The translations under genes and the position numbers were made by a program. A stretch of DNA of 64,000 bases. Source: a virus. Below are positions 1 through 64,000 of the stretch, one piece after another. Under the pieces are notes generated by a model, which ran no database searches, was not told the origin of the DNA, and was given only the letters and a program-made list of their open reading frames with translations. The DNA lies in the IMG/VR virus record IMGVR_UViG_3300034374_005666, positions 39,256 through 103,255 of that record; one strand, written 5' to 3'. Numbering within the stretch: the first letter of the stretch is position 1; the number at the start of each line of letters is the position of its first letter.

Positions 1-336
1 GTTTAATTGTCCCATAGGAATCATTTGTTGGTCTGATAGGACGCTCTTGACGCTGTCCTTGAATGTGTTTAATACAATAGACTTTATCAGGTAAAGCTAC
101 TTTAGTGCAGTTTTTAACCCTGCAGATTTCTTTCATAGTAAATTTTGAAATGTTATTGTGGATTTTTTTACCCCATGATAAAGTAAAATGATAGCTACAA
201 AATAAGCAAATAATTCTCTACATTCATCTAAAATACAGATGACAGCTAGTAAAAAATATACTAGCATAGACATAAATTCCCACCAATCTATCTTTTTCAT
301 ATTCCTAATTGTTTAATAATTAATTAAAAAAGCTGT

Positions 337-513
337 TCATTGTAGTTTTGAAATATATAGTTTTTTCTTATACCATATTTTACTTGATGCTGCTAATAAG
401 GTTCTTAATGTTAAGTAGCTTATATCCTCTCCTTCAGCAGCCTCTCTAATACTTTCATATATAGTAAAGCTGCCATCAGGATATTGTACTTTAATCTTAA
501 TCTTAGCTGGCAT
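337..513 (-). CDS. small NUMOD1-like DNA-binding protein (58 aa, not in ORF track)
   Basis: Manual translation MPAKIKIKVQYPDGSFTIYESIREAAEGEDISY...; YESIREAA resembles NUMOD1. Confidence 0.4.
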   Translation of the reverse strand: MPAKIKIKVQYPDGSFTIYESIREAAEGEDISYLTLRTLLAASSKIWYKKKLYISKLQ

Positions 514-1279
514 ATAAGATTGTTTTTACTTCTTCAACTAAATCTTCCATGCTCCCATTATTATCAATAACTATATCTATATATTCATCTGATATACCTT
601 TCTCTGAAGCATGAGTATCTGTAATACCTACATCTCTTTCCACTTTGATAATTATTCCACCTCTGTCTTTAATAGCTTTAGCCTCGTTATTATACCTAAC
701 ATCTGGTATAATCCAGCGTTGTTTCTTAAAGTCAAAATCTTTTATTTCGACACACCTTTCACAACCACCGTAAGGACCATGTTTACAATTCTTATAATGA
801 CTCTCATCTTCAATTACTTTCTCATTATAATTAGCAAACAAAGCATTAACCCAGATATTTTTATGTATTTGTCTACCTACCTCTGTACCTATTAATTGCA
901 TAAGTAAACGCGGTGTTATAGATTCCTTTTCTACATGAAAATCTCTCTCATCAGTACGACCCATAAAAGGCAGCTTATTAATAATAAAGTCATTAGCTTC
1001 CTTTTTAGAAGTAAATACTTTAGCAGTACCAGCAAGAACGAAGTATCTTTGTCCTTTTTTAATAAACCACCTATCCCACTCTTTACTTAAAACAGTCTCT
1101 TTATAAGCTCTATCTTCTAGTAGTTCTACAGGTACACCTAGTATATCTGCTACAAATCTTTTAAGTGGATTAGCAAATCTTTTAGTCTTATACTGTTTTT
1201 GATGAAGAGTATTTATAATCTTAGCTACTGTATCTTTGCCCGAACCTTTAAGACCTGTGACACCAATTAAGTTATTCAT
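503..1279 (-). CDS. deoxynucleoside monophosphate kinase
   Basis: P-loop GLKGSGKDT, FANPLK, TPRLLMQLIGTEVGR, IPDVRY, HASE motifs of phage dNMP kinases. Confidence 0.9.
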   Translation of the reverse strand: MNNLIGVTGLKGSGKDTVAKIINTLHQKQYKTKRFANPLKRFVADILGVPVELLEDRAYKETVLSKEWDRWFIKKGQRYFVLAGTAKVFTSKKEANDFIINKLPFMGRTDERDFHVEKESITPRLLMQLIGTEVGRQIHKNIWVNALFANYNEKVIEDESHYKNCKHGPYGGCERCVEIKDFDFKKQRWIIPDVRYNNEAKAIKDRGGIIIKVERDVGITDTHASEKGISDEYIDIVIDNNGSMEDLVEEVKTILYAS

Positions 1280-1280
1280 A

Positions 1281-1559
1281 TTAAAACCTTTTACTTTTCA
1301 TAGATAAGTAACTACCTATTAATCCACCAGATAGTGAACATAAAACAATAGGTATGTATTGCAATTCAAAATTAGATATAATCTCATGCATACTTACTGC
1401 TCCAATAGAAATTGATACAAGCCATGACAAGTGCACAAATGTACCTGAAATAAGAACTTGTGGAATATCTTGTTTTGCTATAGCTTTAACATTCCATGTC
1501 CTACAACCTATAAATACAAGCTGTGTAATAAAAATAATAATTGAATACTGTAGTATCAT
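1281..1559 (-). CDS. small membrane protein
   Basis: Three hydrophobic segments; in operon. Confidence 0.6.
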   Translation of the reverse strand: MILQYSIIIFITQLVFIGCRTWNVKAIAKQDIPQVLISGTFVHLSWLVSISIGAVSMHEIISNFELQYIPIVLCSLSGGLIGSYLSMKSKRF

Positions 1560-1562
1560 AGT

Positions 1563-2414
1563 TTAGAATATGTATCTAATGTTTACTTCAGGTATATACT
1601 CATTATACATTTGAGTAAACTGATTAATTAATTGAGCTTTCATACGATGCTCATACCTTAGTGTGCATTGTCTATGCTGACTGTTCTTAATCTCTTGTAT
1701 ATCTGGTTGCCACAGTAGTTCTTCAGCTTCAGGGTAGTTTACTAGATTGTATTCGTGTAGACCTTTGTCATGTGTTAAGAAAATAACTTCTGACTGTATT
1801 CTATCTAAGTACTTAGACTTAGCTATTTGTTCAAACAAATCTCTGTATAAATGTGACTCACTGGCTCTATATATAACAGGGCTTAGATTAATATTTACGT
1901 CCCAACCATGCTCAATAAATCTATCTATAGCTTTTATTCTAATATGTATGGGAGTAGTCCCAGGCTCTAATATAGAACTATACTCTTGTGGCATTAAACT
2001 AAATCTAATCCTACCTGTATGCTTGAGTAGTTTGTTATTGACAAACTTTGTTGCAAAAGTAGGAAATATCTTAGGTCTATCCTTGAACCAATCAAATACA
2101 TAAGACCAATTGTAGTCAGCATAGTGTCTACTAATATCTGTAGCATTAGCTATATCTACACCATACATAGTCTCATGTACTTGATTGGGTATTTTAGGAT
2201 ATGGTTGCTCATTAGCCCACTTGTCTATTACAGCCAGAATATCCAGCATGTTTTCATTAATGTAACCATGTGTCCTAAATCTTGGATTACGCTTACAATA
2301 ACAATATCTGCACGATGCACCACAAAAATACAGAAAGTTAGGACTAGTAATATCTGCACTACGTTTATTAGCCTTCATAGCTAATGTTTTAGTCCTCTGT
2401 TTCTTGATTATCAT
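1563..2414 (-). CDS. radical SAM protein, spore photoproduct lyase-like
   Basis: CxxxCxxC (CGASCRYC), TFATK, RIRFSLMP, NLSPVI segments resemble SplB family. Confidence 0.8.
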   Translation of the reverse strand: MIIKKQRTKTLAMKANKRSADITSPNFLYFCGASCRYCYCKRNPRFRTHGYINENMLDILAVIDKWANEQPYPKIPNQVHETMYGVDIANATDISRHYADYNWSYVFDWFKDRPKIFPTFATKFVNNKLLKHTGRIRFSLMPQEYSSILEPGTTPIHIRIKAIDRFIEHGWDVNINLSPVIYRASESHLYRDLFEQIAKSKYLDRIQSEVIFLTHDKGLHEYNLVNYPEAEELLWQPDIQEIKNSQHRQCTLRYEHRMKAQLINQFTQMYNEYIPEVNIRYIF

Positions 2415-2901
2415 TGATGCTCTTTAAGATAGAAGTATATGTATCAAACTTCTCTTTGTGGTAAGAGTATTCTTCAACTGTTTCTTTGTACTTTGTATAC
2501 TGTCTTTCGTGGTACTCAGTTTGACCTTTAATATAATCTCTATATTGATCTTTAACTATGTCAAAGTTCATAGGAACTTTCTTAGTATCTTCAAGTTCTT
2601 TCTGTAATCTTTCTATTTGACGTTCAATTCTTTCAATCTTTTTAGTCTGAAGAGTTTCAGATATTCTATTTCTATTCTTGATAAAATACTGTGCAAACTC
2701 TGCACTCATACTGCTTACATGGTCATATAGAATATCATCTAAGCTTTCTTCAATATCATCGTAATTGACTATTTCAGGATCAACATACACTCTAAAAGTA
2801 TACAAGTCCTCTCCATCTTCTATACGTACATAGAGTTGACGTTGCAAGTCACTATTAAATAGATTATATCTACCTATAAGATCTGTTGTTTTAATTTTCA
2901 T
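2389..2901 (-). CDS. hypothetical protein, coiled-coil
   Basis: ORF overlapping neighbours in operon. Confidence 0.55.
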   Translation of the reverse strand: MKIKTTDLIGRYNLFNSDLQRQLYVRIEDGEDLYTFRVYVDPEIVNYDDIEESLDDILYDHVSSMSAEFAQYFIKNRNRISETLQTKKIERIERQIERLQKELEDTKKVPMNFDIVKDQYRDYIKGQTEYHERQYTKYKETVEEYSYHKEKFDTYTSILKSINDNQETED

Positions 2902-3325
2902 CTTTGATTAATTTTAAAGCTCTGTAAAGACCTTTCTCAAGTGCTTCCTCATAAGTACTAAAGACTTCTACAGAAGCTATTGTAGAGCCTGTATATGTAG
3001 CTTGTGGATGTAATGATTGAATGGTGTAAACCCAACTAAGTGTAATATCTGTACTAATATGTACTGCTATACCATGCTTATCTCTGAGCCATTTTTGTAA
3101 CATAGACTGAGTAGGTACAGAACAATAGTTTCCTATTAAGTTTTTGTCATTGTAGTCTTCTAACAAATCTTCTACATCAGCTTCAAATTCTACATCAGTA
3201 CTACTACCATTTTCTGTCCAATTTGGATATAGTTTTTCTTTATGATAGTGATAAAGACATAGCCAATTAAACCCTATCTTTTTAGCTAACTTAGCTACAT
3301 CAAAAGATATCAATTGTTCATTCAT
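2891..3325 (-). CDS. conserved Bacteroidota-phage hypothetical protein
   Basis: ISFDVAKLAKKIGF, PTQSMLQKWLRDKHGI, TYEEALEKGL pattern. Confidence 0.65.
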   Translation of the reverse strand: MNEQLISFDVAKLAKKIGFNWLCLYHYHKEKLYPNWTENGSSTDVEFEADVEDLLEDYNDKNLIGNYCSVPTQSMLQKWLRDKHGIAVHISTDITLSWVYTIQSLHPQATYTGSTIASVEVFSTYEEALEKGLYRALKLIKDEN

Positions 3326-3336
3326 TATATTACATT

Positions 3337-3609
3337 TTAAAGTCCAATGTTTCTAAATACTTTATAACCTGGAGTCTTTTTTAACTTATTAAACAAAAAG
3401 TCTATAGCATCTTTTATCATATCAGTGTGAGTCCAATCTTCTCCATAAAAAAACCCTTTAACTTCTATACGACCTTTTATTTTATACCATAATTGTCTAT
3501 CTGCATCTATTCTCCAACTTACAAAATGACTGACTACATCCATTTTATCACCTACTGCAAAGTCATTGTCTTTAACTACACAGTAGCTATGAGTTGTTAT
3601 TGTTGGCAT
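3337..3609 (-). CDS. hypothetical protein
   Basis: ORF in packed operon. Confidence 0.5.
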   Translation of the reverse strand: MPTITTHSYCVVKDNDFAVGDKMDVVSHFVSWRIDADRQLWYKIKGRIEVKGFFYGEDWTHTDMIKDAIDFLFNKLKKTPGYKVFRNIGL

Positions 3610-3812
3610 TGTGTTTTTTTAATAGGATTACCCCAATCATCTTCTGTTTTATCTCCTGTATAAGGAGTAACTTTAAGCGTAAGAACAGGTTTGACTATAA
3701 AAGCTGTACCACAACAATTAGAAACAGCTAAGTTTGTATTGTGATATCTTTCTGCATTCCTGTACACTACAAAGTCTATATCTATTTCTTTATTACAATT
3801 AGGACATTTCAT
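3597..3812 (-). CDS. small Zn-ribbon protein
   Basis: CPNC...NCCG. Confidence 0.5.
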   Translation of the reverse strand: MKCPNCNKEIDIDFVVYRNAERYHNTNLAVSNCCGTAFIVKPVLTLKVTPYTGDKTEDDWGNPIKKTQCQQ

Positions 3813-4116
3813 CTTCTTTCTTTGTTAATTTAAAATCACCATAGTATAAAGAACCTGATAATACAAATACTTGATTGTTCTTTTTATAAGTATTCCAAAA
3901 GTCTACTTGGAAACCATTAATATCTGATTCTATAAGTTCAAAACCTGCATCTTTAATAATTTCATCTATTAAGCCTACAGGAATAAATGGTAACTTGCCA
4001 GTTTTATCATAAGCCTGGTCTTTCAGAATACTCTCAATCCAACCTATTCTGTTAGAAAGTTCTACGTCATTTAGCTTATAAAACTTTTTGAGTCTATCTC
4101 TCTTTTCTTCATTCAT
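3799..4116 (-). CDS. hypothetical protein
   Basis: ORF in packed operon. Confidence 0.5.
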   Translation of the reverse strand: MNEEKRDRLKKFYKLNDVELSNRIGWIESILKDQAYDKTGKLPFIPVGLIDEIIKDAGFELIESDINGFQVDFWNTYKKNNQVFVLSGSLYYGDFKLTKKEDEMS

Positions 4117-4186
4117 AAGTTTATTAAATTAAAAAACCAGCTTACCCATTACAGATAAACTGGTTCAAATAAGTTTGGAGTTAATT

Positions 4187-4429
4187 TTAACCAAAGACTA
4201 CCTCCAGTGTAATACCATCTGAGTCTACTGATTCAACAGTAAAACCTGCTTCTTTCATAGGAGCAGTGACATCTTCAGTGAAAGACAGATCATCTGTACG
4301 TAGTTCCACTTTAGTGATTTGCTTTTCTGCATACGGAAGATCACTGTCTTCTACTTGAAGACGAATGGTTCCCTCTGCAAATAAACCAAGCAGTGCGGGG
4401 TCTTGAGCCAAAAATTCTGTAACAGTCAT
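4187..4429 (-). CDS. acidic hypothetical protein
   Basis: ORF followed by hairpin near 4133-4165. Confidence 0.5.
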   Translation of the reverse strand: MTVTEFLAQDPALLGLFAEGTIRLQVEDSDLPYAEKQITKVELRTDDLSFTEDVTAPMKEAGFTVESVDSDGITLEVVFG

Positions 4430-4681
4430 AATATTTTTATTTGATGAGTTGCCAATATAGGTATAATAAAGCTATTATGCTATACCTTTTATATTAAGCA
4501 ATCATTAAAAAAGGCTGATCCAGATTGTAATCCAGACCAGCCACTAAACCAATCAATTATGAAAAACATCAGTTAAGACCTTTCTCCCATTCATCTTGCT
4601 TCTTCTTACGAATGAGCTTACGTTTTTCTTTTGCTTGTTTACGATTATCTCTATTAGTCTTTCTCTTAGAACTGCCTGGTT

Positions 4682-5164
4682 TTAGTAGTTCTTTGATTTC
4701 GTTCTTTTTTCCATTTGCCATTTGAATCCAATATTAAAGTTAAAAAATCCAGTGTTATCAATCATACCTAGTTTCCAACCCATGTTGAAATCCAGCTTCT
4801 TTACAATAGTAATTAAATCTGCCTGAAGCTCAAGACCGTACATCAAATGCTTTCTTTGCCATGCATAATCCATAAAGAATCCAGCATAGTAATCTACCTC
4901 ATCTGATACACCTGCCTTTACACCTATAGTATTAGCTCTGTTGAGAACCTGTTCATTATACTCTTCCAGGTAGCCTATTCTTGCACCTACGTATGTAGCT
5001 ATTTCATTAGGTATTTTATTAAATTGATAAACAACTTCTTTGTTAGACCATGATCCAACATTAACAGTATTGTCTCCATTATTGTAGATCATCACGCCAC
5101 CATTAATACTACTACTCAATTGTCCAAACAGGCTAAATGGTAAAAATAATAGTATATATTTCAT
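4682..5164 (-). CDS. signal-peptide protein, outer-membrane beta-barrel-like
   Basis: MKYILLFLPFSLFG-Q signal; alternating aromatic/Gly strands; FNFNIGFKW near C-terminus. Confidence 0.5.
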   Translation of the reverse strand: MKYILLFLPFSLFGQLSSSINGGVMIYNNGDNTVNVGSWSNKEVVYQFNKIPNEIATYVGARIGYLEEYNEQVLNRANTIGVKAGVSDEVDYYAGFFMDYAWQRKHLMYGLELQADLITIVKKLDFNMGWKLGMIDNTGFFNFNIGFKWQMEKRTKSKNY

Positions 5165-5904
5165 AGTTCATTAATTTGTCTCAAGCTATCAATAACTGCT
5201 CCAGCCTGCATTTCATCACCAGAATTAGCTAAGTACTTAGCTTTCTCTATGTTTGTATAGAACTCAGGCTCAAGTATAAAACTCAGATAAGGTGTATCAT
5301 AGAGCATAGGAAAACGTCTGTTGTTATTCATCTTAATACCTCTGTCTCTGGATTGATGACGTTTGACCATGTTATCCTGAAATATCTGAGCATACAGCAA
5401 TCTTTTTGCTCTATTGGCTAGTACATCAGCAATCCATGTTTCAGAGCCTGTGACGTTGTTCCAAGAGTCTGTATGAGCATTTGCGTGTTGATCTATAATA
5501 ATAGGTTCAAGACCTGCTGGTACAGAAATTAAGTACTTAATAATTTGCACCCTTTCAGGTATGCAGTTACCATAGCATTCCACTAAGTAATCATTACCAA
5601 TAGCATATTTCCATCCAAGATTATCAAGTTTATTTTTAATAATTTCTACAGTACGTTTGTTGTACTCATACTCTATAAACTGAAACCCATTATACTTAGG
5701 TGATCTTTTACCCTTAGTCATTGGCCCATGCCCATAGAATAGAATAGGAAATATCTTTTGTACAGTTTTCGGCTTAACTTCTATAACTGGTTTATTAACT
5801 TTTACTGTAATAGTATCAGTTGCAAGTATTATCTCTGACGCATCTACTATATCTCTGGTAGGAGTAAACAGATTTATCAACCACCTAAGTATACGAGTTA
5901 TCAT
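5161..5904 (-). CDS. N-acetylmuramoyl-L-alanine amidase (Amidase_3), putative endolysin
   Basis: GHG, EYEYN, HANA, GSETW, ILEPEFYTN. Confidence 0.85.
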   Translation of the reverse strand: MITRILRWLINLFTPTRDIVDASEIILATDTITVKVNKPVIEVKPKTVQKIFPILFYGHGPMTKGKRSPKYNGFQFIEYEYNKRTVEIIKNKLDNLGWKYAIGNDYLVECYGNCIPERVQIIKYLISVPAGLEPIIIDQHANAHTDSWNNVTGSETWIADVLANRAKRLLYAQIFQDNMVKRHQSRDRGIKMNNNRRFPMLYDTPYLSFILEPEFYTNIEKAKYLANSGDEMQAGAVIDSLRQINEL

Positions 5905-6116
5905 GTCTGGTCTATTTCATCGTCTAAAGGAAGTATTCTCTCAATAAGCTCTTGGCTCCAACTGGCACTTAATAACAGAGACTTAAATATTTCAGCCATT
6001 TCCCAGATAGTTAAATCATCATGGTCTTTTTCTATTGTTATCTTTTTGCCGTGTACTTCCAGGCTTATTTTGAATTTGCTTTTTGATTCTGTCATTTTCT
6101 GCATTGATTTTGTCAA
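5901..6116 (-). CDS. hypothetical protein
   Basis: ORF overlapping neighbours. Confidence 0.45.
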   Translation of the reverse strand: MTKSMQKMTESKSKFKISLEVHGKKITIEKDHDDLTIWEMAEIFKSLLLSASWSQELIERILPLDDEIDQT

Positions 6117-6361
6117 TTACTTTCTTGAGCTTTTCTTTTATAGGAGTCGTATCCATGCTGCTTTATAATTTGTTCTACATCACCAATAATTTTATCAGCT
6201 ACTTCATCGTCAGGAAAAGACAAATATAATTCTCTACTTGCTCTATCGTGCCCTTCGTAAGTAACAGTTTTGCTAGTCTTGAGTTTCTTAGCTATATTTT
6301 TTACAAATCTTCTAAACTGTTGTCTGTTAACAGATATGAGCTTTAAAGTTCTATAAACCAT
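6113..6361 (-). CDS. hypothetical protein
   Basis: ORF overlapping neighbour. Confidence 0.45.
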   Translation of the reverse strand: MVYRTLKLISVNRQQFRRFVKNIAKKLKTSKTVTYEGHDRASRELYLSFPDDEVADKIIGDVEQIIKQHGYDSYKRKAQESN

Positions 6362-6400
6362 AATCTTTTCTTTTACTTACTGCAAGTATAAAAAGTACCA

Positions 6401-6826
6401 TTAATCCAATAACCATGACATATCTGCTTTAGTATAGTTAATGCCTTTCTTGTACTTACCAGATTTAGAGTCATAGATAACATAGTACTCTCCATCTTCA
6501 TCAGTATGTTTTTCGTACATACAGTCTACATTCTTTTCTTTATACTTCTCAATAGAGTCTTCAGCTTGTTTCTGAGTCAGACAAACTTTAGACATATTGG
6601 ATAGATATACTTCTCTGTAAGCTTTTAGAGTATTGTTATATCCTATACTGGCTATCAACCATCCAATAACTACCCACAATATATCTACTGCTTCTTTAAC
6701 TTGTTCAGGTAAAGTTTTAGCTTCAAAGAACTCATCTACTTCTTCTTGTATCAAGTTTCTGTATAGCTCAGCATCTGGTTCTTGCTTAAACTTCTTGAAT
6801 GTAAGTTTAACAAATTCGTGTATCAT
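6401..6826 (-). CDS. MazG-like nucleotide pyrophosphohydrolase
   Basis: EEVDEFFEA...KEAVDILWV...EVYLSNMSK. Confidence 0.8.
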   Translation of the reverse strand: MIHEFVKLTFKKFKQEPDAELYRNLIQEEVDEFFEAKTLPEQVKEAVDILWVVIGWLIASIGYNNTLKAYREVYLSNMSKVCLTQKQAEDSIEKYKEKNVDCMYEKHTDEDGEYYVIYDSKSGKYKKGINYTKADMSWLLD

Positions 6827-6893
6827 TTAGTATTAGTTTTTCAAAATCTTTTTAAAAATGTAGAGGAGATCAATGTCTCCCCTACAAATATAG

Positions 6894-7529
6894 TTATTTA
6901 TAATTAAATATTTCTTCTACCTCTCTAATCATGTAGTCTAATTCACTGTCTTCAAACAGTGTAATCCATGTAGTGTCATTGACCTTTCTCTCTATAGCAT
7001 CTTCTGTATTATAATACTTTCTATAGTGATTTAGCTCTTCCTCAAATGCAATACGTCTTTCTTCAGTTTGCAGCATAGTTGCAGTAGCTTGTGTATTACC
7101 TATATGCTTAATAATATATTCATACACTTGCTCTTTACTGAACATCTTACTATACTTAGACTGCATGAACATATCATAGGCTTGTCTAAATTCAGATGGC
7201 ACATTGATAACAATCATGTGCAGTCTTCCACCTAAAAGTTCTCCAAATGGATAGTCTGATACATAACTGTTGCTCTGTAATAGCGGAAGTACTCTTGCAA
7301 AGTCATTGCTCTTAGCTACATCTACAAGCAAGAATAAACTGTAATCATGTGGATTATCATAGTCATTAATACCTACTGCATATACATACATATGCTTAAG
7401 GCGTTCTACAAACAATTCACCATAGTACAGAATGACAGGAGCTAGAAGATACTTTCTGGTCTTATTATTGTACTCACGTACACCAAGTTCTATATCTTTA
7501 CTGATACTCTCTAATGTCATAATGCCCAT
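6894..7529 (-). CDS. conserved hypothetical protein
   Basis: 211 aa ORF coupled to exonuclease gene. Confidence 0.6.
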   Translation of the reverse strand: MGIMTLESISKDIELGVREYNNKTRKYLLAPVILYYGELFVERLKHMYVYAVGINDYDNPHDYSLFLLVDVAKSNDFARVLPLLQSNSYVSDYPFGELLGGRLHMIVINVPSEFRQAYDMFMQSKYSKMFSKEQVYEYIIKHIGNTQATATMLQTEERRIAFEEELNHYRKYYNTEDAIERKVNDTTWITLFEDSELDYMIREVEEIFNYK

Positions 7530-8608
7530 GCGTTTGTGTGGAATATACCACCATTCTCAATAACCTCTTTATCATATTGCATTTCTGCATGATACTCCTG
7601 ATACCATCTGTACAGATACAAAGCTTGTCTCCAACCAAGTACATCCAAATCAAGCCTGGAAGACAGAGTATTCAAATCTACATTGAATGTAGTTGCAGGC
7701 ATAACTTCATAACCTTTATCAGTAGGAATACGCCTACCTCCCCATTCACCAACTTGTTCGTCGTAGTTACTCAGTACATGTACATATGGAGTTTGTCCTA
7801 TACCTCCTACTATAAAGTGGAAGTTGCATAGTTCATACTCATGTAATGCGTTATTGAGCATCCATTGTTTCAAGCCATATCTGTAAAAGCTTCCCTGAAT
7901 ATCATATCTGAACTTAAGCAAATTAAAATACCTGGTACTTGTAGTAATTACTTTATAGTCAATGGGTACAATAGACTTAGCAGGTATAATATAGCCATCA
8001 TTGACCATTATAGGACTGTCATTATGATTGATAATAACATAGTCCAGCATACCTTTCAAATCAAATCCATCTGCTGTAAAATAAATCTCTAATTGAAATT
8101 TAGTTTCACATCCATCTGGTAGATCATGGAATGCAGATGTAAATGTACCATGCAGTATACTATCTCTGACTTTGATAGCATTATCAAATGTCTCTTGGTC
8201 TATAATAGTCTTGTCAATATGTTCAAGACGATTGTTGTAATAAGTTACACATTCTCTATACAGGTAATCAAAACGTCTGTCATCAGCTGGGTCTTTGTAT
8301 GTAGACCTGTATTCATTTTTATCCATCAAATGCTGTAGATAATCTTTATCCAGTTCTTTAAAACCAACCTTGTCTACTCCTGAGCTATAGTAGTTGTCAA
8401 TAATGTCATCCACAATAGTTCTTGGTTTGTCTCCAATTTTATCATCTATAATAGCATATTGCTCATCTACTAAATCAGGCGTAGTAAGTAAACAATCTAC
8501 CAAGCTTCCAAACTGCATGGCTGAACTTTCCTTTGGCTCAGCAAATCTGCCAGAAATCAATCTTTTCAACTCTGATTGACTAATCTCTGGTCTTTCTCTG
8601 TAATTCAT
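7517..8608 (-). CDS. PD-(D/E)XK exonuclease (RecE/ExoVIII-like)
   Basis: ISQSELK, MQFGSLVD, KGMLD, IDYK, YDIQGSFY. Confidence 0.8.
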   Translation of the reverse strand: MNYRERPEISQSELKRLISGRFAEPKESSAMQFGSLVDCLLTTPDLVDEQYAIIDDKIGDKPRTIVDDIIDNYYSSGVDKVGFKELDKDYLQHLMDKNEYRSTYKDPADDRRFDYLYRECVTYYNNRLEHIDKTIIDQETFDNAIKVRDSILHGTFTSAFHDLPDGCETKFQLEIYFTADGFDLKGMLDYVIINHNDSPIMVNDGYIIPAKSIVPIDYKVITTSTRYFNLLKFRYDIQGSFYRYGLKQWMLNNALHEYELCNFHFIVGGIGQTPYVHVLSNYDEQVGEWGGRRIPTDKGYEVMPATTFNVDLNTLSSRLDLDVLGWRQALYLYRWYQEYHAEMQYDKEVIENGGIFHTNAWAL

Positions 8609-9011
8609 ATTTATGTTTTATCAAGTTCTCAAATGCGTCAAGACGCATAGTCACTACATCTCCATAGTACATCTTATTGCGTTTCTTCTTGACTCTTATC
8701 TCTGTAAGTAGATAGTCTATATCCAGATCAAATAGTGGCTGTACATCTATTGGCTTAGTCTTTGTGCTTGAAGTAGTTGTACCTTTACACTGATACTTAT
8801 CTGTAATACCAGTTCGTGGATTGAAATAAATATCAACACCCAGATTATCCAGGTGTTGATTAATTAATTCTGATCTGGCTATGTCAAAGTCATGTACATT
8901 ACTAGTACCATCACGGTTCTTTCTGTATATTACAAGACCAAATATATCAGCTAACCATTTAATGAATTTAGACTCTACTCTCCTCCCATATGCTTTATTG
9001 CGGCTCGCCAT
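8580..9011 (-). CDS. PD-(D/E)XK nuclease, Holliday junction resolvase-like
   Basis: RNKAYGRRVE, GVDI, QCK. Confidence 0.6.
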   Translation of the reverse strand: MASRNKAYGRRVESKFIKWLADIFGLVIYRKNRDGTSNVHDFDIARSELINQHLDNLGVDIYFNPRTGITDKYQCKGTTTSSTKTKPIDVQPLFDLDIDYLLTEIRVKKKRNKMYYGDVVTMRLDAFENLIKHKYELQRKTRD

Positions 9012-9570
9012 TGTAAATTAATTTACCAAGACTACTATAATAGTTCTGCATCTCTGCAAAGTCTTTAAACTCAGGAGATGGTATTTTGTCTATAAATATA
9101 TCCTCTATACTTTTTACAACAAGAAACTGTGCTCCCTGAGCTACATGTGGCAGGATAAACTCATCATTAACTCTCTTGTATAAGTTCTTATACATTGAGT
9201 CTTTACTAACAAACTCATAACTGACATAGATACGTATAGATTTATTTATAGCATTCCTGCATACAAGCAAACCTGTACCATTGTTATTAGCTATATATCC
9301 ACGACCTATATAAAACCTGTTATCTAATCTGTCTATAGTTCTGTACAACTTATTATATTTACTAATAAAGACTCCTTGAATATTATTATAACTATATCCA
9401 ATTCTGTCTGAAATCATGTCTCTATTAGGAAACTTATAAACACTAGCGTCAGCAAGTGCCTCAAACCATACAGGATGCCATAATCTGGATGTAACATTAC
9501 AATAATCTGCTACTGCTTTTTCGTAATCATAGCTTCTTCTACGATAATATACTTCATTCAAACTCCACAT
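8995..9570 (-). CDS. hypothetical protein downstream of E1-like gene
   Basis: ORF overlapping ThiF gene. Confidence 0.55.
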   Translation of the reverse strand: MWSLNEVYYRRRSYDYEKAVADYCNVTSRLWHPVWFEALADASVYKFPNRDMISDRIGYSYNNIQGVFISKYNKLYRTIDRLDNRFYIGRGYIANNNGTGLLVCRNAINKSIRIYVSYEFVSKDSMYKNLYKRVNDEFILPHVAQGAQFLVVKSIEDIFIDKIPSPEFKDFAEMQNYYSSLGKLIYNGEPQ

Positions 9571-10192
9571 AACTCATCGATGTTACATTAGTAGTTCTAA
9601 ATTTATACGGTCTGCCAGCTACATAGTTAATTAATCCTTCTACAGCATGCGCTACATGGAATGCAATATGAGTAGTCTGCTTCATAGTACAGACTGGATC
9701 AGTTACTTCTGAATCATCAAACAGTGTACTCTCATACTTTTCTATACTCGATTCATCTACAATAAATATATCTGACTGTTCAAAGTCTAGTCTGACATCT
9801 ATAAACAAACTCTTATTCTCATATCTCTTCCATTTATCAAATGCAATCTTTCGTGTAGCCATATTGTCTACCATACTACACATAATAGGTGCTACCATAG
9901 AATTAGCTGTATACTTCTCTTGCAATGTGATTATCTCTACATCTGTAAACTCTTTCACGTTGGTTTTCAAAGCTTCAACTTTGGGTTGTCCAACCTGATT
10001 AAGTTTAAAAAATTGCCCACTATTATTTCTGGACTCTATCAAATCATCGTCATATACAGCCAGGTTTGTAACTCCAGCTCTGGCTAATAATAGAGTTAGC
10101 CATGAGCCTGTTCCACCTGCACCTATTACAAGTACTTGTTGTTTACGAATATCATCGTACCAGCTTGCTCCTTTAAAACTATCGTGGTTCAT
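9554..10192 (-). CDS. ThiF/E1-like adenylyltransferase
   Basis: VIGAGGTGSW, YDDDLIESRN, GQPKVEAL, VDNMATR, candidate catalytic Cys in PVCT. Confidence 0.9.
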   Translation of the reverse strand: MNHDSFKGASWYDDIRKQQVLVIGAGGTGSWLTLLLARAGVTNLAVYDDDLIESRNNSGQFFKLNQVGQPKVEALKTNVKEFTDVEIITLQEKYTANSMVAPIMCSMVDNMATRKIAFDKWKRYENKSLFIDVRLDFEQSDIFIVDESSIEKYESTLFDDSEVTDPVCTMKQTTHIAFHVAHAVEGLINYVAGRPYKFRTTNVTSMSYVEFE

Positions 10193-11234
10193 ATCCTGTT
10201 GTTAATTCTGTAATTACTGAATACATAATGTCATGTGCTTTTCTGAATTTCTGTTGCCATTGATCCAGATAGTAGCTTAGTTTAGATAGTACATCCAGTT
10301 GATGCCCATCAGTCTCAAAAAACTCATCATAGAAATAATCAAAGCCTTCTACCATAGCCTGAATGAACTTATCTTTTTCTTGAGTAGACTTATTAATTTC
10401 TTCAAGTGCTTTATAAATAGTACCATCATAATCTAAATCACCCTTAAGATATTTGGCAATAAAGATAGCTTCATTAGAAGTATTGTAAGGGCGTAAGTCA
10501 GATGCTACGTTATCCCAAGTCCATGCTGAACTAACAAACTCTTTTGGACTATTAAAACCAACGACCTTCTTAGGCTTAGCATCTTCTATAATCTTATCTG
10601 TTCTATCTTTAAACCATTTCTCTACTTCAGGTTCATAAGTATAAATATCACAATCATAATGTTCCAGTACAGTCTCTTTGATAGTTTGTGTAAAAGGCAA
10701 TCTTAATTTACCTTTCATACCCATTAAATTTCTACTACCATGAATTTTATACTCTTGCTCTACATGTATACCTACTTTAGCTACTATATCAGTAGCATTG
10801 TTAACTACCATGCTTAAATAAAATTGATGATTTTCGCAATTATCTGCAAGCTCTGACATATCAGTCTGACTGAAATAGGAATTCATACTGTGATGGCTGT
10901 GTATCATACCCTGTCGCATGTTCATACACTCTGGATGTTGCATCATAAATTGCATAACATCTTCGTTGTATTCAAAACCTGTAGCAGCTGTAGTATCTTT
11001 AGACATAGGATAAACAAACTCAGCTGTCATTTCCAGATTCTCTGATTCTATGTCTCCTTTATCTACTGTATAGAATAAAATACCAGACCATTCTACTTTA
11101 GAAATTCTTGAGCATAAATACTTGATCTGGTTCAGACATTTGTCTGATACTGTCAATGAAAAGCGTTGCTTCTTGCTGACTTGCTTTAATGCTTTCTTCT
11201 GAGATTTGCTCTCGAAGCTTTTTACTGAGTTCAT
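10179..11234 (-). CDS. JAB/MPN metalloprotease
   Basis: EWSG and HSHHSMNSYFSQTD (HxH-x7-S-x2-D). Confidence 0.85.
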   Translation of the reverse strand: MNSVKSFESKSQKKALKQVSKKQRFSLTVSDKCLNQIKYLCSRISKVEWSGILFYTVDKGDIESENLEMTAEFVYPMSKDTTAATGFEYNEDVMQFMMQHPECMNMRQGMIHSHHSMNSYFSQTDMSELADNCENHQFYLSMVVNNATDIVAKVGIHVEQEYKIHGSRNLMGMKGKLRLPFTQTIKETVLEHYDCDIYTYEPEVEKWFKDRTDKIIEDAKPKKVVGFNSPKEFVSSAWTWDNVASDLRPYNTSNEAIFIAKYLKGDLDYDGTIYKALEEINKSTQEKDKFIQAMVEGFDYFYDEFFETDGHQLDVLSKLSYYLDQWQQKFRKAHDIMYSVITELTTGYEPR

Positions 11235-12012
11235 TACTGATTATTTTAAATATAGATGGATTAATACGTAGGCTGCCTTCCTCTGGCTTAACACTTGTTT
11301 CCTGCTGATATATTTGTCCTTGTACAGGTTTTCCTTTAAACCATAATACTACAAATGGGTCAAGTACTACTTTAGAAGTAGCATAATTAAATGCTACATA
11401 CTCTCCATTAATATAATGGCATGTAGGGGCTGAACCTTCATAGATTTCAAGTAGTAAATCATGGTTATGTTTATTATCTACCAGTTGATAATCCTTGTCA
11501 AATATAAGTTTTTGTATTTGAGGATAGTCGTATAGAGTGTCTCTAAGCTGTGGAAAATAAGAATACTCAGGAGGAGTAGTAATAGGAAAAACATTCTCTA
11601 TTCTGGTATATGGGTTACTGTCATCCTGATAAGTCAGAAAGTAACGCAAGTGCATTAGAAAAGCATACATTTCATCTTCTGTAACTCCTGAATTTACCTG
11701 AGCGTACTGCATACTAAATGCCCCATCGCCTTTACAAAAATCTTCAAACTCTATAGCATTAATTCTACGAGTAGGTAAATGTGGATGAGTAAAACTTGTA
11801 TACCATTCTATATTAGACTGAATAGTCCTAATGCCTTGAAGATTTCTCAAATAATGCTTATCCTCTTGAGTATAATAATTAAGCCGTAAGTACATACCTT
11901 TAATAAGATGTTTATCTCCTCTTTTATTATGTACATAAAAATCATCCAGTTCTATTGTATACTCACTACCATTTTCATCTACATTATCTTCTCCAAAAAA
12001 TTCTTCAATCAT
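11098..12012 (-). CDS. prokaryotic E2-like protein (putative)
   Basis: HPHLP...FCKG resembles the E2 HPH...C signature; located between Ubl and JAB genes. Confidence 0.6.
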   Translation of the reverse strand: MIEEFFGEDNVDENGSEYTIELDDFYVHNKRGDKHLIKGMYLRLNYYTQEDKHYLRNLQGIRTIQSNIEWYTSFTHPHLPTRRINAIEFEDFCKGDGAFSMQYAQVNSGVTEDEMYAFLMHLRYFLTYQDDSNPYTRIENVFPITTPPEYSYFPQLRDTLYDYPQIQKLIFDKDYQLVDNKHNHDLLLEIYEGSAPTCHYINGEYVAFNYATSKVVLDPFVVLWFKGKPVQGQIYQQETSVKPEEGSLRINPSIFKIISNELSKKLREQISEESIKASQQEATLFIDSIRQMSEPDQVFMLKNF

Positions 12013-12033
12013 GTTTTCACTTATTTAAAATAA

Positions 12034-12055
12034 GCAGAGGCTGTTACACCTCTGC
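12034..12055 (-). terminator. hairpin between Ubl and E2-like genes
   Basis: GCAGAGG/CCTCTGC stem, T-rich tail on minus strand. Confidence 0.55.
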
Positions 12056-12076
12056 CTAATATTTTATAAGAAATTC

Positions 12077-12619
12077 TTAGCAAGAAAGCTCATCATGTGC
12101 TGAACAAATCTCTTCTGCCCAAGCTTCTTCCTCTGTACGCTCATCTGTAGACATGCCAATAACTTTCTCAATAATAGTAGGATCTACTCCACATGCACGA
12201 AGTTTCTCTTCAAGAGTAGCTGGAGTTGTTTGCTCAGTATCATACTGGTCAACATAGCTTTCCAAATCTTCAGTACTAATGTTAGTGTAGTGACGCCCTG
12301 CCTGCTCATTAAAGAAGTTATTGACAGCCTCTTTTCCATCACGCTGAATAAACTCTTTAATACGAGTATACAAATCTGTACGCAAGCTGCCTGCTTTAGT
12401 TTTCTTTGGAAACAAGCCCAAGATAAAATCTCCTTCAGGTAGAGCTGAGTTGTTAAGCTCAAGGCTTGTATTGTTGACAGACTCAATAGCTTTCAGAGAG
12501 CTGTTGAACTCAATGTCATTAGCATCCAGAACTTCTTTCAACTCTCCAAATGTGGTTACATCTGTCTGGATAGGAGTAGTTGATCCATTGCGAGTGGAAA
12601 ATACTTTAATAGTACGCAT
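12077..12619 (-). CDS. ubiquitin-like (beta-grasp) protein with C-terminal extension (putative)
   Basis: ~77 aa N-domain with beta-beta-alpha-beta pattern (TFGELKEVL, LPEGDFILGL) ending KTKAG; first gene of the E2/JAB/E1 operon. Confidence 0.6.
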   Translation of the reverse strand: MRTIKVFSTRNGSTTPIQTDVTTFGELKEVLDANDIEFNSSLKAIESVNNTSLELNNSALPEGDFILGLFPKKTKAGSLRTDLYTRIKEFIQRDGKEAVNNFFNEQAGRHYTNISTEDLESYVDQYDTEQTTPATLEEKLRACGVDPTIIEKVIGMSTDERTEEEAWAEEICSAHDELSC

Positions 12620-12646
12620 TGTGTAAATAATTTAATTAATTAAATA

Positions 12647-13327
12647 TTAAAACCACTTGATAGTGGTCTGATCTATGTTATAGGTAATCTCATCTATGCT
12701 CTTAAACATCTCACTCTTAGTGAAATCTAAATGAGCAGGTACATTACCTCTTTGTTTAGCATATACAGTAGCTGCTGGATGGCAGTAATTCAGTATGTAA
12801 TTTCTAGCTGATACATGCTTGTTTAATTCTTGGGCATCTTTACCTAAGAATACAAACACTATACTGTTAAACAACCTATCTAATTCAACTATAACTGACT
12901 CTGTAAATGTATTCCATATATGCATGTGTGACCTGGCTTCTCCAAATGGAGTACAAGTCAATGACTTGTTTAATAAGAATACACCTTGGTCTAACCAATC
13001 AGATATTCTGGTACACTCTGATCTAATATCATTGTAGTCATTCCATAAACATTCTCTGATTATCTCTAAACTAGGTCTATCGTAGCCTTTAGGTACATCA
13101 AATGGTATACCTGTAGCTAATGCTCTACCATCTGCAAGCACTGTATTGTATGGAGCCAGACCTACTATAACTACACGTATAGACTTTGGACTAATAGAAA
13201 AGCCCCTAAATATATCAGAGGCTTCTGGAACAAAAGAAACTGTACTTAGCTTCTCTCGTATATTATCTATATCAGACCATATATTTAACTCATGCCAATC
13301 CTTGTTAACTATCTTTGGTAGACTCAT
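12647..13327 (-). CDS. ung: uracil-DNA glycosylase family 1-like, altered catalytic motif
   Basis: VVIVGLAPY (canonical GQDPY), QGVFLLNKSLT, FLGKDAQ, HPAA. Confidence 0.75.
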   Translation of the reverse strand: MSLPKIVNKDWHELNIWSDIDNIREKLSTVSFVPEASDIFRGFSISPKSIRVVIVGLAPYNTVLADGRALATGIPFDVPKGYDRPSLEIIRECLWNDYNDIRSECTRISDWLDQGVFLLNKSLTCTPFGEARSHMHIWNTFTESVIVELDRLFNSIVFVFLGKDAQELNKHVSARNYILNYCHPAATVYAKQRGNVPAHLDFTKSEMFKSIDEITYNIDQTTIKWF

Positions 13328-13455
13328 CTGGTTTCTTTATACGTTTGAGCTTAAGCCTTTTGAATTTAGACTCTGTATCTCGAATAATCTTGTTAGCTCC
13401 ATTATCTGGATTGCAGGTAGGACAGTTAAGAAGCTTATGTGCTCTGCACTTACCA

Positions 13456-13893
13456 CTAATTTTGAATTTCATACCCTTTGATTAGTTTTTTGTCTAAAGT
13501 ATATTCTACCTTAATGTACTCTTTTACCTTACTGTCAAACATTACGTAGCAAGAACAGTCTTTAGTATAAAAAATATTTCTTTCTCCAGGCTCTGTTATA
13601 ATACGTCCTACAAACCAAAAAAGCTTATCTTTTAAATAACTTCTTCTTACTTCTTCTACAGTAGTAGCTATATGACAAAAAGATCCACTACCAAAATCAA
13701 GTTTATACAGTCTGTCTTTACGTAAGTCTCCTTTAAAATATTCAGGCTTTACTCTGTAAATATAGTGATCCAGCCATAGTTTATTGTTGTCTTTTATAGT
13801 ATACCATCTGTCATTTTCAAAGTATTGAACTTCAGCTCCATTAGCCCAAGCTTCAATTACATCTTTGTATTTATTATAAGTTTCTCTTGTCAT
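13456..13893 (-). CDS. phage hypothetical protein
   Basis: IEAWANGAEVQY...YRVKP pattern. Confidence 0.55.
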   Translation of the reverse strand: MTRETYNKYKDVIEAWANGAEVQYFENDRWYTIKDNNKLWLDHYIYRVKPEYFKGDLRKDRLYKLDFGSGSFCHIATTVEEVRRSYLKDKLFWFVGRIITEPGERNIFYTKDCSCYVMFDSKVKEYIKVEYTLDKKLIKGYEIQN

Positions 13894-14894
13894 TTTACTC
13901 CCATGTTTTGTAATTCATTAACCATATGACTGTAGCTATAATTTTTAACTACATCTGCTGAATCTTTGATGCTTTTATCATCATACCATATAGGTATGTA
14001 TCCATTGTCAAAACCATTAGCATATTCAGCCAGATTGTTACTGGCTTTAATACCTGCTTCATCATTGTCAAATAAGATGAACTTTGTTCTGTATTGTTGG
14101 AGTTGTATCAGTCTGTCAAAAGGTATTCTGCAACCTTCATTCTGTAACCATATAGTATTATATCCAGCATTCTTGAGTACTCTCCAATCTTTGTAGCTTT
14201 TAGTAATAAGCAATTGGTCATCCGAACCAAGGTCATCTATACCACCAATATCTTCTTCTGTACAGGTAGACAGCCATTTTAGTTTATGGTAAGGGTTATA
14301 AACTTTGACATGATTGTTTACATGTATAGCATAGCTTGGGCTAGTCTGTAAACTGCTAAGGACATCTGGATTGTTCTTTGTATTATAGAGTATGCTTTTA
14401 CAACTGGCTACTCTGTCTTCACGTAGATTTTGCTCAGATATACCATATGGTGACCAAAAGAGTTTGTCTTCTTTAATATATGCTATTCTATTCCCTACAG
14501 TCCAAGGTATATAATCCAGATAGAAGTTAAACTTTGGCTTTTTACTTTGTTCAATACGAACATTAGGTAACTCGCCTTTATGAAAGTTATCTAGTATATA
14601 TAAACAAGCATCATAGAACTCTATAGACTCTCTGTACATGATTGCATCAAATATAGACATACCATGAAAGAATCTATCTCCAAAGTCATAAAGAACAACT
14701 AAGTTGTCATTCGACCACTTGAAATCACACCATACATTAGGATGAGAATCAGTCCGAAGTGGATTACAAAAGCGTTGTCCACTACTAACCCTAAAACCAA
14801 GAAACCAACTCCATAAATCAAACTGGTCTGTATACTGAATAATCTGCTTATAATCAACATGCCTGCGTTTCTTATCAAATATTTTACCATACAT
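13890..14894 (-). CDS. DNA primase (TOPRIM)
   Basis: NPLRTDSHP, ITKSYKD, LFDNDEAG, KDSAD. Confidence 0.85.
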   Translation of the reverse strand: MYGKIFDKKRRHVDYKQIIQYTDQFDLWSWFLGFRVSSGQRFCNPLRTDSHPNVWCDFKWSNDNLVVLYDFGDRFFHGMSIFDAIMYRESIEFYDACLYILDNFHKGELPNVRIEQSKKPKFNFYLDYIPWTVGNRIAYIKEDKLFWSPYGISEQNLREDRVASCKSILYNTKNNPDVLSSLQTSPSYAIHVNNHVKVYNPYHKLKWLSTCTEEDIGGIDDLGSDDQLLITKSYKDWRVLKNAGYNTIWLQNEGCRIPFDRLIQLQQYRTKFILFDNDEAGIKASNNLAEYANGFDNGYIPIWYDDKSIKDSADVVKNYSYSHMVNELQNMGVK

Positions 14895-14913
14895 AGATTT
14901 AGAGTCTGAATAT

Positions 14914-14950
14914 AAAAAAAAGGGAGCTACTAATATAGTAACTCCCTTTA
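14914..14950 (-). terminator. Rho-independent terminator
   Basis: AAAGGGAG/CTCCCTTT stem plus poly-T on minus strand. Confidence 0.65.
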
Positions 14951-14969
14951 AATAAACAATAGCTCTAAT

Positions 14970-15560
14970 CTACCATTCTACAGGCTTAGTAGGTTTTTCT
15001 GTTGCTTCTGAATTAACCTTGTGTACTTTAACTTTATCAGAAACTGTCAAGTCTTTCTGTCCATTAATGGAGAAGAAGTGTCCTGTAATCCACATATAGC
15101 GTGGCATTTCAAGATAACCTCCATTATTGTAGCCAAGAATAACTTGTCCAGGCTTGCTGTCAAAGTCTTCAGGAAGCTTGTCTGTCAAAGCATTAATGTA
15201 TGCCTCAAAGCTATCTGCTGTAACAGACTCAAACTCTTCCTCTGACATAAAGTTAGTAAAGATGTGCTTTACTCTGCTGTTAAATTCACCATAGGTACGC
15301 TCTGTAGCTTCCTGTATAGACTCTTCACGAGTTTCTCCTGTATTACGATCACGCAAGCTACGTGGACGAATACTGTTAGGATTGACAGGAAACATACGAT
15401 CTCTATACTCTTGACCATTCTTTACAATAACCAAGTCAAGAACTTGACCTGTGTAGTTTGGAGAGTCTACATTTACCAAGCCAAGTGTTTTGACATTATC
15501 AAAATCATTGATACCTGGTTTCCATACTGGTGTGTTGTCTGTGAATACTTTTCCGTACAT
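14970..15560 (-). CDS. putative ssDNA-binding/replication protein
   Basis: Position between ATPase and primase; C-terminal aromatic tail. Confidence 0.45.
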   Translation of the reverse strand: MYGKVFTDNTPVWKPGINDFDNVKTLGLVNVDSPNYTGQVLDLVIVKNGQEYRDRMFPVNPNSIRPRSLRDRNTGETREESIQEATERTYGEFNSRVKHIFTNFMSEEEFESVTADSFEAYINALTDKLPEDFDSKPGQVILGYNNGGYLEMPRYMWITGHFFSINGQKDLTVSDKVKVHKVNSEATEKPTKPVEW

Positions 15561-16039
15561 TATGCAAATACATTTTGTTCGTTAATAATTTCTTCTGCTG
15601 CGTCATATGCCTGAGCTTCATAGCGTTCTGCTTCAAGAGCATTGACAAGCTCATAGACATTTTCTTGATACTCAGTAAAGAATAAATCCTGCTCTCCATT
15701 GAGCCATGACAGACTATTGTGAATCCATGTAGCTACTGGCTTGGAAGCAGCCTTACGTACTCTACCTAGTTCTGTAGTCTGATCTGTTTTACCAATAGAC
15801 AGTGCGCGTGGCTTAGTGCCTTCTGGTAGTTCAGGTACTACTGTAGCAAACAGCCTGTCATCCTCAATAGCAAATACCAGATAGTTCTCTGGAGTAAGCT
15901 GTAGAATGTCAATAAGTGCTTGATTAAATTCAAAGGTTGCTCTTGAACCTTGTACTTCAGGTACACGTAGTGCAGGCTGAGTGTACTTTTCCCGAACTGA
16001 GCTAGTTCGTCCTTTCTCTGGAAAGAAATTCAAATCCAT
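15560..16039 (-). CDS. hypothetical protein
   Basis: ORF with TAATG coupling to next gene. Confidence 0.55.
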   Translation of the reverse strand: MDLNFFPEKGRTSSVREKYTQPALRVPEVQGSRATFEFNQALIDILQLTPENYLVFAIEDDRLFATVVPELPEGTKPRALSIGKTDQTTELGRVRKAASKPVATWIHNSLSWLNGEQDLFFTEYQENVYELVNALEAERYEAQAYDAAEEIINEQNVFA

Positions 16040-16088
16040 AGTTTAAATATATATTTAGTTGATTAAAAACCGTGGGTTACAAAGATAG

Positions 16089-16787
16089 TTAATACTCGTC
16101 TAACTTCTTCAAAATAAAGCTGAAATCATTAGGAATAAGCTCGTCTTCAAATAAGCCTTCCATAGTACGACAAGTATCAGAACCTGAGTTCTTTGTTCTA
16201 AAATAATACTTGGTTTCTGTTTTATCTTTTACCACATGAGTATAAAGAGTATTCTCGAATAAGCCTTCTACTGATAGATTACGTGCTAAGTTACCGAGTA
16301 TCTTCAGACGATATCTTACTTCACCATTAGGAGCTTTATACTCTTCTGTATGACCGATAACAAAAGCTACTGGATTTTCACTAAAAGCTGCTCTACCTTT
16401 AGACTGAATGTCGTTTAGTATTTGCTGATAACTTGAAGGGATCATTTGGTGTGCAGTTGGCTTAGTCTTAGTACCAAATATTTGTTTACCTCCACGCCAA
16501 GTAGGATTTTTTGCATCTGAGTTATACCACATACATTCTCCTTCTTTTAGAGTAGAAATACCAAAACTTTTACCAGAACCAAAATCACCAAGAACTGCTA
16601 TCTCAGTAAATCCAAGTTTCTGTAAGCTTTTAATAAAATTATACAACTCTACCCCGTAGTTACGCCATTTGTCGAAATTAGGTTTAGAGCTTTCTGCACT
16701 GTATTGTGCGTCTTGAATACCGTTTAGAGTATCCACTACAATTGCTTTGTAAGGCATGTTAAAGTTCAATTTCTTTAAATTCATCAA
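16089..16787 (-). CDS. AAA_24/Sak4-like P-loop ATPase with rearranged motif order
   Basis: GDFGSGKS, IVVDT, VIGH, EGLF, IPND. Confidence 0.75.
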   Translation of the reverse strand: MMNLKKLNFNMPYKAIVVDTLNGIQDAQYSAESSKPNFDKWRNYGVELYNFIKSLQKLGFTEIAVLGDFGSGKSFGISTLKEGECMWYNSDAKNPTWRGGKQIFGTKTKPTAHQMIPSSYQQILNDIQSKGRAAFSENPVAFVIGHTEEYKAPNGEVRYRLKILGNLARNLSVEGLFENTLYTHVVKDKTETKYYFRTKNSGSDTCRTMEGLFEDELIPNDFSFILKKLDEY

Positions 16788-17811
16788 TTACGAAGTTGCA
16801 AGCTAAAGGTATCTCTCTATCCTCTACTGCACCTTCGCGTGTTTTAAGTACGCTCAGTGATCTGAAACTAAAGCCTAATTCATCAAGAATTAAACCTCCA
16901 TATTCTTTCTCACCTACACGTTTTGGATCAAATAAGCCAAATGCTAAAGTAGCATCTTCTTGCGTTAGTTTACACTTAGCAAGAGTGGCTAAACTAGGCT
17001 TCATCTTTTCAAGTATCGTACTGCCTTTATAAGTAGTCTCTACTTTTTCTTTGTCTGAAACTTGTTGCTGCACAAGTACATTAATAGTACCACACTTAAG
17101 ACCAAGGCGTGATCTCATATATACATTGCTAAACATTTTAAGTGTCTCATATTGAGACATACTTTGTCCCTGTATATGTTCACCTGGATATTTGTCTATA
17201 GTGTCACTAATACATATAACCAGTCGTGTAGGATCATCAGGTATATATGTAGACCACATTTCTCCTCTATCTACTTCTTTACCTTCGTGCACAAACTTGC
17301 CTACTGTAGCTAGATAATCTCTGCAATGTTTATAGAAACCTGTAGCTGATGGTATTTGTACTACTTCTAAATCACTGTATTTAGACTCAGCTATTTCTAC
17401 ACATTCTGACACTCTCTTCATTGTTAAGTCATCAAGAGACTTTTCTCTGTAATTATTGAGAGTGTAATAGTCCAAACTTGTATTGTACTTTCTATAGTAT
17501 ATCTCTGCAATAAGTGTACTTGCTACTTTCTCTGCTGGTTCTTCTAAACTATTTAGTATAATCTTTACAGGCATATTATGCTCATTAGCGTATTTAAGTA
17601 CATCTTTTACAAATACTTTTCTTGTAAATCTGGACTTACCTACACCTGAACTGGCAGTAACTAATACTTGTTCACCTCTAACTATACCTGGTATGTACTG
17701 AGATAGTTTATTACTAAATGTCCAAGGTATAATAACTGGTTTACCTGAGTCTATAGACTGCTTATTAGCCAGTGACTGCTGATAAAAAGATTTGTATATA
17801 CTCATAACCAT
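16759..17811 (-). CDS. DnaB-like replicative helicase
   Basis: TASSGVGKS, NSLEE, VLVQQQ, QEDA..AFGLF, VLKTREG. Confidence 0.8.
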   Translation of the reverse strand: MVMSIYKSFYQQSLANKQSIDSGKPVIIPWTFSNKLSQYIPGIVRGEQVLVTASSGVGKSRFTRKVFVKDVLKYANEHNMPVKIILNSLEEPAEKVASTLIAEIYYRKYNTSLDYYTLNNYREKSLDDLTMKRVSECVEIAESKYSDLEVVQIPSATGFYKHCRDYLATVGKFVHEGKEVDRGEMWSTYIPDDPTRLVICISDTIDKYPGEHIQGQSMSQYETLKMFSNVYMRSRLGLKCGTINVLVQQQVSDKEKVETTYKGSTILEKMKPSLATLAKCKLTQEDATLAFGLFDPKRVGEKEYGGLILDELGFSFRSLSVLKTREGAVEDREIPLACNFVIDEFKEIEL

Positions 17812-18266
17812 TTTACACTAGAACGTTCACTACTGTCCTCTACAATAGCTGCTAAATGTGATTTATCATTCTTATCCAGAATGAAATTATCACACTTTAA
17901 AAGGTATTGTTTGTCTGTTGAATCTACGTATTCTTTTGCTGCTAGACAACACTGCTCAAATGTAATGTTATACCTTTTCATAACAGCTCTAAGTAACTTT
18001 TCTACTACATCTTTAGTTGAAGCATACCCAGTTCTACCTGAATAAGCTTTCATCCAATACTTTCTAAACTTATCTATATCTATAATATCTCCTTCAGGCA
18101 CATATCTCAATCTGCACTGTTTATCATAGTCAAGAACTAATAATCCTTCTCCATACAATTCAGAACTTACTCTTTGAATAAGTTCATGTTTATCTGGATG
18201 TGCCCATGTCTTGTAATCCAAATCGTATTCAACCAATGCAATAACAAATTTCTGTTCATCATTCAT
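17802..18266 (-). CDS. hypothetical replication-associated protein
   Basis: ORF coupled to DnaB-like gene. Confidence 0.5.
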   Translation of the reverse strand: MNDEQKFVIALVEYDLDYKTWAHPDKHELIQRVSSELYGEGLLVLDYDKQCRLRYVPEGDIIDIDKFRKYWMKAYSGRTGYASTKDVVEKLLRAVMKRYNITFEQCCLAAKEYVDSTDKQYLLKCDNFILDKNDKSHLAAIVEDSSERSSVKWL

Positions 18267-18304
18267 AGTTTATTCAATTTCAATGATTGCTGCACCAATG
18301 TACA

Positions 18305-18520
18305 TTATTCTTTGTTTTTGTAATAGTGATTAAGCACCCTTCTGGATGATTTGATTTTCTTTTGTTTCTTTTCTTCTCTGAGCTGTTCTATCCATTGTTT
18401 TGCTCTTTTCAGTGCAAACTCTGGAAAATAGAATGGAGTAGCTGTTTTATGGATAATTTCTCCATCATTCTCAACTACTCCATAGTACATGTCATTCTTC
18501 TTTTCTGTCTTTGCTTCCAT
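18305..18520 (-). CDS. hypothetical protein
   Basis: ORF in operon. Confidence 0.45.
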   Translation of the reverse strand: MEAKTEKKNDMYYGVVENDGEIIHKTATPFYFPEFALKRAKQWIEQLREEKKQKKIKSSRRVLNHYYKNKE

Positions 18521-18615
18521 ATGTAAACAATGCTTGTATAAATGATATAATGAAAAATATTGGTATTAGTGCAGGTAAGATAAACAATAGACACCCTCTT
18601 TCAGATTTCATAATT

Positions 18616-19905
18616 CTAATTTTGAGACAGCAATACTCTGCTATCGTAATGTCCAACAATATTCAAGTCATGCTCTTGGATTAATTCTCCACGCATGCCT
18701 TTTTCTTTCTTTAACTTATCAAACCATTTTTCTTCAAGAGTACCTTGGGTGACTATAAAGTACAGATTAGCTACACCTTCAACCCATCTGATTCTAGCTC
18801 TACGTTGTTCCATATTATGCCACTTAGAGCTATAGCTGAAGAAGATAATATTCTGCACTCCTTCCAATGTAATACCTTGTTTAAGCATTTTACTGGAAGC
18901 AATAACAGGTTCTTCTCCACTATTGAATTTTTCAATCAACTCTAGCGCATTATCTGATCTGACTACAGGGCATATATTCTCTAGTATATCAAGACGTTCA
19001 CCAAATATGAGTGTCTTACCAGATAGTGTACTCAGTAAAGCTTTTGTTGTAGCTACTTTGGACTTCAGATTGTACAGAAAGGTAGTTAATTCTCTACCAA
19101 TAGCCATCTTAAGATACTTTGGTTTACGAAAATCCTTTCTGAAGTTATCTTTCTTTAGATAATACTCTTGCTCTGTACCTAATGTATCATAGCTCTTCCA
19201 TATCTTGATTGATCTGTCTTGAGTATCCAGATGGTGATTGATTATCCAAGTTTGATACTTAGCAATCATACCTTCTTCAATAGCCTGTTTAGTCTCTACT
19301 TTGTATACTACAGGAATATACATAGATAGCAATTGCCCCTTACTAATAAACTCTGTAATCTCTCCTCTTTTAGTTTCTGCATCTGTCTGATAAATTGTAA
19401 GAAGGTCAGCATTATCCTGTATGTCTTGAGGATATACGTGCTGGTCTAAAGACATAGCTCCAGTCAATGCAACAACATGCTTACACTTGTTGTTTATTAT
19501 ATTCTCACTATACTTAGCTGACAAGCCATCTTGAATTTCATCTGCTACCAGTAAACCTATGTTTTCAAAGTTATTAAACTCTTCCACAGGCATAGCTTGA
19601 TAGCATCTGAACTGAATGTTAAAATCAGCTACAGGGTCTTTATCAAACAGGCTTTTAAACTTAGGTATTTCATCTTCAAACAATGTCTTTTCACGTACTA
19701 TAGTCTCTGCCAGAAATACAATAGTATCTCCTTTATTGATCTTTCCATCTTCCAGCAATCTATATGCAGCCTTCAGGGAAGCTATAGTTTTACCAGCACC
19801 AGGAAACAGCATCCATGTACCTACATAGTTATTTTGTACCCAAGCTTCTACAGCTTGGTCTTGATGGTAATTCAGTCTTTCTATATTTCTTTTCATAGTC
19901 TGCAT
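18616..19905 (-). CDS. superfamily 2 helicase
   Basis: GAGKT, VADEIQD, LTGA, MLKQGITL, QRRARIR. Confidence 0.85.
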   Translation of the reverse strand: MQTMKRNIERLNYHQDQAVEAWVQNNYVGTWMLFPGAGKTIASLKAAYRLLEDGKINKGDTIVFLAETIVREKTLFEDEIPKFKSLFDKDPVADFNIQFRCYQAMPVEEFNNFENIGLLVADEIQDGLSAKYSENIINNKCKHVVALTGAMSLDQHVYPQDIQDNADLLTIYQTDAETKRGEITEFISKGQLLSMYIPVVYKVETKQAIEEGMIAKYQTWIINHHLDTQDRSIKIWKSYDTLGTEQEYYLKKDNFRKDFRKPKYLKMAIGRELTTFLYNLKSKVATTKALLSTLSGKTLIFGERLDILENICPVVRSDNALELIEKFNSGEEPVIASSKMLKQGITLEGVQNIIFFSYSSKWHNMEQRRARIRWVEGVANLYFIVTQGTLEEKWFDKLKKEKGMRGELIQEHDLNIVGHYDSRVLLSQN

Positions 19906-20030
19906 ATTATTCTGTTGCTTAAAGTTAAATCAATTGCTCTATCTGGAATAGAGTATGCTGTTCTATTGTAATACTTGTATTCATATCTAAATAAAGGATA
20001 AAAGAAACAGTAATATTTTAGATATAACAT
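19893..20030 (-). CDS. RIIC-family mini-protein, 45 aa
   Basis: MLYLKYYCFFYPLFRYEYKYYNRTAYSIPDRAIDLTLSNRIICRL. Confidence 0.75.
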   Translation of the reverse strand: MLYLKYYCFFYPLFRYEYKYYNRTAYSIPDRAIDLTLSNRIICRL

Positions 20031-20149
20031 AGTATTCTGTTTGAAATTCTTCTGGCTCGAAAGCCAGCTCTTGTCCACCCAGCAGCATTAAAATGAAATA
20101 AATCTATATAGCTTGCTTTTTTGTAAAGTTTAGTCTTTATAAGTAGCAT
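20018..20149 (-). CDS. RIIC-family mini-protein, 43 aa
   Basis: MLLIKTKLYKKASYIDLFHFNAAGWTRAGFRARRISNRILCYI. Confidence 0.75.
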   Translation of the reverse strand: MLLIKTKLYKKASYIDLFHFNAAGWTRAGFRARRISNRILCYI

Positions 20150-20280
20150 AGTATTCTATTTGATAAAGCATCAAGACCTGATATATCCCACTCATAAACT
20201 TTAACCCAATCTTCTGGTTCTTCCCTATAACGGTTAGCCCATACTAACCTAGTACCATAAATCATATTTATACAAAACAT
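20137..20280 (-). CDS. RIIC-family mini-protein, 47 aa
   Basis: MFCINMIYGTRLVWANRYREEPEDWVKVYEWDISGLDALSNRILCYL. Confidence 0.75.
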   Translation of the reverse strand: MFCINMIYGTRLVWANRYREEPEDWVKVYEWDISGLDALSNRILCYL

Positions 20281-20408
20281 ACTATTCTATTTGATGCAAA
20301 CTGATAGTTTACTTGGCTCCAATGTTTGACACAAGTAATTGTGTGGTCTAGATAAACTGATGACCATCTAAAATTATAACTATCATAAAGTTTATTTAAC
20401 AGTAACAT
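20268..20408 (-). CDS. RIIC-family mini-protein, 46 aa
   Basis: MLLLNKLYDSYNFRWSSVYLDHTITCVKHWSQVNYQFASNRIVCFV. Confidence 0.75.
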   Translation of the reverse strand: MLLLNKLYDSYNFRWSSVYLDHTITCVKHWSQVNYQFASNRIVCFV

Positions 20409-20545
20409 ACTATTCTTATTGTGTTGTCTGAAGGTGGTATGAATCTACTGTAGTAAGGGTCTTCCCGTTCTTCATGGTAAAACACAGATCTGTAGTTACT
20501 ATGACAGTAAAAAGTTATTGCTGTAACTATTTCTATATTACACAT
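20396..20545 (-). CDS. RIIC-family mini-protein, 49 aa
   Basis: MCNIEIVTAITFYCHSNYRSVFYHEEREDPYYSRFIPPSDNTIRIVCYC. Confidence 0.75.
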   Translation of the reverse strand: MCNIEIVTAITFYCHSNYRSVFYHEEREDPYYSRFIPPSDNTIRIVCYC

Positions 20546-20670
20546 AATATTCTATTTGTAATAAACCAAGCTCCTGCATGGCTATAAAAATCATGGAAAT
20601 CCCATCCTGGTTCAAATGACCAGTCATATACGTGCTCACCATATAAAGCAGAGTGATTTAAAATATACAT
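20533..20670 (-). CDS. RIIC-family mini-protein, 45 aa
   Basis: MYILNHSALYGEHVYDWSFEPGWDFHDFYSHAGAWFITNRILCVI. Confidence 0.75.
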   Translation of the reverse strand: MYILNHSALYGEHVYDWSFEPGWDFHDFYSHAGAWFITNRILCVI

Positions 20671-20798
20671 ATTATTCTATTTGTAAATCCGTTATCGTGA
20701 TATTCCATTATACTTAATATTGCTACATACCTATACGTAGTCCAGTAATAATGATCTAATACTATAAATCCATATGTTGTGTAACTTATATGTAGCAT
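20658..20798 (-). CDS. RIIC-family mini-protein, 46 aa
   Basis: MLHISYTTYGFIVLDHYYWTTYRYVAILSIMEYHDNGFTNRIICIF. Confidence 0.75.
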   Translation of the reverse strand: MLHISYTTYGFIVLDHYYWTTYRYVAILSIMEYHDNGFTNRIICIF

Positions 20799-20926
20799 AC
20801 TGTTTTGAATGTTTGTACTCTGTTTAATCTTCTAATAAACCAAAGAATCAGCCTATATTTAAAAGAAAACCTTGTTTTATGTATATAGTTAACTCCTTTA
20901 GGACTAACTATCATTATACGTAGCAT
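20786..20926 (-). CDS. RIIC-family mini-protein, 46 aa
   Basis: MLRIMIVSPKGVNYIHKTRFSFKYRLILWFIRRLNRVQTFKTVCYI. Confidence 0.7.
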   Translation of the reverse strand: MLRIMIVSPKGVNYIHKTRFSFKYRLILWFIRRLNRVQTFKTVCYI

Positions 20927-21036
20927 ACTGGCCTAATTGTGTCTATTCTTATAAATAAAGTAATTGGAAACCATCTATTAGAAAAAGAACACTCAAAGTT
21001 ATAGTTCAAGCATTGTTTAAATCCTAGTTTTCGCAT
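20914..21036 (-). CDS. RIIC-family mini-protein, 40 aa
   Basis: MRKLGFKQCLNYNFECSFSNRWFPITLFIRIDTIRPVCYV. Confidence 0.65.
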   Translation of the reverse strand: MRKLGFKQCLNYNFECSFSNRWFPITLFIRIDTIRPVCYV

Positions 21037-21094
21037 GTGCGTATATTGTTTATATTATTCTGAATACCTATGTTTGTTGTAAACAGAATAACTT

Positions 21095-21910
21095 ATGCAG
21101 ATCAATAAGATTAATGATCTATACATGGAAATACGTATTCCATACAGATCAATGAGGACTTCTTCCTATTTTCATTTATGCTCAGATGTTCACTTCGATA
21201 ATCCAGACTCAGACCAAAAGCTCTTCTTTAGCCATCTGGACAAGATTAAAAGCCTTAATGGTAAAAGCTTAATCTTTGGTGATTTCCTCTGTTTAATGCA
21301 GGGAAAATACGACCTGCGTAGTGATAAATCTAAGATCAGACCAGAGCATAACAAGAGCAATTATCTTGATGCTGTACTTGACGATACGGCGGATAAACTC
21401 AAACCTTACAAAAAGACTTTGGGTATGATTAGCTTAGGTAATCACGAAAGCCGCGTTATTGAAAGAAATGAAATTGATCCATTGCATAACTTAGCATTAC
21501 GTCTCAAAGGACTAAATACTATGGGTTATCATGGATTTATAAAGTTTATCTTTCACAACAATGGTTCTAAAGTAAGGTCATGTCTTCTCTATTTCCATCA
21601 TGGTAAATGGGGCAGTATAACCAGTTCAGTTAATAAACATGGACTTTCTGTACCACAAGCAGATATTATTGTCTCAGGTCACACACATTCTGAATTTTAT
21701 GTACCTGTACCTAGATTAAATCTGCGACAAAATGGTGAAGTAAGTATTACTAAACAGCATCACATTAAGTGTGGTACTTATAAAGATGAGTTTTTGACTA
21801 CTAAAGGTTTTGGAGTAGAAAGAATAGCTGTACCTAAGAATATAGGTTCATGGCTACTCAAGCTTACACCTACAGAAAAAGATGTAGATATTAAGTTTGA
21901 GTCTATGTAA
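21095..21910 (+). CDS. calcineurin-like metallophosphoesterase
   Basis: DVH, GD, GNHE, HHG, GHTH motifs. Confidence 0.85.
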   Translation: MQINKINDLYMEIRIPYRSMRTSSYFHLCSDVHFDNPDSDQKLFFSHLDKIKSLNGKSLIFGDFLCLMQGKYDLRSDKSKIRPEHNKSNYLDAVLDDTADKLKPYKKTLGMISLGNHESRVIERNEIDPLHNLALRLKGLNTMGYHGFIKFIFHNNGSKVRSCLLYFHHGKWGSITSSVNKHGLSVPQADIIVSGHTHSEFYVPVPRLNLRQNGEVSITKQHHIKCGTYKDEFLTTKGFGVERIAVPKNIGSWLLKLTPTEKDVDIKFESM

Positions 21911-22049
21911 TGCAGATTATTCTATTTGTTAACCAATAAGACCTTTCTAAGAAATTATCATGGTAAGGCCATTTGTTCCAATCAGCTAATTCAGCTTCAA
22001 AATCTTCATGGTTGTAGTAAAGAAATAAACATTCATTTACATGTAACAT
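21903..22049 (-). CDS. RIIC-family mini-protein, 48 aa
   Basis: MLHVNECLFLYYNHEDFEAELADWNKWPYHDNFLERSYWLTNRIICIT. Confidence 0.75.
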   Translation of the reverse strand: MLHVNECLFLYYNHEDFEAELADWNKWPYHDNFLERSYWLTNRIICIT

Positions 22050-22183
22050 ATCATTCTCATTGTAGTATTGCTGTTAAGCACAGCATGTATAATCTTACGA
22101 CTTTCTAGTATTGCATCTATTCCCTCAAACAAATTATCAAAAGTTTCAAACAGAATAAATCTAAAACAATTTATAGTATGCAT
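22037..22183 (-). CDS. RIIC-family mini-protein, 48 aa
   Basis: MHTINCFRFILFETFDNLFEGIDAILESRKIIHAVLNSNTTMRMICYM. Confidence 0.7.
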   Translation of the reverse strand: MHTINCFRFILFETFDNLFEGIDAILESRKIIHAVLNSNTTMRMICYM

Positions 22184-22305
22184 ATAGTACGTATTGTAGT
22201 GTCTGTATATCCAAAGTTTCCACCATAAACAAAAGAGTATTTAAATAAATTACCCATTGACAAATAGCATGTGTATGCTTTAATACAATTGAGTAGTTTT
22301 ATCAT
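22171..22305 (-). CDS. RIIC-family mini-protein, 44 aa
   Basis: MIKLLNCIKAYTCYLSMGNLFKYSFVYGGNFGYTDTTIRTICIL. Confidence 0.7.
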   Translation of the reverse strand: MIKLLNCIKAYTCYLSMGNLFKYSFVYGGNFGYTDTTIRTICIL

Positions 22306-22469
22306 ACTTCAAACGTTTTATTCCACACATACACTAGTATGTGATAGAATCCATCATTCTTAGCTACTATATAGTAACCTTTCATATCTGTAACTAATCT
22401 TTCTAATTCAATCTCAAGCATATATGCAGGTATAACTGCAATATATGCACCATTCAAGTCTTCCAGCAT
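22302..22469 (-). CDS. non-family small protein within array 2, 55 aa
   Basis: MLEDLNGAYIAVIPAYMLEIELERLVTDMKGYYIVAKNDGFYHILVYVWNKTFEV; ATGA overlap with next unit. Confidence 0.55.
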   Translation of the reverse strand: MLEDLNGAYIAVIPAYMLEIELERLVTDMKGYYIVAKNDGFYHILVYVWNKTFEV

Positions 22470-22479
22470 TTGTTTACTA

Positions 22480-22608
22480 TTATAAGTGACATAATATTCT
22501 TATTGATTGGTCATCTATTCTCATTGCCATTACCCAATGATTATTGCTGTATTCAAAATTATAAGATGGAAATTTTGGATAGCTTATAAGCCGTTTTATA
22601 CATAGCAT
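22480..22608 (-). CDS. RIIC-family mini-protein, 42 aa
   Basis: MLCIKRLISYPKFPSYNFEYSNNHWVMAMRIDDQSIRILCHL. Confidence 0.75.
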   Translation of the reverse strand: MLCIKRLISYPKFPSYNFEYSNNHWVMAMRIDDQSIRILCHL

Positions 22609-22727
22609 AATATTCTGTTTGATTTGTCTCGTATTTCTAAAGAAGTATTTATAAAAACATTATCTTCATACCATTTATAACTGTATGAGTCATATACTTT
22701 TGTTATACATTTTATTATAGTTGACAT
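22596..22727 (-). CDS. RIIC-family mini-protein, 43 aa
   Basis: MSTIIKCITKVYDSYSYKWYEDNVFINTSLEIRDKSNRILCYV. Confidence 0.75.
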   Translation of the reverse strand: MSTIIKCITKVYDSYSYKWYEDNVFINTSLEIRDKSNRILCYV

Positions 22728-22834
22728 ATTATTCTATAGTTTGTGTATCTTTGTCTCAAGTATTTAAGTGCAAAAGACTGGAATTTAAAATTGAGTAAGT
22801 AATGACGAGTACCTTTTGCTATAAATGACAGCAT
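22715..22834 (-). CDS. RIIC-family mini-protein, 39 aa
   Basis: MLSFIAKGTRHYLLNFKFQSFALKYLRQRYTNYRIICQL. Confidence 0.7.
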   Translation of the reverse strand: MLSFIAKGTRHYLLNFKFQSFALKYLRQRYTNYRIICQL

Positions 22835-22959
22835 ATTCTTAATGATTCATCTAAACTAAAGTGAAGAAATACACCAAACTTTTGATCTAATAAAATCTCT
22901 TTATGAGAGTATGTTATCCAAAGTCTTGTATAGGTTAAAAAAGTCTTTATATGTAGCAT
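22819..22959 (-). CDS. RIIC-family mini-protein, 46 aa
   Basis: MLHIKTFLTYTRLWITYSHKEILLDQKFGVFLHFSLDESLRICCHL. Confidence 0.7.
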   Translation of the reverse strand: MLHIKTFLTYTRLWITYSHKEILLDQKFGVFLHFSLDESLRICCHL

Positions 22960-23084
22960 ATAACTCTATTTGTGCTGCTAAGAAAGCTTACATACTTGTT
23001 CTTATCTATATTGGTAAAGAAACGTGCATTAAAGCTAATCAACTGTTTGTTTATAAATGACTCATAAAAAATAATTCTTAACAT
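22947..23084 (-). CDS. RIIC-family mini-protein, 45 aa
   Basis: MLRIIFYESFINKQLISFNARFFTNIDKNKYVSFLSSTNRVICYI. Confidence 0.75.
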   Translation of the reverse strand: MLRIIFYESFINKQLISFNARFFTNIDKNKYVSFLSSTNRVICYI

Positions 23085-23102
23085 AGTTCAGCATAAATTA
23101 AA

Positions 23103-23137
23103 GAACCCTGACATCCAATTAAGGACATCAGGGTCTT
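23103..23137 (-). terminator. hairpin between HEEH-type gene and array 2
   Basis: ACCCTGA/TCAGGGT stem. Confidence 0.5.
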
Positions 23138-23170
23138 GTTTACCAATAACCAGCTTGGTTAAAAAAATAA

Positions 23171-23455
23171 TTAGTCGTACATCTCCATGTTACGCTCAGT
23201 AAATGGGTTGTATTCCCGTGCAATGATATTCTCATGTACACCTGCTGGAACTTGTACAGCTCCATGAGGTTCACGTACTTGAGAGTGACCTTTTACAGGT
23301 ACTTCATGGTTGATTACGCTGTCTACAGTAGTCTGATACAAGAAATTGCTCAATGGAGCATCGCCTTTGATAGTGATTTTCTTCTTCACTACTGGCTGTG
23401 CTGATTTCAGTACGTGCGCATGTGTACCTTCAGCAAGAACTAATTTGTGATTCAT
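23171..23455 (-). CDS. small His-rich beta protein, usual partner of DUF6745-like proteins
   Basis: LVLAEGTHAHVL...INHE...H..VQVPAGVH..IIAREYNP resembles the LAEGE.TGH.H...HEEH...LP.G.Y...QREY.P family. Confidence 0.6.
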   Translation of the reverse strand: MNHKLVLAEGTHAHVLKSAQPVVKKKITIKGDAPLSNFLYQTTVDSVINHEVPVKGHSQVREPHGAVQVPAGVHENIIAREYNPFTERNMEMYD

Positions 23456-23498
23456 TGTTAAACTAGTTTTAATGATTTACAAATATAATAAAATAATC

Positions 23499-24239
23499 TT
23501 AAGTCTGCTGATTAATGAGCTTAAAGAACTCATCTCCAGACAAATAGTAAGGTGTGACAGGTTTTAGCTCAGAACTATCTTTAACATCGTAAGTAACTGT
23601 ATAGACCTCACCTTGACGATTGATCTCTTTAATCTGCTTTTTGTCGTGTGTGATTTCACACAGCCAAGCTACTGCGTCTTTGACAGAATAGCTACCCTGC
23701 TGGCAAAAGTTTTCTCTGTCATCTACAGTTGCCCAATACTCTCTGTGAGTAGAAGGACACCAGAACTGAATAGCAAACACATCTCTACGCCTGTCTTCAA
23801 AGCCTAGTTCTTTTGGGCTGATAGACCATAAATGATATGTATCACCTATGTTAGACTCCCTGTTATCAGGCTCAAAGTTGAAAGTATCTACTTTCTTTTT
23901 GTTCTCTATATTATTGAACATTTGAGCAGGCCCAATATAGAAGAAAGCAATACGGCGCAGGTCTATATTCTCAATATGACTGGCTGCCTTAAAGTCAATA
24001 GCTTCTACTGAAGCCCAAATATCATCTAAGAAGCTCTTTAGCTCCTCCAGTGCCTTATTGTAAGCATTAATATGCTCCATGTTAAGATTCGTACCTTTGA
24101 TCTTCTTAGGCTCAAAGATGTCTGTTTCTTCTCTGTACATTTCAGCTGTAGTATCATATCTGGCTTTCATAATGCTACAGAACATATCAAACTTGATAGG
24201 CACATTGTCGATTGTAAAACTCAGTTTGCTAGGATTCAT
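23499..24239 (-). CDS. DUF6745-like domain protein
   Basis: ENIDLRRIAF..IG, FWCPSTHREY..TVD, VKDAVAW. Confidence 0.6.
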   Translation of the reverse strand: MNPSKLSFTIDNVPIKFDMFCSIMKARYDTTAEMYREETDIFEPKKIKGTNLNMEHINAYNKALEELKSFLDDIWASVEAIDFKAASHIENIDLRRIAFFYIGPAQMFNNIENKKKVDTFNFEPDNRESNIGDTYHLWSISPKELGFEDRRRDVFAIQFWCPSTHREYWATVDDRENFCQQGSYSVKDAVAWLCEITHDKKQIKEINRQGEVYTVTYDVKDSSELKPVTPYYLSGDEFFKLINQQT

Positions 24240-24243
24240 AGAC

Positions 24244-24885
24244 TTAATCTTTTTTAGTTACATACTCTACACATACTTCAAGAAAGTTACCAATCATGTC
24301 ATACAGACCATATTTATTTGGCATCTTGGTTCCAGGCAGTGCAGGTTTTTGCCCACTATTACCAGGATGGACAGCTACTGCATCAAGACCATGCTCTTTA
24401 ATCTGGTCTTCTGCATCTGCTTTAAGGAACTCCCACTCATCTACTGAGGGAAGTCTAAAGCCTTTCACATTAATATCTGATAGAAATACCCCATCATCAT
24501 TAATGACATATGGTAATTCAGGTAATCCAAGAAAAACATTATATTCAGCAAATGTTTTGTCTGCATGTTCGTGATTAGCATCCATCTCACCTACTTTAGT
24601 AACTTCAGTAAGCCAGTTTAGATAGTGACACACGTCAATATCTCTGATATTAGCTACTGGTAGATTTCCCCTACCAAAGCCTGAATCTGACGGGAGTGTA
24701 CGTCCTGTAGCAATACAGAACTTAGCCCATTGATTATGGCTAGTAGGATAGATTGCAGCAAAGAACCTACTGTTAAAGTTCTCTGGCTTAAGTACTTCAA
24801 TATACTCATTAGTAAGTTCCACAAATGGTGGCAACTCATGGTCAGTCTGTGTGACAACAGGCTGTGCTCCAAATGTAAATTCCAT
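24244..24885 (-). CDS. FGE-sulfatase (SUMF1)/C-type-lectin-fold protein, C-terminally truncated
   Basis: LPVANI..DVCHYLNWL, GFRLPSVDEWEF, GTKMPNKYGLYDMIGNFLEVC; lacks the RGGSW...GFR tail. Confidence 0.8.
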   Translation of the reverse strand: MEFTFGAQPVVTQTDHELPPFVELTNEYIEVLKPENFNSRFFAAIYPTSHNQWAKFCIATGRTLPSDSGFGRGNLPVANIRDIDVCHYLNWLTEVTKVGEMDANHEHADKTFAEYNVFLGLPELPYVINDDGVFLSDINVKGFRLPSVDEWEFLKADAEDQIKEHGLDAVAVHPGNSGQKPALPGTKMPNKYGLYDMIGNFLEVCVEYVTKKD

Positions 24886-24896
24886 AACTTGATTGT

Positions 24897-26756
24897 TTAG
24901 AAGATTGTTAGTTGATTATTTCTTTCAATTGTTTGTATAATACTGTTAGCCTGATGAATATAAAAGCTGTAATCTATGTCAGATATAGCTTCATCAGTAT
25001 GAGTGTTATACAGTTTAACACCATAGCCTTTTAGCATATGGGTCTTTTTATTGTTCTTTAGCTTGTACAAGTATTTTCCTTTCTTACTTACATAGTACCT
25101 ATTTAATCTTTGAGGAAGAACCTCATCTCCATATACAACTTTAAAGCTTTTATCTACTTTTTTAGACAAACAGTAATTGAATATATGATGGTCACCTTTA
25201 ATGTAGCTGTCTACAGATTGTCCTGTTCTAAAATAGTTTACTATAGCTTTTGGTACAATTAGCATATTACAGCTATCACCAAGATTAGGATTTTCTATAA
25301 AGCTTGAACCTTTAGTCTTGTATTTACCATTAGGTTTAATGGCAATATAGTTATTTACATTAGCATAGCATATTTTAGAATATTGCTCATGCTCAAATTC
25401 AAGATTAAATGTTTTTCCTACATTATCTACTATAGATAGGTATTCTTGTTCTCTATCGACAGGTACTATACACTCAAGACCGTCTGTATTCAAGCTGACT
25501 ACCTGAAAACCAGCAATAGCTAAATCTTCAAGAGTTTTAGTGAGTACAAGTTGTCCTTGCAGTCTCATCTTCATAGCTCCTTCTGGATAATACAACCATG
25601 AGTAAGGACTATCAAGTAAACCCGACAGACTATTAAGTACAAGCTTTAGAGTAACATTCTTTGCTCCATCACCTGTACGCTTAGCTTCCATACGTTCATC
25701 TTTGATACGTATGTAACTATTAAGTACTTCAGACTGTCTAATCAAACCATAGTTAATGATAAGATTTGGATATAGTGAACCTACGTCTGATGTATACACA
25801 ATATTGTGCTTATCAGATGTATATATTTCATTATTGTTTACTGAATGTATACCACCTACACCATAGCTCAATTTAATAGCAGTATTTCTATGTATAAAGT
25901 TTAATTCTGTATGAAATTCTCTACCTGCACATTGCATAGATGTGTATAATGTCTTGAAAATATGAAGCTTAAACTCTGGATTATGTAGTTCAAGACATTC
26001 ATTGCTATTGTATGTGCTTTTACGAGTTTCGTATTTGTCTGCACCTGTTTGTTTACAATATTCATCAAGCATAATCTCAGATGCAATCTTAGGAGCATCC
26101 CAAGACAAGCAATCAAGGTTATATGTTCTTTGAATATTGCGTCTAAGTTCTATCTGTTCTGCTACTGTAGTAGGTTTACCTTGCCATCTGATGGTATCAA
26201 ACAGTATTTTACGCATAATACCCATATCATGCTCATAATTGTAGTGTTTGACTTCTTCAGCCTGACTACGACTTAAATGCATACCAGGTGGATATGGCAG
26301 CTCTTGCACTATAGGATATCCAAGTTGTATACCTAAAGATTTCAAACTAATCTTTTTACTCAGTCTGAGCATTCTAGACCAGTGTAGATATACATCTATA
26401 TCAATCCAGGGATGATTGTATTTGTACTTTTTAAGATTCTGTTGTCTCCACCACATATCAGTACGTATAATATACTGACTAAATTTATCAATCTCTGCAC
26501 ATATTTCATGTACAGGTAATTGTTTGAGACTATCGTATTGTACTATTATAAATTTGATAACAGGACTATCATAGTGTATACCATTAAAACTAACTAGTTC
26601 TGCATTATGCAAGGCAGTATTATATGTCCATACTATTTTATCTAAATCATCTTGCCACTCACTAATTTCTAGTATTTCTTTCTCACCTGTATTATAGTTT
26701 TCTATAGTAGTACAAAAAAAGTTAGGATATACTTCTATGTCATGTCCATACATCAT
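24897..26756 (-). CDS. DNA polymerase family B
   Basis: Exonuclease DIEVY, FNGIHYD, YNYEHD; polymerase DVGSLYPN, KLVLNSLSG, NTDG. Confidence 0.92.
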   Translation of the reverse strand: MMYGHDIEVYPNFFCTTIENYNTGEKEILEISEWQDDLDKIVWTYNTALHNAELVSFNGIHYDSPVIKFIIVQYDSLKQLPVHEICAEIDKFSQYIIRTDMWWRQQNLKKYKYNHPWIDIDVYLHWSRMLRLSKKISLKSLGIQLGYPIVQELPYPPGMHLSRSQAEEVKHYNYEHDMGIMRKILFDTIRWQGKPTTVAEQIELRRNIQRTYNLDCLSWDAPKIASEIMLDEYCKQTGADKYETRKSTYNSNECLELHNPEFKLHIFKTLYTSMQCAGREFHTELNFIHRNTAIKLSYGVGGIHSVNNNEIYTSDKHNIVYTSDVGSLYPNLIINYGLIRQSEVLNSYIRIKDERMEAKRTGDGAKNVTLKLVLNSLSGLLDSPYSWLYYPEGAMKMRLQGQLVLTKTLEDLAIAGFQVVSLNTDGLECIVPVDREQEYLSIVDNVGKTFNLEFEHEQYSKICYANVNNYIAIKPNGKYKTKGSSFIENPNLGDSCNMLIVPKAIVNYFRTGQSVDSYIKGDHHIFNYCLSKKVDKSFKVVYGDEVLPQRLNRYYVSKKGKYLYKLKNNKKTHMLKGYGVKLYNTHTDEAISDIDYSFYIHQANSIIQTIERNNQLTIF

Positions 26757-26869
26757 AATTTACATATTATTCTTATTGTAAAGTAGTCAGGTCTAGATTG
26801 CCATGACCAAACCCAAAAGTCTGTATACGCTGTTTTACCAACATCTTTAAAGTATTTTATATGTAGCAT
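26753..26869 (-). CDS. RIIC-family mini-protein, 38 aa
   Basis: MLHIKYFKDVGKTAYTDFWVWSWQSRPDYFTIRIICKL. Confidence 0.75.
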   Translation of the reverse strand: MLHIKYFKDVGKTAYTDFWVWSWQSRPDYFTIRIICKL

Positions 26870-26994
26870 ATTATTCTTATTGTATAAGATTCAGGGAGTA
26901 TCCAACCCATTAGAAACCACTTAAAAAGAAATACACTTTCATCTCTAAAGAAATAAGAAAAACCAGAAAGTCTATATTTATCTATATATAACAT
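26857..26994 (-). CDS. RIIC-family mini-protein, 45 aa
   Basis: MLYIDKYRLSGFSYFFRDESVFLFKWFLMGWILPESYTIRIICYI. Confidence 0.75.
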   Translation of the reverse strand: MLYIDKYRLSGFSYFFRDESVFLFKWFLMGWILPESYTIRIICYI

Positions 26995-27125
26995 ATTATT
27001 CTAATTGTAGTACCTCTTGGAAAGACCATATCTATTAAATTCCAATGAAACGTAGACTTATGCTTAAACAACCTTTCTACATATCTCTCTGAACCTATTA
27101 AAACTAAATTATCTACATAACGCAT
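26982..27125 (-). CDS. RIIC-family mini-protein, 47 aa
   Basis: MRYVDNLVLIGSERYVERLFKHKSTFHWNLIDMVFPRGTTIRIICYI. Confidence 0.75.
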   Translation of the reverse strand: MRYVDNLVLIGSERYVERLFKHKSTFHWNLIDMVFPRGTTIRIICYI

Positions 27126-27256
27126 ACTATTCTATTTTCAACTGTTGAGGGAAGATTCATTCGTAAAATAGACCAATCAAAATTATTCCAAGGTTTATCA
27201 AATGTTGACATGTAAGTAATATTCTCTAATAGTCTATAATGTTTTATACGTAGCAT
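27113..27256 (-). CDS. RIIC-family mini-protein, 47 aa
   Basis: MLRIKHYRLLENITYMSTFDKPWNNFDWSILRMNLPSTVENRIVCVM. Confidence 0.75.
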   Translation of the reverse strand: MLRIKHYRLLENITYMSTFDKPWNNFDWSILRMNLPSTVENRIVCVM

Positions 27257-27387
27257 ATTATTCTAGTTGTCATTGACATAGTAATAGGCCAATTAGGCTC
27301 AAAAAACCAAGAAAAGCCATTGAAATCTATATCTCCTGAATTATAGCTATAATTTTCTTTTCTGCATATTCTATTTATACGTAACAT
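27244..27387 (-). CDS. RIIC-family mini-protein, 47 aa
   Basis: MLRINRICRKENYSYNSGDIDFNGFSWFFEPNWPITMSMTTRIICYV. Confidence 0.75.
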   Translation of the reverse strand: MLRINRICRKENYSYNSGDIDFNGFSWFFEPNWPITMSMTTRIICYV

Positions 27388-27518
27388 AGTATTCTAATTG
27401 TTTCTACTCTATCAAAAAATATATTATTATCATTTTCAAGTATCCATTGTAAAGGTCTGTCTCCTACACGCCCATAAGTAAATCTTCCTTCGACACCTAT
27501 ATATACTATAAGTTGCAT
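27375..27518 (-). CDS. RIIC-family mini-protein, 47 aa
   Basis: MQLIVYIGVEGRFTYGRVGDRPLQWILENDNNIFFDRVETIRILCYV. Confidence 0.75.
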   Translation of the reverse strand: MQLIVYIGVEGRFTYGRVGDRPLQWILENDNNIFFDRVETIRILCYV

Positions 27519-27664
27519 ATTATTCTGATTGTTTCATCGTTAAGCATGATATCAAGCGGGCTAGAATCTCCACTAAGGCCAAACTCCAAAGCATCAATTT
27601 CTATAGAATTTGAAAACCATGAAAAACCTGAAGTAAGCTTATACATTAATGTTATATTACGCAT
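27506..27664 (-). CDS. RIIC-family mini-protein, 52 aa
   Basis: MRNITLMYKLTSGFSWFSNSIEIDALEFGLSGDSSPLDIMLNDETIRIICNL. Confidence 0.75.
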   Translation of the reverse strand: MRNITLMYKLTSGFSWFSNSIEIDALEFGLSGDSSPLDIMLNDETIRIICNL

Positions 27665-27810
27665 ATCGATCTTATTGTTTCTACATCATCTGTACGTAAA
27701 GAAGATGTACTTATTATAAACCAAGCTCTAAGCTCTATATCATCTCTTTCATGTTCATATTTCCATGAACATGTGCCTAATGTTCTTATCAATCCTATTA
27801 CAGCATGCAT
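27652..27810 (-). CDS. RIIC-family mini-protein, 52 aa
   Basis: MHAVIGLIRTLGTCSWKYEHERDDIELRAWFIISTSSLRTDDVETIRSICVI. Confidence 0.75.
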   Translation of the reverse strand: MHAVIGLIRTLGTCSWKYEHERDDIELRAWFIISTSSLRTDDVETIRSICVI

Positions 27811-27950
27811 ATTATTCTAATTGATTCAGTATCTCCTGTGTTTACAGGCCAGTGAACTAATAAATTCCATGCCTTTATAGCATGAGGATAATAATGTTTA
27901 TCCCTGTTTGAATAATTACCTAAAACAATTAATGTTTTTACATTCATCAT
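27798..27950 (-). CDS. RIIC-family mini-protein, 50 aa
   Basis: MMNVKTLIVLGNYSNRDKHYYPHAIKAWNLLVHWPVNTGDTESIRIICML. Confidence 0.75.
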   Translation of the reverse strand: MMNVKTLIVLGNYSNRDKHYYPHAIKAWNLLVHWPVNTGDTESIRIICML

Positions 27951-27963
27951 AGGCTGTTAGATT

Positions 27964-27997
27964 AAAAAAGAGCAACTCAATTAAGAATTGCTCTTTT
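27964..27997 (-). terminator. terminator-like hairpin immediately upstream of array 3
   Basis: AAAAGAGCAA/TTGCTCTTTT stem with poly-T on minus strand. Confidence 0.65.
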
Positions 27998-27999
27998 GT

Positions 28000-28515
28000 T
28001 TATTTGTATTTTGGATCGAAGCAATATACATGGTAGCCTACCTGCTTCCATGCGTATTTTTCAATGTATTTATACCAACTTGTATTAGGATTGTCATTTG
28101 CACCTATAAAGTATGCAATTCCTTCAGGTGCTGGCCTGTAACCCTTAAGAACCATCTCTGCAGCCTCATAGTGGACTTCTAGGGGCTTTTTATTGAAGTT
28201 GTCTGTATACGCTCCATAATAAGCCTTGCCTCTGCTGTAGGTCTTAAAAATGGCTCCATACACATCCGTATTATATTTTTTGGTTTTGTGTAACACAGTC
28301 TGAGCTATTATCATATTGGACAATAGACCTTGGTTGCAATCTTCCGATCTGATAAGTCTTGCAATAAGTTCTTTATCAGTCTGATTGACTGGTCTCACTG
28401 TGATTTCAGGGAGCGTTATGGTAGGAATAAGAATATGCTCATAAGTATGAGCTGACTGAATGGTTAATGGTATAAATATCAGTAGAAATACAATAAATCT
28501 AGCATACATGTTCAA
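28000..28515 (-). CDS. SleB-like cell wall hydrolase (Hydrolase_2)
   Basis: N-terminal TM/signal; LIARLIRSE, IAQTVL, YF, QVGYHVY. Confidence 0.7.
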   Translation of the reverse strand: MNMYARFIVFLLIFIPLTIQSAHTYEHILIPTITLPEITVRPVNQTDKELIARLIRSEDCNQGLLSNMIIAQTVLHKTKKYNTDVYGAIFKTYSRGKAYYGAYTDNFNKKPLEVHYEAAEMVLKGYRPAPEGIAYFIGANDNPNTSWYKYIEKYAWKQVGYHVYCFDPKYK

Positions 28516-28575
28516 TTGGTATTGTGAAAAAATAAGGTGAACAGTTTCCCATTCACCTTTTATTCTTGGGTAAAG

Positions 28576-28983
28576 TTACAAAGAATAAACTTTGTCTACA
28601 ATACTACCTCTTATCTCTTCAATGTTACTCAAGAGTGAACCACCTTCAAACAGTACATAAGTAGTACCATTGAGTGTGGTGTACACTTTTGTAATCTTTC
28701 TAAGCCTCATGCCATAAATAGCATGTTGACCAAGAAGAGGATGTGTTTCATTTTCTTCTTGAGGCTCTTCTGTATTGACAAGAAGATTGTGTAGTTCAAG
28801 TTGGTTTTCATCAGGCTCACACCTGATTTGTACAATCTTACCAACTACTGCGTGTTCAGTACGCTTAACAAGTCTTGCTATTTTAGCAGTTTCTTCTTTA
28901 GCTATATAAGCATTCACTACAGCCTGTTCTTCTTTAGAAGTCCAACGTTTATAATGATTTTCTGGACGCGATGTTACTAACAT
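28576..28983 (-). CDS. HTH/Myb-like DNA-binding protein
   Basis: KRWTSKEE...IARLVKRTEHAV. Confidence 0.55.
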   Translation of the reverse strand: MLVTSRPENHYKRWTSKEEQAVVNAYIAKEETAKIARLVKRTEHAVVGKIVQIRCEPDENQLELHNLLVNTEEPQEENETHPLLGQHAIYGMRLRKITKVYTTLNGTTYVLFEGGSLLSNIEEIRGSIVDKVYSL

Positions 28984-29064
28984 AATTTATTTCAGTTTAA
29001 AGAAAAAGAACTGCCCCACAGATAATTCCATGAGGCAGTCTTTACAAACACCCTATGAGAACTC

Positions 29065-29445
29065 TTAGATTACAGCACCTGCTTGACGAGCTTCTGCTTC
29101 AGTCTTTGCATTTGCCTGAGCAAACAGTGACTTAAATGCATTTGCATCAGGACGTGCTGCCTGAGTCAAAGCACTTACTGTAATCAGTACACCTTGGTCT
29201 GTCTGGATAAAAGTAGCCAGATAGGATGTACCTACTGTCATGCCTTTATCGTAGTTCTTAGCATGAATAATAGCTTGTGAATTTACGACTTGCCCATTAG
29301 GGTCAGTATACTTCACAGTACATGGGTAGTAAAGCTTACCATTACTGTTAGGCATGGGAGCTTCTGCTACTGATACCAGTTCTACCTGGCTTTGAAGATC
29401 ATACTGCTTAGTGTGGTCGTTCCAAACTTTCTGAAAATTGTTCAT
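29065..29445 (-). CDS. hypothetical protein
   Basis: ORF flanked by hairpins. Confidence 0.55.
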   Translation of the reverse strand: MNNFQKVWNDHTKQYDLQSQVELVSVAEAPMPNSNGKLYYPCTVKYTDPNGQVVNSQAIIHAKNYDKGMTVGTSYLATFIQTDQGVLITVSALTQAARPDANAFKSLFAQANAKTEAEARQAGAVI

Positions 29446-29774
29446 AATTAAATGATTTAATGTAAATTAATGATTAAAAATAATTGAATGAAAAGGAGAC
29501 TACAGGTATAATACCCATAGTCTCATTTAAATTAAAATCGTGACCTAATTTTTGCGTTTTCTCCTCTTTTGAGATCAAGCACATGACCAAGCAAATTATC
29601 TTGCTTGGCTTCTTTTTTCTTAATCTCAAATGCTGTCTTATTCATGTAGACAGTCTTGTCTTTTTTGGTTCTGATGATCTTCATAATTGTTGACTTTAAT
29701 TTGTTACTAAATAAAAAAGCCCCAACTACAATATATTCTGTAGCTGAGGCACAAATTCACTCTAAAAACAATAG

Positions 29775-29860
29775 AGAGGTATGGTGGATTTGAACCACTA
29801 GACATCCGACCCTTAGTTTAACGTCAATGGCTTAGAAGACCACGTAGAGTCTCATACCCC
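29775..29860 (-). tRNA. atypical tRNA-Arg(UCU)-like RNA lacking a D-arm, with long variable region
   Basis: Acceptor GGGGTAT/ATACCTC; anticodon arm GTGGT-CTTCTAA-GCCAT; T arm GTGG-TTCAAAT-CCAC. Confidence 0.65.
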
Positions 29861-29869
29861 TTATTTAAG

Positions 29870-30352
29870 CTAGTTTTTTAATGAGTAAGACTTATTAATA
29901 ATAAAATGCAAAGTTCCTTTACTAGAAATATTAAATTTTTTCATGGTTTTATTATAACTTTTTACTTTATTATAATAGTCTATAATCTCTTTGTGTTTGT
30001 GTTTACGTACTTTAGATGTAGCAATTAATGCTCTTTTTATTCTTATTTGCTCAGGGATATCCATTTGATTTTCAGACTGATTACCTATAGCAATATTTTC
30101 CCAAGAATTATCTAAAGGGTTTCCATTTAGATGTCTAACTTGAATACCTGCTTCAAAGATTTTATCACCGTATTTTTGATAAGCTTGTATTCTGTGAATA
30201 CTAAATTTTTTATTACGACCTTTAATTTTTATAGCAACTTTGTAATATCCATTGTTTATATAACCCACTTGATTGCCTCTTTTGCTGTAACATAACCCTT
30301 CTTCTGTTACAAAATAACCTCTTTCGATCGCAATTTTTTCTATTCTTTTCAT
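29870..30352 (-). CDS. HNH homing endonuclease
   Basis: IHRIQA...VRHLNGNPLDNSWENI...SEN. Confidence 0.85.
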   Translation of the reverse strand: MKRIEKIAIERGYFVTEEGLCYSKRGNQVGYINNGYYKVAIKIKGRNKKFSIHRIQAYQKYGDKIFEAGIQVRHLNGNPLDNSWENIAIGNQSENQMDIPEQIRIKRALIATSKVRKHKHKEIIDYYNKVKSYNKTMKKFNISSKGTLHFIINKSYSLKN

Positions 30353-30466
30353 AGTTCAAATATAAAGAAAATAATTGAACCGTACAAATATACATAACTA
30401 TAAAGAAAAAACAAGAGCAAGTACGATTAAGTACCTACTCTTGCCAATCTTAACAGTCGTCATATC

Positions 30467-30880
30467 TTAGCAATAGAGTGACTTTGCAATAAACGCCACA
30501 TCTGGGTAGCAAGCAAAATCAAACAACTCTTCAAGCTCATTACAGTTATCCTCACATTTGTTCATAAACTGAACGCTCTTATAAGGATAATACTGTGCAT
30601 AAACATCAAGCCATGCAGAAGTTGCGTCCAGACCTTCGTTGATAAGCATATCAACGTGAGCCTTCATTGCGTTGAACTTGCTCAGTCTGATACGTGTAAC
30701 TTGGTCTTGACAAGTCTTAAGAAATGCCATACCAAAGCTGTCAGACTTTGGATTAGCAAAACCCTGAGCAGCCTGAGCTACTTCTTTAAGGCGTTCTGCT
30801 TTATCTTCTGGGCTAAGTACCAGTGTACCATCCAGAACCTGAGTCAGCGTCTGAAATACACGCTTAAAATTGATCTCCAT
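30467..30880 (-). CDS. hypothetical early protein
   Basis: ORF in operon. Confidence 0.5.
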   Translation of the reverse strand: MEINFKRVFQTLTQVLDGTLVLSPEDKAERLKEVAQAAQGFANPKSDSFGMAFLKTCQDQVTRIRLSKFNAMKAHVDMLINEGLDATSAWLDVYAQYYPYKSVQFMNKCEDNCNELEELFDFACYPDVAFIAKSLYC

Positions 30881-31104
30881 TAGTTCTCTAATTTAGCAAT
30901 TAACAATCCAGCCTCTAGTCTGAGCTTAAACTCATCCTCTGGCTGATTAACATAAAGATTCTGCATCTGGTAAAGCTCAGTCAAAACACTATTAGCATAC
31001 AGTCTAAAAGGATGCCCTTGACTGTTAGCTATTTTTTCAAGCCTCCACTTACCAGGTAGGACTACATTCATAAATAGTCCCTCATTATCTGGTATGTTTA
31101 CCAT
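30880..31104 (-). CDS. hypothetical early protein
   Basis: ORF with TAATG coupling. Confidence 0.45.
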   Translation of the reverse strand: MVNIPDNEGLFMNVVLPGKWRLEKIANSQGHPFRLYANSVLTELYQMQNLYVNQPEDEFKLRLEAGLLIAKLEN

Positions 31105-31325
31105 GCTCCCAGTTTTTGTTTTAAGATAGCTACTTCACGTTCAGCAAGATTGAGCTTGTGCTTAGCTTGCTTGATAGTCAAGTGTTCATTTAGAAATGTA
31201 CAGAACTTTGTAGTCTGTTTTCCAAAGTTACCAATAAAATCTGTGTACTGCTCAATATTTTGTTTACGTCGAGCCAGAGCTTGCTCTTGACGAATTTTAT
31301 GCTTAACTCCACTTGTAAGCTTCAT
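31098..31325 (-). CDS. hypothetical early protein
   Basis: ORF in operon. Confidence 0.45.
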   Translation of the reverse strand: MKLTSGVKHKIRQEQALARRKQNIEQYTDFIGNFGKQTTKFCTFLNEHLTIKQAKHKLNLAEREVAILKQKLGAW

Positions 31326-31336
31326 AGTTAATTATT

Positions 31337-31603
31337 TTATTGTGTTAACAAATTGATGTATTTTTTATCCAGTTCTTCAAAGAAGGCTTTACCCTTCTCT
31401 GTTTGCTGTTCTGGATTATTGTAATCATACTGTATCTTTTTAAATACAGTTATGATATAGTCACGCTGCATTCTAGACATCTGAGAGTTTTTATCCTGAA
31501 TTAAGATATACTCATCAAGAATGTCTGTAACTGCCATATCATCAATTGCTCTTTGATATGGTTTGCGTGGGTCAATATGACTTAAGTCTAGTATTTTCTT
31601 CAT
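31337..31603 (-). CDS. hypothetical early protein
   Basis: ORF in operon. Confidence 0.5.
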   Translation of the reverse strand: MKKILDLSHIDPRKPYQRAIDDMAVTDILDEYILIQDKNSQMSRMQRDYIITVFKKIQYDYNNPEQQTEKGKAFFEELDKKYINLLTQ

Positions 31604-31707
31604 TTGTTAATTTTTAAAAAGATTAGAAAAAGCAGCACGGACAAACACTGCCTGACGAATATTCCCAATTTGCCAAATGATTAATAAATTGATAGTCCGT
31701 TAAAAGT

Positions 31708-31914
31708 TTAAGAAGATTTATTAAATCCTAGTAAACTTACTAAAGTTGCAATCCAAAAAGCTTCCCAAAATTCAATCTCTGATGTAATGTAATTTTTTTC
31801 TACTACCATAGGAAATAGCTCTGGAATAAGCCATGCCCACAGATACTGTAGTAAAAGAGTTAACAATACAACTACTGCGATAATTGCTCCAATAGCACCA
31901 ATAATTTTACTCAT
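31708..31914 (-). CDS. small membrane protein
   Basis: Two hydrophobic helices. Confidence 0.55.
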   Translation of the reverse strand: MSKIIGAIGAIIAVVVLLTLLLQYLWAWLIPELFPMVVEKNYITSEIEFWEAFWIATLVSLLGFNKSS

Positions 31915-31935
31915 AATAATATATTTTTGAAAAGT

Positions 31936-32649
31936 TTAAAGATTCTCGTTAACCCATTCTTTGCCCTCCAAGTATTGAGCACCTAAATGGTGATTATAGC
32001 CTGCGTAGAAAGCTTTAATTGCAAAGTTTACAACTTCTTCTCTACTATAGCTATCTTTTACTTTACGAATAGTTATAGTATTGTTGTTGTCTACTTTAGG
32101 TAAATACCCTTCTCTTACAGTTTCTATACAAATGTCAGAAGCTCCAACATTACCACAAACTGTACATTTATAAAAGTCAGTTCCGTTGCTGTCACAATCT
32201 ATCCAATTGGTACTACTGTTACACTCTTGCTCGACATACTCATATTCTACATCTATTTCAGTAATCTGCTGGCCTTTATTATAAAGTTCAACATACTTCT
32301 GGATAAATGCTTTACTAGGTTGTGGTAAACCTAGCTGTGTATCAGTAGAGGCAATGACTTTAAAACAGTCATTTACATCTCCAGAATTAAGCCATTCTGA
32401 GTTCATAAACGCTTTTTTGTCTTCTTTGTATAAAGAAGGTTTATTGTTAAAACTTCTCATCTTAACAAACCAATCTCCATCTTGGATTGGATCATCAGAT
32501 AGAATGTAGAGATGTTGTTGATTGTTAGTTGCTAGTCCTTTAGAATAGCTGACAAGATGAATTACATTATTATATCTAATAATAATATAATCACCAACAT
32601 TTGCTTTTTGATTAGTAGCAAGCATAGCTACTTTGTGTCTTTTAAGCAT
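31936..32649 (-). CDS. conserved Bacteroidota-phage hypothetical protein
   Basis: QHLYILSDD.I.DGDW, KVIASTD, LPQPSKAFI..YV, VEYE. Confidence 0.65.
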   Translation of the reverse strand: MLKRHKVAMLATNQKANVGDYIIIRYNNVIHLVSYSKGLATNNQQHLYILSDDPIQDGDWFVKMRSFNNKPSLYKEDKKAFMNSEWLNSGDVNDCFKVIASTDTQLGLPQPSKAFIQKYVELYNKGQQITEIDVEYEYVEQECNSSTNWIDCDSNGTDFYKCTVCGNVGASDICIETVREGYLPKVDNNNTITIRKVKDSYSREEVVNFAIKAFYAGYNHHLGAQYLEGKEWVNENL

Positions 32650-32843
32650 GGTTTTAGCTTTTAAGAGTTAGTTAATTAGTACATATTAGTATTAAGTCTC
32701 CTATGCCACGTAAAGGCTTGTACTATATAGGAGATTTTGTAAGACACATCAGTAAAAGAACCAGAATTGATTTGCATTCCCCAGTTTACTCTGGTACAGC
32801 TAGATGGTTCGTATGTGTCTTACAGGAATTTCAACCTTAATTC

Positions 32844-33236
32844 TTAATAGCAACCACTACCTACACTACCCGTAGGTAGCATATAGATAGCAGACACACC
32901 CACTCTCTGTGTATTCAACTGAACACCTATGAGAAGGTTATCCACTATGTTGTAGTGGTATTCCAACGTGGCCATCTGGCCTCTAACATGTTGACCAAAG
33001 AACTTCAAATCTAAGCTTATCAAATGGTCATACTGAATGTACAAACCTGTCTTAAATCCTACATGGACTTGATTGTTCAAGTTGTAGCTTAAAGTAGCCA
33101 CAGCTTGTACACCTACTTCAGCAGGCTCGTCCCATCCTACCAAGAGTTTGACATCTTGGTTGGTCAGTTGTAAACCAACTTGTCCTTGTACTGATATAGT
33201 AATCAGTACAAAAACGATAATGATAAATGGACGCAT
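32844..33236 (-). CDS. signal-peptide protein, beta-barrel-like
   Basis: MRPFIIIVFVLITISVQG-Q; amphipathic beta strands. Confidence 0.5.
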   Translation of the reverse strand: MRPFIIIVFVLITISVQGQVGLQLTNQDVKLLVGWDEPAEVGVQAVATLSYNLNNQVHVGFKTGLYIQYDHLISLDLKFFGQHVRGQMATLEYHYNIVDNLLIGVQLNTQRVGVSAIYMLPTGSVGSGCY

Positions 33237-33494
33237 AATTGTTAATGTTTTAGAGTGTAAATCTTATTCTGTTAAGTAATGTGCCAGAGCAGGGTTTAAT
33301 CTACTCTGGCTTTCAGTTTACTACTTCCACAAGATAATGGCTTTGTAGCCACTTGCTGTCTCAGTAATGTTGATGTTCAACGCTTTTTTCTCTGGCTTTT
33401 TAGTGAGCCAGAAATTTACTCTTTCAAGAGTTTCTTCTAACGTTGATTCATTAATCTCAATCATACCTTAAAGTTTTAGAGTGAAGTAATTTTG

Positions 33495-33746
33495 TCATTT
33501 AACCTTAAACTGTAAAAGTTGGCTCCAAGTCATTTGAAACTCAAAGCTTTCAAGTTTAAGACCTTCCACTTTGAACTTGCACATCTCTACTTCATAAGGC
33601 AAAGATGGAAATTCTTCAGTCAGATAGTACTCTTCCTGAGCAGGGTAAATGTTGTCATCTAGTTCTGCTACAATACCAGACATCAGTTCTTCGTTATTAT
33701 CTTGACGAAGAATACGCCAAGCATAAGCTTCTGTTGGATATTCCAT
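33495..33746 (-). CDS. hypothetical early protein
   Basis: ORF preceded by ACTCTTAAA motif. Confidence 0.5.
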   Translation of the reverse strand: MEYPTEAYAWRILRQDNNEELMSGIVAELDDNIYPAQEEYYLTEEFPSLPYEVEMCKFKVEGLKLESFEFQMTWSQLLQFKVK

Positions 33747-34361
33747 TTTTCTTGTTGTTTAAGAGTGAAGTAATGTCGCTATCCTACGCATAGTATTTCT
33801 ACTAGCTTAACCAAGAATAGCTCGCACAATAGGTTTATCATCAAATGTGATATAACCTTACTCAAGTGGCTATTAACCACCATAATGTATTCCTACTTCC
33901 TAAGTTATGGAAGTAACCATAGTCTAAAAGAATACATCTGCTCACCTGCATGTTGAGGATTTTGCATTAAGGTTTTACTTGAGGCAATAACAGTCTCTGG
34001 CTAACAGGTAAGTTTAACCCTTGCTAACTTGATACAGTATTAGTATCATACTTGGTTAACTCTTATACTTTGTTATTGCTGCCGCCTCCTAAAAGAACTG
34101 ACGCTCAGTCTTATAGGATTTACATTGTACACCGTTACTCCAGGATAGTTACGATGTCAGATGTTAAAAACTACTACTGTGATCTACCAGCACTATTTCA
34201 CATTACTTGTATATGTATGGCTTTACCCATATTGTAAAGGCTCTTACGTCCTACCATATACTTTCAATCAATAGAAATAGCAAGATATTAAGATAACTCT
34301 GCGGTATTGTAGCATTGTTATCACTTGTTATTTATTATGCTGTACTACAGTAGTAGTTCAA

Positions 34362-34646
34362 TTAGTAGCTTGAAAATCTTTGCTTGTAGTGCCGTTTTAG
34401 TACTACACAGTGTAGCCGTCTAACGCTTGTCCTAATCTCAGGGAGAAACTTGGAGGCAGGGCTTACTGTACTGGTTGTGTGGGCATAGTCTACCTTTACG
34501 GTATCTGTGTACAACACACCTTGCTGGGTGTAATTGTAGACAAACTCATCACCTACTTCAGGGATTGTGTCTGAGGGCGATAAAATGTCTGTGCATTTAC
34601 CATTTATATGCAATTCTGTTCTTACGTATTCCATATATTCCTTCAT
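34362..34646 (-). CDS. hypothetical early protein
   Basis: ORF preceded by ACTCTAAA motif. Confidence 0.5.
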   Translation of the reverse strand: MKEYMEYVRTELHINGKCTDILSPSDTIPEVGDEFVYNYTQQGVLYTDTVKVDYAHTTSTVSPASKFLPEIRTSVRRLHCVVLKRHYKQRFSSY

Positions 34647-34756
34647 TGTATTTAGAGTTTTAGAGGTTATACTATCTACATCACATGCTGTTTAGGCTGT
34701 GACCTACTATTGTAGATAGTATGTTAGTAATCCACAAGTAGGCTGTGGTTTGGTCT

Positions 34757-35242
34757 TTACTTAAATGTTGGCTCAAACTCCAACAAATAAGTTTTCAACG
34801 CTACCTTTTTAGAAGGTGTCTGGAACGCTTGACCCTCTTCGTTAGGGTCAAATGCAAATTTCCAAATCTCCAACAGCATGTTACCTGCTGTTGTCTGAGT
34901 ACTGGAAATCCATAGTTCTTCACTTGCGAAGTGGTAGTTTCCACCACCATCTTCATTTAATTCGGCTACCTTGATGGAAAATCCACCGATCAGCCACTGT
35001 ATGGCTTTTTCAAACCATACTACAAGTGAATTGGTGTCTCGGTAAGTGCCAAAATCACCTTCTTCTGCGTCTTCCCACTGTGTAAATGGAATTACGCAAG
35101 GTTTTAATGGAGTTGTGTACACGAGACTGCCATAGTGATAGCCTTCGCAACGAAGCTTGGAAGCTTCTTCTTTTAGCACGTTAAAGATCACATCAAGATT
35201 CTTGGATTCTATACTAGTAGTACGCATAATTTTACTAGGCAT
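34757..35242 (-). CDS. hypothetical early protein
   Basis: 161 aa ORF. Confidence 0.5.
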   Translation of the reverse strand: MPSKIMRTTSIESKNLDVIFNVLKEEASKLRCEGYHYGSLVYTTPLKPCVIPFTQWEDAEEGDFGTYRDTNSLVVWFEKAIQWLIGGFSIKVAELNEDGGGNYHFASEELWISSTQTTAGNMLLEIWKFAFDPNEEGQAFQTPSKKVALKTYLLEFEPTFK

Positions 35243-35847
35243 TTCACCTATACGGACTGTGGGTTAGGAATTGAAAGAGCCAGCCTGTAACTCTAACAAT
35301 TGTTAATAAATGATACTAACCACTACCACATGGTTAGTCTGCACAATAGAGAATAGTGGTAGATATTCTCTTAGGACTACAGTCATTTCCTACTGTAGAA
35401 CGCTTACCTTTGGTCAAAGGAGCTGGTAAGCTGCCATCATATAGAGTACTCCTCAGTACATCTCTATACTTATCCCAATTGAATGGGCTTTCACAATCAT
35501 CCCTACTACGTTCAGGATGTTGATGATAAAAAAGCTGATATTATTTTTGTTTAGACACTTAATGTCTAAACCCTAGGTGACTAACCTAGTTACTCGGAGC
35601 GAACAGGGAAGTTTCATCCTTCTGTCTGTATCGGCAACCTTTATCTTTAACGAGCACTTGTCATTATTACCTACAATTAAGCAAGTATAAAAAGATAAAG
35701 TCTCCTTATTCAGGTACACCTTCAGCTATTAGTGTACCATATCCTAACCCTCATATATGTATGAGTGTCTCTATTATACTGCTGTTAGGAATAGCAGTAA
35801 GCCCCTTTGATGTTATCGCAGGGGCTGTGTTTTAGTTTAAAAGTTTA

Positions 35848-35991
35848 TTATGCTGGACATCCACAGTTTTCGCAAAATGTGGTGTTTTCATCAGGAAGAT
35901 TAGGCCCACCTTCACACTGACAGGTTACAGCCTCTTCTTCAGGAATTTCATTTTCTTCGTGGAATTCAAGCCACATATTTCCGTTTGTCAT
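35848..35991 (-). CDS. small Cys-rich protein, 47 aa (not in track)
   Basis: MTNGNMWLEFHEENEIPEEEAVTCQCEGGPNLPDENTTFCENCGCPA. Confidence 0.45.
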   Translation of the reverse strand: MTNGNMWLEFHEENEIPEEEAVTCQCEGGPNLPDENTTFCENCGCPA

Positions 35992-36440
35992 TTTATTCTA
36001 GTTTAATAGATTAAAAAAAGAAGTCTAGTAGGCATGATTACTGATGGTCTTAAGACTACTTTGATTTGACTAGCTAAATCTCATCAGAGCATTGCATATC
36101 ACTATGCTAATTTCAGTCTCCTATTACTCGGGTGCAATCATGCAGCAGTGCCGAGTCTCCCTACTAGACTATTAAGTTAGTGTATTAACTCTCCATCGAG
36201 GTTGCATAACTTAATATGCTCAAACCCATAGAGTTTTATTTACCTGTTAAGGAAGTATGCTCACTACACATACTTGTAAGATTGTTTTTATAGTTTAACA
36301 ATCCAATGCCTTTATGTATGGCTTAGATTGTATAGGTTAAAATTGAAGTGGAGAAAAGGTTAGGATTTGGGGAAAGTGGTTGTAGAAACCACACTAACCC
36401 TATCACTTGCATTTTGCAAGTAATCCTAACCTCTTGATTA

Positions 36441-36779
36441 TCAACTCATTAGCTCTCTTACAATGGCAGCTACAGCCTGTGCTTTAGCAGCTACAGTAGC
36501 TGATCCTGGACTAACTGCATACGTTGCCCATGTAGGGAAATGTGGGAAGTTTAAGTTCAGCATTTGATCCTTTGTCAAATAGTAGGACTTGAACCAATCC
36601 TTAGTCTTTCCGTCTGAGTGACGGACGTCCAAGGCAATAGGAAACTGAGCTTCAGCCCCATTATCTTCATCTGCCAAGAAAGTGAGAACTGCACTTACTT
36701 CTTCTGCGGAGTAAATCCCTTGAGGATTTTCAAACCCTGTTCTGGCTAGATCTAGGTTTCTGTTGGATAAGATATTCAT
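36441..36779 (-). CDS. hypothetical early protein
   Basis: ORF preceded by ACTCTAAA motif. Confidence 0.55.
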   Translation of the reverse strand: MNILSNRNLDLARTGFENPQGIYSAEEVSAVLTFLADEDNGAEAQFPIALDVRHSDGKTKDWFKSYYLTKDQMLNLNFPHFPTWATYAVSPGSATVAAKAQAVAAIVRELMS

Positions 36780-37172
36780 AGTCTTATTGTTTTAGAGTAT
36801 AAGTAAAAAACAAGCTGGAGTTTACTACTTTTATAGTATAAAACTATAGATTTTAAATGTGGTTTACTCCACTTTACCTCACAGCCTGTTTGTTAATCAA
36901 TTAGTTATTGCTATCAATGCGATACAAGATAGTACTGTAATAAGAGCCAAAACAGCTCCTGCAGCCAGCATAATACTGTCCTGCGTAATGTAACCTACTG
37001 GAAATAGCACCAGTATGGCTGCGAACAGACATACTATAATGATAGCAATTGTGAATTTATACTTTTCCATTGTTCGTATTTAAGTCTTAACAATTAGGTG
37101 AAAACTCTATCGTATTTGAGTCTCACCCTTTAGAAACCCCACACAACCCGAAGGCTGTGCAGGGCTTGAGGT

Positions 37173-37424
37173 TTACCAGGTCAGCTCCTCTACTGCTTCC
37201 ACGTTAGGCAGACGGAACATCCAGTTGCCGTACTGAGTTTTCACAGGCTTGAGTGCCTTGAGTACATCAGCAGGGCTACCATAAGCTTTCAACTCTTGCT
37301 CAGAGTTGATTACCTTAAGAGGTGCGCCAGCACTGTTACGTGCCCAAATAGCAATGACCTCAGCACCTGTATCAGGATGGAAGGTACGACCTCTAAATAA
37401 CGCTGTTGCTTGTGCGTTTTCCAT
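37173..37424 (-). CDS. first gene of the leftward early block (start moved to MENAQ)
   Basis: ACTCTTAAA motif precedes ATG at 37424. Confidence 0.55.
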   Translation of the reverse strand: MENAQATALFRGRTFHPDTGAEVIAIWARNSAGAPLKVINSEQELKAYGSPADVLKALKPVKTQYGNWMFRLPNVEAVEELTW

Positions 37425-37579
37425 AACATTAAGTTTAAGAGTGAAAAAATACGCAACGGGGGGTATTCGCTGCGCCAAGTTATAGTAGGGGTTGTGGAAT
37501 AGATCGGGACATTTTCTACATATTTCTTTGTTTTTCAGATAATTAGTTGTATTTTTGTATACATCAAAATCAACTAGAC

Positions 37580-38560
37580 ATGAACAAAGATCAAGGTATT
37601 TACATGATTAAAAACACCGTCAATAACAAAGTGTACATTGGCAGTTCTAAAGTTATTCGTAAAAGAAAATACCAGCACTTTAACGCTTTAAAAAACAACA
37701 AGCATCATTCTTATCATTTACAAAATGCATACAATAAGTATAAGAAAGAAGCTTTTATATTTGAAAAATTAGAGTACGTAGAAAATGTAGAAGATTTATT
37801 TACAAGAGAGAAATATTGGCAAAGTATATTCGAGTCGTATAATGACAAATACGGATATAATATTGTAGAAGTAAATGAGAATGGCTCATATGTCTATACA
37901 GATGCTATTAAAAAGAAAATCTCCAGAAGCCTCAGACAAACACTCAAGACTAAAGGCGCTCCTCATCTAAGAGCTATAGACGTTTATAAGATAGGTTCTA
38001 GAAAGATGTATAAATTTGACTCTATACAAGAAGCTGCTAACGCATTAGAGCTTGATAGGTCTACTATAGAAAGTAAGCTTAATAGAATAGCTCATAATGA
38101 TATCATATTTGTACATGAAGGAAAGAAGCCCTTTAAAGTTTATTTGCATACTCTAAAAGTTAACTCTGGTTTTTACGTAGAAAACAAGACCAAGGGGTTT
38201 TATGGCTACAATAAAAAGACGGGGGCTATCAAATATTTTTCAAGTAAGAGGGAGTTCCTTTCTTCAGTTAATAAGAAAAACCCTCGTTCTACAGATACTC
38301 TTGTAAATGGTAAGCGTGTATATGGATATGTTCTAGCTTATACTAAAGAAGAACTTGAACAAAAGATTAAATCTCGTACCAGAGCTAAAAAGACTACAAA
38401 GTTCAAATACTTTGTAGAAGAGGAAAATAAGTGTACTCTGTTTTTTACTATACCTGAAATGCTAGACACTTACAATGAGTTTTCTTTAACCGGTGTCAAT
38501 AAGTGTTTGTATGGTTCCAGACAGTCTCATAAGGGCATGAGTATAGCTAAAATAGCATAG
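37580..38560 (+). CDS. GIY-YIG homing endonuclease with NUMOD1-like repeats
   Basis: GIYMIKN..VYIGSS, FDSIQEAANAL; ATG at 37580. Confidence 0.88.
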   Translation: MNKDQGIYMIKNTVNNKVYIGSSKVIRKRKYQHFNALKNNKHHSYHLQNAYNKYKKEAFIFEKLEYVENVEDLFTREKYWQSIFESYNDKYGYNIVEVNENGSYVYTDAIKKKISRSLRQTLKTKGAPHLRAIDVYKIGSRKMYKFDSIQEAANALELDRSTIESKLNRIAHNDIIFVHEGKKPFKVYLHTLKVNSGFYVENKTKGFYGYNKKTGAIKYFSSKREFLSSVNKKNPRSTDTLVNGKRVYGYVLAYTKEELEQKIKSRTRAKKTTKFKYFVEEENKCTLFFTIPEMLDTYNEFSLTGVNKCLYGSRQSHKGMSIAKIA

Positions 38561-38689
38561 GGAGGGGTAATCAAAATTTCAAATTATTTCTACTAAAAAT
38601 AGTAGTTGTCATTTTTTTATTTTAAAATAGAGAATAACTGTCTATAAAGAAATAAGAAGCACAACTCTGTAACCCCTATAAATCCTACA

Positions 38690-38748
38690 TTTACTGTCCA
38701 GAAAGTGGACAATATCGTCCATAAAGTGGACAGTAAAGCTTATATTTG
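38690..38748 (+). promoter_or_regulatory. dyad/tandem operator-like element plus Bacteroidota -7 promoter box
   Basis: 11-bp inverted repeat TTTACTGTCCA/TGGACAGTAAA enclosing 2x GTCCA-N-AAAGTGGACA; TATATTTG at 38741. Confidence 0.6.
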
Positions 38749-38772
38749 CATTAAACCAAAGTAAAAACCACT

Positions 38773-39297
38773 ATGAAATCATACGATTACGAAGCTACTT
38801 TGAAGCTTACTCACAAAGAAACAGCAGGCGTCCTTAATAAAGAAACAGGTGAGTTCAAAGAAATAAAAAGTCGTCCGGCTGGGCATATGGTGAAGCATGA
38901 TAAAAACATGACTTTTAAAAAGATATATCCTAAGTCATGGGCTTTACTAAAAAAGATGACTACTAAGAGACAGTATATGGTTGCTTTTGAATTGGCTCAA
39001 ATGGCACATGCTTTTACAAATAGTCTTAGACCTCTTAATCCTAATTCATCTACTAGAGAACTTGAAGAAATATTAAGTGTAAATAAAAGTTTAATTAAAA
39101 AAGATATTGATGTTTTACATGAGTTGGGAGTTATTGGTATGTTTTCTGTTGGAGAATTAGTCGAGCATAAAAGTTTAACTGAGATAAAGGAGTATTGGAT
39201 ATTCAATCCTTATTTGTCTTTTAATGGTAATGTAATTTTATCTGATTTGGCTAGATTATTTCAAAATACGCTATTTGCTAAAATATATAATAATTAA
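38773..39297 (+). CDS. RepL-like winged-HTH DNA-binding protein
   Basis: NKETGEF, HTH-like segment, FNPYLSFNG. Confidence 0.55.
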   Translation: MKSYDYEATLKLTHKETAGVLNKETGEFKEIKSRPAGHMVKHDKNMTFKKIYPKSWALLKKMTTKRQYMVAFELAQMAHAFTNSLRPLNPNSSTRELEEILSVNKSLIKKDIDVLHELGVIGMFSVGELVEHKSLTEIKEYWIFNPYLSFNGNVILSDLARLFQNTLFAKIYNN

Positions 39298-39886
39298 AAT
39301 GACTGATATAGATATCTACAGTAAACTAGATGTGGAAGATTTATGGGTTTATGATAAACTTATATTATCTAAGAAACTAGGTTATAATTGTAATCCAGCT
39401 GGTGTACCTGTAAATAAAGCTGGTTGGTATATGGTTAAGCCTATTACTAACTTGAGAGGGCTTGGTGCTGGTAGCAAAAGAATGTTCTTAACTCCAGCTA
39501 AATCTAACATACCACCTGGTACATTTTGGACAGAGTTCTTTGAAGGTACACATAGGTCAGTAGATTATATGGCCCATAAGTATGCTTTTACAGTTAAGGC
39601 TTTCAAGAAGGATGGTGAGTTTAAACTATGGGAGAGAGATAATTTTGAACCAGAAAGACATCCTATAGTAGATTACTTTGTTAAGAAGAAGTATTATGTT
39701 AATGTGGAATATATTGGCGATAAGATTATAGAAATACATCTTAGATATAATCCTGATTTTTACAATAAGAACTATAAGAAAATCGAAGTGGTTTATACAC
39801 CAGAGCAGATTAAAGATAGTTTTGTATTAGATGAAGATGACGCAGATGGTTATGCAAAACGAAGATTAGGTTTTAATGTTTTATAA
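39275..39886 (+). CDS. ATP-grasp-like phage protein
   Basis: YDKL, VKP..NL.GLG.G, EFFEG...SVD, EYIG.KIIEIHLR. Confidence 0.5.
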   Translation: MLKYIIIKMTDIDIYSKLDVEDLWVYDKLILSKKLGYNCNPAGVPVNKAGWYMVKPITNLRGLGAGSKRMFLTPAKSNIPPGTFWTEFFEGTHRSVDYMAHKYAFTVKAFKKDGEFKLWERDNFEPERHPIVDYFVKKKYYVNVEYIGDKIIEIHLRYNPDFYNKNYKKIEVVYTPEQIKDSFVLDEDDADGYAKRRLGFNVL

Positions 39887-39913
39887 CTATCTGAAACTAG
39901 CTGTAATTATTAT

Positions 39914-39942
39914 AAGAGAGGCACATACTGTCTCTCTTTTTT
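39914..39942 (+). terminator. Rho-independent terminator
   Basis: AGAGAGGCA/TGTCTCTCT stem plus T-tract. Confidence 0.65.
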
Positions 39943-40071
39943 ATTGTGCGTACTTGTATTTTATTTAATAGTCTGTATATTTGTAAACATGTATAAGTTA
40001 TGTCAGAGGCAGGATGAAGTTTTACGAATCTAATTTATAACCTGCCTCTAATTTATAAATCAATTTAAACT

Positions 40072-40458
40072 ATGGTCTTAAACATAATGACTAGTAAAAC
40101 AGGAAATGCTGCTAAAGAGCCGTATAACCTGGAAACAGAAAGAGATTTCTGGAGAATATATCTTAGACTGATATATGCAGTAGGAGTTAAACTTAATCCA
40201 AGAGAGGAAGATGTGCTTAGTTTTATACTTGCAGGAGTACCTGAGATTGATTATTTCTCAAGCCCTAATAGTAAACATCTTAAGCAGACTGTAAAAATAT
40301 CTAACTCAGAAGTTACAAGGCTCAAACAGAGTTTAAAGTCTAAAGGCTTAATTGAAAGAGATACTAATGTACCTACAAGGTCACTTGTAAACTTGCAAAA
40401 GTTTATTAAGACTAAAGGTAAAGTAGAGTTTACATTTCCTTTGACTATTGGAGTATGA
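40072..40458 (+). CDS. winged-HTH-like protein
   Basis: LNPREEDVL...VTRLKQSLKSKGLI. Confidence 0.55.
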   Translation: MVLNIMTSKTGNAAKEPYNLETERDFWRIYLRLIYAVGVKLNPREEDVLSFILAGVPEIDYFSSPNSKHLKQTVKISNSEVTRLKQSLKSKGLIERDTNVPTRSLVNLQKFIKTKGKVEFTFPLTIGV

Positions 40459-40820
40459 CGCAGGAAGATATATATAAACGTACAGCAGAGGAATTGGACA
40501 TGCCAGTAAATCATGTTAAATTTGTTATAGAGAACATGTACAGTACGCTTATTTATTATCTACGCAATCCTTTAATGGTAGGAGAGAAAATACAGATTAC
40601 TAATAGTTTTACAGTTAGGTTTATGCCTAATAGGATAGATAAAGATATAAAGGATAGCAAATGGAGGCTTGGATATTCTAAGAATGAAAAGTATATTGAG
40701 CAAAAGAAGACCAGAATAGCATATCTTGAGATGGTATGGGAACAACTAAAACAGTTTAATTATTACAAATATTTCTTTAAAAGACATGAAGGACAAACCA
40801 AAGAACAGAACCAGCCTTGA
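40455..40820 (+). CDS. IHF/HU-like DNA-binding protein
   Basis: DIYKRTAEELDMP..HVKFVI...KIQITNSFTVRF. Confidence 0.55.
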   Translation: MTQEDIYKRTAEELDMPVNHVKFVIENMYSTLIYYLRNPLMVGEKIQITNSFTVRFMPNRIDKDIKDSKWRLGYSKNEKYIEQKKTRIAYLEMVWEQLKQFNYYKYFFKRHEGQTKEQNQP

Positions 40821-41391
40821 AGAATTTGCTGGGGATTACAAATCAACTAAACGTAAATCAGGACTATTTATGCCAGAGGAACCAAAACTTGTAGATGTTA
40901 AGACAGATAGTAATTTTGATAAAGACAAGCTTACAAGAGAGAACTATAATAAAGCTATAGTTAATATTGATGAAGACTATGCCAGATTTATTCCTAACAA
41001 TCGTAAGATTCTTGTTAGATGTAAAGTACTTGAGTATCATGTATCTAAGACAGGTATTGTTACTAAACCTGATAATCTTGTAGCTGTAAGAACTCAGAAT
41101 GGATATGGTATTAAAGGTTTGGAAGAAAATCCTTATCCTTATTCAGTAGAAGCTGTAGTTATTTCTGTACCTGAAGGCTATGATAAATATGCTAAAGGTA
41201 ATAATGTAATTATTCCTAAACGTAATACAATAGCTACTAAAGAGAATACTGAAGTACCTTTCCATATGCCTAACAGTTTTATGTTGCCTGAATGGAAGGG
41301 TCTTGAACCACCTACTAATATGAATAACAAACATTATGGTTATTTGCTATTGAATGACCATGATATTCTTGGACAAATTAAATCAAACTAG
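40786..41391 (+). CDS. GroES-like protein
   Basis: P...ILVR, AVVISVPEG, YLLLNDHDILG. Confidence 0.55.
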   Translation: MKDKPKNRTSLEEFAGDYKSTKRKSGLFMPEEPKLVDVKTDSNFDKDKLTRENYNKAIVNIDEDYARFIPNNRKILVRCKVLEYHVSKTGIVTKPDNLVAVRTQNGYGIKGLEENPYPYSVEAVVISVPEGYDKYAKGNNVIIPKRNTIATKENTEVPFHMPNSFMLPEWKGLEPPTNMNNKHYGYLLLNDHDILGQIKSN

Positions 41392-41393
41392 AA

Positions 41394-41732
41394 ATGAACA
41401 AAAGAAAAATGGAAGAAGCAATGGCTGTACTTGAGAGTTACAATAAAACTACTCCTGGTAAAGCTGATGACTTTCTTGAAAGTGGTGCTTGCTTTCTTGA
41501 AGAACTTGCACAAACTCTACGATATGCCAATGAGAACTACGTAGATGCAGATGGTACTTTCCAGAATATCAAAATTGCTGAGGTAGATAAATGGCTGCCT
41601 ATTGTACGATATGTACTTCAGAGAGCACAAGATATTGCTGAGAAATGCTTTGATACAGATATTGTACCAGATGCTAAGAGTGAAGTAGTTAAGCTTCTTC
41701 TTGGATGGCTTGGACTAAGAGTGGGAAACTAA
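41394..41732 (+). CDS. hypothetical protein
   Basis: ORF in operon. Confidence 0.5.
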   Translation: MNKRKMEEAMAVLESYNKTTPGKADDFLESGACFLEELAQTLRYANENYVDADGTFQNIKIAEVDKWLPIVRYVLQRAQDIAEKCFDTDIVPDAKSEVVKLLLGWLGLRVGN

Positions 41733-42319
41733 TGAAGAATATTTTGAGTCATATAGGAGTAGCTGCTGTCGCTGTAGTGGCTACTCTTTTATTCGTTAGA
41801 GGTTGTAGTAATACAGAAGTTATCAGGCAGACTGAGACTATTGTAGAATGTACAGTAGATACTGTCAGTATAGTAGATACTTTTAATGTTGTCAAGATTA
41901 AGCATATTAAAGATACAGTAGAACGTGTAGTTTATATAGATACAAGTCAGACTGTCGATGAGTCTCTTATGACCTACGAAGAACATTATGTAGATAGTAG
42001 CTATAGTGTATATGGTAATATATTTTATGAAGGTACTATAGTACGTCACGATCAGATGTTTGTACAGAACAAAGAGCAGATTCAATTTATTCCAAAAACA
42101 AAAACTGTCTTTCATACCAGAGACAATATTGTAGTCAGAAATGCAGACATGCCTAGAGTATACGTAGGTTTATACAGTACTTTTGATACATATATTCCAC
42201 AGCAAGCTGGTATTAGTGTAGCTGTTGCTGATAACAGGCATAGGCTTTATACAGTAGGTAAAGACTTGACTACACTCGATAGATGGTCATTAGATATTAA
42301 AATACCCGTAGCATGGTAA
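41705..42319 (+). CDS. membrane-anchored protein, possible spanin-like lysis accessory
   Basis: N-terminal TM ending VRGC; DTV-rich stalk. Confidence 0.45.
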   Translation: MAWTKSGKLMKNILSHIGVAAVAVVATLLFVRGCSNTEVIRQTETIVECTVDTVSIVDTFNVVKIKHIKDTVERVVYIDTSQTVDESLMTYEEHYVDSSYSVYGNIFYEGTIVRHDQMFVQNKEQIQFIPKTKTVFHTRDNIVVRNADMPRVYVGLYSTFDTYIPQQAGISVAVADNRHRLYTVGKDLTTLDRWSLDIKIPVAW

Positions 42320-42567
42320 AAGAAATAATTGAAGGTTGGGCTAACCTGACACTGGATAGACTAGGTAAGCTTGACCAGGAAACTAAGGAAATAGCAGAGT
42401 ATAGGCTTGCTCATTGTACTACTTGTAGTATGAGAGAAGGTAATACTTGCGCAAGAAGCAAAAAAGGAATTAATGTTAAAACACTCGAAAGCAAAAAAGG
42501 ATGTGGATGTAAGTTGTCTGCAAAAACCTTGAGCATGAGTTCAAAATGCCCATTAGGAAAATGGTAA
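42313..42567 (+). CDS. small Zn-binding protein
   Basis: RLAHCTTC...C...GCGC...CPLGKW. Confidence 0.6.
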   Translation: MVKEIIEGWANLTLDRLGKLDQETKEIAEYRLAHCTTCSMREGNTCARSKKGINVKTLESKKGCGCKLSAKTLSMSSKCPLGKW

Positions 42568-42905
42568 CAGATATATTAGGAAAACTCTTTCAGGCACAAG
42601 TGCTTACGCATTACTGGCATCTAAGGACTAGTAGTTATGCAGAACATAAAGCACTTAATAAGTTTTATGAAGAGCTTGTGGATATGATAGATAGCCTGGC
42701 TGAAGCACTTATTGGTAAGTATGGTACTAAACCAGAAATACCTAAGATAATTATGCTGGACAAGCCTGATGCAAAAACTTATCTGAAAGAGCTTGGTGAC
42801 TACATGGATGTATATATTCAACAAGCTAGTCCAGACTGTCAGGATTTAATGATTGATATAAAGAATTTGATTAATACTACTCTTTATTTACTTGAACTAA
42901 AATAG
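42546..42905 (+). CDS. ferritin/Dps-like protein (DUF5856-like)
   Basis: HYWHLRTSSYAEHKALNKFYE...DSLAE..GKYG. Confidence 0.75.
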   Translation: MPIRKMVTDILGKLFQAQVLTHYWHLRTSSYAEHKALNKFYEELVDMIDSLAEALIGKYGTKPEIPKIIMLDKPDAKTYLKELGDYMDVYIQQASPDCQDLMIDIKNLINTTLYLLELK

Positions 42906-43499
42906 ATGGCATTCGCTAAAATAAATAAGCCAGTAAATCCTGATGATAACTTTTGGGAACTTAATCCCTGGTTAAAGATTCATCCACCATACAGTAAACT
43001 GCTTACTGAATATGGAAATGAGTTATCATCTAAGTACATGCTGGCTATTTTTTTAATGTGTGACCCAGATGAAGAAATGAACCCTTTCTTTAGAATGGAT
43101 GAAGAGTATAGAAAATCAGTTATTGAAAATGAGTATGTAGAGATAGACTGGAATGATACTTTGATTAAAGAATGCCTTGAAAGCTATCCATTTGATTGTA
43201 TGGACTCTATAGAGAGAGCATTCAAAGAAGAAAAAGAGCAACTCAAACAGAGGGCTAGGTTTCTTAAAGATACAGCTATTACACTGGATAGGACTGAAGT
43301 AGAAACAGATGCTAGTACAGGTAAGAAATATGCTATAAATATTAAAGGCACAGCCAGTCAGTTAGAGCAAATGCGCAAGAATACAGATAGTATATATAAG
43401 CAATATGAAAAGATAGAAGATAAGTTTATCAAAGGCAAATCTTCAGCTACAGCCAGAGGTGGTAGACGACTTACTAAATCTGAAAAGAGGGAACTGTGA
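42906..43499 (+). CDS. conserved protein upstream of terminase (possible small subunit)
   Basis: Overlaps TerL start. Confidence 0.45.
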   Translation: MAFAKINKPVNPDDNFWELNPWLKIHPPYSKLLTEYGNELSSKYMLAIFLMCDPDEEMNPFFRMDEEYRKSVIENEYVEIDWNDTLIKECLESYPFDCMDSIERAFKEEKEQLKQRARFLKDTAITLDRTEVETDASTGKKYAINIKGTASQLEQMRKNTDSIYKQYEKIEDKFIKGKSSATARGGRRLTKSEKREL

Positions 43500-46400
43500 A
43501 TTGGATTAAAACAGAGGATTTATCTAGGTTTACAGATCAGTTTAAACCACAACTTATACATCCAGATGACCCACGCTGGTTAAAGTTTTGGCGTGAAATG
43601 AAACGCAGATGTATTGAAGGTACATGGTTTGAAGACTTTGGAGGATGGAGATATGGCAGAGGTAACCTTGGATTCTATCATCATTATTGTAGAATACCTG
43701 ATGTAGATAAAGTTAATAAGACACATGGTAAGCTGATTAAGCCTCTTATTAGAGACTTGGAGTGGCACTATAGTTATAATGTAGGAGTAGCCAGAGGTTT
43801 CTCTGGATTTAGTGAAGATGATAAATACACATCAGATTTTAGAGTATTTAATATAAATAAGACTAAGTTTCCTGAAGATAATGAGTTATGCCTGTATAAG
43901 TCTGATGGAACATTCAAAGAATTTATAGAGCCTCTAGAGAATATAGCTAAAAGACATGATAATCCTGTAGGTATTCCATTGTATAATAATGATGCTAAGA
44001 ACGTAACAATTTTGGGTTGCCACGGTAAAGGCACACAGGTACGTATGTATGACGGAAGTCTTAAAAATATAGAGGATGTAGAAATAGGAGACAGATTAAT
44101 GGGGCCTGATTCTACTCCTAGAATAGTTAAAAACTTATTTACAGGAGAAGATCAACTTTATAAAGTAACTCAAGCAAAAAGAGAACCTTATATTGTAAAC
44201 TCTAAGCATTTACTTCATTTAGATAAAGTTTCCACTGTTAGAAGAAAAGGTAGTTTAAAAAGAATAAATATAGAAACAGAAAAACTATATAATAAATTTA
44301 AAACGAGCTATAAAAATTGTAACGCTAAATATAGAGGAGTAACAGCAGTACCGATAGAGTATGATAAAAAAGATTTAAAACTTCATCCTTATTTTATAGG
44401 CCTTTGGTTAGGAGATGGTTTTAAAAGAGAAAAATTAATATGCTTTGCAGAAAACGAAATAGAAATAAAAAGATGGCTAATTGGATATGCTAAGTCTGAT
44501 CCTGAAAGGTTTTCTTATAACATAAAGCTAGCTTCTAATCAAGGTTCTTTTGGGGATATGAATGTCTATAGGTTTAGGCTTATAGACAAAACTATGCTCT
44601 ATAAAAATAATTATTGGTCAAAAACTTTTAGGAATAACAAACATATTCCAATAGAATATCTACAGTCTTCTATAGACCAAAGATTAGAACTATTAGCAGG
44701 ATTACTAGACTCTGACGGGAATTATTCTAAAAAGATGCATAGGTATACTTTTTGTAATTCTGATTTTAATCTAATTAAGCAGGTTGAAGAACTTTGCTGG
44801 TCATTAGGTTACAGAACTACTATAAATTCCAGAAGAGTAAGTATTAAAAATAATGCTAATTACAATCTTAGAATTTATGGAGAAATAGGTAGAATACCTT
44901 GTAAGATAAAAAGAAAGAAAGCTCCTGTTAGAGTTTACAAAAACAGTAAAGGTTCTAATAAAAATGTTATAAATATAGAAAAGTATTCTTATGATACATA
45001 TTATGGAATAGAAGTAGATCAAGATAATTTATATTTGCTAAAAGACTATACTGTAGTACATAATTGCAGAGGTGGCGGGAAATCGCTGTACCATATACTG
45101 GCAGAAGTATTCTACGATATAACATTTGATGGAGCTAAAGTTTACAATGAGCAAATTATACGTAACCCAAACCAGATACTTATAAATGTAGGTGCAGGTA
45201 TTAAAGGTAAATCTGCAAAGACGCTGGCTTTTATGAAGATTAGTTCTAACTTCCTTAAAACTAGCCCAGAAGCAGGTACATGGGGTAAGATTGGAGATGA
45301 TGATTGGGAACCTTGTCCTTTCTATAAGGAGATGACGGGAAGCTTTGATACAGATGATGAAAGAGGATGGACTAATAAATTTTCTGTTAAAGTAGGTAGT
45401 GCATGGGAAGAAAGAGGTACAGGCAGTACAGTATACCATGTAAGTTATTCTGCTAACAAACGTACAGGTGCTGAATCAGGTGCAGGTGGTAGACGTTCTT
45501 TAATAATGTATGAGGAGATAGGTCTGTTTGAAGATTTATTAAATGCATGGGGTTCTGACGAAGCTGTTGTAAGTGTAGATGGTGTACAGTTTGCTCCCAG
45601 AATAGGTGTAGGTACATCTGGTAATATACACACTATTAAAGCTGCACAAAAGATATTTACTCATCCTGATGACTATAACTGTATAGGATATAAAGGTAAA
45701 GATGGTGAAAAGCATTGTTTCTTTTTGCCTGCATATATAGTAGATAAAAGATTTAAAGACAAGAATGGTAATACTAATCTGGCTAAAGCTAAGAAGTATT
45801 ACGATGACAAACTGGAAGAGAAGCTACGCACTAACGATCCAGCTATTATTAATAACTGGAAAATGAACTATCCTACAGAGATAGAGCATATGTGGATAGC
45901 TTCAGAAGGCCAACTACTTCCTGGTAAAGAAGCTGAACTACGAGAAAAACAACTATTAAAAAACAACTTGTATGAGTCTATAGGTACGCCTATTAGTCTA
46001 TTTTGGGATAACAATCATCCAGACGGAGTTAATTATGAGGTTGACCCTACAGCTTATCCAATCTATGACGATAACTTACAAGATAAGGAATCTCTTGAAG
46101 GAGCTGTAATGATGTATGAGCAGCCTTTTAGGATAAATGGTAAGATACCTATTGATGCTCATATCTTTACACATGACCCTTATGTATCTGATGCTTTTGA
46201 CGAAGGTGGATCTCTTGGTGTAACTCACGTATGGATTAATCCTAAATATATACCTTACGGTGCTAAGGGTAATTGCCTTGCAGCTACCTATATAGGCAAG
46301 AATAAAAATGGTCTTGATGGTTATAATCAGGTACTTGAAAAAATGCTTGCTTTTTATGGTAATCCTATGAGGCAATTATGGTATGAATCAAACAGAGGGG

Positions 46401-46810
46401 ATAGGCTTAGATCACACTTTATTAAAAAGAATAAAGCATATCTGTTATGTCTTCAGCCTCAGTTTGAACAAGGACAGCATATATATCTGAAGAATACAAC
46501 AAAGACTGGATTTGTTGTAGGTAGCCAAGTCAGTAAGATATCAATGCTTGACAGGCTTAATGATTGGTTGCTTGAAGAGACAGATATTAATGACGAGGTT
46601 GAAAAAAATATATTTAGGATACCTTGTATATTTACAATACGTCAAATAAGAGATTATACACTTAAAGGGAACTATGACGCAGTATCTAGTATGATGGGGT
46701 TACCACTGGCACTTGGAGAGATTGAGCACAATATCAAAGAGGGCTTATCCAGACAGAATAATCCTTTCAGTAAAATGTCAAAATTCCTTAAACAACGAAT
46801 AGGACAATGA
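43496..46810 (+). CDS. terL: terminase large subunit with intein
   Basis: Walker A G|CRGGGKS, Walker B IMYEEIG, GTSG, nuclease HDPY, YESN, YDAVSS. Confidence 0.9.
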   Translation: MNWIKTEDLSRFTDQFKPQLIHPDDPRWLKFWREMKRRCIEGTWFEDFGGWRYGRGNLGFYHHYCRIPDVDKVNKTHGKLIKPLIRDLEWHYSYNVGVARGFSGFSEDDKYTSDFRVFNINKTKFPEDNELCLYKSDGTFKEFIEPLENIAKRHDNPVGIPLYNNDAKNVTILGCHGKGTQVRMYDGSLKNIEDVEIGDRLMGPDSTPRIVKNLFTGEDQLYKVTQAKREPYIVNSKHLLHLDKVSTVRRKGSLKRINIETEKLYNKFKTSYKNCNAKYRGVTAVPIEYDKKDLKLHPYFIGLWLGDGFKREKLICFAENEIEIKRWLIGYAKSDPERFSYNIKLASNQGSFGDMNVYRFRLIDKTMLYKNNYWSKTFRNNKHIPIEYLQSSIDQRLELLAGLLDSDGNYSKKMHRYTFCNSDFNLIKQVEELCWSLGYRTTINSRRVSIKNNANYNLRIYGEIGRIPCKIKRKKAPVRVYKNSKGSNKNVINIEKYSYDTYYGIEVDQDNLYLLKDYTVVHNCRGGGKSLYHILAEVFYDITFDGAKVYNEQIIRNPNQILINVGAGIKGKSAKTLAFMKISSNFLKTSPEAGTWGKIGDDDWEPCPFYKEMTGSFDTDDERGWTNKFSVKVGSAWEERGTGSTVYHVSYSANKRTGAESGAGGRRSLIMYEEIGLFEDLLNAWGSDEAVVSVDGVQFAPRIGVGTSGNIHTIKAAQKIFTHPDDYNCIGYKGKDGEKHCFFLPAYIVDKRFKDKNGNTNLAKAKKYYDDKLEEKLRTNDPAIINNWKMNYPTEIEHMWIASEGQLLPGKEAELREKQLLKNNLYESIGTPISLFWDNNHPDGVNYEVDPTAYPIYDDNLQDKESLEGAVMMYEQPFRINGKIPIDAHIFTHDPYVSDAFDEGGSLGVTHVWINPKYIPYGAKGNCLAATYIGKNKNGLDGYNQVLEKMLAFYGNPMRQLWYESNRGDRLRSHFIKKNKAYLLCLQPQFEQGQHIYLKNTTKTGFVVGSQVSKISMLDRLNDWLLEETDINDEVEKNIFRIPCIFTIRQIRDYTLKGNYDAVSSMMGLPLALGEIEHNIKEGLSRQNNPFSKMSKFLKQRIGQ
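44018..45064 (+). mobile_element. intein with LAGLIDADG endonuclease (349 aa)
   Basis: Starts CHGKGTQVRMYDG, ends VVHN before Cys; IGLWLGDG and LAGLLDSDG motifs. Confidence 0.92.
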
Positions 46811-49296
46811 GTTATTTTGAACCTATATACAGACTTAGAGTATCTGAGATTGAGAAATACAAAAAAGATGGTGAGTGGTTCAGAGATTATCTGGACTATA
46901 TTGTGCCTTATGATACTACTGTAGTGCATAACTACAAACAGATGAAGCTATGGTATGATGTCATCAATGATCGCATCGACGGTTTTAGAGAAGCTCTCAA
47001 AGAGTTCTGTAGAGTCAATATACCAAATGAGCTTAGCCAGGAAATAGATATTGACGAAGAGATTATACACTATAATAGAATATTCTCTAAATATAGTTAC
47101 TTGAATGGTGAAATGCTTAAGCGTAGAGACAACTACCATGCAAGTTTTATCAGTCAGGAAGCAGTTAGAAAGTTTAATGAAGAACTATCTAAAGAAATCA
47201 GAAAGGCTGTCATTGAAAGAATGCTGCTGAAGTTTGAACAGACAGATATGGCTATGGCTGGTGCAAGTCAGATAGAAGCTAATGATTATGTGCAGGAAAT
47301 GCAGTCTACACCTGACCCAGCTGAAATAGCACAAGATTTTAAATCCAGCCTTGAAATATTTGCTAATCAGGTATTAGAGTATTTTAACTACTCAGAAGAA
47401 GTTGTACGTAAAATGAGCTTAGGTTGGAAACATGCAATTACTTCTGACAGAGAAATATGCTATGTAGGAGAGCACTATGGAAAACCCGGTATTACTGTTA
47501 TCAATCCTTTACATTTTGGCTTTCATAAAAGCCCGGATGAATACAGAATAGAGAAAGGAGATTATGCCTGGACTAGAGTAGCTTTGACTATGGCTGAGAT
47601 TATGAATCTCTATGGTGATGAGCTTACGCAAGAACAGATAGAACGTCTTGGCACGTACACATATAGTTCAAGCCTGGCTGTTAATGACAGGCATAATGTT
47701 ATTGGAGGAAGCAATCCAAAGGTTACTTATGACCCAACCAGTTTTGAGCTTGGCTTGCATCTGCAAGATACTCAGCATAAAACAGTTGGGCAAGCACAGG
47801 GTTCTGGTACAAATAGAAGGTATAATAATGAGCGTCTTGTATTCAAGACTCATTTTGAGTTCAAGGCATTTAGAGAACTTATATTCCTGAGCTATCCTAA
47901 TGAGTATGGAGAGCTACAAACTGAAGTACATCCTAAAGGCTATGAAATACCAGAAGAAGCTACAAAAGTTAAATACACAAACAGATATGGTAGAAAAGCT
48001 ACTAAGTTTGAATGGGTAGAGAATAGTGTACCATATGTGGCTGAACAAATATGGATACCAAGAAGGTATGAAATTACTCGTCTTGGACAAGATGTATATT
48101 TAAACTATCGTGAAGTACCTAATCAGCCTATCAATTTAGATGATCCTTACGGTAGCTTTGAGCTAAGTTATAAAGGTAGAATATATACTAATGTTAACTC
48201 TGAGTCTATTAGTCTTGTAGGTAGAGCTATTCCTGCTCAGTTTCAGTACAATCTGATTAAGAACCTACAAAGCAAAGAGATAGCTAAGTATGAAGGTTAC
48301 ATTAAGAATATTGACATAGATCAAATACCAGATTATCTTGAACTGGATGAGAATGGAGAAAGTATTGGTGTAGATAAGCTTGCTATTTGGAGATATTACA
48401 GACGAGTGCTTGGAGACAGTTATTATTCTGGCTCACAGAACTCTATGGGTTTACCCAATCCACAACGTACTGCTGCTGTAAGACCAGAAGTAGCTGGAGC
48501 TATGGGTGAGATTATTAATATGCAACAACTGCTTGACCTGATTGATAGAGAGATTGGTTTCTCTATGCTTGTACCATTACAGGCAGAAGGTCAATTTAGT
48601 GCTAACTCAAATGCATCTGATAATCAACGTGCTCTTCAGCAAGGTTTTACTATGATTGAGTGGTATATGATAGAACACTCAGAACTATGGAGATCTATTT
48701 CAGCTGAATATCTTGCTCAATTTAGAATGTATTATCAGAATTTCTTTGAAGAAAATGATGATACTGAGTTTACTATGCTGCACTATGTTACTCCAGACAA
48801 TACCAAGCAGGTACTCAGAGTAATGCCTGAATATCTTGGGTATGGTGATATAGGATTGTTCTTGACTAGTAATCAGTCTGATGATGATTACAGACAAATT
48901 ATGCTTGGACAAGCACAAGCTATTGCTCAAAATGCTGGTGAAGGTGTAGAAACACTCAGTACATTGATTAGAGCTATTACCAGTAAGAAAGCTCCATCTG
49001 AAGTACATAAGATGATTATGATAGCTGCACGGGAACAAGAGCAGCGTAGACAGCAGATGGAAAAAATGAGAGGAGAAAATGCTGCTAGATTACAGCAAGC
49101 TAAAAGACAGCAGGTTGAGGATGAGCAATCACATGAGATTGATAAAATTATTCTTCAGAATCAGCTTAAAACTGATGCTGATGAAATACCTAAAGAGCTT
49201 GAAGCAACTAAGGTACTTAGAGAATTAGCTCAAAAGGATAGAAAGTTAGATATAGAGCAACAAGCTGTATCTGAATCTAAAAGTAGTACAGATTAA
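46807..49296 (+). CDS. portal protein
   Basis: 829 aa directly after TerL; crAss-like gene order; coiled-coil C-terminus. Confidence 0.8.
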   Translation: MSYFEPIYRLRVSEIEKYKKDGEWFRDYLDYIVPYDTTVVHNYKQMKLWYDVINDRIDGFREALKEFCRVNIPNELSQEIDIDEEIIHYNRIFSKYSYLNGEMLKRRDNYHASFISQEAVRKFNEELSKEIRKAVIERMLLKFEQTDMAMAGASQIEANDYVQEMQSTPDPAEIAQDFKSSLEIFANQVLEYFNYSEEVVRKMSLGWKHAITSDREICYVGEHYGKPGITVINPLHFGFHKSPDEYRIEKGDYAWTRVALTMAEIMNLYGDELTQEQIERLGTYTYSSSLAVNDRHNVIGGSNPKVTYDPTSFELGLHLQDTQHKTVGQAQGSGTNRRYNNERLVFKTHFEFKAFRELIFLSYPNEYGELQTEVHPKGYEIPEEATKVKYTNRYGRKATKFEWVENSVPYVAEQIWIPRRYEITRLGQDVYLNYREVPNQPINLDDPYGSFELSYKGRIYTNVNSESISLVGRAIPAQFQYNLIKNLQSKEIAKYEGYIKNIDIDQIPDYLELDENGESIGVDKLAIWRYYRRVLGDSYYSGSQNSMGLPNPQRTAAVRPEVAGAMGEIINMQQLLDLIDREIGFSMLVPLQAEGQFSANSNASDNQRALQQGFTMIEWYMIEHSELWRSISAEYLAQFRMYYQNFFEENDDTEFTMLHYVTPDNTKQVLRVMPEYLGYGDIGLFLTSNQSDDDYRQIMLGQAQAIAQNAGEGVETLSTLIRAITSKKAPSEVHKMIMIAAREQEQRRQQMEKMRGENAARLQQAKRQQVEDEQSHEIDKIILQNQLKTDADEIPKELEATKVLRELAQKDRKLDIEQQAVSESKSSTD

Positions 49297-49362
49297 AATA
49301 AGAGCTATTAATGACTTTAATAATATTTATTCACATACTTTTGATTAAACTAAACTAAAATA

Positions 49363-50403
49363 ATGGAAGAGAACAAACTGCCAGAATTTGAATTTGGCAT
49401 GGAAGAAGTAATTCCAGGACAAGACACTCAAGAAACTCCAAAAGAGGAGATTAAAGAAACTATTGAAGAACCTGAGCAGATTACAGAAGAACCTGTTATA
49501 CAACAAGGTGATCCTTTTGAAGTAGAAACTGAAGATGGCGCAGAACCAGAGTCAGAAGATTCTGAGTATCTTAAGAGCTTGTATAGTTTCTATAAAGATA
49601 AGGGCTTACTTAACCATGAAGGTGACTTTAATGGTACTGCTGAAGAGTTTGAGAATATTCTGCAAGAGAACATTGCGTCCTATTATAATCAGGTAGAGCA
49701 AGAGCTAATTGATGCTGTACCAGATGAAGGTAAATCTGTAATGGAATATATCTTGTCAGAAGGAGATGGGTTTTCAGTAGATAAATTGAATGAGTTTCTA
49801 TCTAACAGAGATACAGTAGTACCTACAGAGTTTAATGAAGATTCTGCACGTAGCTTTCTAATTAATCATTATACAGATAAACTTGGAAATAAAGCTAATG
49901 CAGAACGCTTTGTAGATACGCTGGAAGATGATGGTAAACTTGTAGATTCAGCTAAAGATATTACTGAACAACTTAAGCAACAGCAATCTGAACTTGAAAA
50001 GCAGAAGATTGAGGAAGCTAAAAAGAATAAAGAACTTAGAAAGCAGAAGCAGCAAGAGTTTCAACAGACAGTTGCTGAACAGCTTAAAGGTACAGAGTGG
50101 GATGATAGTATACGTAAGAGAGTATTTAATGAAGTATTCTCTGGTAATCTTAGAGCTAAGACACAAGCTATTGTACAACATCCTAAAGCTTTGATACAGT
50201 TTGCAAACTATATGCAGTATTATGATCCTGAAAAAGGAGAGATTGATGAGCAGGCATTTGCAAACAGTACTTTTAGTAAAGCTGCTGCTAAAGTTAAAAG
50301 TAGTATAGAACGTCATTTTAGAAAGAGTGACGCACACAGATCAGGTAAGTCTAGTACTAAGACCAGATCAGATAAAAATGCAAAATTTGAATTTGTTGAC
50401 TAA
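49363..50403 (+). CDS. acidic scaffold-like protein
   Basis: Between portal and MCP; E-rich and helical. Confidence 0.6.
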   Translation: MEENKLPEFEFGMEEVIPGQDTQETPKEEIKETIEEPEQITEEPVIQQGDPFEVETEDGAEPESEDSEYLKSLYSFYKDKGLLNHEGDFNGTAEEFENILQENIASYYNQVEQELIDAVPDEGKSVMEYILSEGDGFSVDKLNEFLSNRDTVVPTEFNEDSARSFLINHYTDKLGNKANAERFVDTLEDDGKLVDSAKDITEQLKQQQSELEKQKIEEAKKNKELRKQKQQEFQQTVAEQLKGTEWDDSIRKRVFNEVFSGNLRAKTQAIVQHPKALIQFANYMQYYDPEKGEIDEQAFANSTFSKAAAKVKSSIERHFRKSDAHRSGKSSTKTRSDKNAKFEFVD

Positions 50404-50418
50404 AATTTATAATAAATA

Positions 50419-52014
50419 ATGATTCGTAAAACTGCAATCCCCGTTACGTCTCGTAAAGGTTTTGGTGGTAGTTTTCACGACTCCGTTGCTCATGCAGCTA
50501 TGTTTCGTGATGAACAGCCATATGACTTTGGCGTAAAAACCTCTATGCTGTATTCAGCAGAGTTGGATTCTGACATTGTGAACAAGAAGTTCACATATCA
50601 CACTTATGCTTCTGGTAATTACTATGTGATTCCAGGTGGTAAAGATGAATATCAGTGGTCTGTTATTGGCGATGCTGATGTTGATTTTCGTATTACAGAA
50701 CTCCTTGTGGCAGCAGACAGCCAGCCAGGTAAGGATGGACAAGAATTTGAAATTGCTCTTGACAAAGACTGGCTACATGAGCCTGCTATTCTGTTGACTG
50801 AAAATCCTAATCTTCCACAGCTTCGTATTATTGGACAACCACGTCCTCTTGGTAATCAGTCTTGGGCTTATACCGTAGAAGTACAGGATGGTAATCCTAA
50901 CAGCTGGATTCCTGTAGATTATCTGCAACCAGGTCGTATTCTTGTACGTACATCTACTGCTACAGCAGATGAATTGAACCAGAAGTATGGCCCAGATCAG
51001 TATAGCTCAATGATGAAACTGCGTTCTGTAACAGGACAGTTTAGTAACAAGATTGAGTTCACTGATAAGTTTGTACGTATGGAAATTGCCGCAGCTAAGC
51101 GTGGTTCTCAGAACAAAGAGAGCTATGACTTTGCTGGCAAAAAGTATTCTGATGCTTTCACTGACCAATATATCTATCAGGCTAAACTGAAGCAGTCTGG
51201 CAAGAATGATATTATTGAGAAAGGTGTCTTTATTAGCAAAGCTGAAGCACGATTGCTTGAGCGTTGTGAAATGGACAGAGAGCTTATGATGGAATTTGGT
51301 CGTCTACAGATTACTAAAGACCGTGATACAGACAGACCTATTAAGATTGCTCCAGGTTGGAGAGAGATTGTAAAAGATGGTAACTACTTTACCCACAATG
51401 GCTCACTAACACTCAAGCAACTGTATGAGTATGTACGTAGCATTTACTTCCGCCGCCATAACTTCAAGAATCGTAAGATTATGATTTATTCTGGTGAAGG
51501 TGGTATTGCATTCCTGTCTGAATTGATTAAGCAGGAAGCCAGCCAATTCCAGACACTGGAACCAGGTGTATTCATTAACAAGCGTAATGATCCTAAAGGT
51601 TACCACTCTAATGAATTTGAGTATGGTGCTCAGTTCACTAAGATCAAATTCCCAATGGGAATTGAAGTGGAAATCATGTATGATCCAATTAAAGACAACG
51701 ATCAGTTGTTTAAAACTAAAGCTCCTGGTAGCAATCTGCCACTGGAAAGCTTCCAGATGGATATCTTTGACTTTGGACATACAGAAAACAGACCAGAAGG
51801 TGCTCCTGTTGAAAACATTACTATGGTAATGCAGGATGGTGTTGAAGAATACTATCAGGTAGGTGGTGTTTACGATATTCGTACTGGTGCTCCAACTGAT
51901 GGTTCTGTCAGACCTACTAACTCTAAGAAAGTAGGTATCTACCGTACTTGTGCTGGTGCATTGTGCATTTGGGACGTTTCGAGAGTGGGAAGAGTGGAAT
52001 GGGTTGTAAATTAA
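50419..52014 (+). CDS. major capsid protein (crAss-like)
   Basis: Position, size and biased codon usage; EYQW, IYSGEGG, DIFDF segments. Confidence 0.8.
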   Translation: MIRKTAIPVTSRKGFGGSFHDSVAHAAMFRDEQPYDFGVKTSMLYSAELDSDIVNKKFTYHTYASGNYYVIPGGKDEYQWSVIGDADVDFRITELLVAADSQPGKDGQEFEIALDKDWLHEPAILLTENPNLPQLRIIGQPRPLGNQSWAYTVEVQDGNPNSWIPVDYLQPGRILVRTSTATADELNQKYGPDQYSSMMKLRSVTGQFSNKIEFTDKFVRMEIAAAKRGSQNKESYDFAGKKYSDAFTDQYIYQAKLKQSGKNDIIEKGVFISKAEARLLERCEMDRELMMEFGRLQITKDRDTDRPIKIAPGWREIVKDGNYFTHNGSLTLKQLYEYVRSIYFRRHNFKNRKIMIYSGEGGIAFLSELIKQEASQFQTLEPGVFINKRNDPKGYHSNEFEYGAQFTKIKFPMGIEVEIMYDPIKDNDQLFKTKAPGSNLPLESFQMDIFDFGHTENRPEGAPVENITMVMQDGVEEYYQVGGVYDIRTGAPTDGSVRPTNSKKVGIYRTCAGALCIWDVSRVGRVEWVVN

Positions 52015-52095
52015 TACGCCACAATACTTGCTAAATCCAAACGGAAGTTGTATATTTGTGCTGTTGAAGTTATTCATTAATTAAAAACAGTAAAT

Positions 52096-53166
52096 ATGCA
52101 ACTTCCACAGGATTTAGTTAAAGACATCATTGAAGCTTTTGAAACAAGCAAAAAAAAGACTTATGCTCATGTTTCAAGAAAATTAAATTTACCCAAAGAG
52201 CTAGTAAAAACAGTTCTCAACGATGCTGGTATTAAAAGTACTGGTATGGGTATTACTGATGAGCAAAAACAAGAAATTATCAAACTGTATCAAGAACATG
52301 TACCTGTAAGGCACATTGATGAAAGGACTGGTATTTCTTATAAAACAGTTTATCAGGTTATTAAAGAAGCTGGTATTTATAGACCAGGTGCAAGAAAAAC
52401 TATAAGTGAGGAGCAAGAAGAGCTAATTCAAGAATTGTATAGTAAAGGCTATAGTTCCAGAGAAGTAGCAGAAAGAGTAGGTGTATCAAAGGATACAGTA
52501 TTAAGATATATTGAAAACCCAAGAGCTAGTAAAGTAGTTGCTACTCCTCATAACGGCTACTATTTTAGTAGCATAGATACTAATGAGAAAGCTTATTGGT
52601 TAGGAATGATGTTTGCCGATGGTAATGTTAGTAGCACAGATAATTCAATTACTTTGAGTCTGGCAGATGAAGATGTAATTGAAGATTTTAGGAATGCTAT
52701 TGAAGCACATACTAAAAAGATTGCTGTTACTAATCGTAAAACCAAAGGTCATAAAAATTTATACACGTTACGTATATTTAGTAAGCAGCTACATAGTGAT
52801 TTAATAGAGTGGGGATGTATTCCTAATAAGACAGCGCAATTAGAAGAACTTCCTAATATAGAAGATAAATACATGTCTCATTTTATTAGAGGTTATTTTG
52901 ATGGTAATGGTTCTATATGGTTTTCTACCAATAGACCACATACATCTATATCTGGTCATAGACCTTTTTTGGCTAATATTCAAAAGATAATGGTAGAGCA
53001 AATAGGCCTTAATTTTACTAAAATTACTACCAGAAAGAAAAACTCTGGAGATATAAGATATGGTGGGTTTGCTAATGTAGAAAAAATCTACAATTATCTT
53101 TACAAAGACGCTACAGTATATATGTCAAGAAAAAAGACTAAATTTGAACAAATTTTATTTAACTAA
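52096..53166 (+). CDS. LAGLIDADG homing endonuclease with N-terminal HTH repeats
   Basis: AYWLGMMFADG and FIRGYFDGNGS. Confidence 0.88.
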   Translation: MQLPQDLVKDIIEAFETSKKKTYAHVSRKLNLPKELVKTVLNDAGIKSTGMGITDEQKQEIIKLYQEHVPVRHIDERTGISYKTVYQVIKEAGIYRPGARKTISEEQEELIQELYSKGYSSREVAERVGVSKDTVLRYIENPRASKVVATPHNGYYFSSIDTNEKAYWLGMMFADGNVSSTDNSITLSLADEDVIEDFRNAIEAHTKKIAVTNRKTKGHKNLYTLRIFSKQLHSDLIEWGCIPNKTAQLEELPNIEDKYMSHFIRGYFDGNGSIWFSTNRPHTSISGHRPFLANIQKIMVEQIGLNFTKITTRKKNSGDIRYGGFANVEKIYNYLYKDATVYMSRKKTKFEQILFN

Positions 53167-53183
53167 ACTATAATAAGAAACTT

Positions 53184-54263
53184 ATGATTTTTTTACCTAA
53201 AAGAATGTTTGTGTATCCAGCTCCTCGTCAATCAGCACAGGGCAGAGGTAATTACAGCTACGTAACTACAGATGGTACACAAATTCCTGCTGGTCGTACA
53301 TTTGCTAAGAAAGCTACTAAAAGCTACATGTTTCCAAGTACACCAGATAATACTAAGATTTCTACAGGTCTGTCAGAACAAATTGAAAATCCATTTAAGA
53401 ATAAAGAGTTTGCTGATAAGTATATTGGTAATCAATGGACAGACAAAGCTGAAGAGCTACAATCAAAAGATTATATTAGTAAACAGACTTTCCTTGAAGT
53501 AGTACACAATCGTCCTGCTGGTACTTATACAGATGAAAAAAAGGTCAAAGAAGCATTTGATATTGAAGCCAAAGAGAATAATTTCTTTGAGCGTTTCTCT
53601 GTCAGTCTTGTAGATGATACAAACATCTTTACTTCAGATGATCCAGAAGGTGCATTAGCTATGATGCTTATGTATCAAAATCCAAAGATTGCTAATAGTA
53701 AAGATACATGCAACTCAAGTTTGCATGATTTCTATATTGGGCAAGAACATCAGGCTTTGATTGAAAAATCTAATAAGCGTGAAAAAGCAGGTAGAGCAGT
53801 AGCTAAGCTTCAGCATCTGAAAGAAAACTACGATGGCTTTGCACTGTATAAAGTAGCTATTGTACTTGGTATTGTAAAAGGTACTCGTATTAGTGAACGT
53901 GTAGTTATTGATCGTCTTGAAGATTATATCTGGACTCAATCCAAAGACTTTACAGATAAGCTGGATAGATTTATGAGTATTGCAAGCTTACTTGATGATG
54001 ACACAGGTATCAGAGAATTGAATATGCGTTATCTTGTCAAGCAGGCTATGAATACACACACTATTACTATTAGTGGTGGCAGCTTTATCTGGCACTCACA
54101 GAAGAATATTCCAAACTTGTATAATCTTGGACGTAAAGAAGAAATGATCTGGAATATGCTTTCACAGGAATACATTAAGTATAATCCTGAGATTGATGAT
54201 GACAATATTTATGGTAAGTTGATTAACGAACTTAGAATAAAAGACATTAAAGTTGAAGGTTGA
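53184..54263 (+). CDS. conserved structural-module protein
   Basis: Downstream of MCP in crAss-like order. Confidence 0.55.
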   Translation: MIFLPKRMFVYPAPRQSAQGRGNYSYVTTDGTQIPAGRTFAKKATKSYMFPSTPDNTKISTGLSEQIENPFKNKEFADKYIGNQWTDKAEELQSKDYISKQTFLEVVHNRPAGTYTDEKKVKEAFDIEAKENNFFERFSVSLVDDTNIFTSDDPEGALAMMLMYQNPKIANSKDTCNSSLHDFYIGQEHQALIEKSNKREKAGRAVAKLQHLKENYDGFALYKVAIVLGIVKGTRISERVVIDRLEDYIWTQSKDFTDKLDRFMSIASLLDDDTGIRELNMRYLVKQAMNTHTITISGGSFIWHSQKNIPNLYNLGRKEEMIWNMLSQEYIKYNPEIDDDNIYGKLINELRIKDIKVEG

Positions 54264-54972
54264 AGAACTGCACTTTGAATTTAAAAGACGTTGGGATAAA
54301 CAAGCTAACAACCATCGTAAAGGATTTACTGATGTAGAAATAGATCAGACACTAAATTCTGCTGTCAATGAGTATATGTACATATTTGGCACAGGAAGAA
54401 ATCCTAAGAACTACGATGTAGGGTTTGAAGTAAATCAACAGATGATTGATATGCTTCAGACTCTGGTTGTTAGCTATCCTGAAACTGGTACAATAAATAG
54501 TATAGATGTAGATAGCAATATTGATTATGCTAATCTACCTAATGACTATAGATATTTTGTATCAGCTTTTGCAGTAGACCCTATCTGTGGAGATGTAGGT
54601 ATTACTATAGAGCAGCATGGTGATTTATCATCTGTACTTAAGAACTTCCATAGAAAAGCTAATAGAAAGTTTAGAAACATTCCTGGTACTATTAGAGCTA
54701 ATAAACTCTATATGTATCATAATGGAGTCTTCGATATTCAGTCAGTCAAACTGACTTATATTAAAGACCCAGCTAAGATTTGTATTGGTACGTATACGGA
54801 AATTCCTACAGCAGAAAATCCTAATCCACCAACAAAGCCTAAACAAGAATGTGACCTACCTGTAGATTATCACGATATTCTTGTAGATATTGCAGTACAG
54901 GAAACAAGTCGGATTTATCTAAATACAAATAGATACCAACTTGGAAAGGATAAACTTAATGACATAACTTAA
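54253..54972 (+). CDS. head-tail adaptor / tail ring protein
   Basis: EID..LN.A, LPNDY, LTYIKDP, CDLP..YH.ILVDIAV. Confidence 0.65.
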   Translation: MKVEELHFEFKRRWDKQANNHRKGFTDVEIDQTLNSAVNEYMYIFGTGRNPKNYDVGFEVNQQMIDMLQTLVVSYPETGTINSIDVDSNIDYANLPNDYRYFVSAFAVDPICGDVGITIEQHGDLSSVLKNFHRKANRKFRNIPGTIRANKLYMYHNGVFDIQSVKLTYIKDPAKICIGTYTEIPTAENPNPPTKPKQECDLPVDYHDILVDIAVQETSRIYLNTNRYQLGKDKLNDIT

Positions 54973-54984
54973 ATTTCAAATTAA

Positions 54985-56781
54985 ATGAAACGTACTAATC
55001 AAAAATTTAGTGAAGTGTTTTTGGTAGCTTCTGGCGATCAGGCTCTTGCTAAATCTGGTAATATTTCAAGCGCAGGACAATCAGTAAATATTGCTAATGG
55101 TCAGCTTGGAGTAATTGCAGCCACTGCTGCTCAACCACACTTGAACCCAGGTGACTTCCTAAGCTCTACTAATGATCCTGCTGGCTCAGCTGCTAACGAT
55201 AGCTCTGATGTACCTGCTATTCGTATTGTACAGGGAACTCCCAGTTCTGCTGATACTTCTGAGCTTTATGGTTGGTTCAATGAAGACCCTTCCTATGTAA
55301 AGTCTGGTATTATTCGTAGAAATACAGTTAAGAGCTTTACTGCACAGGTAGCAGCTACTCCTGTACTTAGCTCTAAGTTGTTTTCTGGAATGACTGATGC
55401 TGGTGTACTTAGCTCCAAAGACTATGCTGCATTCCTTGAGTTCCGTAGCCGTCGTAATGACAGAGACTATGGTTCTAATGTAGAACAGCTTCCTGTAGTA
55501 ATTACTACTCCTGACTTTACAGTAACTACTGTAGACTCTAAGCTGGACTGGCTGATTACCAATATGGTACAAAGCCTGAATTTGAACTCTAAACTCTTCA
55601 ATAATGCTGAGCGCAGAGGTAACAAAGACTTCGTTAGCTTTGCCATTAATACTACAGGTAGCAATACAGGTGGTGTTACTCTTGGTACTATTGAGGTAGG
55701 AGACACAGTTCCATTCCTGAAAGTAGGTGGTACTACTTACTCTGCAACTGTTACTAAGGCAATGCTTGAAGCATTTAATCAGCTGATTGCTAACTCTACT
55801 GTTACAGCTACATCTACTCTTGAAGTAGTTGATCTGGACACAGCTGGAGACGGTACACTTGCTACTGGTACACTTACTGCTACTGGTAACTTTACTGCTA
55901 ACGATGCAGTAACTATTGGTGATGAAACTTATACTTTTGTAGCAGCTCCAGGCACTACTGCAAACAATGTAGATCTTGGTGTAGACCTTGCTACAAGTCT
56001 TAGCAATCTTGCTGCTGCTATTAATGGTACTGGCACTCCTGGTACTACTTATGGTACAAATACTGTTGCTAATGCTGACGTTACTGCTGTAGCTACTGCT
56101 ACTACTGTTGTAGTTACTGCTAAGCAAGCTAATGCAGGTACTGCTGGTAACTCTATTGTATTTACTGAAGATACTGATGCTGGAGGCGAATTTGAACTAG
56201 CTCCAGCCTCTGGTACACTCGCAGGTGCTACTAACACCAACAAGGATGCTTTTGTAATTGTAGGTCTTCCACAAAGACGTGCTGTTGGATTCGACGGTAT
56301 TGCTGAAACACTGATGCGTGTAGATGTACAGTTTGGAGAGCAGTTCCAAATTAGCCCTAAGCCTACACTGACTACTGGTTCTAATAGCTTTGAAGGCTAT
56401 GGACAAGGCACACTGCTTAAGGTTAGATATGACAGACGGGCATTCGGATTTACTGGTACACTCCAGCAGACTGGTCATGCAGATGAAGTAATTACTGCAC
56501 CAAATTATATTAATGCAGCTACTAATTACACTGCATACGTCATTGATTACACTGATGATGAGCGTACATTGACTGTAGATCAGGAGGTTCAGAAGAGAGT
56601 ATGGATTCTTGTACCAGCTACAGATGACAGTGCAACTGCTACTGTAGCATCTGGTATTACAGCATCTACTAATGCTTCTAACACTACTACTGATCTTGAA
56701 GCAATCCTGAAACCTTGGTTAAGCTCAAATGTAGGTGTAGAATTGCTCGGTGATGCTACCAGCTCTACTTACTTTGCATAA
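54985..56781 (+). CDS. abundant virion structural protein with T/A/G-rich inserted domain
   Basis: Biased codons; ATGTLT...VTIG..TYTFV...LAAAING domain; followed by hairpin. Confidence 0.6.
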   Translation: MKRTNQKFSEVFLVASGDQALAKSGNISSAGQSVNIANGQLGVIAATAAQPHLNPGDFLSSTNDPAGSAANDSSDVPAIRIVQGTPSSADTSELYGWFNEDPSYVKSGIIRRNTVKSFTAQVAATPVLSSKLFSGMTDAGVLSSKDYAAFLEFRSRRNDRDYGSNVEQLPVVITTPDFTVTTVDSKLDWLITNMVQSLNLNSKLFNNAERRGNKDFVSFAINTTGSNTGGVTLGTIEVGDTVPFLKVGGTTYSATVTKAMLEAFNQLIANSTVTATSTLEVVDLDTAGDGTLATGTLTATGNFTANDAVTIGDETYTFVAAPGTTANNVDLGVDLATSLSNLAAAINGTGTPGTTYGTNTVANADVTAVATATTVVVTAKQANAGTAGNSIVFTEDTDAGGEFELAPASGTLAGATNTNKDAFVIVGLPQRRAVGFDGIAETLMRVDVQFGEQFQISPKPTLTTGSNSFEGYGQGTLLKVRYDRRAFGFTGTLQQTGHADEVITAPNYINAATNYTAYVIDYTDDERTLTVDQEVQKRVWILVPATDDSATATVASGITASTNASNTTTDLEAILKPWLSSNVGVELLGDATSSTYFA

Positions 56782-56807
56782 GAGTTTCATAAGCAACTGT
56801 TTTAATA

Positions 56808-56840
56808 AAAGAGAGGGGAGGTATAAAACCTCTCCTTTCT
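56808..56840 (+). terminator. terminator-like hairpin
   Basis: AGAGGGGAGGT/ACCTCTCCTTT stem. Confidence 0.5.
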
Positions 56841-56855
56841 ACTTTAAAGGAAACA

Positions 56856-57437
56856 ATGAGTAAGCAATATTACATAAAGAAGTTTGTTATTCTTGAAGAA
56901 AATAATAATGAAGCTATAGCTGGCCCTAACCCACCTGTAAAAAGCCTATACTCTATGGTACAGGATGGAATTGACCAGAGCGACATTATTACTTATCAGG
57001 AAACAGATTATGAGTTATTGCTTACAGAAGGCACTACAAAAGTTTATGTTAAGTACTTTGATAAAAAACCTACTATAAACCTGAGTGGAGCCAGTGACGA
57101 ACAAGTTACTATTACTTGTTTACAAAGGCCTTTGAGTTTTATTGTACATGGTACTGACAGTAATGTAGTAGATGGATATAGAACTATTACTTTTAGAGGA
57201 GCAGGTATTCCAGGTAATACATCCAGTTCACATATTGTTACTCCGGTTATAACTAAGATTAGTTCTACACTAGCAGATTTTGGTAATCCAAGTATTAGTA
57301 ATCCTTATTCAGTAGATCAGGATAATAACCCATCTGTAGACATCGTAGGTATAGGTAATAGTACAAACCCTAGTATATCACTTAGATTTGGTAATTTGAA
57401 CTTTTCAAACCATATTCTTCAATTTGATTGGAAGTAG
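56856..57437 (+). CDS. hypothetical structural-module protein
   Basis: ORF abutting the large fibre-like gene. Confidence 0.5.
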   Translation: MSKQYYIKKFVILEENNNEAIAGPNPPVKSLYSMVQDGIDQSDIITYQETDYELLLTEGTTKVYVKYFDKKPTINLSGASDEQVTITCLQRPLSFIVHGTDSNVVDGYRTITFRGAGIPGNTSSSHIVTPVITKISSTLADFGNPSISNPYSVDQDNNPSVDIVGIGNSTNPSISLRFGNLNFSNHILQFDWK

Positions 57438-60400
57438 ATGAAAAGATATTTATACATACTGATTGCATTATTGAGTTTTACATCTATTGAAGCTCAACAG
57501 CTAGATACCATACTTAATGGTTATCTAAGCCCTATTACACGTACTGGTGGCTCAAGCCCTAACTTTAACTTTAAGGGTATCTTTAGAAACAACACTATTG
57601 GTACAGGCTTTGATACTACAAATACTAACTTGAATATTATAGTAGCTACAGATGGTAAATGCTATCAATTACCTGTTACTAATATTACAGAAATACAGCA
57701 ACCACTTGCAAGAAATACAGTTATTCAGGGTACAGCAGTAGATTTATCAGGAGAGTTATCTACTATACCAACAGGAGTTGCTGCATTTGTAGATTTAACA
57801 GATACTTTAAAGCTTATACCTTATATTAATCAATTACCTGAAGATTTACAAGCGTGCATTGTAACTCACAATATGCTTCAACTAGACAGTTTATCACTTA
57901 CAGGAGTCGCTTCTAATGTTATTAGAAATGACAGTGTGTTTATTGTTTTAGCAGACGGTATGGAGTTCTTTACAGGTATTAATACTGCATCAGGTATTAG
58001 CCCTTCTACTGTACTAAGCAATGATAGTTTGTTTATCAGAATTTCTAATACCAACTATTTTTCAGGTATGAGGAACTTTGAGCAACAAGTAAACGCTGGT
58101 AATAAACTTATAAATGCAAATGATAATCAGTTGGCACTTACAGGTTTTGATAGATTTGCGATACAAAGTACTACAGATCAAGGCTTGTTTATTATAGATG
58201 ATATTCTTGGAATAACTCTGTATGGACCTGTAGGAGTCTCCAGCCCAAGAGAAGGGGTACTTTTTGACCAACTTGGCGGTGGTATTCAGTATATAGATGA
58301 CTACACATCCAGAACAGGTTTTGGAGATTTAAATATACCCCATAAATTATGGGTTAAAGAAAATACCATAGATACCATAACAACTATTGCTGATTCAAAC
58401 TCTTTAGTTAAAAACGTTTCAAGACTTATATTGGATAATTCTACAGGAGATTATTGGTTTGTAAATGCAAATAGTTACTTACAGAAACTACAAATTGACT
58501 TAACTCCAGACATAGACATTGCATATTTTAATACTTCCACTACAGAGGAAGTACAGAATCCAGGCGAAGTAGCGTGGAATGACCAAGAAGGCACACTTGA
58601 CTTAGGCTTACTTAATGGCTCTGTATTACAAATTGGCCAAGAGCAGCCAGTGCTTGTTAAGAACAAAACAGGCTCTACTATACCAGATGGAACACCTCTT
58701 AGGTTTGTTGGCACTGAAGGTAACTCAGGAAGAATACTTGTAGCTCCGGCAATTGCAGACGGGAGCTATTCTTCGTATTACAACTTTGGCGCAGCTACTC
58801 AGGAGATACTAAATGATGAAGTTGGATATGCCACTCCTTTTGGCAAGGTAAGAGGGATTGAGCTTGACGATGATAATACAGACTTAAACTGTAATTCGGA
58901 AGTATGGGGAGACTCTATTATCTTATATCTGGACGCTTCAACCCCCGGCTGTTATACTAAGGTTAAACCTACCGGAGCTAATCAAAAGATACCATTTGCA
59001 GCTATTATATCTGCTGGAAACAATGGTACTATGTTTGTAAGGCCTACTTTGTTTGCGGCGATTGAAGATGTATCAGGCGTAAACATAGATACAGCTAACC
59101 TTGAAGTAGGCCAATTCCTAAGATACCAAAATAGCTTATGGGAGAACGTACTTCTTGAAGCAGGGATTATTCCAGTAGAAGATGCATCTGGCTATTATAC
59201 AAGTGGGAATATAGAAGGCGCACTTCAGGAAATAGGTTCTGATATGCAATCTCTCGTAGAAGGAGGATCAGATGGAGATGGCATCTACGATGGGAATGGA
59301 ACAACACCGAGTAATACTGTAGTAACTCTTACTGATAATATTACAATAGGAGGTGTTCAAATCAACAACACTCAGGACATTTCAAATGTCAACACGATAA
59401 ATGGGACAGACCCTTCTACATATTTGACATCTGAGGTAGATGGCTCTATCAGCAATGAAGGAAGTTTATCTGTGCTCGTGGGAGCATCGAACACATCAGT
59501 TATTAGGTCAAACACTTCTGGATCAACTGATGTAACACTTCAGGTTGGTTCTAACATGACAATAAATGAGTCAGGAAACATTATAACTTTAGATATTATT
59601 GAAAGTCAAACTGCTGCTGATATAACTTACGATAATACTGCATCAGGGCTAGATGCCACAAATGTAAAAACAGCTCTTGACGAGGTAGTAGTTGATTTAC
59701 AAGCTATTGCATCAGGTGCTTCTGACGGAGTAGCAGAGTCAGGTACTTTTACTTCAGGAACTGAATTGTTAACAATAAATGTAGCTTCTCCTGGAAGTTC
59801 TTTTAATGTTGATTTATCTTCCATAGATTTAATGCCTAGTTTCTCAGGATGGGATACTGATGTAAGCGATGATTTTGATGGAAATTATACAAGCTTAGAT
59901 TTCACAGGTACAACTGGTCTATCTGATGGTATAGATAATGAGGGGACAGACGATCAAACTGCATCTGAAGTGAGTTATGATAATTCCATATCAGGCTTAT
60001 CTGCTACTAATGTAGGTAGTGCTATAAATGAGCTTACTGTAAATTTATCAAATGTAGACCAAAGTGAAACTAATGAATTACAAACTATTAGCAAGGTAGG
60101 TTCTACTGTAACTCTATCTAATGGAGGTGGTAGTTTTACAGATGCAGTCAATGATGCAGATGCAGATGCTTCAAATGAATTACAGACTTTAAGCCTTGCT
60201 GGAACTAATTTATCTATTTCAAGTGGAAATACAATCAGCCTTGCAGGTCTTGGTGATGGTACTGGTACAGACGATCAGACAGCAGCAGAAGTAAGCTACG
60301 ACAACGCAGATTCTGGTCTTTCAGCAACTAATGTAAAAGATGCACTTGATGAGCTTGACTCCGATGTAACAGCAAATTCAATAACAGCGGGTAATGGTAT

Positions 60401-61625
60401 TACAAACAATTCCAGTAGTTTTGATCTCGGAGGGACACTAACTCAAAGAACAACATTGGATTTAACTGACCACGTTTTTGAAATAGATGGTACGAATGCT
60501 CCGGGGGATAGTTTGATATTTCGTTGGATTGATGGCAGTGGCCAAGTGTATGGCTTTGGTTTGGATGATGGGAATAGGAGCGGTTATATGATTGTCCCTG
60601 ATTTAAGACTTCCAGCTATAGGTAGTTCCTTACTTACTTGGAATGAAACTGATATGATTAAAATTGGCAATACAACTGATTCTTTAGAAATTGAAGGAGA
60701 TTTGATTTTTATGGATTTTGAAGTAGCCGATAGCTTAACACAAGCTGAGTATGATTATTTAATAGGCTTTGATTCATCTACTGATGAAGTTGCTCCTGTT
60801 AAGCTTGATCGTTTTATTAGCTCAAGTAACCCAGATGGTGTAGCTACAGCAGGTACGTTAGATACTGGAAATGAAGAGATTGACATTACAGTAAATGGGG
60901 CTGCTGATTTTAGTATTGACATATCTAACATAGCTAATATTGCAGCTTTCAATCAATTCTTAACCAGTACACTTACTCAGCCTTTAATACTTAACGACCA
61001 GATTATTAAAAACGGATTGACTACTCCCGGCATAAGTATGACAGACGGAGGTGCATTAGTCCTTCCTGAAGCTACAGGTACTTATAGCCCTTCTTCTAAT
61101 GGAGAGGTTTTTTATGATAACAACCAATTGCAGTATCAAGCTAATGGTACAACCAGAGTAGTTAATGATTGGGATGATTTATTAAACATCCCATCTGATT
61201 TATCAGACGGCACTGTAACAGCAGCAGAAAGCTCTTATAGTACAACAAGCAGTGGCCTTTCAAGTACTACTGTTCAAGACGCTATAGACGATATTGCTGT
61301 AACTCCTAACGACACTACATTAAGCCCAACTGCAACTACGCATTCTGTAAATTTAGGCAACAAGCAAAACCACATTGAACTAATAAGCCTAACTTCTACT
61401 GATACAAACGATCAAATAGACTTAACTGTAACGAACCCAAAGAACGGAGGTGTGTACACTTTCCACTTTATCGGTGCAGACGGGGAAGAGATTGGATGGC
61501 CCAGCAATTTTTATTATGCAAATGAGACACAGATGCCACAAGCTGCCAGTCCAATGTCACTTACAGCTTCTGATTTTTTTACTTGCTACTACTCATCTAC
61601 GAACTCTAGATTCTATTGCAAATAA
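57438..61625 (+). CDS. large fibre/adhesin-like repeat protein with signal-peptide-like N-terminus
   Basis: Repeats QTA.EVSYDN..SGLSATNV..A.DEL and NELQT.S; N-terminus MKRYLYILIALLSFTSIEA-QQ. Confidence 0.65.
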   Translation: MKRYLYILIALLSFTSIEAQQLDTILNGYLSPITRTGGSSPNFNFKGIFRNNTIGTGFDTTNTNLNIIVATDGKCYQLPVTNITEIQQPLARNTVIQGTAVDLSGELSTIPTGVAAFVDLTDTLKLIPYINQLPEDLQACIVTHNMLQLDSLSLTGVASNVIRNDSVFIVLADGMEFFTGINTASGISPSTVLSNDSLFIRISNTNYFSGMRNFEQQVNAGNKLINANDNQLALTGFDRFAIQSTTDQGLFIIDDILGITLYGPVGVSSPREGVLFDQLGGGIQYIDDYTSRTGFGDLNIPHKLWVKENTIDTITTIADSNSLVKNVSRLILDNSTGDYWFVNANSYLQKLQIDLTPDIDIAYFNTSTTEEVQNPGEVAWNDQEGTLDLGLLNGSVLQIGQEQPVLVKNKTGSTIPDGTPLRFVGTEGNSGRILVAPAIADGSYSSYYNFGAATQEILNDEVGYATPFGKVRGIELDDDNTDLNCNSEVWGDSIILYLDASTPGCYTKVKPTGANQKIPFAAIISAGNNGTMFVRPTLFAAIEDVSGVNIDTANLEVGQFLRYQNSLWENVLLEAGIIPVEDASGYYTSGNIEGALQEIGSDMQSLVEGGSDGDGIYDGNGTTPSNTVVTLTDNITIGGVQINNTQDISNVNTINGTDPSTYLTSEVDGSISNEGSLSVLVGASNTSVIRSNTSGSTDVTLQVGSNMTINESGNIITLDIIESQTAADITYDNTASGLDATNVKTALDEVVVDLQAIASGASDGVAESGTFTSGTELLTINVASPGSSFNVDLSSIDLMPSFSGWDTDVSDDFDGNYTSLDFTGTTGLSDGIDNEGTDDQTASEVSYDNSISGLSATNVGSAINELTVNLSNVDQSETNELQTISKVGSTVTLSNGGGSFTDAVNDADADASNELQTLSLAGTNLSISSGNTISLAGLGDGTGTDDQTAAEVSYDNADSGLSATNVKDALDELDSDVTANSITAGNGITNNSSSFDLGGTLTQRTTLDLTDHVFEIDGTNAPGDSLIFRWIDGSGQVYGFGLDDGNRSGYMIVPDLRLPAIGSSLLTWNETDMIKIGNTTDSLEIEGDLIFMDFEVADSLTQAEYDYLIGFDSSTDEVAPVKLDRFISSSNPDGVATAGTLDTGNEEIDITVNGAADFSIDISNIANIAAFNQFLTSTLTQPLILNDQIIKNGLTTPGISMTDGGALVLPEATGTYSPSSNGEVFYDNNQLQYQANGTTRVVNDWDDLLNIPSDLSDGTVTAAESSYSTTSSGLSSTTVQDAIDDIAVTPNDTTLSPTATTHSVNLGNKQNHIELISLTSTDTNDQIDLTVTNPKNGGVYTFHFIGADGEEIGWPSNFYYANETQMPQAASPMSLTASDFFTCYYSSTNSRFYCK

Positions 61626-62587
61626 TGAGGCACTTAATCTACATATTACTTTTCCTTCCGCTGGCTGCTTATAGTCAGCTAGGGATGTTTTTGCGCTCGG
61701 CGTTGAATGAAACAGACGCTATCCTAAATGCGCATGAAACAGGTATAACTGCTGCCTATGCATTAGACGAACTCTTTTTTGATTCTTACGCGGATAGCCC
61801 ACCTACTGACAACGTGCCTTCATCTACTACCAATGATGGGATAACAGCACGTCCTTGGACTGTCACATTAAGAAGAGGCGATGGTGTTTTGAGGTCTTTT
61901 ACTTATGATGAAGTACTGGAAGAAACAGTTGTAGAGACTTGGGCTAATGCAAGTGCTGCTGCTAAAAATTCTTTTGTATACAGAATATGGGATCAGTCAG
62001 GAAATGGCTCTCATTTGGAACAAACTAATTCTTCAAGGCAACCTGCTTTTACTGATGCTGATGGATTAGTTTTAAAAGACAGTGATACGGATTTTAAAAT
62101 ATATGCAAAGTTTGATGGTGTAGATGACTATATGGAAAGCTTAGGCGGCGCATTTGAAATGGGTATCACAGGAGATATGGCATTGTTTACCATCTTTAAG
62201 CTTCAGTTTGAAAATGGTCAAACAAATAGCGTGTTTGATGGAAGAACTCCTGACAGAATAACTTTAGTAAAACTATCAACTGGTTCTCAACAATATAGCG
62301 TTTTTACAGGAAATACTTTTGCTTCTACTGGTGTTAGTCCGGGCGTACCTGATATTGTTTTTTCACTTCTTAGATATGGTAGTCCAGAAACAGTAGAAGC
62401 TTATATTAACACCCTTTTAAGAGTTACGACTTCTGGTAATAATAATTGGGAAAGATTAGTTTTAGGCGCAAGTAATGTAAACTCTAATCATGCTGATATG
62501 AAATTTGAATGCTTCTTGGTATACAATGAAGATAAATCATCATCTCGGTCTGGTATTGAGCAAATCTTAATAAACAATTACAACTGA
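61625..62587 (+). CDS. ConA/LamG-like lectin-domain protein
   Basis: AAYAL, WDQSGNGSHL.Q..SRQP, FDGVDDY; TAATG-coupled start MRHLIYILLFLPLAAYS-Q. Confidence 0.65.
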   Translation: MRHLIYILLFLPLAAYSQLGMFLRSALNETDAILNAHETGITAAYALDELFFDSYADSPPTDNVPSSTTNDGITARPWTVTLRRGDGVLRSFTYDEVLEETVVETWANASAAAKNSFVYRIWDQSGNGSHLEQTNSSRQPAFTDADGLVLKDSDTDFKIYAKFDGVDDYMESLGGAFEMGITGDMALFTIFKLQFENGQTNSVFDGRTPDRITLVKLSTGSQQYSVFTGNTFASTGVSPGVPDIVFSLLRYGSPETVEAYINTLLRVTTSGNNNWERLVLGASNVNSNHADMKFECFLVYNEDKSSSRSGIEQILINNYN

Positions 62588-64000
62588 TGGCACTAGGACT
62601 TGGCATAGGATTAACAAAGCTCCGCACTGTAGGAGGTGCAGGGCCAGTCAATACCGTAGCTCCAGTTGTAACAGGAGTAACGGAAAGAGGTGAAGTACTG
62701 TCTTGTACTACTGGTACTTGGACAGGTGTAGGCACAATAACTTATGCATATAAGTGGAGAAGAAACGGAGCCAATATTACAGGAGCTACATCATCTACTT
62801 ATACACTTGTAGCAGCAGATGATGATGCAGATATCAACTGCGTAGTTACTGCAACAGACAACGAAGGCTCCAGATCAAGAAGCTCAAATGTAGTTGGGCC
62901 AGTCCTTGGCGATCCATTAAACCTTACTCTGCCTTCTATTACTGGTACAACCACGGTAAGGGAAACACTTACTGTAAGCAATGGCACATGGCAAGGCGTT
63001 GCTACAATTACCTTTACATATCAATGGAGAAAAGATGGCGTAAACATATCTGGCGCAACAAACAGCACATATACATTACTTGATGCTGATTACGACAGCA
63101 ATATTGATTGTATTGTAACTGCAACAAATAGCTTAGGTTCTACACCAGCTACTGCTCCACAGACAGCCGCTATTGCTGGCCTCGCACCTACAGTAGATAC
63201 AGCACCAGTTATTTCTGGCAGCACCAGCCTTGGAAGCACGCTTACACGTACCAGCCAAGGTGTTTACGATGCTGTCCCAGCAGCTACAATTACAGGTGGA
63301 CAGTGGAGAAGAAATGGCACACCAATACCGGGAGCTACTGGTACAACTTACGATATTACTCTGGCTGATTCTGGTGCAGATATAGATTATCTTGAGACTG
63401 CTGTTAACGTAGAAGGAAGCACAACTTCTGACTCTAACGATATTACAGCTCAGACATTTACAGCACCTACAAATAGCCAGTTACCTGTTATTAGTGGAAC
63501 AGTTCAATTAGGTGACACATTAACTGTAGCAGAAGGTACATGGGTAGGTAATCCTACTCCAACTGTTACTGGAGGTCAGTGGTTTAGAAATGGAGTATTT
63601 ACTGGAGAAACAGGTACTACATATTTAATTACACTGGCAGACGATAACGCTGAAATTACTTATGTTGAGACAGCTTCAAACGCTGTAGGAAGTAATACTG
63701 CCACATCTGATGCAGTACAAATTGCTGACTTTACAGCACCAGTCAACACAGTCGCACCTAGCATCACAGGTAATGACCCTGCAACGATTGACGATGTACT
63801 GACGCGGGTAGAAGGCACTTGGTCAGGCAATCCTACACCTACCCTTGCAGGCGAGTGGTATCGCAATAACGTTGCAACAGGAGAGATAGGCAGCACGTAC
63901 ACTGTCACAGCAGCAGATGACGATAGCTTTATCTTCTACAGAGAGACAGCTACAAATGCAATAGGCAGCGCAAGTGAGGATTCAGCAGCGGTAACAGTTG
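62587..64000 (+). CDS. tandem Ig-like repeat protein (partial, absent from ORF track)
   Basis: MALGLGIGL...; about five ~90 aa repeats P.NTVAP.ITG...LT...GTW...QWRRNG...GAT..TYT...AD. Confidence 0.8.
   Translation, partial: MALGLGIGLTKLRTVGGAGPVNTVAPVVTGVTERGEVLSCTTGTWTGVGTITYAYKWRRNGANITGATSSTYTLVAADDDADINCVVTATDNEGSRSRSSNVVGPVLGDPLNLTLPSITGTTTVRETLTVSNGTWQGVATITFTYQWRKDGVNISGATNSTYTLLDADYDSNIDCIVTATNSLGSTPATAPQTAAIAGLAPTVDTAPVISGSTSLGSTLTRTSQGVYDAVPAATITGGQWRRNGTPIPGATGTTYDITLADSGADIDYLETAVNVEGSTTSDSNDITAQTFTAPTNSQLPVISGTVQLGDTLTVAEGTWVGNPTPTVTGGQWFRNGVFTGETGTTYLITLADDNAEITYVETASNAVGSNTATSDAVQIADFTAPVNTVAPSITGNDPATIDDVLTRVEGTWSGNPTPTLAGEWYRNNVATGEIGSTYTVTAADDDSFIFYRETATNAIGSASEDSAAVTV

Follow-up and report, generated by a model that had tools for sequence, protein, structure and literature searches.

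The closest described counterparts of the locus reported here are the variable proteins of DGR systems, TvpA of Treponema denticola (PDB 2Y3C) and Mtd of a Bordetella phage. What defines the C-type-lectin fold is that its strands beta1 and beta5 are paired by hydrogen bonds; the variable region of TvpA and Mtd comprises about 54 aa, has at its base an aromatic residue that does not vary and closes with an invariant beta5 (PMC5006420). DGR systems possess a reverse transcriptase and a template repeat that shares about 90% identity with the variable region, the differences falling at adenines. In chaperone-usher pili, the incomplete Ig-like sheet of a pilin is completed by a strand of another polypeptide (donor-strand complementation). 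The orphan C-terminal modules of CDI/Rhs polymorphic-toxin loci and the silent antigenic-variation cassettes pilS and vls are swapped into a main gene at the DNA level and usually lack a start of their own. Finally, in the hyperplastic regions of T4-type phages, promoter/stem-loop cassettes flank small, mutually unrelated ORFans and the repeat is intergenic.

The window that we analyzed is a stretch of 64,000 nt from a crAss-like phage, in which 26 minus-strand mini-ORFs of 38–52 codons form three chains (9 + 8 + 9) among replication genes (Table 1). A scaffold protein encoded in the same region presents the same FGE-type C-type-lectin fold as the DGR variable proteins. We propose, with a probability of roughly 0.55, that these genes would together encode a split variable protein composed of one lectin scaffold and 26 germline-encoded tips, without any reverse transcriptase. 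The logic of TvpA and Mtd is shared: a constant body is followed by 40–54 C-terminal residues that vary around a fixed aromatic and end with the invariant beta5. However, the variable stretch of TvpA and Mtd belongs to the same polypeptide, whereas it is distributed here over 26 separate genes, and the tips present no detectable sequence similarity to DGR variable regions. A search of the 103-kb genome (estimated 95% complete) for RVT_1 gave nothing at E ≤ 0.1, and we found no template-like repeat or adenine-specific pattern and no GC-rich units; the junction repeats were the only ones common to the units. The likeness to chaperone-usher pili lies in an incomplete beta-sheet completed by a strand from another polypeptide, which is predicted here, but the fold of pilins is Ig-like and the donor is a neighboring subunit or a chaperone rather than a library of alternative peptides. 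As in the CDI/Rhs, pilS and vls systems, alternative C-terminal modules stand in tandem and are delimited by a short conserved junction at which recombination is favored; here, however, each unit carries both a start and a stop, and the junction is absent from the main gene. The T4-type regions likewise contain runs of small, fast-evolving phage genes with a short conserved repeat able to mediate shuffling, but our units are paralogues, and their repeat is dual-coding, with neither a promoter nor a hairpin signal detected in it. Our literature search revealed no published equivalent of the mini-gene arrays, in agreement with a first-pass annotation of this DNA, which knew of no such system.

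Table 1. Features of the locus, in window coordinates, from the highest to the lowest positions.
Feature	Position	Strand	Evidence and remarks
Array 3, nine mini-genes	26753..27950	-	ORFs and 13-nt overlaps; all HMM family members
Array 3 units	27798-27950, 27652-27810, 27506-27664, 27375-27518, 27244-27387, 27113-27256, 26982-27125, 26857-26994, 26753-26869	-	
Example of ~27-nt dual-coding junction	26857..26883	-	T-I-R-I-I-C-Y-I-stop in one frame, M-L-H-I in the -1 frame
Family A DNA polymerase (PolA)	24897..26756	-	31% identity to Crassvirales DNA polymerases; between array 3 and scaffold gene
Truncated FGE-type C-type-lectin scaffold, 213 aa	24244..24885	-	Pfam PF03781, TvpA fold match
Two genes without assigned function	23171..24239	-	246 aa (23499-24239) and 94 aa (23171-23455); between scaffold and array 2
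Terminator-like hairpin, 13 pairs	23104..23135	-	Between 94-aa gene and array 2
Array 2, eight mini-genes	21903..23084	-	ORFs, overlaps, HMM membership
Array 2 units	22947-23084, 22819-22959, 22715-22834, 22596-22727, 22480-22608, 22171-22305, 22037-22183, 21903-22049	-	
Metallophosphoesterase gene	21095..21910	+	Pfam Metallophos, 22.5 bits; opposite orientation, splits arrays 1 and 2
Decayed junction copy, ATG to ATA	21043..21062	-	Repeat family D11; just upstream of first unit of array 1
Array 1, nine mini-genes	19893..21036	-	ORFs, overlaps, HMM membership
Array 1 units	20914-21036, 20786-20926, 20658-20798, 20533-20670, 20396-20545, 20268-20408, 20137-20280, 20018-20149, 19893-20030	-	
SF2 helicase	18616..19905	-	Pfam Helicase_C and ResIII; its ATG lies inside the last junction of array 1

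The first-pass annotation had described the mini-ORFs as uninterrupted, and we indeed recovered all of them with no stop among 875 interior codons, against 58–116 stops in each of the five other frames. Taking the lowest of these other-frame stop rates, the probability of observing no stop is about 1e-26 by simple arithmetic. Every mini-gene starts with ATG (26/26), neighbors overlap by 13 nt with a single exception of 16 nt, and each mini-ORF lies in the -1 frame relative to the preceding unit. The start-to-start spacing of 2 mod 3, previously presented as very unlikely by chance, is real but was given too much weight, since it follows automatically from an overlap fixed at 13 or 16 nt. Array 2 is interrupted by one unrelated 55-aa ORF (22302-22469). 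The last unit of array 3 overlaps the start of PolA by 4 nt (ATGA) and the last unit of array 1 overlaps the start of the helicase by 13 nt.

The same annotation had pointed to internal stops and frameshifts in related arrays as evidence that would speak against its peptide-repertoire reading, and to array content as a feature to compare between relatives. In L028, a relative with about 90% nucleotide identity, all eight orthologues of array 3 units are open, and the indels preserve the reading frame (52 to 53 aa and 47 to 48 aa). Differences in the mini-genes number 41/17/51 at the three codon positions, with a pN/pS of 0.35 (0.06 for the flanking hydrolase). More than 10 further mini-gene alleles were retrieved from public protein sets, all of them intact, including several for the unit 20137-20280. 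On these sequence comparisons, the mini-ORFs are shown to be protein-coding genes under purifying selection rather than a DNA repeat. One unit is missing from L028, exactly between two identical 17-nt copies of the junction: units are gained and lost at the junction repeats.

The mini-proteins are about 45 aa long and consist of a variable, aromatic-rich core and a constant tail, with the consensus [T/S]-[N/I]-R-I-[I/L/V]-C-[Y]-[I/L/V]. As reported in the first-pass annotation, a cysteine is found at position -3 in all 26 and an arginine at position -6 in 25 of them, the exception being a lysine. At the other end, position 4 is I, L or V in 25/26 and position 2 is a leucine in 14/26. Both ends are conserved as claimed, but they do not constitute two separate features: the N-end (ML.I) and the C-end (RI.CY.) are one stretch of about 27 nt read in two frames. 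Conservation of this junction extends from -14 to +13 relative to the ATG and includes A at -3, -6 and -12; the junction recurs as a 27–30-nt repeat with a spacing of 104–146 nt. The A-rich positions match positive initiation determinants measured in Flavobacterium johnsoniae (PMC6847099). Conservation of the tail is partly imposed by the overlapping start codon and its initiation context, the cysteine codon TGY overlapping the ATG of the next unit. The tail arginine is encoded by AGA, CGT and AGG, the Thr/Ser and I/L/V substitutions are conservative, and the last unit of array 2 (21903-22049) has retained TNRIIC although the downstream ATG is now ATC. The variety of arginine codons and the retention of the tail without a downstream ATG suggest that the tail is under selection at the protein level.

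Relative to the long ORFs of the phage, the mini-proteins are enriched in W (3.3x), F (2.0x) and Y (1.7x), which agrees with the aromatic-rich middles noticed earlier. These middles had been considered mutually unrelated. This holds at the nucleotide level, where unit interiors resemble one another no more closely than shuffled sequences do (0.545 vs 0.542; maximum 0.65), but not at the protein level, where the cores share an aligned Tyr (25/26) and Trp (19/26), above all 100 interior-shuffle controls. The coding signatures and the alignment support a family that has diversified in its core while its tail stayed constant. The mini-proteins showed no detectable homology to canonical variable regions (hhalign P of 0.27–0.74), and the best local alignment sets T.RIIC on GFRvar without significance. 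Fusing the minis to the scaffold altered its FGE HMM score by a mean of -0.08 bits, against +0.35 for shuffled minis. As far as homology searches reach, the mini-protein family is shown to be confined to this phage lineage.

The scaffold matched the Pfam family FGE-sulfatase (PF03781) with 37.5 bits (cut-off of 23.3) over positions 61–191 only of the 255 positions of the profile, and a six-frame search agreed. Its best sequence match in the PDB is TvpA (2y3c), with query residues 135–208 aligned on residues 154–232 of 294. TvpA was also the best fold match (Foldseek E of 1e-4; VIA Z of 14.3, rmsd of 2.7 and 164 residues aligned), followed by FGE, PvdO, CarF and EgtB. The scaffold ends 8 residues past the GN..E. 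motif, whereas its relatives run on for about 40 aa (RGGSW...GFRVA), and human FGE is alignable only up to residue 310–324. No same-chain C-terminal beta5 is paired to beta1, and the fold is to that extent incomplete. Comparison with its relatives shows the scaffold to be truncated just before the variable region and the last strand. The absent C-terminal segment is the one that bears the FGE catalytic cysteines, Cys336 and Cys341 in the human enzyme, and a C-terminal HMM search did not find the canonical segment anywhere in the genome. All eight scaffold alleles are 213 aa long with an identical end and no fused form was seen. Among 80 viral FGE-like loci examined, none was truncated and none presented stand-alone tips. 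A single scaffold gene is present for 26 tips, arrays 1 and 2 being set apart from it by other genes and the terminator-like hairpin, and no match to the junction motif was found at or near its 3' end (24244).

We then predicted the complex of a mini-protein with the scaffold, which reached an ipSAE of 0.89, against 0.02 for the best of three controls (two unrelated peptides of similar size on the scaffold, 0.02 and 0.00, and the mini-protein on an unrelated protein, 0.00). Among solved complexes, 58 of 80 attained the mark for docking, as did 2 of 110 mismatched pairs; these figures are rough here as our own alignments were used. The runs shared no fewer than 44% of contacts, with a partner pLDDT of 43 or more. 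The predicted interface sets the tail on the first strand of the scaffold and involves residues 37–47 of the mini-protein and residues 39–48, 138–146 and 200–204 of the scaffold, residues 41–44 of which form a strand in the scaffold-alone model. Confident placement is limited to the last 11 residues of the mini-protein, its core presenting a pLDDT of 44–46 in the complex and 51 alone. Canonical beta5 strands follow the pattern G-F-R-[VLI]-[AV]-x-x-[LPIV], and the mini tail has the same R-hydrophobic-hydrophobic-x-x-hydrophobic form; a cysteine at R+3 is found in 4 of 66 canonical sequences. The complex score may be due in part to intact FGE/lectin folds that the predictor has learned, in which case it would indicate resemblance to beta5 rather than binding. 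In the prediction, the mini tail would be the missing last beta-strand of the truncated scaffold, and it is probably not a free-standing tag.

Under the proposed split organization, the 26 mini-ORFs would be translated as paralogues of one small-protein family, chained into the helicase and polymerase genes by their 13-nt overlaps. The junction would serve both to encode the tail and to provide, in the -1 frame, an ATG in an A-rich, Bacteroidota-type initiation context; as a direct repeat, it would also permit the gain and loss of units. The scaffold stops before the part of the fold that is variable and faces the ligand in DGR proteins such as TvpA and Mtd, and the tail would supply the missing beta5, such that any single mini could act in trans, inserting a strand beside the first strand of the scaffold to complete it. 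An infected cell might then hold up to 26 different scaffold–tip heterodimers. That the mini core forms a binding site is inferred, as is the nature of the ligands. Counting against this organization are the lack of homology to canonical variable regions, the start-codon constraint on the tail, the low confidence of the core in the complex, the single scaffold gene with two of the three arrays set apart from it, and the 80 viral loci that presented neither truncation nor separate tips. There is perhaps an even chance that a ligand-binding lectin is kept here as one constant body with 26 separately translated, interchangeable tips, inserted by beta-strand complementation and so diverged that only the docking strand is recognizable. 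If true, DGR or antibody-like diversity would have here an equivalent at the protein level, encoded in the germline and independent of any mutator.

It is possible, although we hold it doubtful, that the minis are instead independent small early or accessory proteins (e.g., for host takeover or anti-defense), their constant ends being mainly a by-product of a dual-coding, translation-coupling junction and the docking an artefact caused by a sheet edge left exposed. Conservation of the junction at the DNA level, in a good Bacteroidota initiation context, and the overlap of its cysteine codon with the ATG are consistent with this explanation, as are the lack of sequence similarity to canonical lectin C-termini, the confident placement of the tail alone and the location of the arrays among replication genes, a frequent site of small accessory genes in phages. 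Independent proteins fit poorly, however, with an arginine retained through three codons, with a tail retained despite the loss of a downstream ATG and with docking controls at or near zero, and the truncation of eight scaffold alleles would need a separate explanation. Alternatively, the minis might be ribosomal peptide precursors or substrates whose tail would be bound by the lectin-fold protein as an added strand, the invariant cysteine being modified, perhaps by the products of the neighboring genes without assigned function. In RiPP pathways, recognition domains hold leader peptides, and formylglycine-generating enzymes act on Cys-containing peptides. An invariant cysteine, a short conserved tail joined to a hypervariable core, the predicted docking and the two uncharacterized genes adjoining the scaffold (no match in Pfam or PHROG at E ≤ 0.01, nor in the Atlas) all point in this direction. 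We consider this scenario unlikely: the scaffold lacks the segment carrying the FGE catalytic cysteines, Pfam and PHROG searches detected no modifying-enzyme family nearby, and the tail is predicted in the structural position of beta5 rather than in a substrate groove.

The arrays could also be silent DNA cassettes which, in the manner of the CDI/Rhs, pilS and vls systems, use the junction to recombine into an expression site and so join a new tip to the scaffold gene. Although the junctions are direct repeats and a whole unit was gained or lost exactly between identical copies, this appears very improbable when each unit is provided with an ATG and a good initiation context, the scaffold gene lacks the junction motif at its 3' end, and its eight alleles end identically without any fused form. 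The regular repeat spacing could finally evoke a non-coding DNA or RNA array (promoters, processing sites, CRISPR-like) with incidental ORFs. This possibility is negligible and, as far as sequence can decide, ruled out by the absence of stops, the codon-position bias, the pN/pS and the in-frame indels. In addition, promoter-like sites were not above chance (59 sigma-70-like sites vs 55.4 expected, Bacteroidota-type promoters being outside the coverage of the tool), no terminator-like hairpin was found inside the arrays, and no Rfam family matched. Returning to the split variable protein, the first-pass annotation had offered two guesses as to function. Neutralization of host defenses by the minis is pure speculation; since, in the prediction, the tail supplies the scaffold with its missing beta-strand, target recognition is the more likely of the two.

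All 26 minus-strand mini-ORFs of 38-52 codons reported for this locus were found uninterrupted, in chains of nine, eight and nine units, and a six-frame HMM search of the genome returned exactly 26 family members, every one inside the arrays. The stop codon of each unit lies 13 nt (once 16 nt) beyond the ATG of the next unit. The first-pass annotation had considered the 2 mod 3 spacing of starts very unlikely by chance: the spacing is present, but it follows automatically from the fixed overlap between units and carries no special improbability. When the junctions (the dual-coding repeats of about 27 nt between units) were left out, the intended frame contained 0 stops in 875 codons against 58-116 stops in the five other frames; by our own arithmetic, the chance of 0 stops at the lowest other-frame rate is about 1e-26. 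As previously noted, the units are rich in aromatic residues (Trp, Phe and Tyr at 3.3, 2.0 and 1.7 times their level in the phage's long ORFs). The repeated junction might recall non-coding DNA, but the coding signatures rule out a CRISPR-like or regulatory repeat and make a non-coding array of any kind exceedingly improbable. An alternative genetic code is unnecessary, as long genes are intact under table 11. Array 2 is broken up by an unrelated 55-aa ORF without the conserved C-terminus ("tail") of the mini-proteins and with no family match except a very weak Inhibitor_I69 hint (E 0.19); the junction preceding it opens only a 12-codon ORF that overlaps its start.

Coordinates of the features in the window
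Feature	Position	Strand	Remark
Array 1	19893..21036	-	
Metallophosphoesterase gene	within 21037-21925	opposite	gap between arrays 1 and 2
Decayed junction	21043-21062		ATG -> ATA
Array 2	21903..23084	-	
Unit followed by ATG loss	21903-22049	-	
Unrelated ORF	22302-22469	-	55 aa
Terminator-like hairpin	23104-23135	-	13 pairs and T run
His-rich protein	23171-23455	-	94 aa
Truncated lectin-fold protein (scaffold)	24244-24885	-	213 aa
Array 3	26753..27950	-	
Junction before PolA	26753-26775	-	start-stop
Unit missing in relative L028	26753-26869	-	
Unit in complex prediction	27113-27256	-	
Unit with replaced centre	27506-27664	-	

The constant N- and C-terminal ends of the mini-proteins are one DNA element, with a minus-strand consensus of roughly ACAAnnAGAATAnTATGYTAnnTATAAA, which reads T-x-R-I-x-C-Y-x-stop in the upstream frame and M-L-x-I in the -1 frame. 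Its conservation is far above that of ordinary gene starts in the same genome. The junction has A at -3, -6 and -12, and it matches three of the four positions measured as positive initiation determinants in Flavobacterium johnsoniae (PMC6847099). The SF2 helicase is likewise entered through this junction, with an overlap of 13 nt, and the polymerase through a 4-nt ATGA overlap. In the junction that precedes PolA, TAA comes directly after the conserved ATG, and PolA starts with ATGATG 8 nt beyond this start-stop. The reported Cys at -3 (26/26) and Arg at -6 (25/26) both hold, and conservation of the tail reaches -8: [T/S]-[N/I]-R-I-[I/L/V]-C-[Y]-[I/L/V]. The Arg is encoded variously by AGA, CGT and AGG, the variable bases of the junction sit in NTA codons, whose product is invariably I, L or V, either Thr or Ser stands at -8, and the last unit of array 2 retains TNRIIC although its downstream ATG is now ATC. 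These features indicate that the tail is selected as protein and not as DNA alone.

Array 3 was compared with L028, a 2.2-kb metagenome contig about 90% identical to the window over this array. Frames stay open in all eight orthologous units (8/8), two of which carry in-frame indels, and a single unit is absent; the break falls exactly between two identical 17-nt junction copies, and therefore junction repeats mediate unit gain and loss. Differences between the two sequences are distributed 41/17/51 by codon position (chi-square of about 17, our own arithmetic), and overall pN/pS is 0.35, whereas the cell-wall hydrolase on the flank has 0.06. Public protein sets contain over ten additional alleles from several units, every one intact and with conservative tail changes, and identical units occur on contigs of 42-106 kb. 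These patterns of substitution indicate that the mini-ORFs are genes. One unit differs from its counterpart (L028:1190-1351) by pN 0.21 and pS 0.39, relative to pN of 0.01-0.09 in the others, with about ten central residues replaced, a pattern suggestive of diversifying selection or of mosaic exchange at this place. Finally, the decayed junction and the loss of the ATG that followed the last array 2 unit suggest an originally single array that the insertion of the inverted metallophosphoesterase gene divided into arrays 1 and 2.

The middles of the units had been described as mutually unrelated. This stands at the nucleotide level, where the interiors resemble one another no more than shuffles do and GC-rich outliers are absent, but not at the protein level, where Tyr aligns in 25 of 26 units and Trp in 19 of 26, above all 100 interior-shuffle controls. 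The units are old, strongly diverged paralogues with a common aromatic framework. Searching the 26-unit profile against 5.8 and 1.84 billion proteins retrieved only this phage lineage and one spurious tandem-repeat protein; public protein sets contained part of the units (three in one, seven in another). The mini-proteins had no match in Pfam, PHROGs or PDB sequences, and the junction pattern gave three single chance-like matches and no arrays in viral contigs. No unit chains or family members were found in the viral and metagenome contigs whose PolA is 40-63% identical, nor any FGE, 246-aa or 94-aa homologue within 10 kb on either side of that gene. Our literature search found no published equivalent of the arrays or of the split system considered below.

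The next gene downstream of the polymerase, which lies two genes upstream of array 2, encodes a truncated FGE-type C-type-lectin protein, hereafter the scaffold. It covers only positions 61-191 of the 255 of the Pfam FGE-sulfatase profile, and its sole PDB sequence match, which ends at residue 232 of 294, is to the Treponema denticola DGR variable protein TvpA. TvpA is also the best fold match (Z 14.3, rmsd 2.7 over 164 residues) of the scaffold's AlphaFold model (pLDDT 70.7). Aligned to full-length relatives, the scaffold ends 8 residues past the GN..E. motif, and the relatives run on for about 40 aa (RGGSW...R.W...GFRVA); an HMM search found no RGGSW...GFRVA-type segment anywhere in the genome. 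Eight distinct scaffold alleles from several assemblies are all 213 aa with an identical ending, so the truncation is a stable trait and not an assembly error. Read-through of the stop extended the match marginally, to profile position 216 with two stops, and was judged to be noise. What defines the C-type-lectin fold is the hydrogen-bonded pairing of strands beta1 and beta5 (Handa et al. 2016, PMC5006420); the variable region of TvpA and Mtd, of about 54 aa, begins at or just after beta3, with a non-variable aromatic residue at its base and an invariant beta5 at its end (PMC5006420). The scaffold lacks exactly this part, and the mini-proteins are of 38-52 aa. Truncation was seen in 0/80 viral FGE-like loci and 0/80 bacterial FGE loci, and stand-alone tips in 0/80 of the viral loci.

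Profile tests gave no support for a link between the two: in hhalign, the mini-protein profile reached P of 0.27-0.74 with 66 canonical C-terminal segments, its best local alignment setting T.RIIC on GFRvar, and the scaffold's FGE HMM score did not increase when each mini-protein was joined to its end (-0.08 bits; shuffles, +0.35). Canonical beta5 has the form G-F-R-[VLI]-[AV]-x-x-[LPIV] near the C-terminus, with Cys at R+3 in 4/66, and the tail does fit this form. AlphaFold of a single mini-protein with the paralogue alignment was not usable (pLDDT 51). Complex prediction of the scaffold with one unit, with alignments for both, reached an ipSAE of 0.89 (runs 0.90, 0.76 and 0.89; best of three controls, 0.02), with contact agreement between runs of at least 44% and partner pLDDT of at least 43; the pass mark was reached by 58/80 solved complexes and 2/110 mismatched pairs, a rough guide here as own alignments were used. 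The confident predicted interface is the tail (residues 37-47), contacting scaffold residues 39-48, a strand in the scaffold-alone model, 138-146 (the GFRLP segment) and 200-204. The scaffold itself had a pLDDT of 75-83 beside the mini-protein and of 59-69 beside unrelated peptides. Two parts of a split fold can pass this test through likeness to solved intact structures; what the model shows is a resemblance of the tail to the missing strand, and not binding.

The reading that we favor, at a probability of roughly 0.55, is a split variable protein, in which a single scaffold would be completed in trans by whichever of the 26 tips, the mini-proteins, joins it. The tail would supply the missing beta5, and any single tip would complete the fold. 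The genome contains no reverse transcriptase and no template-like repeat, and a DGR was rejected on these grounds; the diversity would therefore be hard-wired. Given their location in a replication module and the lack of a signal peptide, the complexes may act intracellularly. The main rival, doubtful yet deserving real weight, is that the mini-proteins act alone and that the tail arises mostly as a by-product of coupling through the junction; the negative profile tests sit well with it, and the protein-level selection on the tail and the predicted interface sit better with completion in trans. A peptide-substrate system seems improbable. Least probable of these is a DNA-level cassette store, which accords with unit gain and loss at junctions and poorly with the ATG that each unit has of its own.

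If docking is real, binding diversity would arise by protein-level combinatorial assembly from one scaffold and many genome-encoded tips, a mechanism of which we found no description in the literature. It would differ from DGRs, which diversify by hypermutation, from antibodies, VLRs and pilS/vls, which rely on DNA rearrangement, and from CDI/Rhs, which swap cassettes. The tips would have lost similarity to canonical variable regions beyond detection, and they are chained by a dual-coding junction. This junction is compact in design: its 27 nt encode a predicted structural strand in one frame and the next gene's start, in a Bacteroidota-type initiation context, in the other, and also serve as the recombination site for unit gain and loss. 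Docking would also account for the conservation of a truncated lectin-fold gene, enlarge by 26 the set of real small proteins of a phage whose units are partially covered in public sets, and provide a naturally split protein from which a binder platform could be engineered. Should docking prove wrong, the arrays still stand out as unusual: a lineage-specific expansion in which overlapping mini-genes are chained into essential replication genes.

Several observations concern related FGE proteins and the scaffold's neighbors. Two adjacent full-length FGE-domain genes on a viral contig (L176:1-1780) both end in GFRVVCD, with a Cys three residues past the beta5 Arg like the mini-protein tail. In an FGE-domain protein of a Saprospiraceae MAG (L069:1312-1431), the variable segment is nearly all Asn between constant residues (W-N6-CRVSNR-N4-S-NN-R-N4-GFRVA) and resembles a variable region that is DGR template-like or freshly templated; this is exactly the segment missing from the phage scaffold. 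The 246-aa and 94-aa neighbor genes have no family match and no Atlas match. The 94-aa protein has His-rich motifs (G-T-H-A-H near the N-terminus, P-A-G-V-H-E-N further on) that recall two cupin motifs, with no profile match. The strong terminator-like hairpin and the first unit of array 2 downstream of it are 20 nt apart, so this array may depend for its expression on read-through or on an unseen promoter of its own.

The virus record is 103,255 nt long (estimated 95% complete), of which the window is 64 kb, and the arrays lie within its minus-strand replication module. Its family A DNA polymerase shares about 31% identity with gut-sample polymerases of Crassvirales and 40-63% with those on uncultured viral and metagenome contigs, one titled marine; we therefore read the source as a probable divergent crAss-like phage. 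In three related phage contigs (L013:10001-12883, L014:10001-12883 and L015:8169-10182), the PolA match is in two pieces, separated by about 1 kb in the first two and about 260 nt in the third, which looks like an intron, intein or homing-endonuclease insertion.

Follow-up and report, generated by a model that had tools for sequence, protein, structure and literature searches.

What does a phage gain from encoding a lectin-fold protein that stops short of the end of its fold, and is this protein completed in trans by the peptides of neighbouring mini-genes? The question is raised by a 213-aa open reading frame and three arrays of very small genes in a 64,000-nt stretch of viral DNA (hereafter the window), which covers the right-hand 64 kb of a 103-kb IMG/VR virus record that occurs in freshwater metagenomes and is estimated to be 95% complete. 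FGE-type lectin folds are a classic scaffold for massive sequence variation, and to our knowledge all described diversification of this fold acts on one polypeptide, which is varied by diversity-generating retroelement (DGR) mutagenesis. An earlier note, made from the DNA letters alone, had proposed something different for this locus, namely a split receptor in which one constant scaffold takes up any of 26 swappable peptides.

Genomic context

By its DNA polymerase, which matches crAss-like phage polymerases at 31% identity across 99% of its length, the source genome is a distant crAss-like phage. The FGE-like gene and the arrays sit within its minus-strand replication module. Read 5' to 3', the order starts with a cell-wall hydrolase-like gene, array 3 and the polymerase, continues with the FGE-like gene, the 246-aa gene and the 94-aa gene, and ends with array 2, a plus-strand metallophosphoesterase, array 1 and a 429-aa gene. 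Coordinates are collected in Table 1.

Some further observations concern the surroundings of the module. The metallophosphoesterase gene is inverted between arrays 1 and 2, in a region that otherwise runs on the minus strand. A 160-aa ORF (HRIQAY...HLNGNPLDNSWENIAIGNQSEN) looks by eye like an HNH-type homing endonuclease, a putative assignment. Contigs from an estuary metatranscriptome map at 21826-22001, 23138-23531, 24250-24879, 25729-26426 and 27722-27872, and cover the first array 2 unit, the 94-aa gene, the FGE-like gene, the polymerase and two array 3 minis, respectively; DNA carry-over into an RNA library is possible, hence these contigs are not read as expression.

Table 1. Features of the locus and of the related contigs (positions in the window, or in the contig named).
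Feature	Position	Strand	Remark
429-aa gene	18616-19905	minus	
Array 1, nine chained ORFs, 40-49 aa	19893-21036	minus	
Calcineurin-like metallophosphoesterase	21095-21910	plus	Pfam E 1.7e-4
Array 2, eight chained ORFs, 39-48 aa	21903-23084	minus	
55-aa ORF	22302-22469	minus	Within array 2
94-aa protein	23171-23455	minus	Downstream of the 246-aa gene
246-aa protein	23499-24239	minus	Next gene downstream of the scaffold; belongs to the recurring module
Tail-less FGE-type C-type-lectin-fold scaffold, 213 aa	24244-24885	minus	Pfam PF03781 and short homologues
DNA polymerase	24897-26756	minus	Context gene
Array 3, nine chained ORFs, 38-52 aa	26753-27950	minus	
Example of the ~27-nt dual-coding junction, ACAATAAGAATAATATGCTACATATAA	26857-26883	minus	
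47-aa mini used in the complex prediction	27244-27387	minus	
160-aa ORF	29870-30352	minus	Putative HNH-type homing endonuclease
Second mini-gene family	L190:11572-15624, L191:11381-16716, L192:11058-15583		Downstream of the FGE-like gene

A conserved FGE-type protein without its C-terminal strands

The profile search places the 213-aa protein in the FGE-sulfatase family (PF03781, E 2.7e-9; 37.5 bits against a gathering cut-off of 23.3), but as an incomplete domain. Residues 40-207 correspond to profile positions 61-191 of 255, while positions 1-60 are unmatched and the final ~64 positions, which hold the C-terminal RVxRGGSW...GFR strands, have no counterpart. The chain ends in ...GLYDMIGNFLEVCVEYVTKKD, with the stop codon 8 residues past GLYDMIGNFLEVC (GNFLEVC), so that the earlier description of an FGE-sulfatase pattern breaking off 8 residues after this motif is correct.

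HMMER retrieved 6821 homologues of the protein at E<=1e-3, and match ends were mapped in the best 150 of them. Every one of the approximately 40 long homologues, which are usually multi-domain proteins, runs on for 50-65 further residues after GNxWEW and carries RVxRGGSW...GFRxx there, as had been assumed for the normal course of this fold, and the canonical RVxRGGSW...GFR continuation is also found in all complete metagenome loci. Seven short homologues among the best 150 stop 3-11 residues past the GN motif, like the query, and all seven share the alignment start position of the query. Their identities to it are 95% (P0001), 50% (P0002), 39% (P0006) and 30-35% (P0032, P0069, P0111 and P0114), the six clusters other than P0001 being 181-212 aa long and 30-51% identical to the scaffold. 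In addition, a strain about 95% alike, found in a seawater metagenome run at a depth of ~250, differs in the scaffold gene by synonymous changes in 11 of the 12 differences listed. Given same-length homologues at 30-51% identity and these synonymous strain differences, we regard the truncation as real, precise and old, and the sequences indicate a gene under purifying selection and no pseudogene. Recent pseudogenisation, the objection that the earlier note had raised against its own proposal, is ruled out on the same two grounds. A missing tail downstream or in another frame was rejected as well: the next ORF begins 5 nt past the stop and contains neither RGGSW nor GFR.

The closest relative of solved structure is the DGR variable protein TvpA (PDB 2y3c, E 8.4e-21), and the match to it stops at chain residue 232 of 294, which we take to be the point before its variable region. 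In phage genomes, tblastn of the scaffold against INPHARED gave no match, and the same search with P0002, P0032 and P0069 retrieved kinase-fused or full-length FGE domains only, the match in MT836415 being a canonical 282-aa protein. Scans of viral contigs with the FGE alignment (A1), P0002, P0006 and P0114 found nothing, and the metagenome scan with P0002 returned full-length canonical FGE genes only. Modelled alone with AF2, the scaffold reached a pLDDT of 68, with residues 166-213 at about 50 or below, and Foldseek on this monomer gave only weak FGE-fold matches (TM about 0.4).

Twenty-six chained mini-genes

The mini-ORFs number 26, as the earlier note had counted, and are 38-52 aa long, all open and distributed as nine, eight and nine over the three arrays; their size is indeed that of a tail. 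Across the 103-kb genome, no further mini-ORFs of this family were found outside the three arrays. Neighbouring minis overlap by 13 nt at all but a few junctions, the start-to-start spacings are all 2 mod 3, and the last ORFs of arrays 1 and 3 overlap the starts of the 429-aa gene and of the DNA polymerase, respectively. With stops that overlap the next start in a fixed phase, the arrays have the layout of translationally coupled overlapping genes. From base composition, we estimate that a 45-codon frame stays open in this 33% GC DNA with a chance of ~3%. Since 26 open frames in fixed phase are found against ~3% chance each, the minis are, on sequence grounds, translated reading frames under selection.

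Counted from the end, Cys(-3) is present in 26/26 minis and Arg(-6) in 25/26. The GGSW-like words reported earlier were all located, with GFSW in minis 27244 and 27506, GFSY in 26857 and GTCSW in 27652. Database homologues of the minis are near-identical strain variants only. Tyr15 is nearly invariant in the mini alignment, an observation of little weight, as aromatic-rich sequences can align a Tyr by chance. The 55-aa ORF within array 2, which separates its units at 22171 and 22480, does not carry the ends of the family, and it had no match in PHROG. When the 47-aa mini was folded alone (AF2, 26-row alignment), the pLDDT was 51 and no secondary structure was predicted.

A dual-coding junction and the turnover of cassettes

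Adjacent minis are joined by a stretch of DNA that is read twice. In the example listed in Table 1, one frame encodes the peptide end TIRIICYI and the stop, and the other frame begins ATG-CTA-CAT-ATA (MLHI), so that the last five codons of one mini and the first four of the next are the same nucleotides in two frames. The codon of the invariant cysteine, TGY, thereby includes the TG of the following ATG. Further upstream, Ile(-5) is encoded by ATA in 20/20 cases, compared with 40% genome-wide, and Thr(-8) by ACA in 16/16 cases, compared with 42%. The junction word AGAATANTATG was counted 18 times, where 0.6 occurrences would be expected. A general ribosome-site motif was ruled out as its origin, as in the window the word is confined to the arrays.

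Because the synonymous sites upstream are fixed, the junction must be constrained as DNA or RNA, besides or instead of as peptide. This has a consequence for the claim that the final xRIIC of the minis resembles the GFRxx strand of the canonical tail. The ends themselves are present as described, yet the likeness does not count as independent evidence, since nucleotide-level constraint acts on the RIIC end, and the overlapping ATG dictates its cysteine. The strand-like mini ends may be side effects of a signal for translational coupling or recombination. Searched as a DNA pattern across IMG/VR, the array junction gave single chance matches only. As to promoter signals, a study of phi14:2 found no common early motif for virion-RNAP promoters (bioRxiv 10.1101/2020.03.07.982082).

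The seawater strain is without exactly one unit at 20548-20672 in array 1 and exactly one at 26763-26866 in array 3, and the joints of these deletions share 14 and 18 bases, respectively. Two more unit-sized skips in the same strain, at 20039-20136 and 27384-27514, may be replacements. Judged from these strain differences, mini cassettes are gained and lost via recombination at the junction.

Comparison of the minis with canonical FGE tails

The profile comparison of the minis with the FGE C-terminus that the earlier note had proposed gave no signal. Using hhalign, the mini alignment against 200 canonical tails yielded a probability of 0.2%, that is, no homology, and the sole aligned block placed TiRIIC on iGFRlv. 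Global profile comparisons with FGE tails, performed for each array, remained inside the column-permutation null. The tail HMM scored the minis slightly above shuffles, with 4/26 over the 95th percentile.

A predicted complex of scaffold and mini

For complex prediction, the scaffold alignment (A1) was combined with the mini alignment (A2), the first row of which was the 47-aa mini of Table 1, one of the 26 peptides. The scaffold-mini complex scored 0.92 in each of three runs, whereas the best of three controls scored 0.00. The 0.92 mark was reached by 58/80 solved complexes and 2/110 mismatched pairs, a rough calibration, since our own alignments were used. The three runs share at least 76% of their contacts; the pLDDT of the partner is low (44-47) and its middle is uncertain, while the scaffold has a pLDDT of 84-85 with the mini, compared with 74-76 with the control partners and 68 alone.

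On the mini side, the confident interface consists of the conserved ends only (residues 3-8 and 37-47), and on the scaffold side of residues 39-48, 76-92, 140-146 and 201-208, with the tightest pairs formed by mini residues 43-46 and scaffold residues 40-44 and 141-146. In the model, the final strand of the mini has the first core strand of the scaffold on one side and the GFRLP strand on the other. As a general rule of the C-type-lectin fold, this is where the C-terminal strand would belong. One mini is thus predicted at the site of the missing strands, and better than the controls, in line with the earlier expectation that the C-terminal strand of the peptide would lie in the GFR position, here against scaffold strands 41-44 and 141-146. 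As structures of full-length FGE folds exist, the predictor may be filling in a fold known to it, and we take the high score to mean that the ends of the peptide would fit the gap, and not as a demonstration of binding.

Recurrence of the module in a second crAss-like clade

In twelve IMG/VR relatives, whose polymerases are 40-48% identical to that of the window, no FGE-like gene and no chained mini-ORFs lie within 10 kb of the polymerase gene. For five of the twelve, the whole record contains no FGE-like gene; in two of the five (100% and 93% complete by estimate), the array is found nowhere by a detector that recovers the window's own arrays. The relatives without the scaffold thus comprise two complete genomes and ten partial ones.

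A scan with P0069 matched three contigs, L190 (47.7 kb), L191 (102 kb) and L192 (105 kb), the polymerases of which are crAss-like and 34-36% identical to that of the window. Each of the three carries in a row a homologue of the 246-aa gene, a gene of ~100 aa, an FGE-like gene and a mini chain. The FGE-like gene is 28% identical to the scaffold (E 1e-18), and its product continues after GNVWKMAVPD with a non-canonical 30-aa tail that contains neither RGGSW nor GFR. The mini chains lie within ~0.5-1 kb of the FGE-like gene and consist of some 20-30 ORFs of 31-61 aa, which overlap by ~4-19 nt and nearly all end in h-T-L-K-H-I; the junction consensus is TTA AAA CA.ATAC.ATGA. No reverse transcriptase was found in these three genomes.

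Profile-profile comparison of the minis in the three contigs with those in the window showed no significant similarity (probability <1%), and the two families share an end pattern of the form small-hydrophobic-basic-x-hydrophobic. A single mini, at 14981-15103 of L191, ends in ...LDIGFRIVVKHIRCR (...IGFRIV) and is alone in having a GFR end of the canonical kind. Against the tail HMM, this mini scored 8.1 bits, compared with 4.7 for the best of 2440 shuffles, which hints at descent of this mini from an FGE tail.

The co-occurrence that the earlier note had suggested examining is consistent with its proposal among the IMG/VR relatives, to which this comparison is limited: arrays accompany the tail-less FGE-like gene in 4/4 genomes, namely the window and the three contigs, which represent two independent lineages only, and in 0/12 of the closer relatives without the scaffold. 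The module of tail-less FGE-like gene, 246-aa gene and mini array is co-present in two distant lineages and co-absent in lineages between them.

The 246-aa protein gave no lead in Pfam, PHROG or the ESM Atlas, and the DUF6745 label given to it earlier was not reproduced by the Pfam search. It is 29% identical (E 1e-17) to the product of the gene beside the FGE-like gene in L190, and scanning IMG/VR with the family profile returned the same three contigs only. The family is marked by the motifs FC(K/Q)(K/Q)GSY, AVAW and RQGEV. All three contigs also hold a gene at the position of the 94-aa gene; the similarity is not significant by BLASTP.

A proposed two-piece binder and the alternatives

The reading that we prefer, with a confidence that comes close to even, is a split binder, in which the tail-less scaffold is completed by the mini peptides through a predicted binding. 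According to this model, the 213-aa protein would be a functional, minimised FGE-type domain lacking the final two core strands together with the variable loop that connects them, and each of the 26 mini peptides would supply the two missing strands. The N-terminal ML-x-I strand of the mini would pair with the last strand of the scaffold, FLEVCVEY, and its C-terminal T-I-R-I-I strand would slot in between scaffold strands 41-44 and 141-146. Each mini would expose its own loop of 25-35 residues at the place where DGR variable proteins bear their ligand-binding surface. One scaffold and 26 tips would then make up a germline-encoded, intracellular binder repertoire in the replication, presumably early, module, and this repertoire would change by whole-cassette gain and loss through recombination at the ~27-nt junction and not by retroelement mutagenesis. 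Both the binding of the parts and its target are inferred.

A more far-reaching claim is that the locus encodes a natural two-piece binder, a constant lectin-fold body that is predicted to be completed non-covalently by any of the 26 peptides and renewed by cassettes without a retroelement, and that the two-piece design recurs in a distant crAss-like clade with another junction and another end motif. We hold this joint claim tentatively, as a substantial possibility that falls short of an even chance.

In favour of a split binder are the exact and conserved truncation, the size of the peptides, the lack of a predicted fold for the mini modelled alone, the specific docking through the conserved ends, which leaves the variable middle free, and the recurrence of the module. 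Against it are the lack of detectable homology, the nucleotide-constrained ends, the reliance on one model in which the predictor may be reproducing solved folds, the separate tail of the L190-L192 scaffolds and the 246-aa protein as an equally good candidate for the partner. The split receptor of the earlier note is thereby upheld as far as complex prediction and co-occurrence go, it gains nothing from mini-tail homology, and it stands as a prediction.

The most serious alternative, which we consider rather less probable without dismissing it, is that two unrelated accessories share a cargo region beside the replication genes: an expanded family of small coupled proteins that act by themselves, e.g. 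in host takeover or anti-defence, and a minimised FGE domain that is sufficient in itself. It would agree well with minis that have no sequence homology to FGE tails, with conserved ends that the nucleotide-level constraint on the dual-coding junction already accounts for, and with a cassette turnover at the junction that requires no partner protein. Moreover, the FGE-like proteins of L190-L192 bear a 30-aa tail of their own, which might close the fold unaided. Two independent proteins would, however, leave unexplained why the predicted complex is specific (0.92 against 0.00 for three controls) and lies exactly at the gap of the missing strands, why the mini is not predicted to fold alone and the C-terminal third of the scaffold is poorly modelled alone, and why the FGE-like gene and the arrays are jointly present or absent in every genome examined.

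It is also conceivable, though unlikely, that the minis act with the 246-aa protein, or with a complex of the 246-aa, 94-aa and FGE-like proteins, for instance as its substrates or ligands. Co-occurrence with the arrays is as good for the 246-aa gene as for the scaffold, and its product could be their real partner, as its family accompanies arrays in 4/4 genomes and adjoins the FGE-like gene in both lineages; yet this family has no Pfam, PHROG or Atlas lead, and the docking prediction already points to a specific site on the scaffold. Finally, the notion of a 213-aa gene left over from a full-length FGE protein or DGR target and now in decay, and of arrays that are repeats without coding function (promoters or recombination sites, for example), would suit the absent canonical tail and a junction conserved at the nucleotide level, but it is largely refuted, and very improbable in our view, given the same-length homologues at 30-51% identity, the 11/12 listed strain differences that are synonymous, and 26/26 open frames of 38-52 codons with a spacing of 2 mod 3 against a chance of ~3% each.

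If the split binder is true, a scaffold completed in trans by an encoded peptide library would be a new viral route to binder diversity. It would also explain the purpose of at least some of the puzzling mini-gene arrays of phages, and would offer protein engineers a natural split-lectin display system. Should the link between the two parts not hold, two findings would still stand: tail-less FGE domains form a conserved family, and the 26-member array turns over its cassettes at strain level. In the full-text literature searched, no description of a split lectin-fold protein combined with a peptide library was found.

Comparison with known systems

Among known systems, the scaffold is most like TvpA of Treponema denticola, with which it agrees up to GNVxEW and which is its best solved sequence relative. 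In TvpA as well as in Mtd of the Bordetella phage, a variable C-terminal segment between two conserved strands forms the binding surface, and the minis are similar in length to this segment. Unlike in TvpA, the variable segment is not part of the scaffold polypeptide. The genome has no reverse transcriptase either, as the earlier note had supposed: no PF00078 match at E<=0.1 was obtained in the 103-kb genome (95% complete), and by this the scaffold falls outside the definition of a DGR target. A direct-repeat scan of 19500-28200 gave junction repeats and short two-copy families only among the 20 largest families. In contrast to a DGR, diversity would come from 26 separate peptides together with cassette gain and loss, and the candidate tips, unlike DGR variable proteins, show no detectable homology to the canonical tail.

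The likeness to FGE/SUMF1 (PF03781) lies in the family score, which is above the gathering threshold. In human FGE, the catalytic cysteines lie in the C-terminal part of the domain. The scaffold differs in having no such part and is therefore not an FGE enzyme. Finally, the arrays resemble the translationally coupled mini-gene arrays of other phages in their tiny chained genes, the dual-coding stop/start junction and the gain and loss of units. What sets them apart from those arrays is the predicted docking site on a neighbouring tail-less domain and the co-occurrence with this domain across lineages.

Follow-up and report, generated by a model that had tools for sequence, protein, structure and literature searches.

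The closest published analogue of the locus described here is the promoter-early stem-loop (PeSL) cassette, which is found in the hyperplastic regions of T4-type phages (Arbiol et al. 2010, PMC2839356). In both systems, small orphan genes are flanked by a short conserved linker, and related phages differ by insertion or deletion of whole genes with crossovers in the linker, for which one event was found in our case. The PeSL linker is intergenic, about 100 bp long and carries a sigma-70-type promoter and a terminator, whereas the linker of the present locus is a 27-nt, A/T-rich junction, which is wholly coding, contains neither promoter nor terminator and links the members of one protein family.

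Regarding translation, the usual termination-reinitiation overlaps are 4, 1 and 8 nt, with longer overlaps being rare and a range of about −8 to +10 nt being predictive (PMC10666635); an overlap of 34 nt is cited there for the coat/lysis pair of phage fr. As in known coupled pairs (Huber et al. 2019, PMC6728339; PMC10666635), the genes of the present locus are co-directional and without spacer, and the upstream stop lies within the ribosome footprint of the downstream start. They differ from these pairs in an overlap of 13 nt instead of 4, 1 or 8 nt, in 22 repeats of the joint in series, in a host type without Shine-Dalgarno sequence, and in the conservation of the overlapped segment as protein in both frames; coupling itself we infer here.

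For Flavobacterium johnsoniae, A residues at positions −3, −6, −12 and −13 were described as positive determinants of initiation (Baez et al. 2019, PMC6847099). The junction resembles such Kozak-like regions of Bacteroidota in the lack of a Shine-Dalgarno sequence and in A at −3, −6 and −11/−12; it differs in that its A residues are wobble positions of an overlapping upstream gene and in that position −13 is C instead of A. Concerning the encoded proteins, the nearest precedent is provided by DGR variable proteins of the FGE-type C-type-lectin fold (TvpA, Mtd, TaqVP), whose C-terminal variable region comprises 40–45 residues with constant aromatics and ends in about seven invariant residues on strand β5, which pairs with β1 (PMC6328139).

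According to the reading that we favour, at a probability of about 60%, the junction is a multi-purpose joint by which a crAss-like phage links tandem genes whose small protein products are very diverse. Its upstream frame encodes a constant C-terminal strand, [T/S]-x-R-h-h-C-x-h (h, hydrophobic), followed by the stop; its −1 frame supplies the ATG and the constant N-terminus M-x-x-[I/V/L] of the next protein. With wobble A at −12, −6 and −3, it would double as a Shine-Dalgarno-less, A-rich initiation region for Bacteroidota hosts, where ribosomes terminating 10 nt past each ATG might re-initiate, allowing chain translation of a whole array and, after array 1, presumably also of the helicase. 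Since the same sequence recurs every 104–159 nt, it provides microhomology for gain or loss of whole units without frame breakage. The two constant ends may, as modelled, be the strands by which a mini-protein completes a neighbouring truncated lectin-fold protein. Twenty-seven nucleotides would thus hold two protein segments, an initiation signal written in wobble positions and a recombination handle, which is an example of dense information packing in phages. The initial annotation had read the junction as a coupling device with a possible crossover function; selection on the tail stood, as did crossover on the strength of one event, and coupling is weighed below.

Layout of the mini-gene arrays

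The IMG/VR record IMGVR_UViG_3300034374_005666 consists of one contig of 103,255 bp with an estimated completeness of 95%, of which a stretch of 64,000 nucleotides (positions 39,256 to 103,255; the window) was analysed. The DNA polymerase encoded in the window (24897–26756, minus strand) shares about 30% identity with its counterparts in crAss-like phages, and the genome is that of a crAss-like phage. It contains 26 mini-gene units with a length of 38–52 codons in three minus-strand arrays of nine, eight and nine units, along which the junction recurs at intervals of 104–159 nt. The relevant features are as follows (window coordinates).

19893–21036, minus strand: array 1, nine units; the ATG of its last junction (19905) serves as start codon for the SF2 helicase
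18616–19905, minus strand: SF2 helicase gene, with its start ATG at 19905 embedded in the last junction of array 1
21903–23084, minus strand: array 2, eight units, interrupted by a 55-aa ORF without tail (22302–22469)
26753–27950, minus strand: array 3, nine units of 38–52 aa; the final stop overlaps the DNA polymerase ATG (26756) as ATGA
26857–26883, minus strand: reference junction, comprising the last eight codons plus stop of unit 26857–26994 and the ATG plus first four codons of unit 26753–26869
26753–26856, minus strand: 104-nt unit present in the window and missing in the 91%-identical contig L025, with the 18-nt identical repeat TACAATAAGAATAATATG at its bounds
24244–24885, minus strand: truncated FGE/C-type-lectin-fold protein of 213 aa with a match to PF03781; predicted docking partner of the mini-proteins
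21047–21064, minus strand: decayed junction (AGA ATA ATA TAA) that precedes the first unit of array 1, beside an inserted plus-strand phosphoesterase gene
27965–28000, minus strand: hairpin resembling a terminator, with CTTAATTG as its loop; the first ATG of array 3 follows after about 20 nt
23104–23135, minus strand: second hairpin with the same loop CTTAATTG, ahead of array 2

The sequence and dual frame that had been reported for 26857–26883 were reproduced and read on the minus strand. The reverse complement is ACA ATA AGA ATA ATA TGC TAC ATA TAA (T-I-R-I-I-C-Y-I-stop), and the −1 frame opens with ATG CTA CAT ATA (M-L-H-I). It had also been stated that the overlap is 13 nt at nearly every junction; this length was found exactly at 22 of the 26 tails, including the one with the helicase ATG at 19905, and the 16-nt overlap noted at 22819–22834 is indeed present as a single case. 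Among the remaining three tails, the one at 22480 overlaps an 11-codon remnant ORF, the one at 26753 has an ATG with TAA directly behind it, and the one at 21903 has ATC in place of ATG. Allowing for up to seven mismatches, the 27-mer occurs 17 times in the 103-kb genome, always within the arrays and on the minus strand; for the 12-mer core with up to two mismatches, 39 occurrences were observed versus 14 expected, and none of 100 shuffles reached 39.

Several irregularities were noted at the array boundaries. Arrays 1 and 2 are separated by a lone plus-strand gene for a calcineurin-like phosphoesterase (21095–21910), with a TATGTTTG box at 21069; this gene is flanked on one side by an intact junction, the ATG of which is now ATC, and on the other by the decayed junction at 21047–21064. 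The 55-aa ORF at 22302–22469 (minus strand) does not have the ends of the mini-gene family, starts 10 nt past a junction stop and terminates in an ATGA overlap with the next unit of array 2, while the junction ATG ahead of it opens just the 11-codon remnant ORF. In the last junction of array 3 (26753–26779, minus strand), ATG is directly followed by TAA as a minimal start-stop, with the polymerase ATG located 9 nt further on; the same arrangement is present in L025. The two hairpins at 27965–28000 and 23104–23135 have stems of 12–14 bp that differ in sequence, share an identical 8-nt loop CTTAATTG, and sit 20–35 nt upstream of the first ATG of arrays 3 and 2, respectively. They are terminator-like, yet they leave no room for a promoter ahead of these arrays, and they may be a protein-binding or processing site.

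Coding capacity was assessed by comparing the unit bodies, with the overlaps left out, between the window and L025, a metagenome contig of 91% identity that covers array 3. The dN/dS of the unit bodies was 0.27 in the annotated frame (0.19 upon leaving out one divergent unit) and 0.90–1.36 in the two other frames, and the excess of synonymous changes in the bodies was significant (binomial p = 5e-8). Orthologues of the units at ≥90% identity were found on a large number of public contigs, the longest reaching 106 kb, and identical units were present on contigs of 42–106 kb. Features common to the units are both ends as well as one Tyr and one Trp position. We conclude that the mini-gene units are real genes. 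A long protein produced by −1 frameshifting was rejected based on the lack of a slippery site, the conservation of the ATG and the use of all three stop codons; stop-codon recoding was also rejected, with the frames closing right after the stop.

The mini-ORFs could instead be regulatory leader ORFs with functionless peptides that tune translation of helicase and polymerase, as arrays 1 and 3 end right at the starts of these two genes. We consider this very improbable, because purifying selection on the bodies is confined to the annotated frame, array 2 abuts a convergent gene, with no downstream target for regulation, and the conserved aromatic positions together with the constant ends point to a folded or docking peptide.

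Protein-level and nucleotide-level constraint on the junction

The tail is kept at first and second codon positions as [T/S]-x-R-h-h-C-x-h, and the constant start that the junction encodes in the −1 frame is M-x-x-[I/V/L]. R at −6 and C at −3 are constant in the orthologue variants listed and in L025, and likewise among the 26 paralogues, apart from a Lys codon at the Arg position of one unit. Across the 26 units, the Arg position is AGA in 23 and AGG, CGT and AAA (Lys) in one each; these codon changes are synonymous or conservative and support the protein-level selection on the tail that the initial annotation had deduced from them. The Cys at −3 is partly forced, since its first two bases are the T and G of the overlapping ATG, leaving Cys, Trp or stop as possibilities. 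TGA, which would give an ATGA overlap, is never used at the junctions, while ATGA overlaps are common elsewhere in the genome. The last residue of the tail is hydrophobic in 24 of 26 units, though the middle base of its codon doubles as a wobble position in the downstream frame. A further argument of the initial annotation, namely that the last unit of array 2 keeps N-R-I-I-C with the ATG lost, was confirmed: in this unit (21903), the only one with no gene behind it, the ATG disappeared through a change from ATA to ATC, which is silent for the tail. Conversely, four units without an upstream tail nonetheless start with M-x-x-[V/I/L].

The nucleotide sequence is constrained as well. Third positions of the tail codons −8, −6 and −5, which correspond to nucleotides −12, −6 and −3 relative to the next ATG, are A in 23 of 23, 23 of 25 and 20 of 20 cases, whereas in unit bodies the corresponding proportions for these codon families are 49%, 63% and 67% (Fisher p = 1e-6, 0.007 and 0.0015, respectively; these values are optimistic, since junction copies share ancestry and are not independent observations). 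The wobble base at nucleotide −9 is free across the junctions. Overall, A was counted at −3 in 21, at −6 in 23 and at −12 in 24 of 25 junctions, and −13 is C, owing to the Thr/Ser codon of the upstream tail. Shine-Dalgarno sequences are missing from the genome's own genes, in which A is enriched at −14 to −11 and −5 to −3; judged by sequence, the start regions of this genome are of the Bacteroidota type, and the junctions match this Shine-Dalgarno-less initiation region in A at −3, −6 and −12. Predicted RNA accessibility at the junctions was only slightly higher than background (0.6–0.69 versus 0.50) and adds little to the case.

It could be argued that the junction acts at the nucleotide level alone, as a repeated regulatory element (initiation region or phage promoter), and that the peptide tail is its by-product. 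In favour of this, synonymous third positions in the tail are conserved far beyond the prediction from codon usage, and A at −3, −6 and −12 fits known initiation determinants. Several observations make this explanation improbable. The junctions are near-invariant for C at −13, G at −7 and T at −4, which are rare in the genome's other genes (4%, 17% and 17%); in all 26 junctions, the +4 position of the following gene is C or T and never the preferred A, which is found in 59% of the genome's genes; and the first units as well as the unit after the odd 55-aa ORF begin without the motif. Moreover, the terminal unit of array 2 retains its tail after loss of the ATG, Arg survives a two-base codon change to CGT, and the tail residues fall into the interface of the docking model described below. 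We conclude that the junction is under two layers of constraint, one at the protein and one at the nucleotide level. Because synonymous changes are possible for the A residues at −12, −6 and −3, it lends itself naturally to testing Kozak-like initiation and reinitiation in Bacteroidota separately.

Probable exchange of units and translation along the arrays

Array 3 of L025 has eight units compared with nine in the window, and the difference is exactly one 104-nt unit. Both ends of this indel lie inside an 18-nt stretch that is identical between the flanking junctions and represents the longest exact run in all 325 junction pairs. The suggestion of the initial annotation that the junction serves as a crossover site for cassettes is supported by one clean whole-unit indel with breakpoints in the junction repeat (n = 1, from one relative; either a gain or a loss). 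On this one event, the junction is supported as a recombination site.

Further differences between the window and L025 are unevenly distributed. Multi-base patches, one of four bases and one of seven changes, are confined to two junctions. The unit at 27506–27664 (minus strand) differs from L025:1190–1351 with pS 0.46, pN 0.24 and 3-nt indels, while its neighbours are far less diverged; it is flanked by near-identical DNA, and the divergent stretch ends at a junction. This unit looks like an imported allele rather than a product of point divergence. The patches, the divergent unit body and the placement of the phosphoesterase gene and of the 55-aa ORF fit exchange at or near junctions. For the cell-wall hydrolase gene at 28000–28515 (minus strand), pS versus L025:346–855 was 0.44, compared with 0.17–0.21 for the array bodies; this contrast reflects either an extra nucleotide-level constraint on the array or a more recent exchange of the array.

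The observed recombination between junctions, together with the patches that resemble templated changes, might be taken to indicate that the junctions are alike through recent tandem duplication or gene conversion instead of selection. This explanation deserves very little credence. The unit bodies have diverged almost past recognition, being barely alignable among themselves (mean leave-one-out profile z-score of 1.1) and having exact runs in common that are mostly 5–8 nt and never longer than 13 nt. Junction distances were 8.3 of 27 for adjacent junctions, 8.5 for junctions of the same array and 8.4 for junctions of different arrays, and permutation of array labels was not significant. Junctions also change as fast as bodies between the window and L025 (9.5% versus 5.8–9.5%), but never at R, C, ATG or stop. 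Since the distances ignore adjacency and array and changes occur at variable positions only, the likeness of the junctions is maintained through selection at individual sites rather than concerted evolution; homogenisation through gene conversion was rejected on the same independence of the distances.

The arrays have no intergenic space, and all of their units are co-directional on the minus strand. TAnnTTTG boxes and sigma-70-like sites were at chance level in the arrays, by which per-unit promoters were rejected, and the only terminator-like element inside them is a single weak 7-bp stem (27867–27885), with no strong internal terminators. It appears from this that each array forms one transcript.

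The initial annotation had also proposed that the junction gives translational coupling. Reinitiation is plausible, since each start codon precedes the stop of the unit before it by 10 nt and is thus covered by a ribosome terminating at that stop. The overlap of 13 nt, and once of 16 nt, is just outside the predictive range given in PMC10666635. For coupling along the arrays as opposed to independent initiation, we would give about even odds. If every unit had an A-rich site of its own for independent initiation, the overlap of 13 nt would be mere packing geometry without reinitiation, and the protein constraints by themselves would set the stop position. Such independence would agree with the complete set of Bacteroidota determinants at every junction, and with the steep drop of reinitiation with distance in tested systems, where overlaps above 8 nt are rare (PMC10666635). 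We nevertheless regard it as doubtful: a start inside the footprint of a ribosome that terminates 10 nt downstream would make the two events non-independent whenever the upstream gene is translated, and all 22 consecutive joints are without spacer, with the helicase start in the same type of joint.

Putative lectin-fold scaffold and occurrence in related genomes

The gene at 24244–24885 is located between arrays 3 and 2 and has the same orientation. Its product matches PF03781 (E 2.7e-9, profile positions 61–191 of 255), and the best solved relative is TvpA (2Y3C, E 2e-8), with an alignment that stops at residue 232 of 294. The protein, here termed the scaffold, is about 60 residues shorter at the C-terminus than solved relatives; in-frame stops follow, and a relative that is 95% identical (P0033) likewise has 213 aa. 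A C-terminal variable region in the same polypeptide is absent. Enzymatic action on the tail Cys in the manner of FGE was rejected, since the catalytic region of FGE is the part that is missing from the scaffold (PMC6328139).

A complex model of the scaffold with unit 27244–27387, one of the 26 units, yielded an ipSAE of 0.93, compared with 0.02 for the best of three controls; the mark applied to such models was attained in 51 of 78 solved complexes and in 2 of 108 mismatched pairs. The runs agreed in at least 79% of contacts, and the pLDDT of the scaffold was 85–86 with the unit versus 56–62 with unrelated partners. The pLDDT of the unit itself was 46–48, and its own fold is uncertain. The modelled interface comprises residues 2–9 and 37–47 of the unit, which include all junction-encoded residues, and residues 40–44, 141–146 and 200–209 of the scaffold. 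Modelling thus supports a putative binding of the mini-proteins to the scaffold through their constant ends, and conservation of both junction frames would follow from the constant ends acting as docking strands. The pass of the complex model may, however, reflect likeness to the complete fold instead of real binding. AlphaFold2 models of a unit with its paralogues (pLDDT 53) and of the scaffold with one relative (pLDDT 32) were unusable.

The mini-proteins share with DGR variable regions their size, a constant last strand and constant aromatics in a variable middle. Unlike in DGR proteins, the variable piece is a separate gene that exists in 26 hard-wired versions, and sequence similarity of the mini-proteins to known variable regions was not detectable. 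Comparison with the C-terminal part of a full-length FGE-type protein (L139) gave an hhalign probability of 0.08, and no PDB match was obtained at E values up to 10. No PF00078 match for a reverse transcriptase and no template repeat were found in the 95%-complete phage genome; a DGR in this phage was rejected on the missing reverse transcriptase and on unit bodies that share ≤13 nt with each other.

The locus might therefore constitute a hard-wired binding library, to which we give an even chance: one lectin-fold scaffold without its ligand-facing end would be combined with 26 separate tips that complete the fold in trans, and the junction would be the code of the docking framework, the translation relay and the recombination site for gain, loss and exchange of tips. 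Given its position among replication genes, such a library might work intracellularly, for instance against host defence proteins, and not on the virion. If true, it would amount to a counterpart of DGR diversification that needs no retroelement. What is new here is the lectin-like protein without its tip and its docking model through junction-encoded ends, and no description of chained dual-coding mini-gene joints with a split lectin scaffold was found in the literature searched. Provided that docking holds, the joint would serve as the constant framework for a binder library that is split and cassette-based, and thereby form part of a route to protein diversity that was not found in the searched literature and is relevant to phage-host arms races and to modular binder engineering.

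The occurrence of the family was surveyed at the protein and the DNA level. Beyond this phage lineage, no member was found among 1.84 billion representative proteins by profile search or among 5.8 billion clustered proteins by word search; there was no match to the mini-gene family in Pfam, PHROGs, PDB sequences or the ESM Atlas, and no DNA match in the GenBank phage collection. Relatives with 40–63% polymerase identity had no comparable mini-gene chains within 10 kb. When viral contigs were scanned with a double-junction pattern, mostly chance-like single matches and apparently unrelated tandem repeats of giant-virus bins were obtained, and a triple-junction pattern in genome contigs retrieved unrelated tandem repeats alone, such as TPR and MORN.

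Two other tandem arrangements were encountered. In the relative L020 (48% polymerase identity), positions 11808–14372 of the plus strand, downstream of the polymerase, carry a different family of paralogues of 94–191 aa, four of which end in ...LNIT or ...HNII and show 4-nt overlaps with, or gaps of ≤1 nt to, the next start. In the pattern scan, five tandem copies of a gene for a hydrophobic peptide of 31 aa were met in Prevotella pallens (L114:5576–6104, minus strand); these are unrelated to the junction and have a period of 132 nt and a GGAG-type ribosome site.
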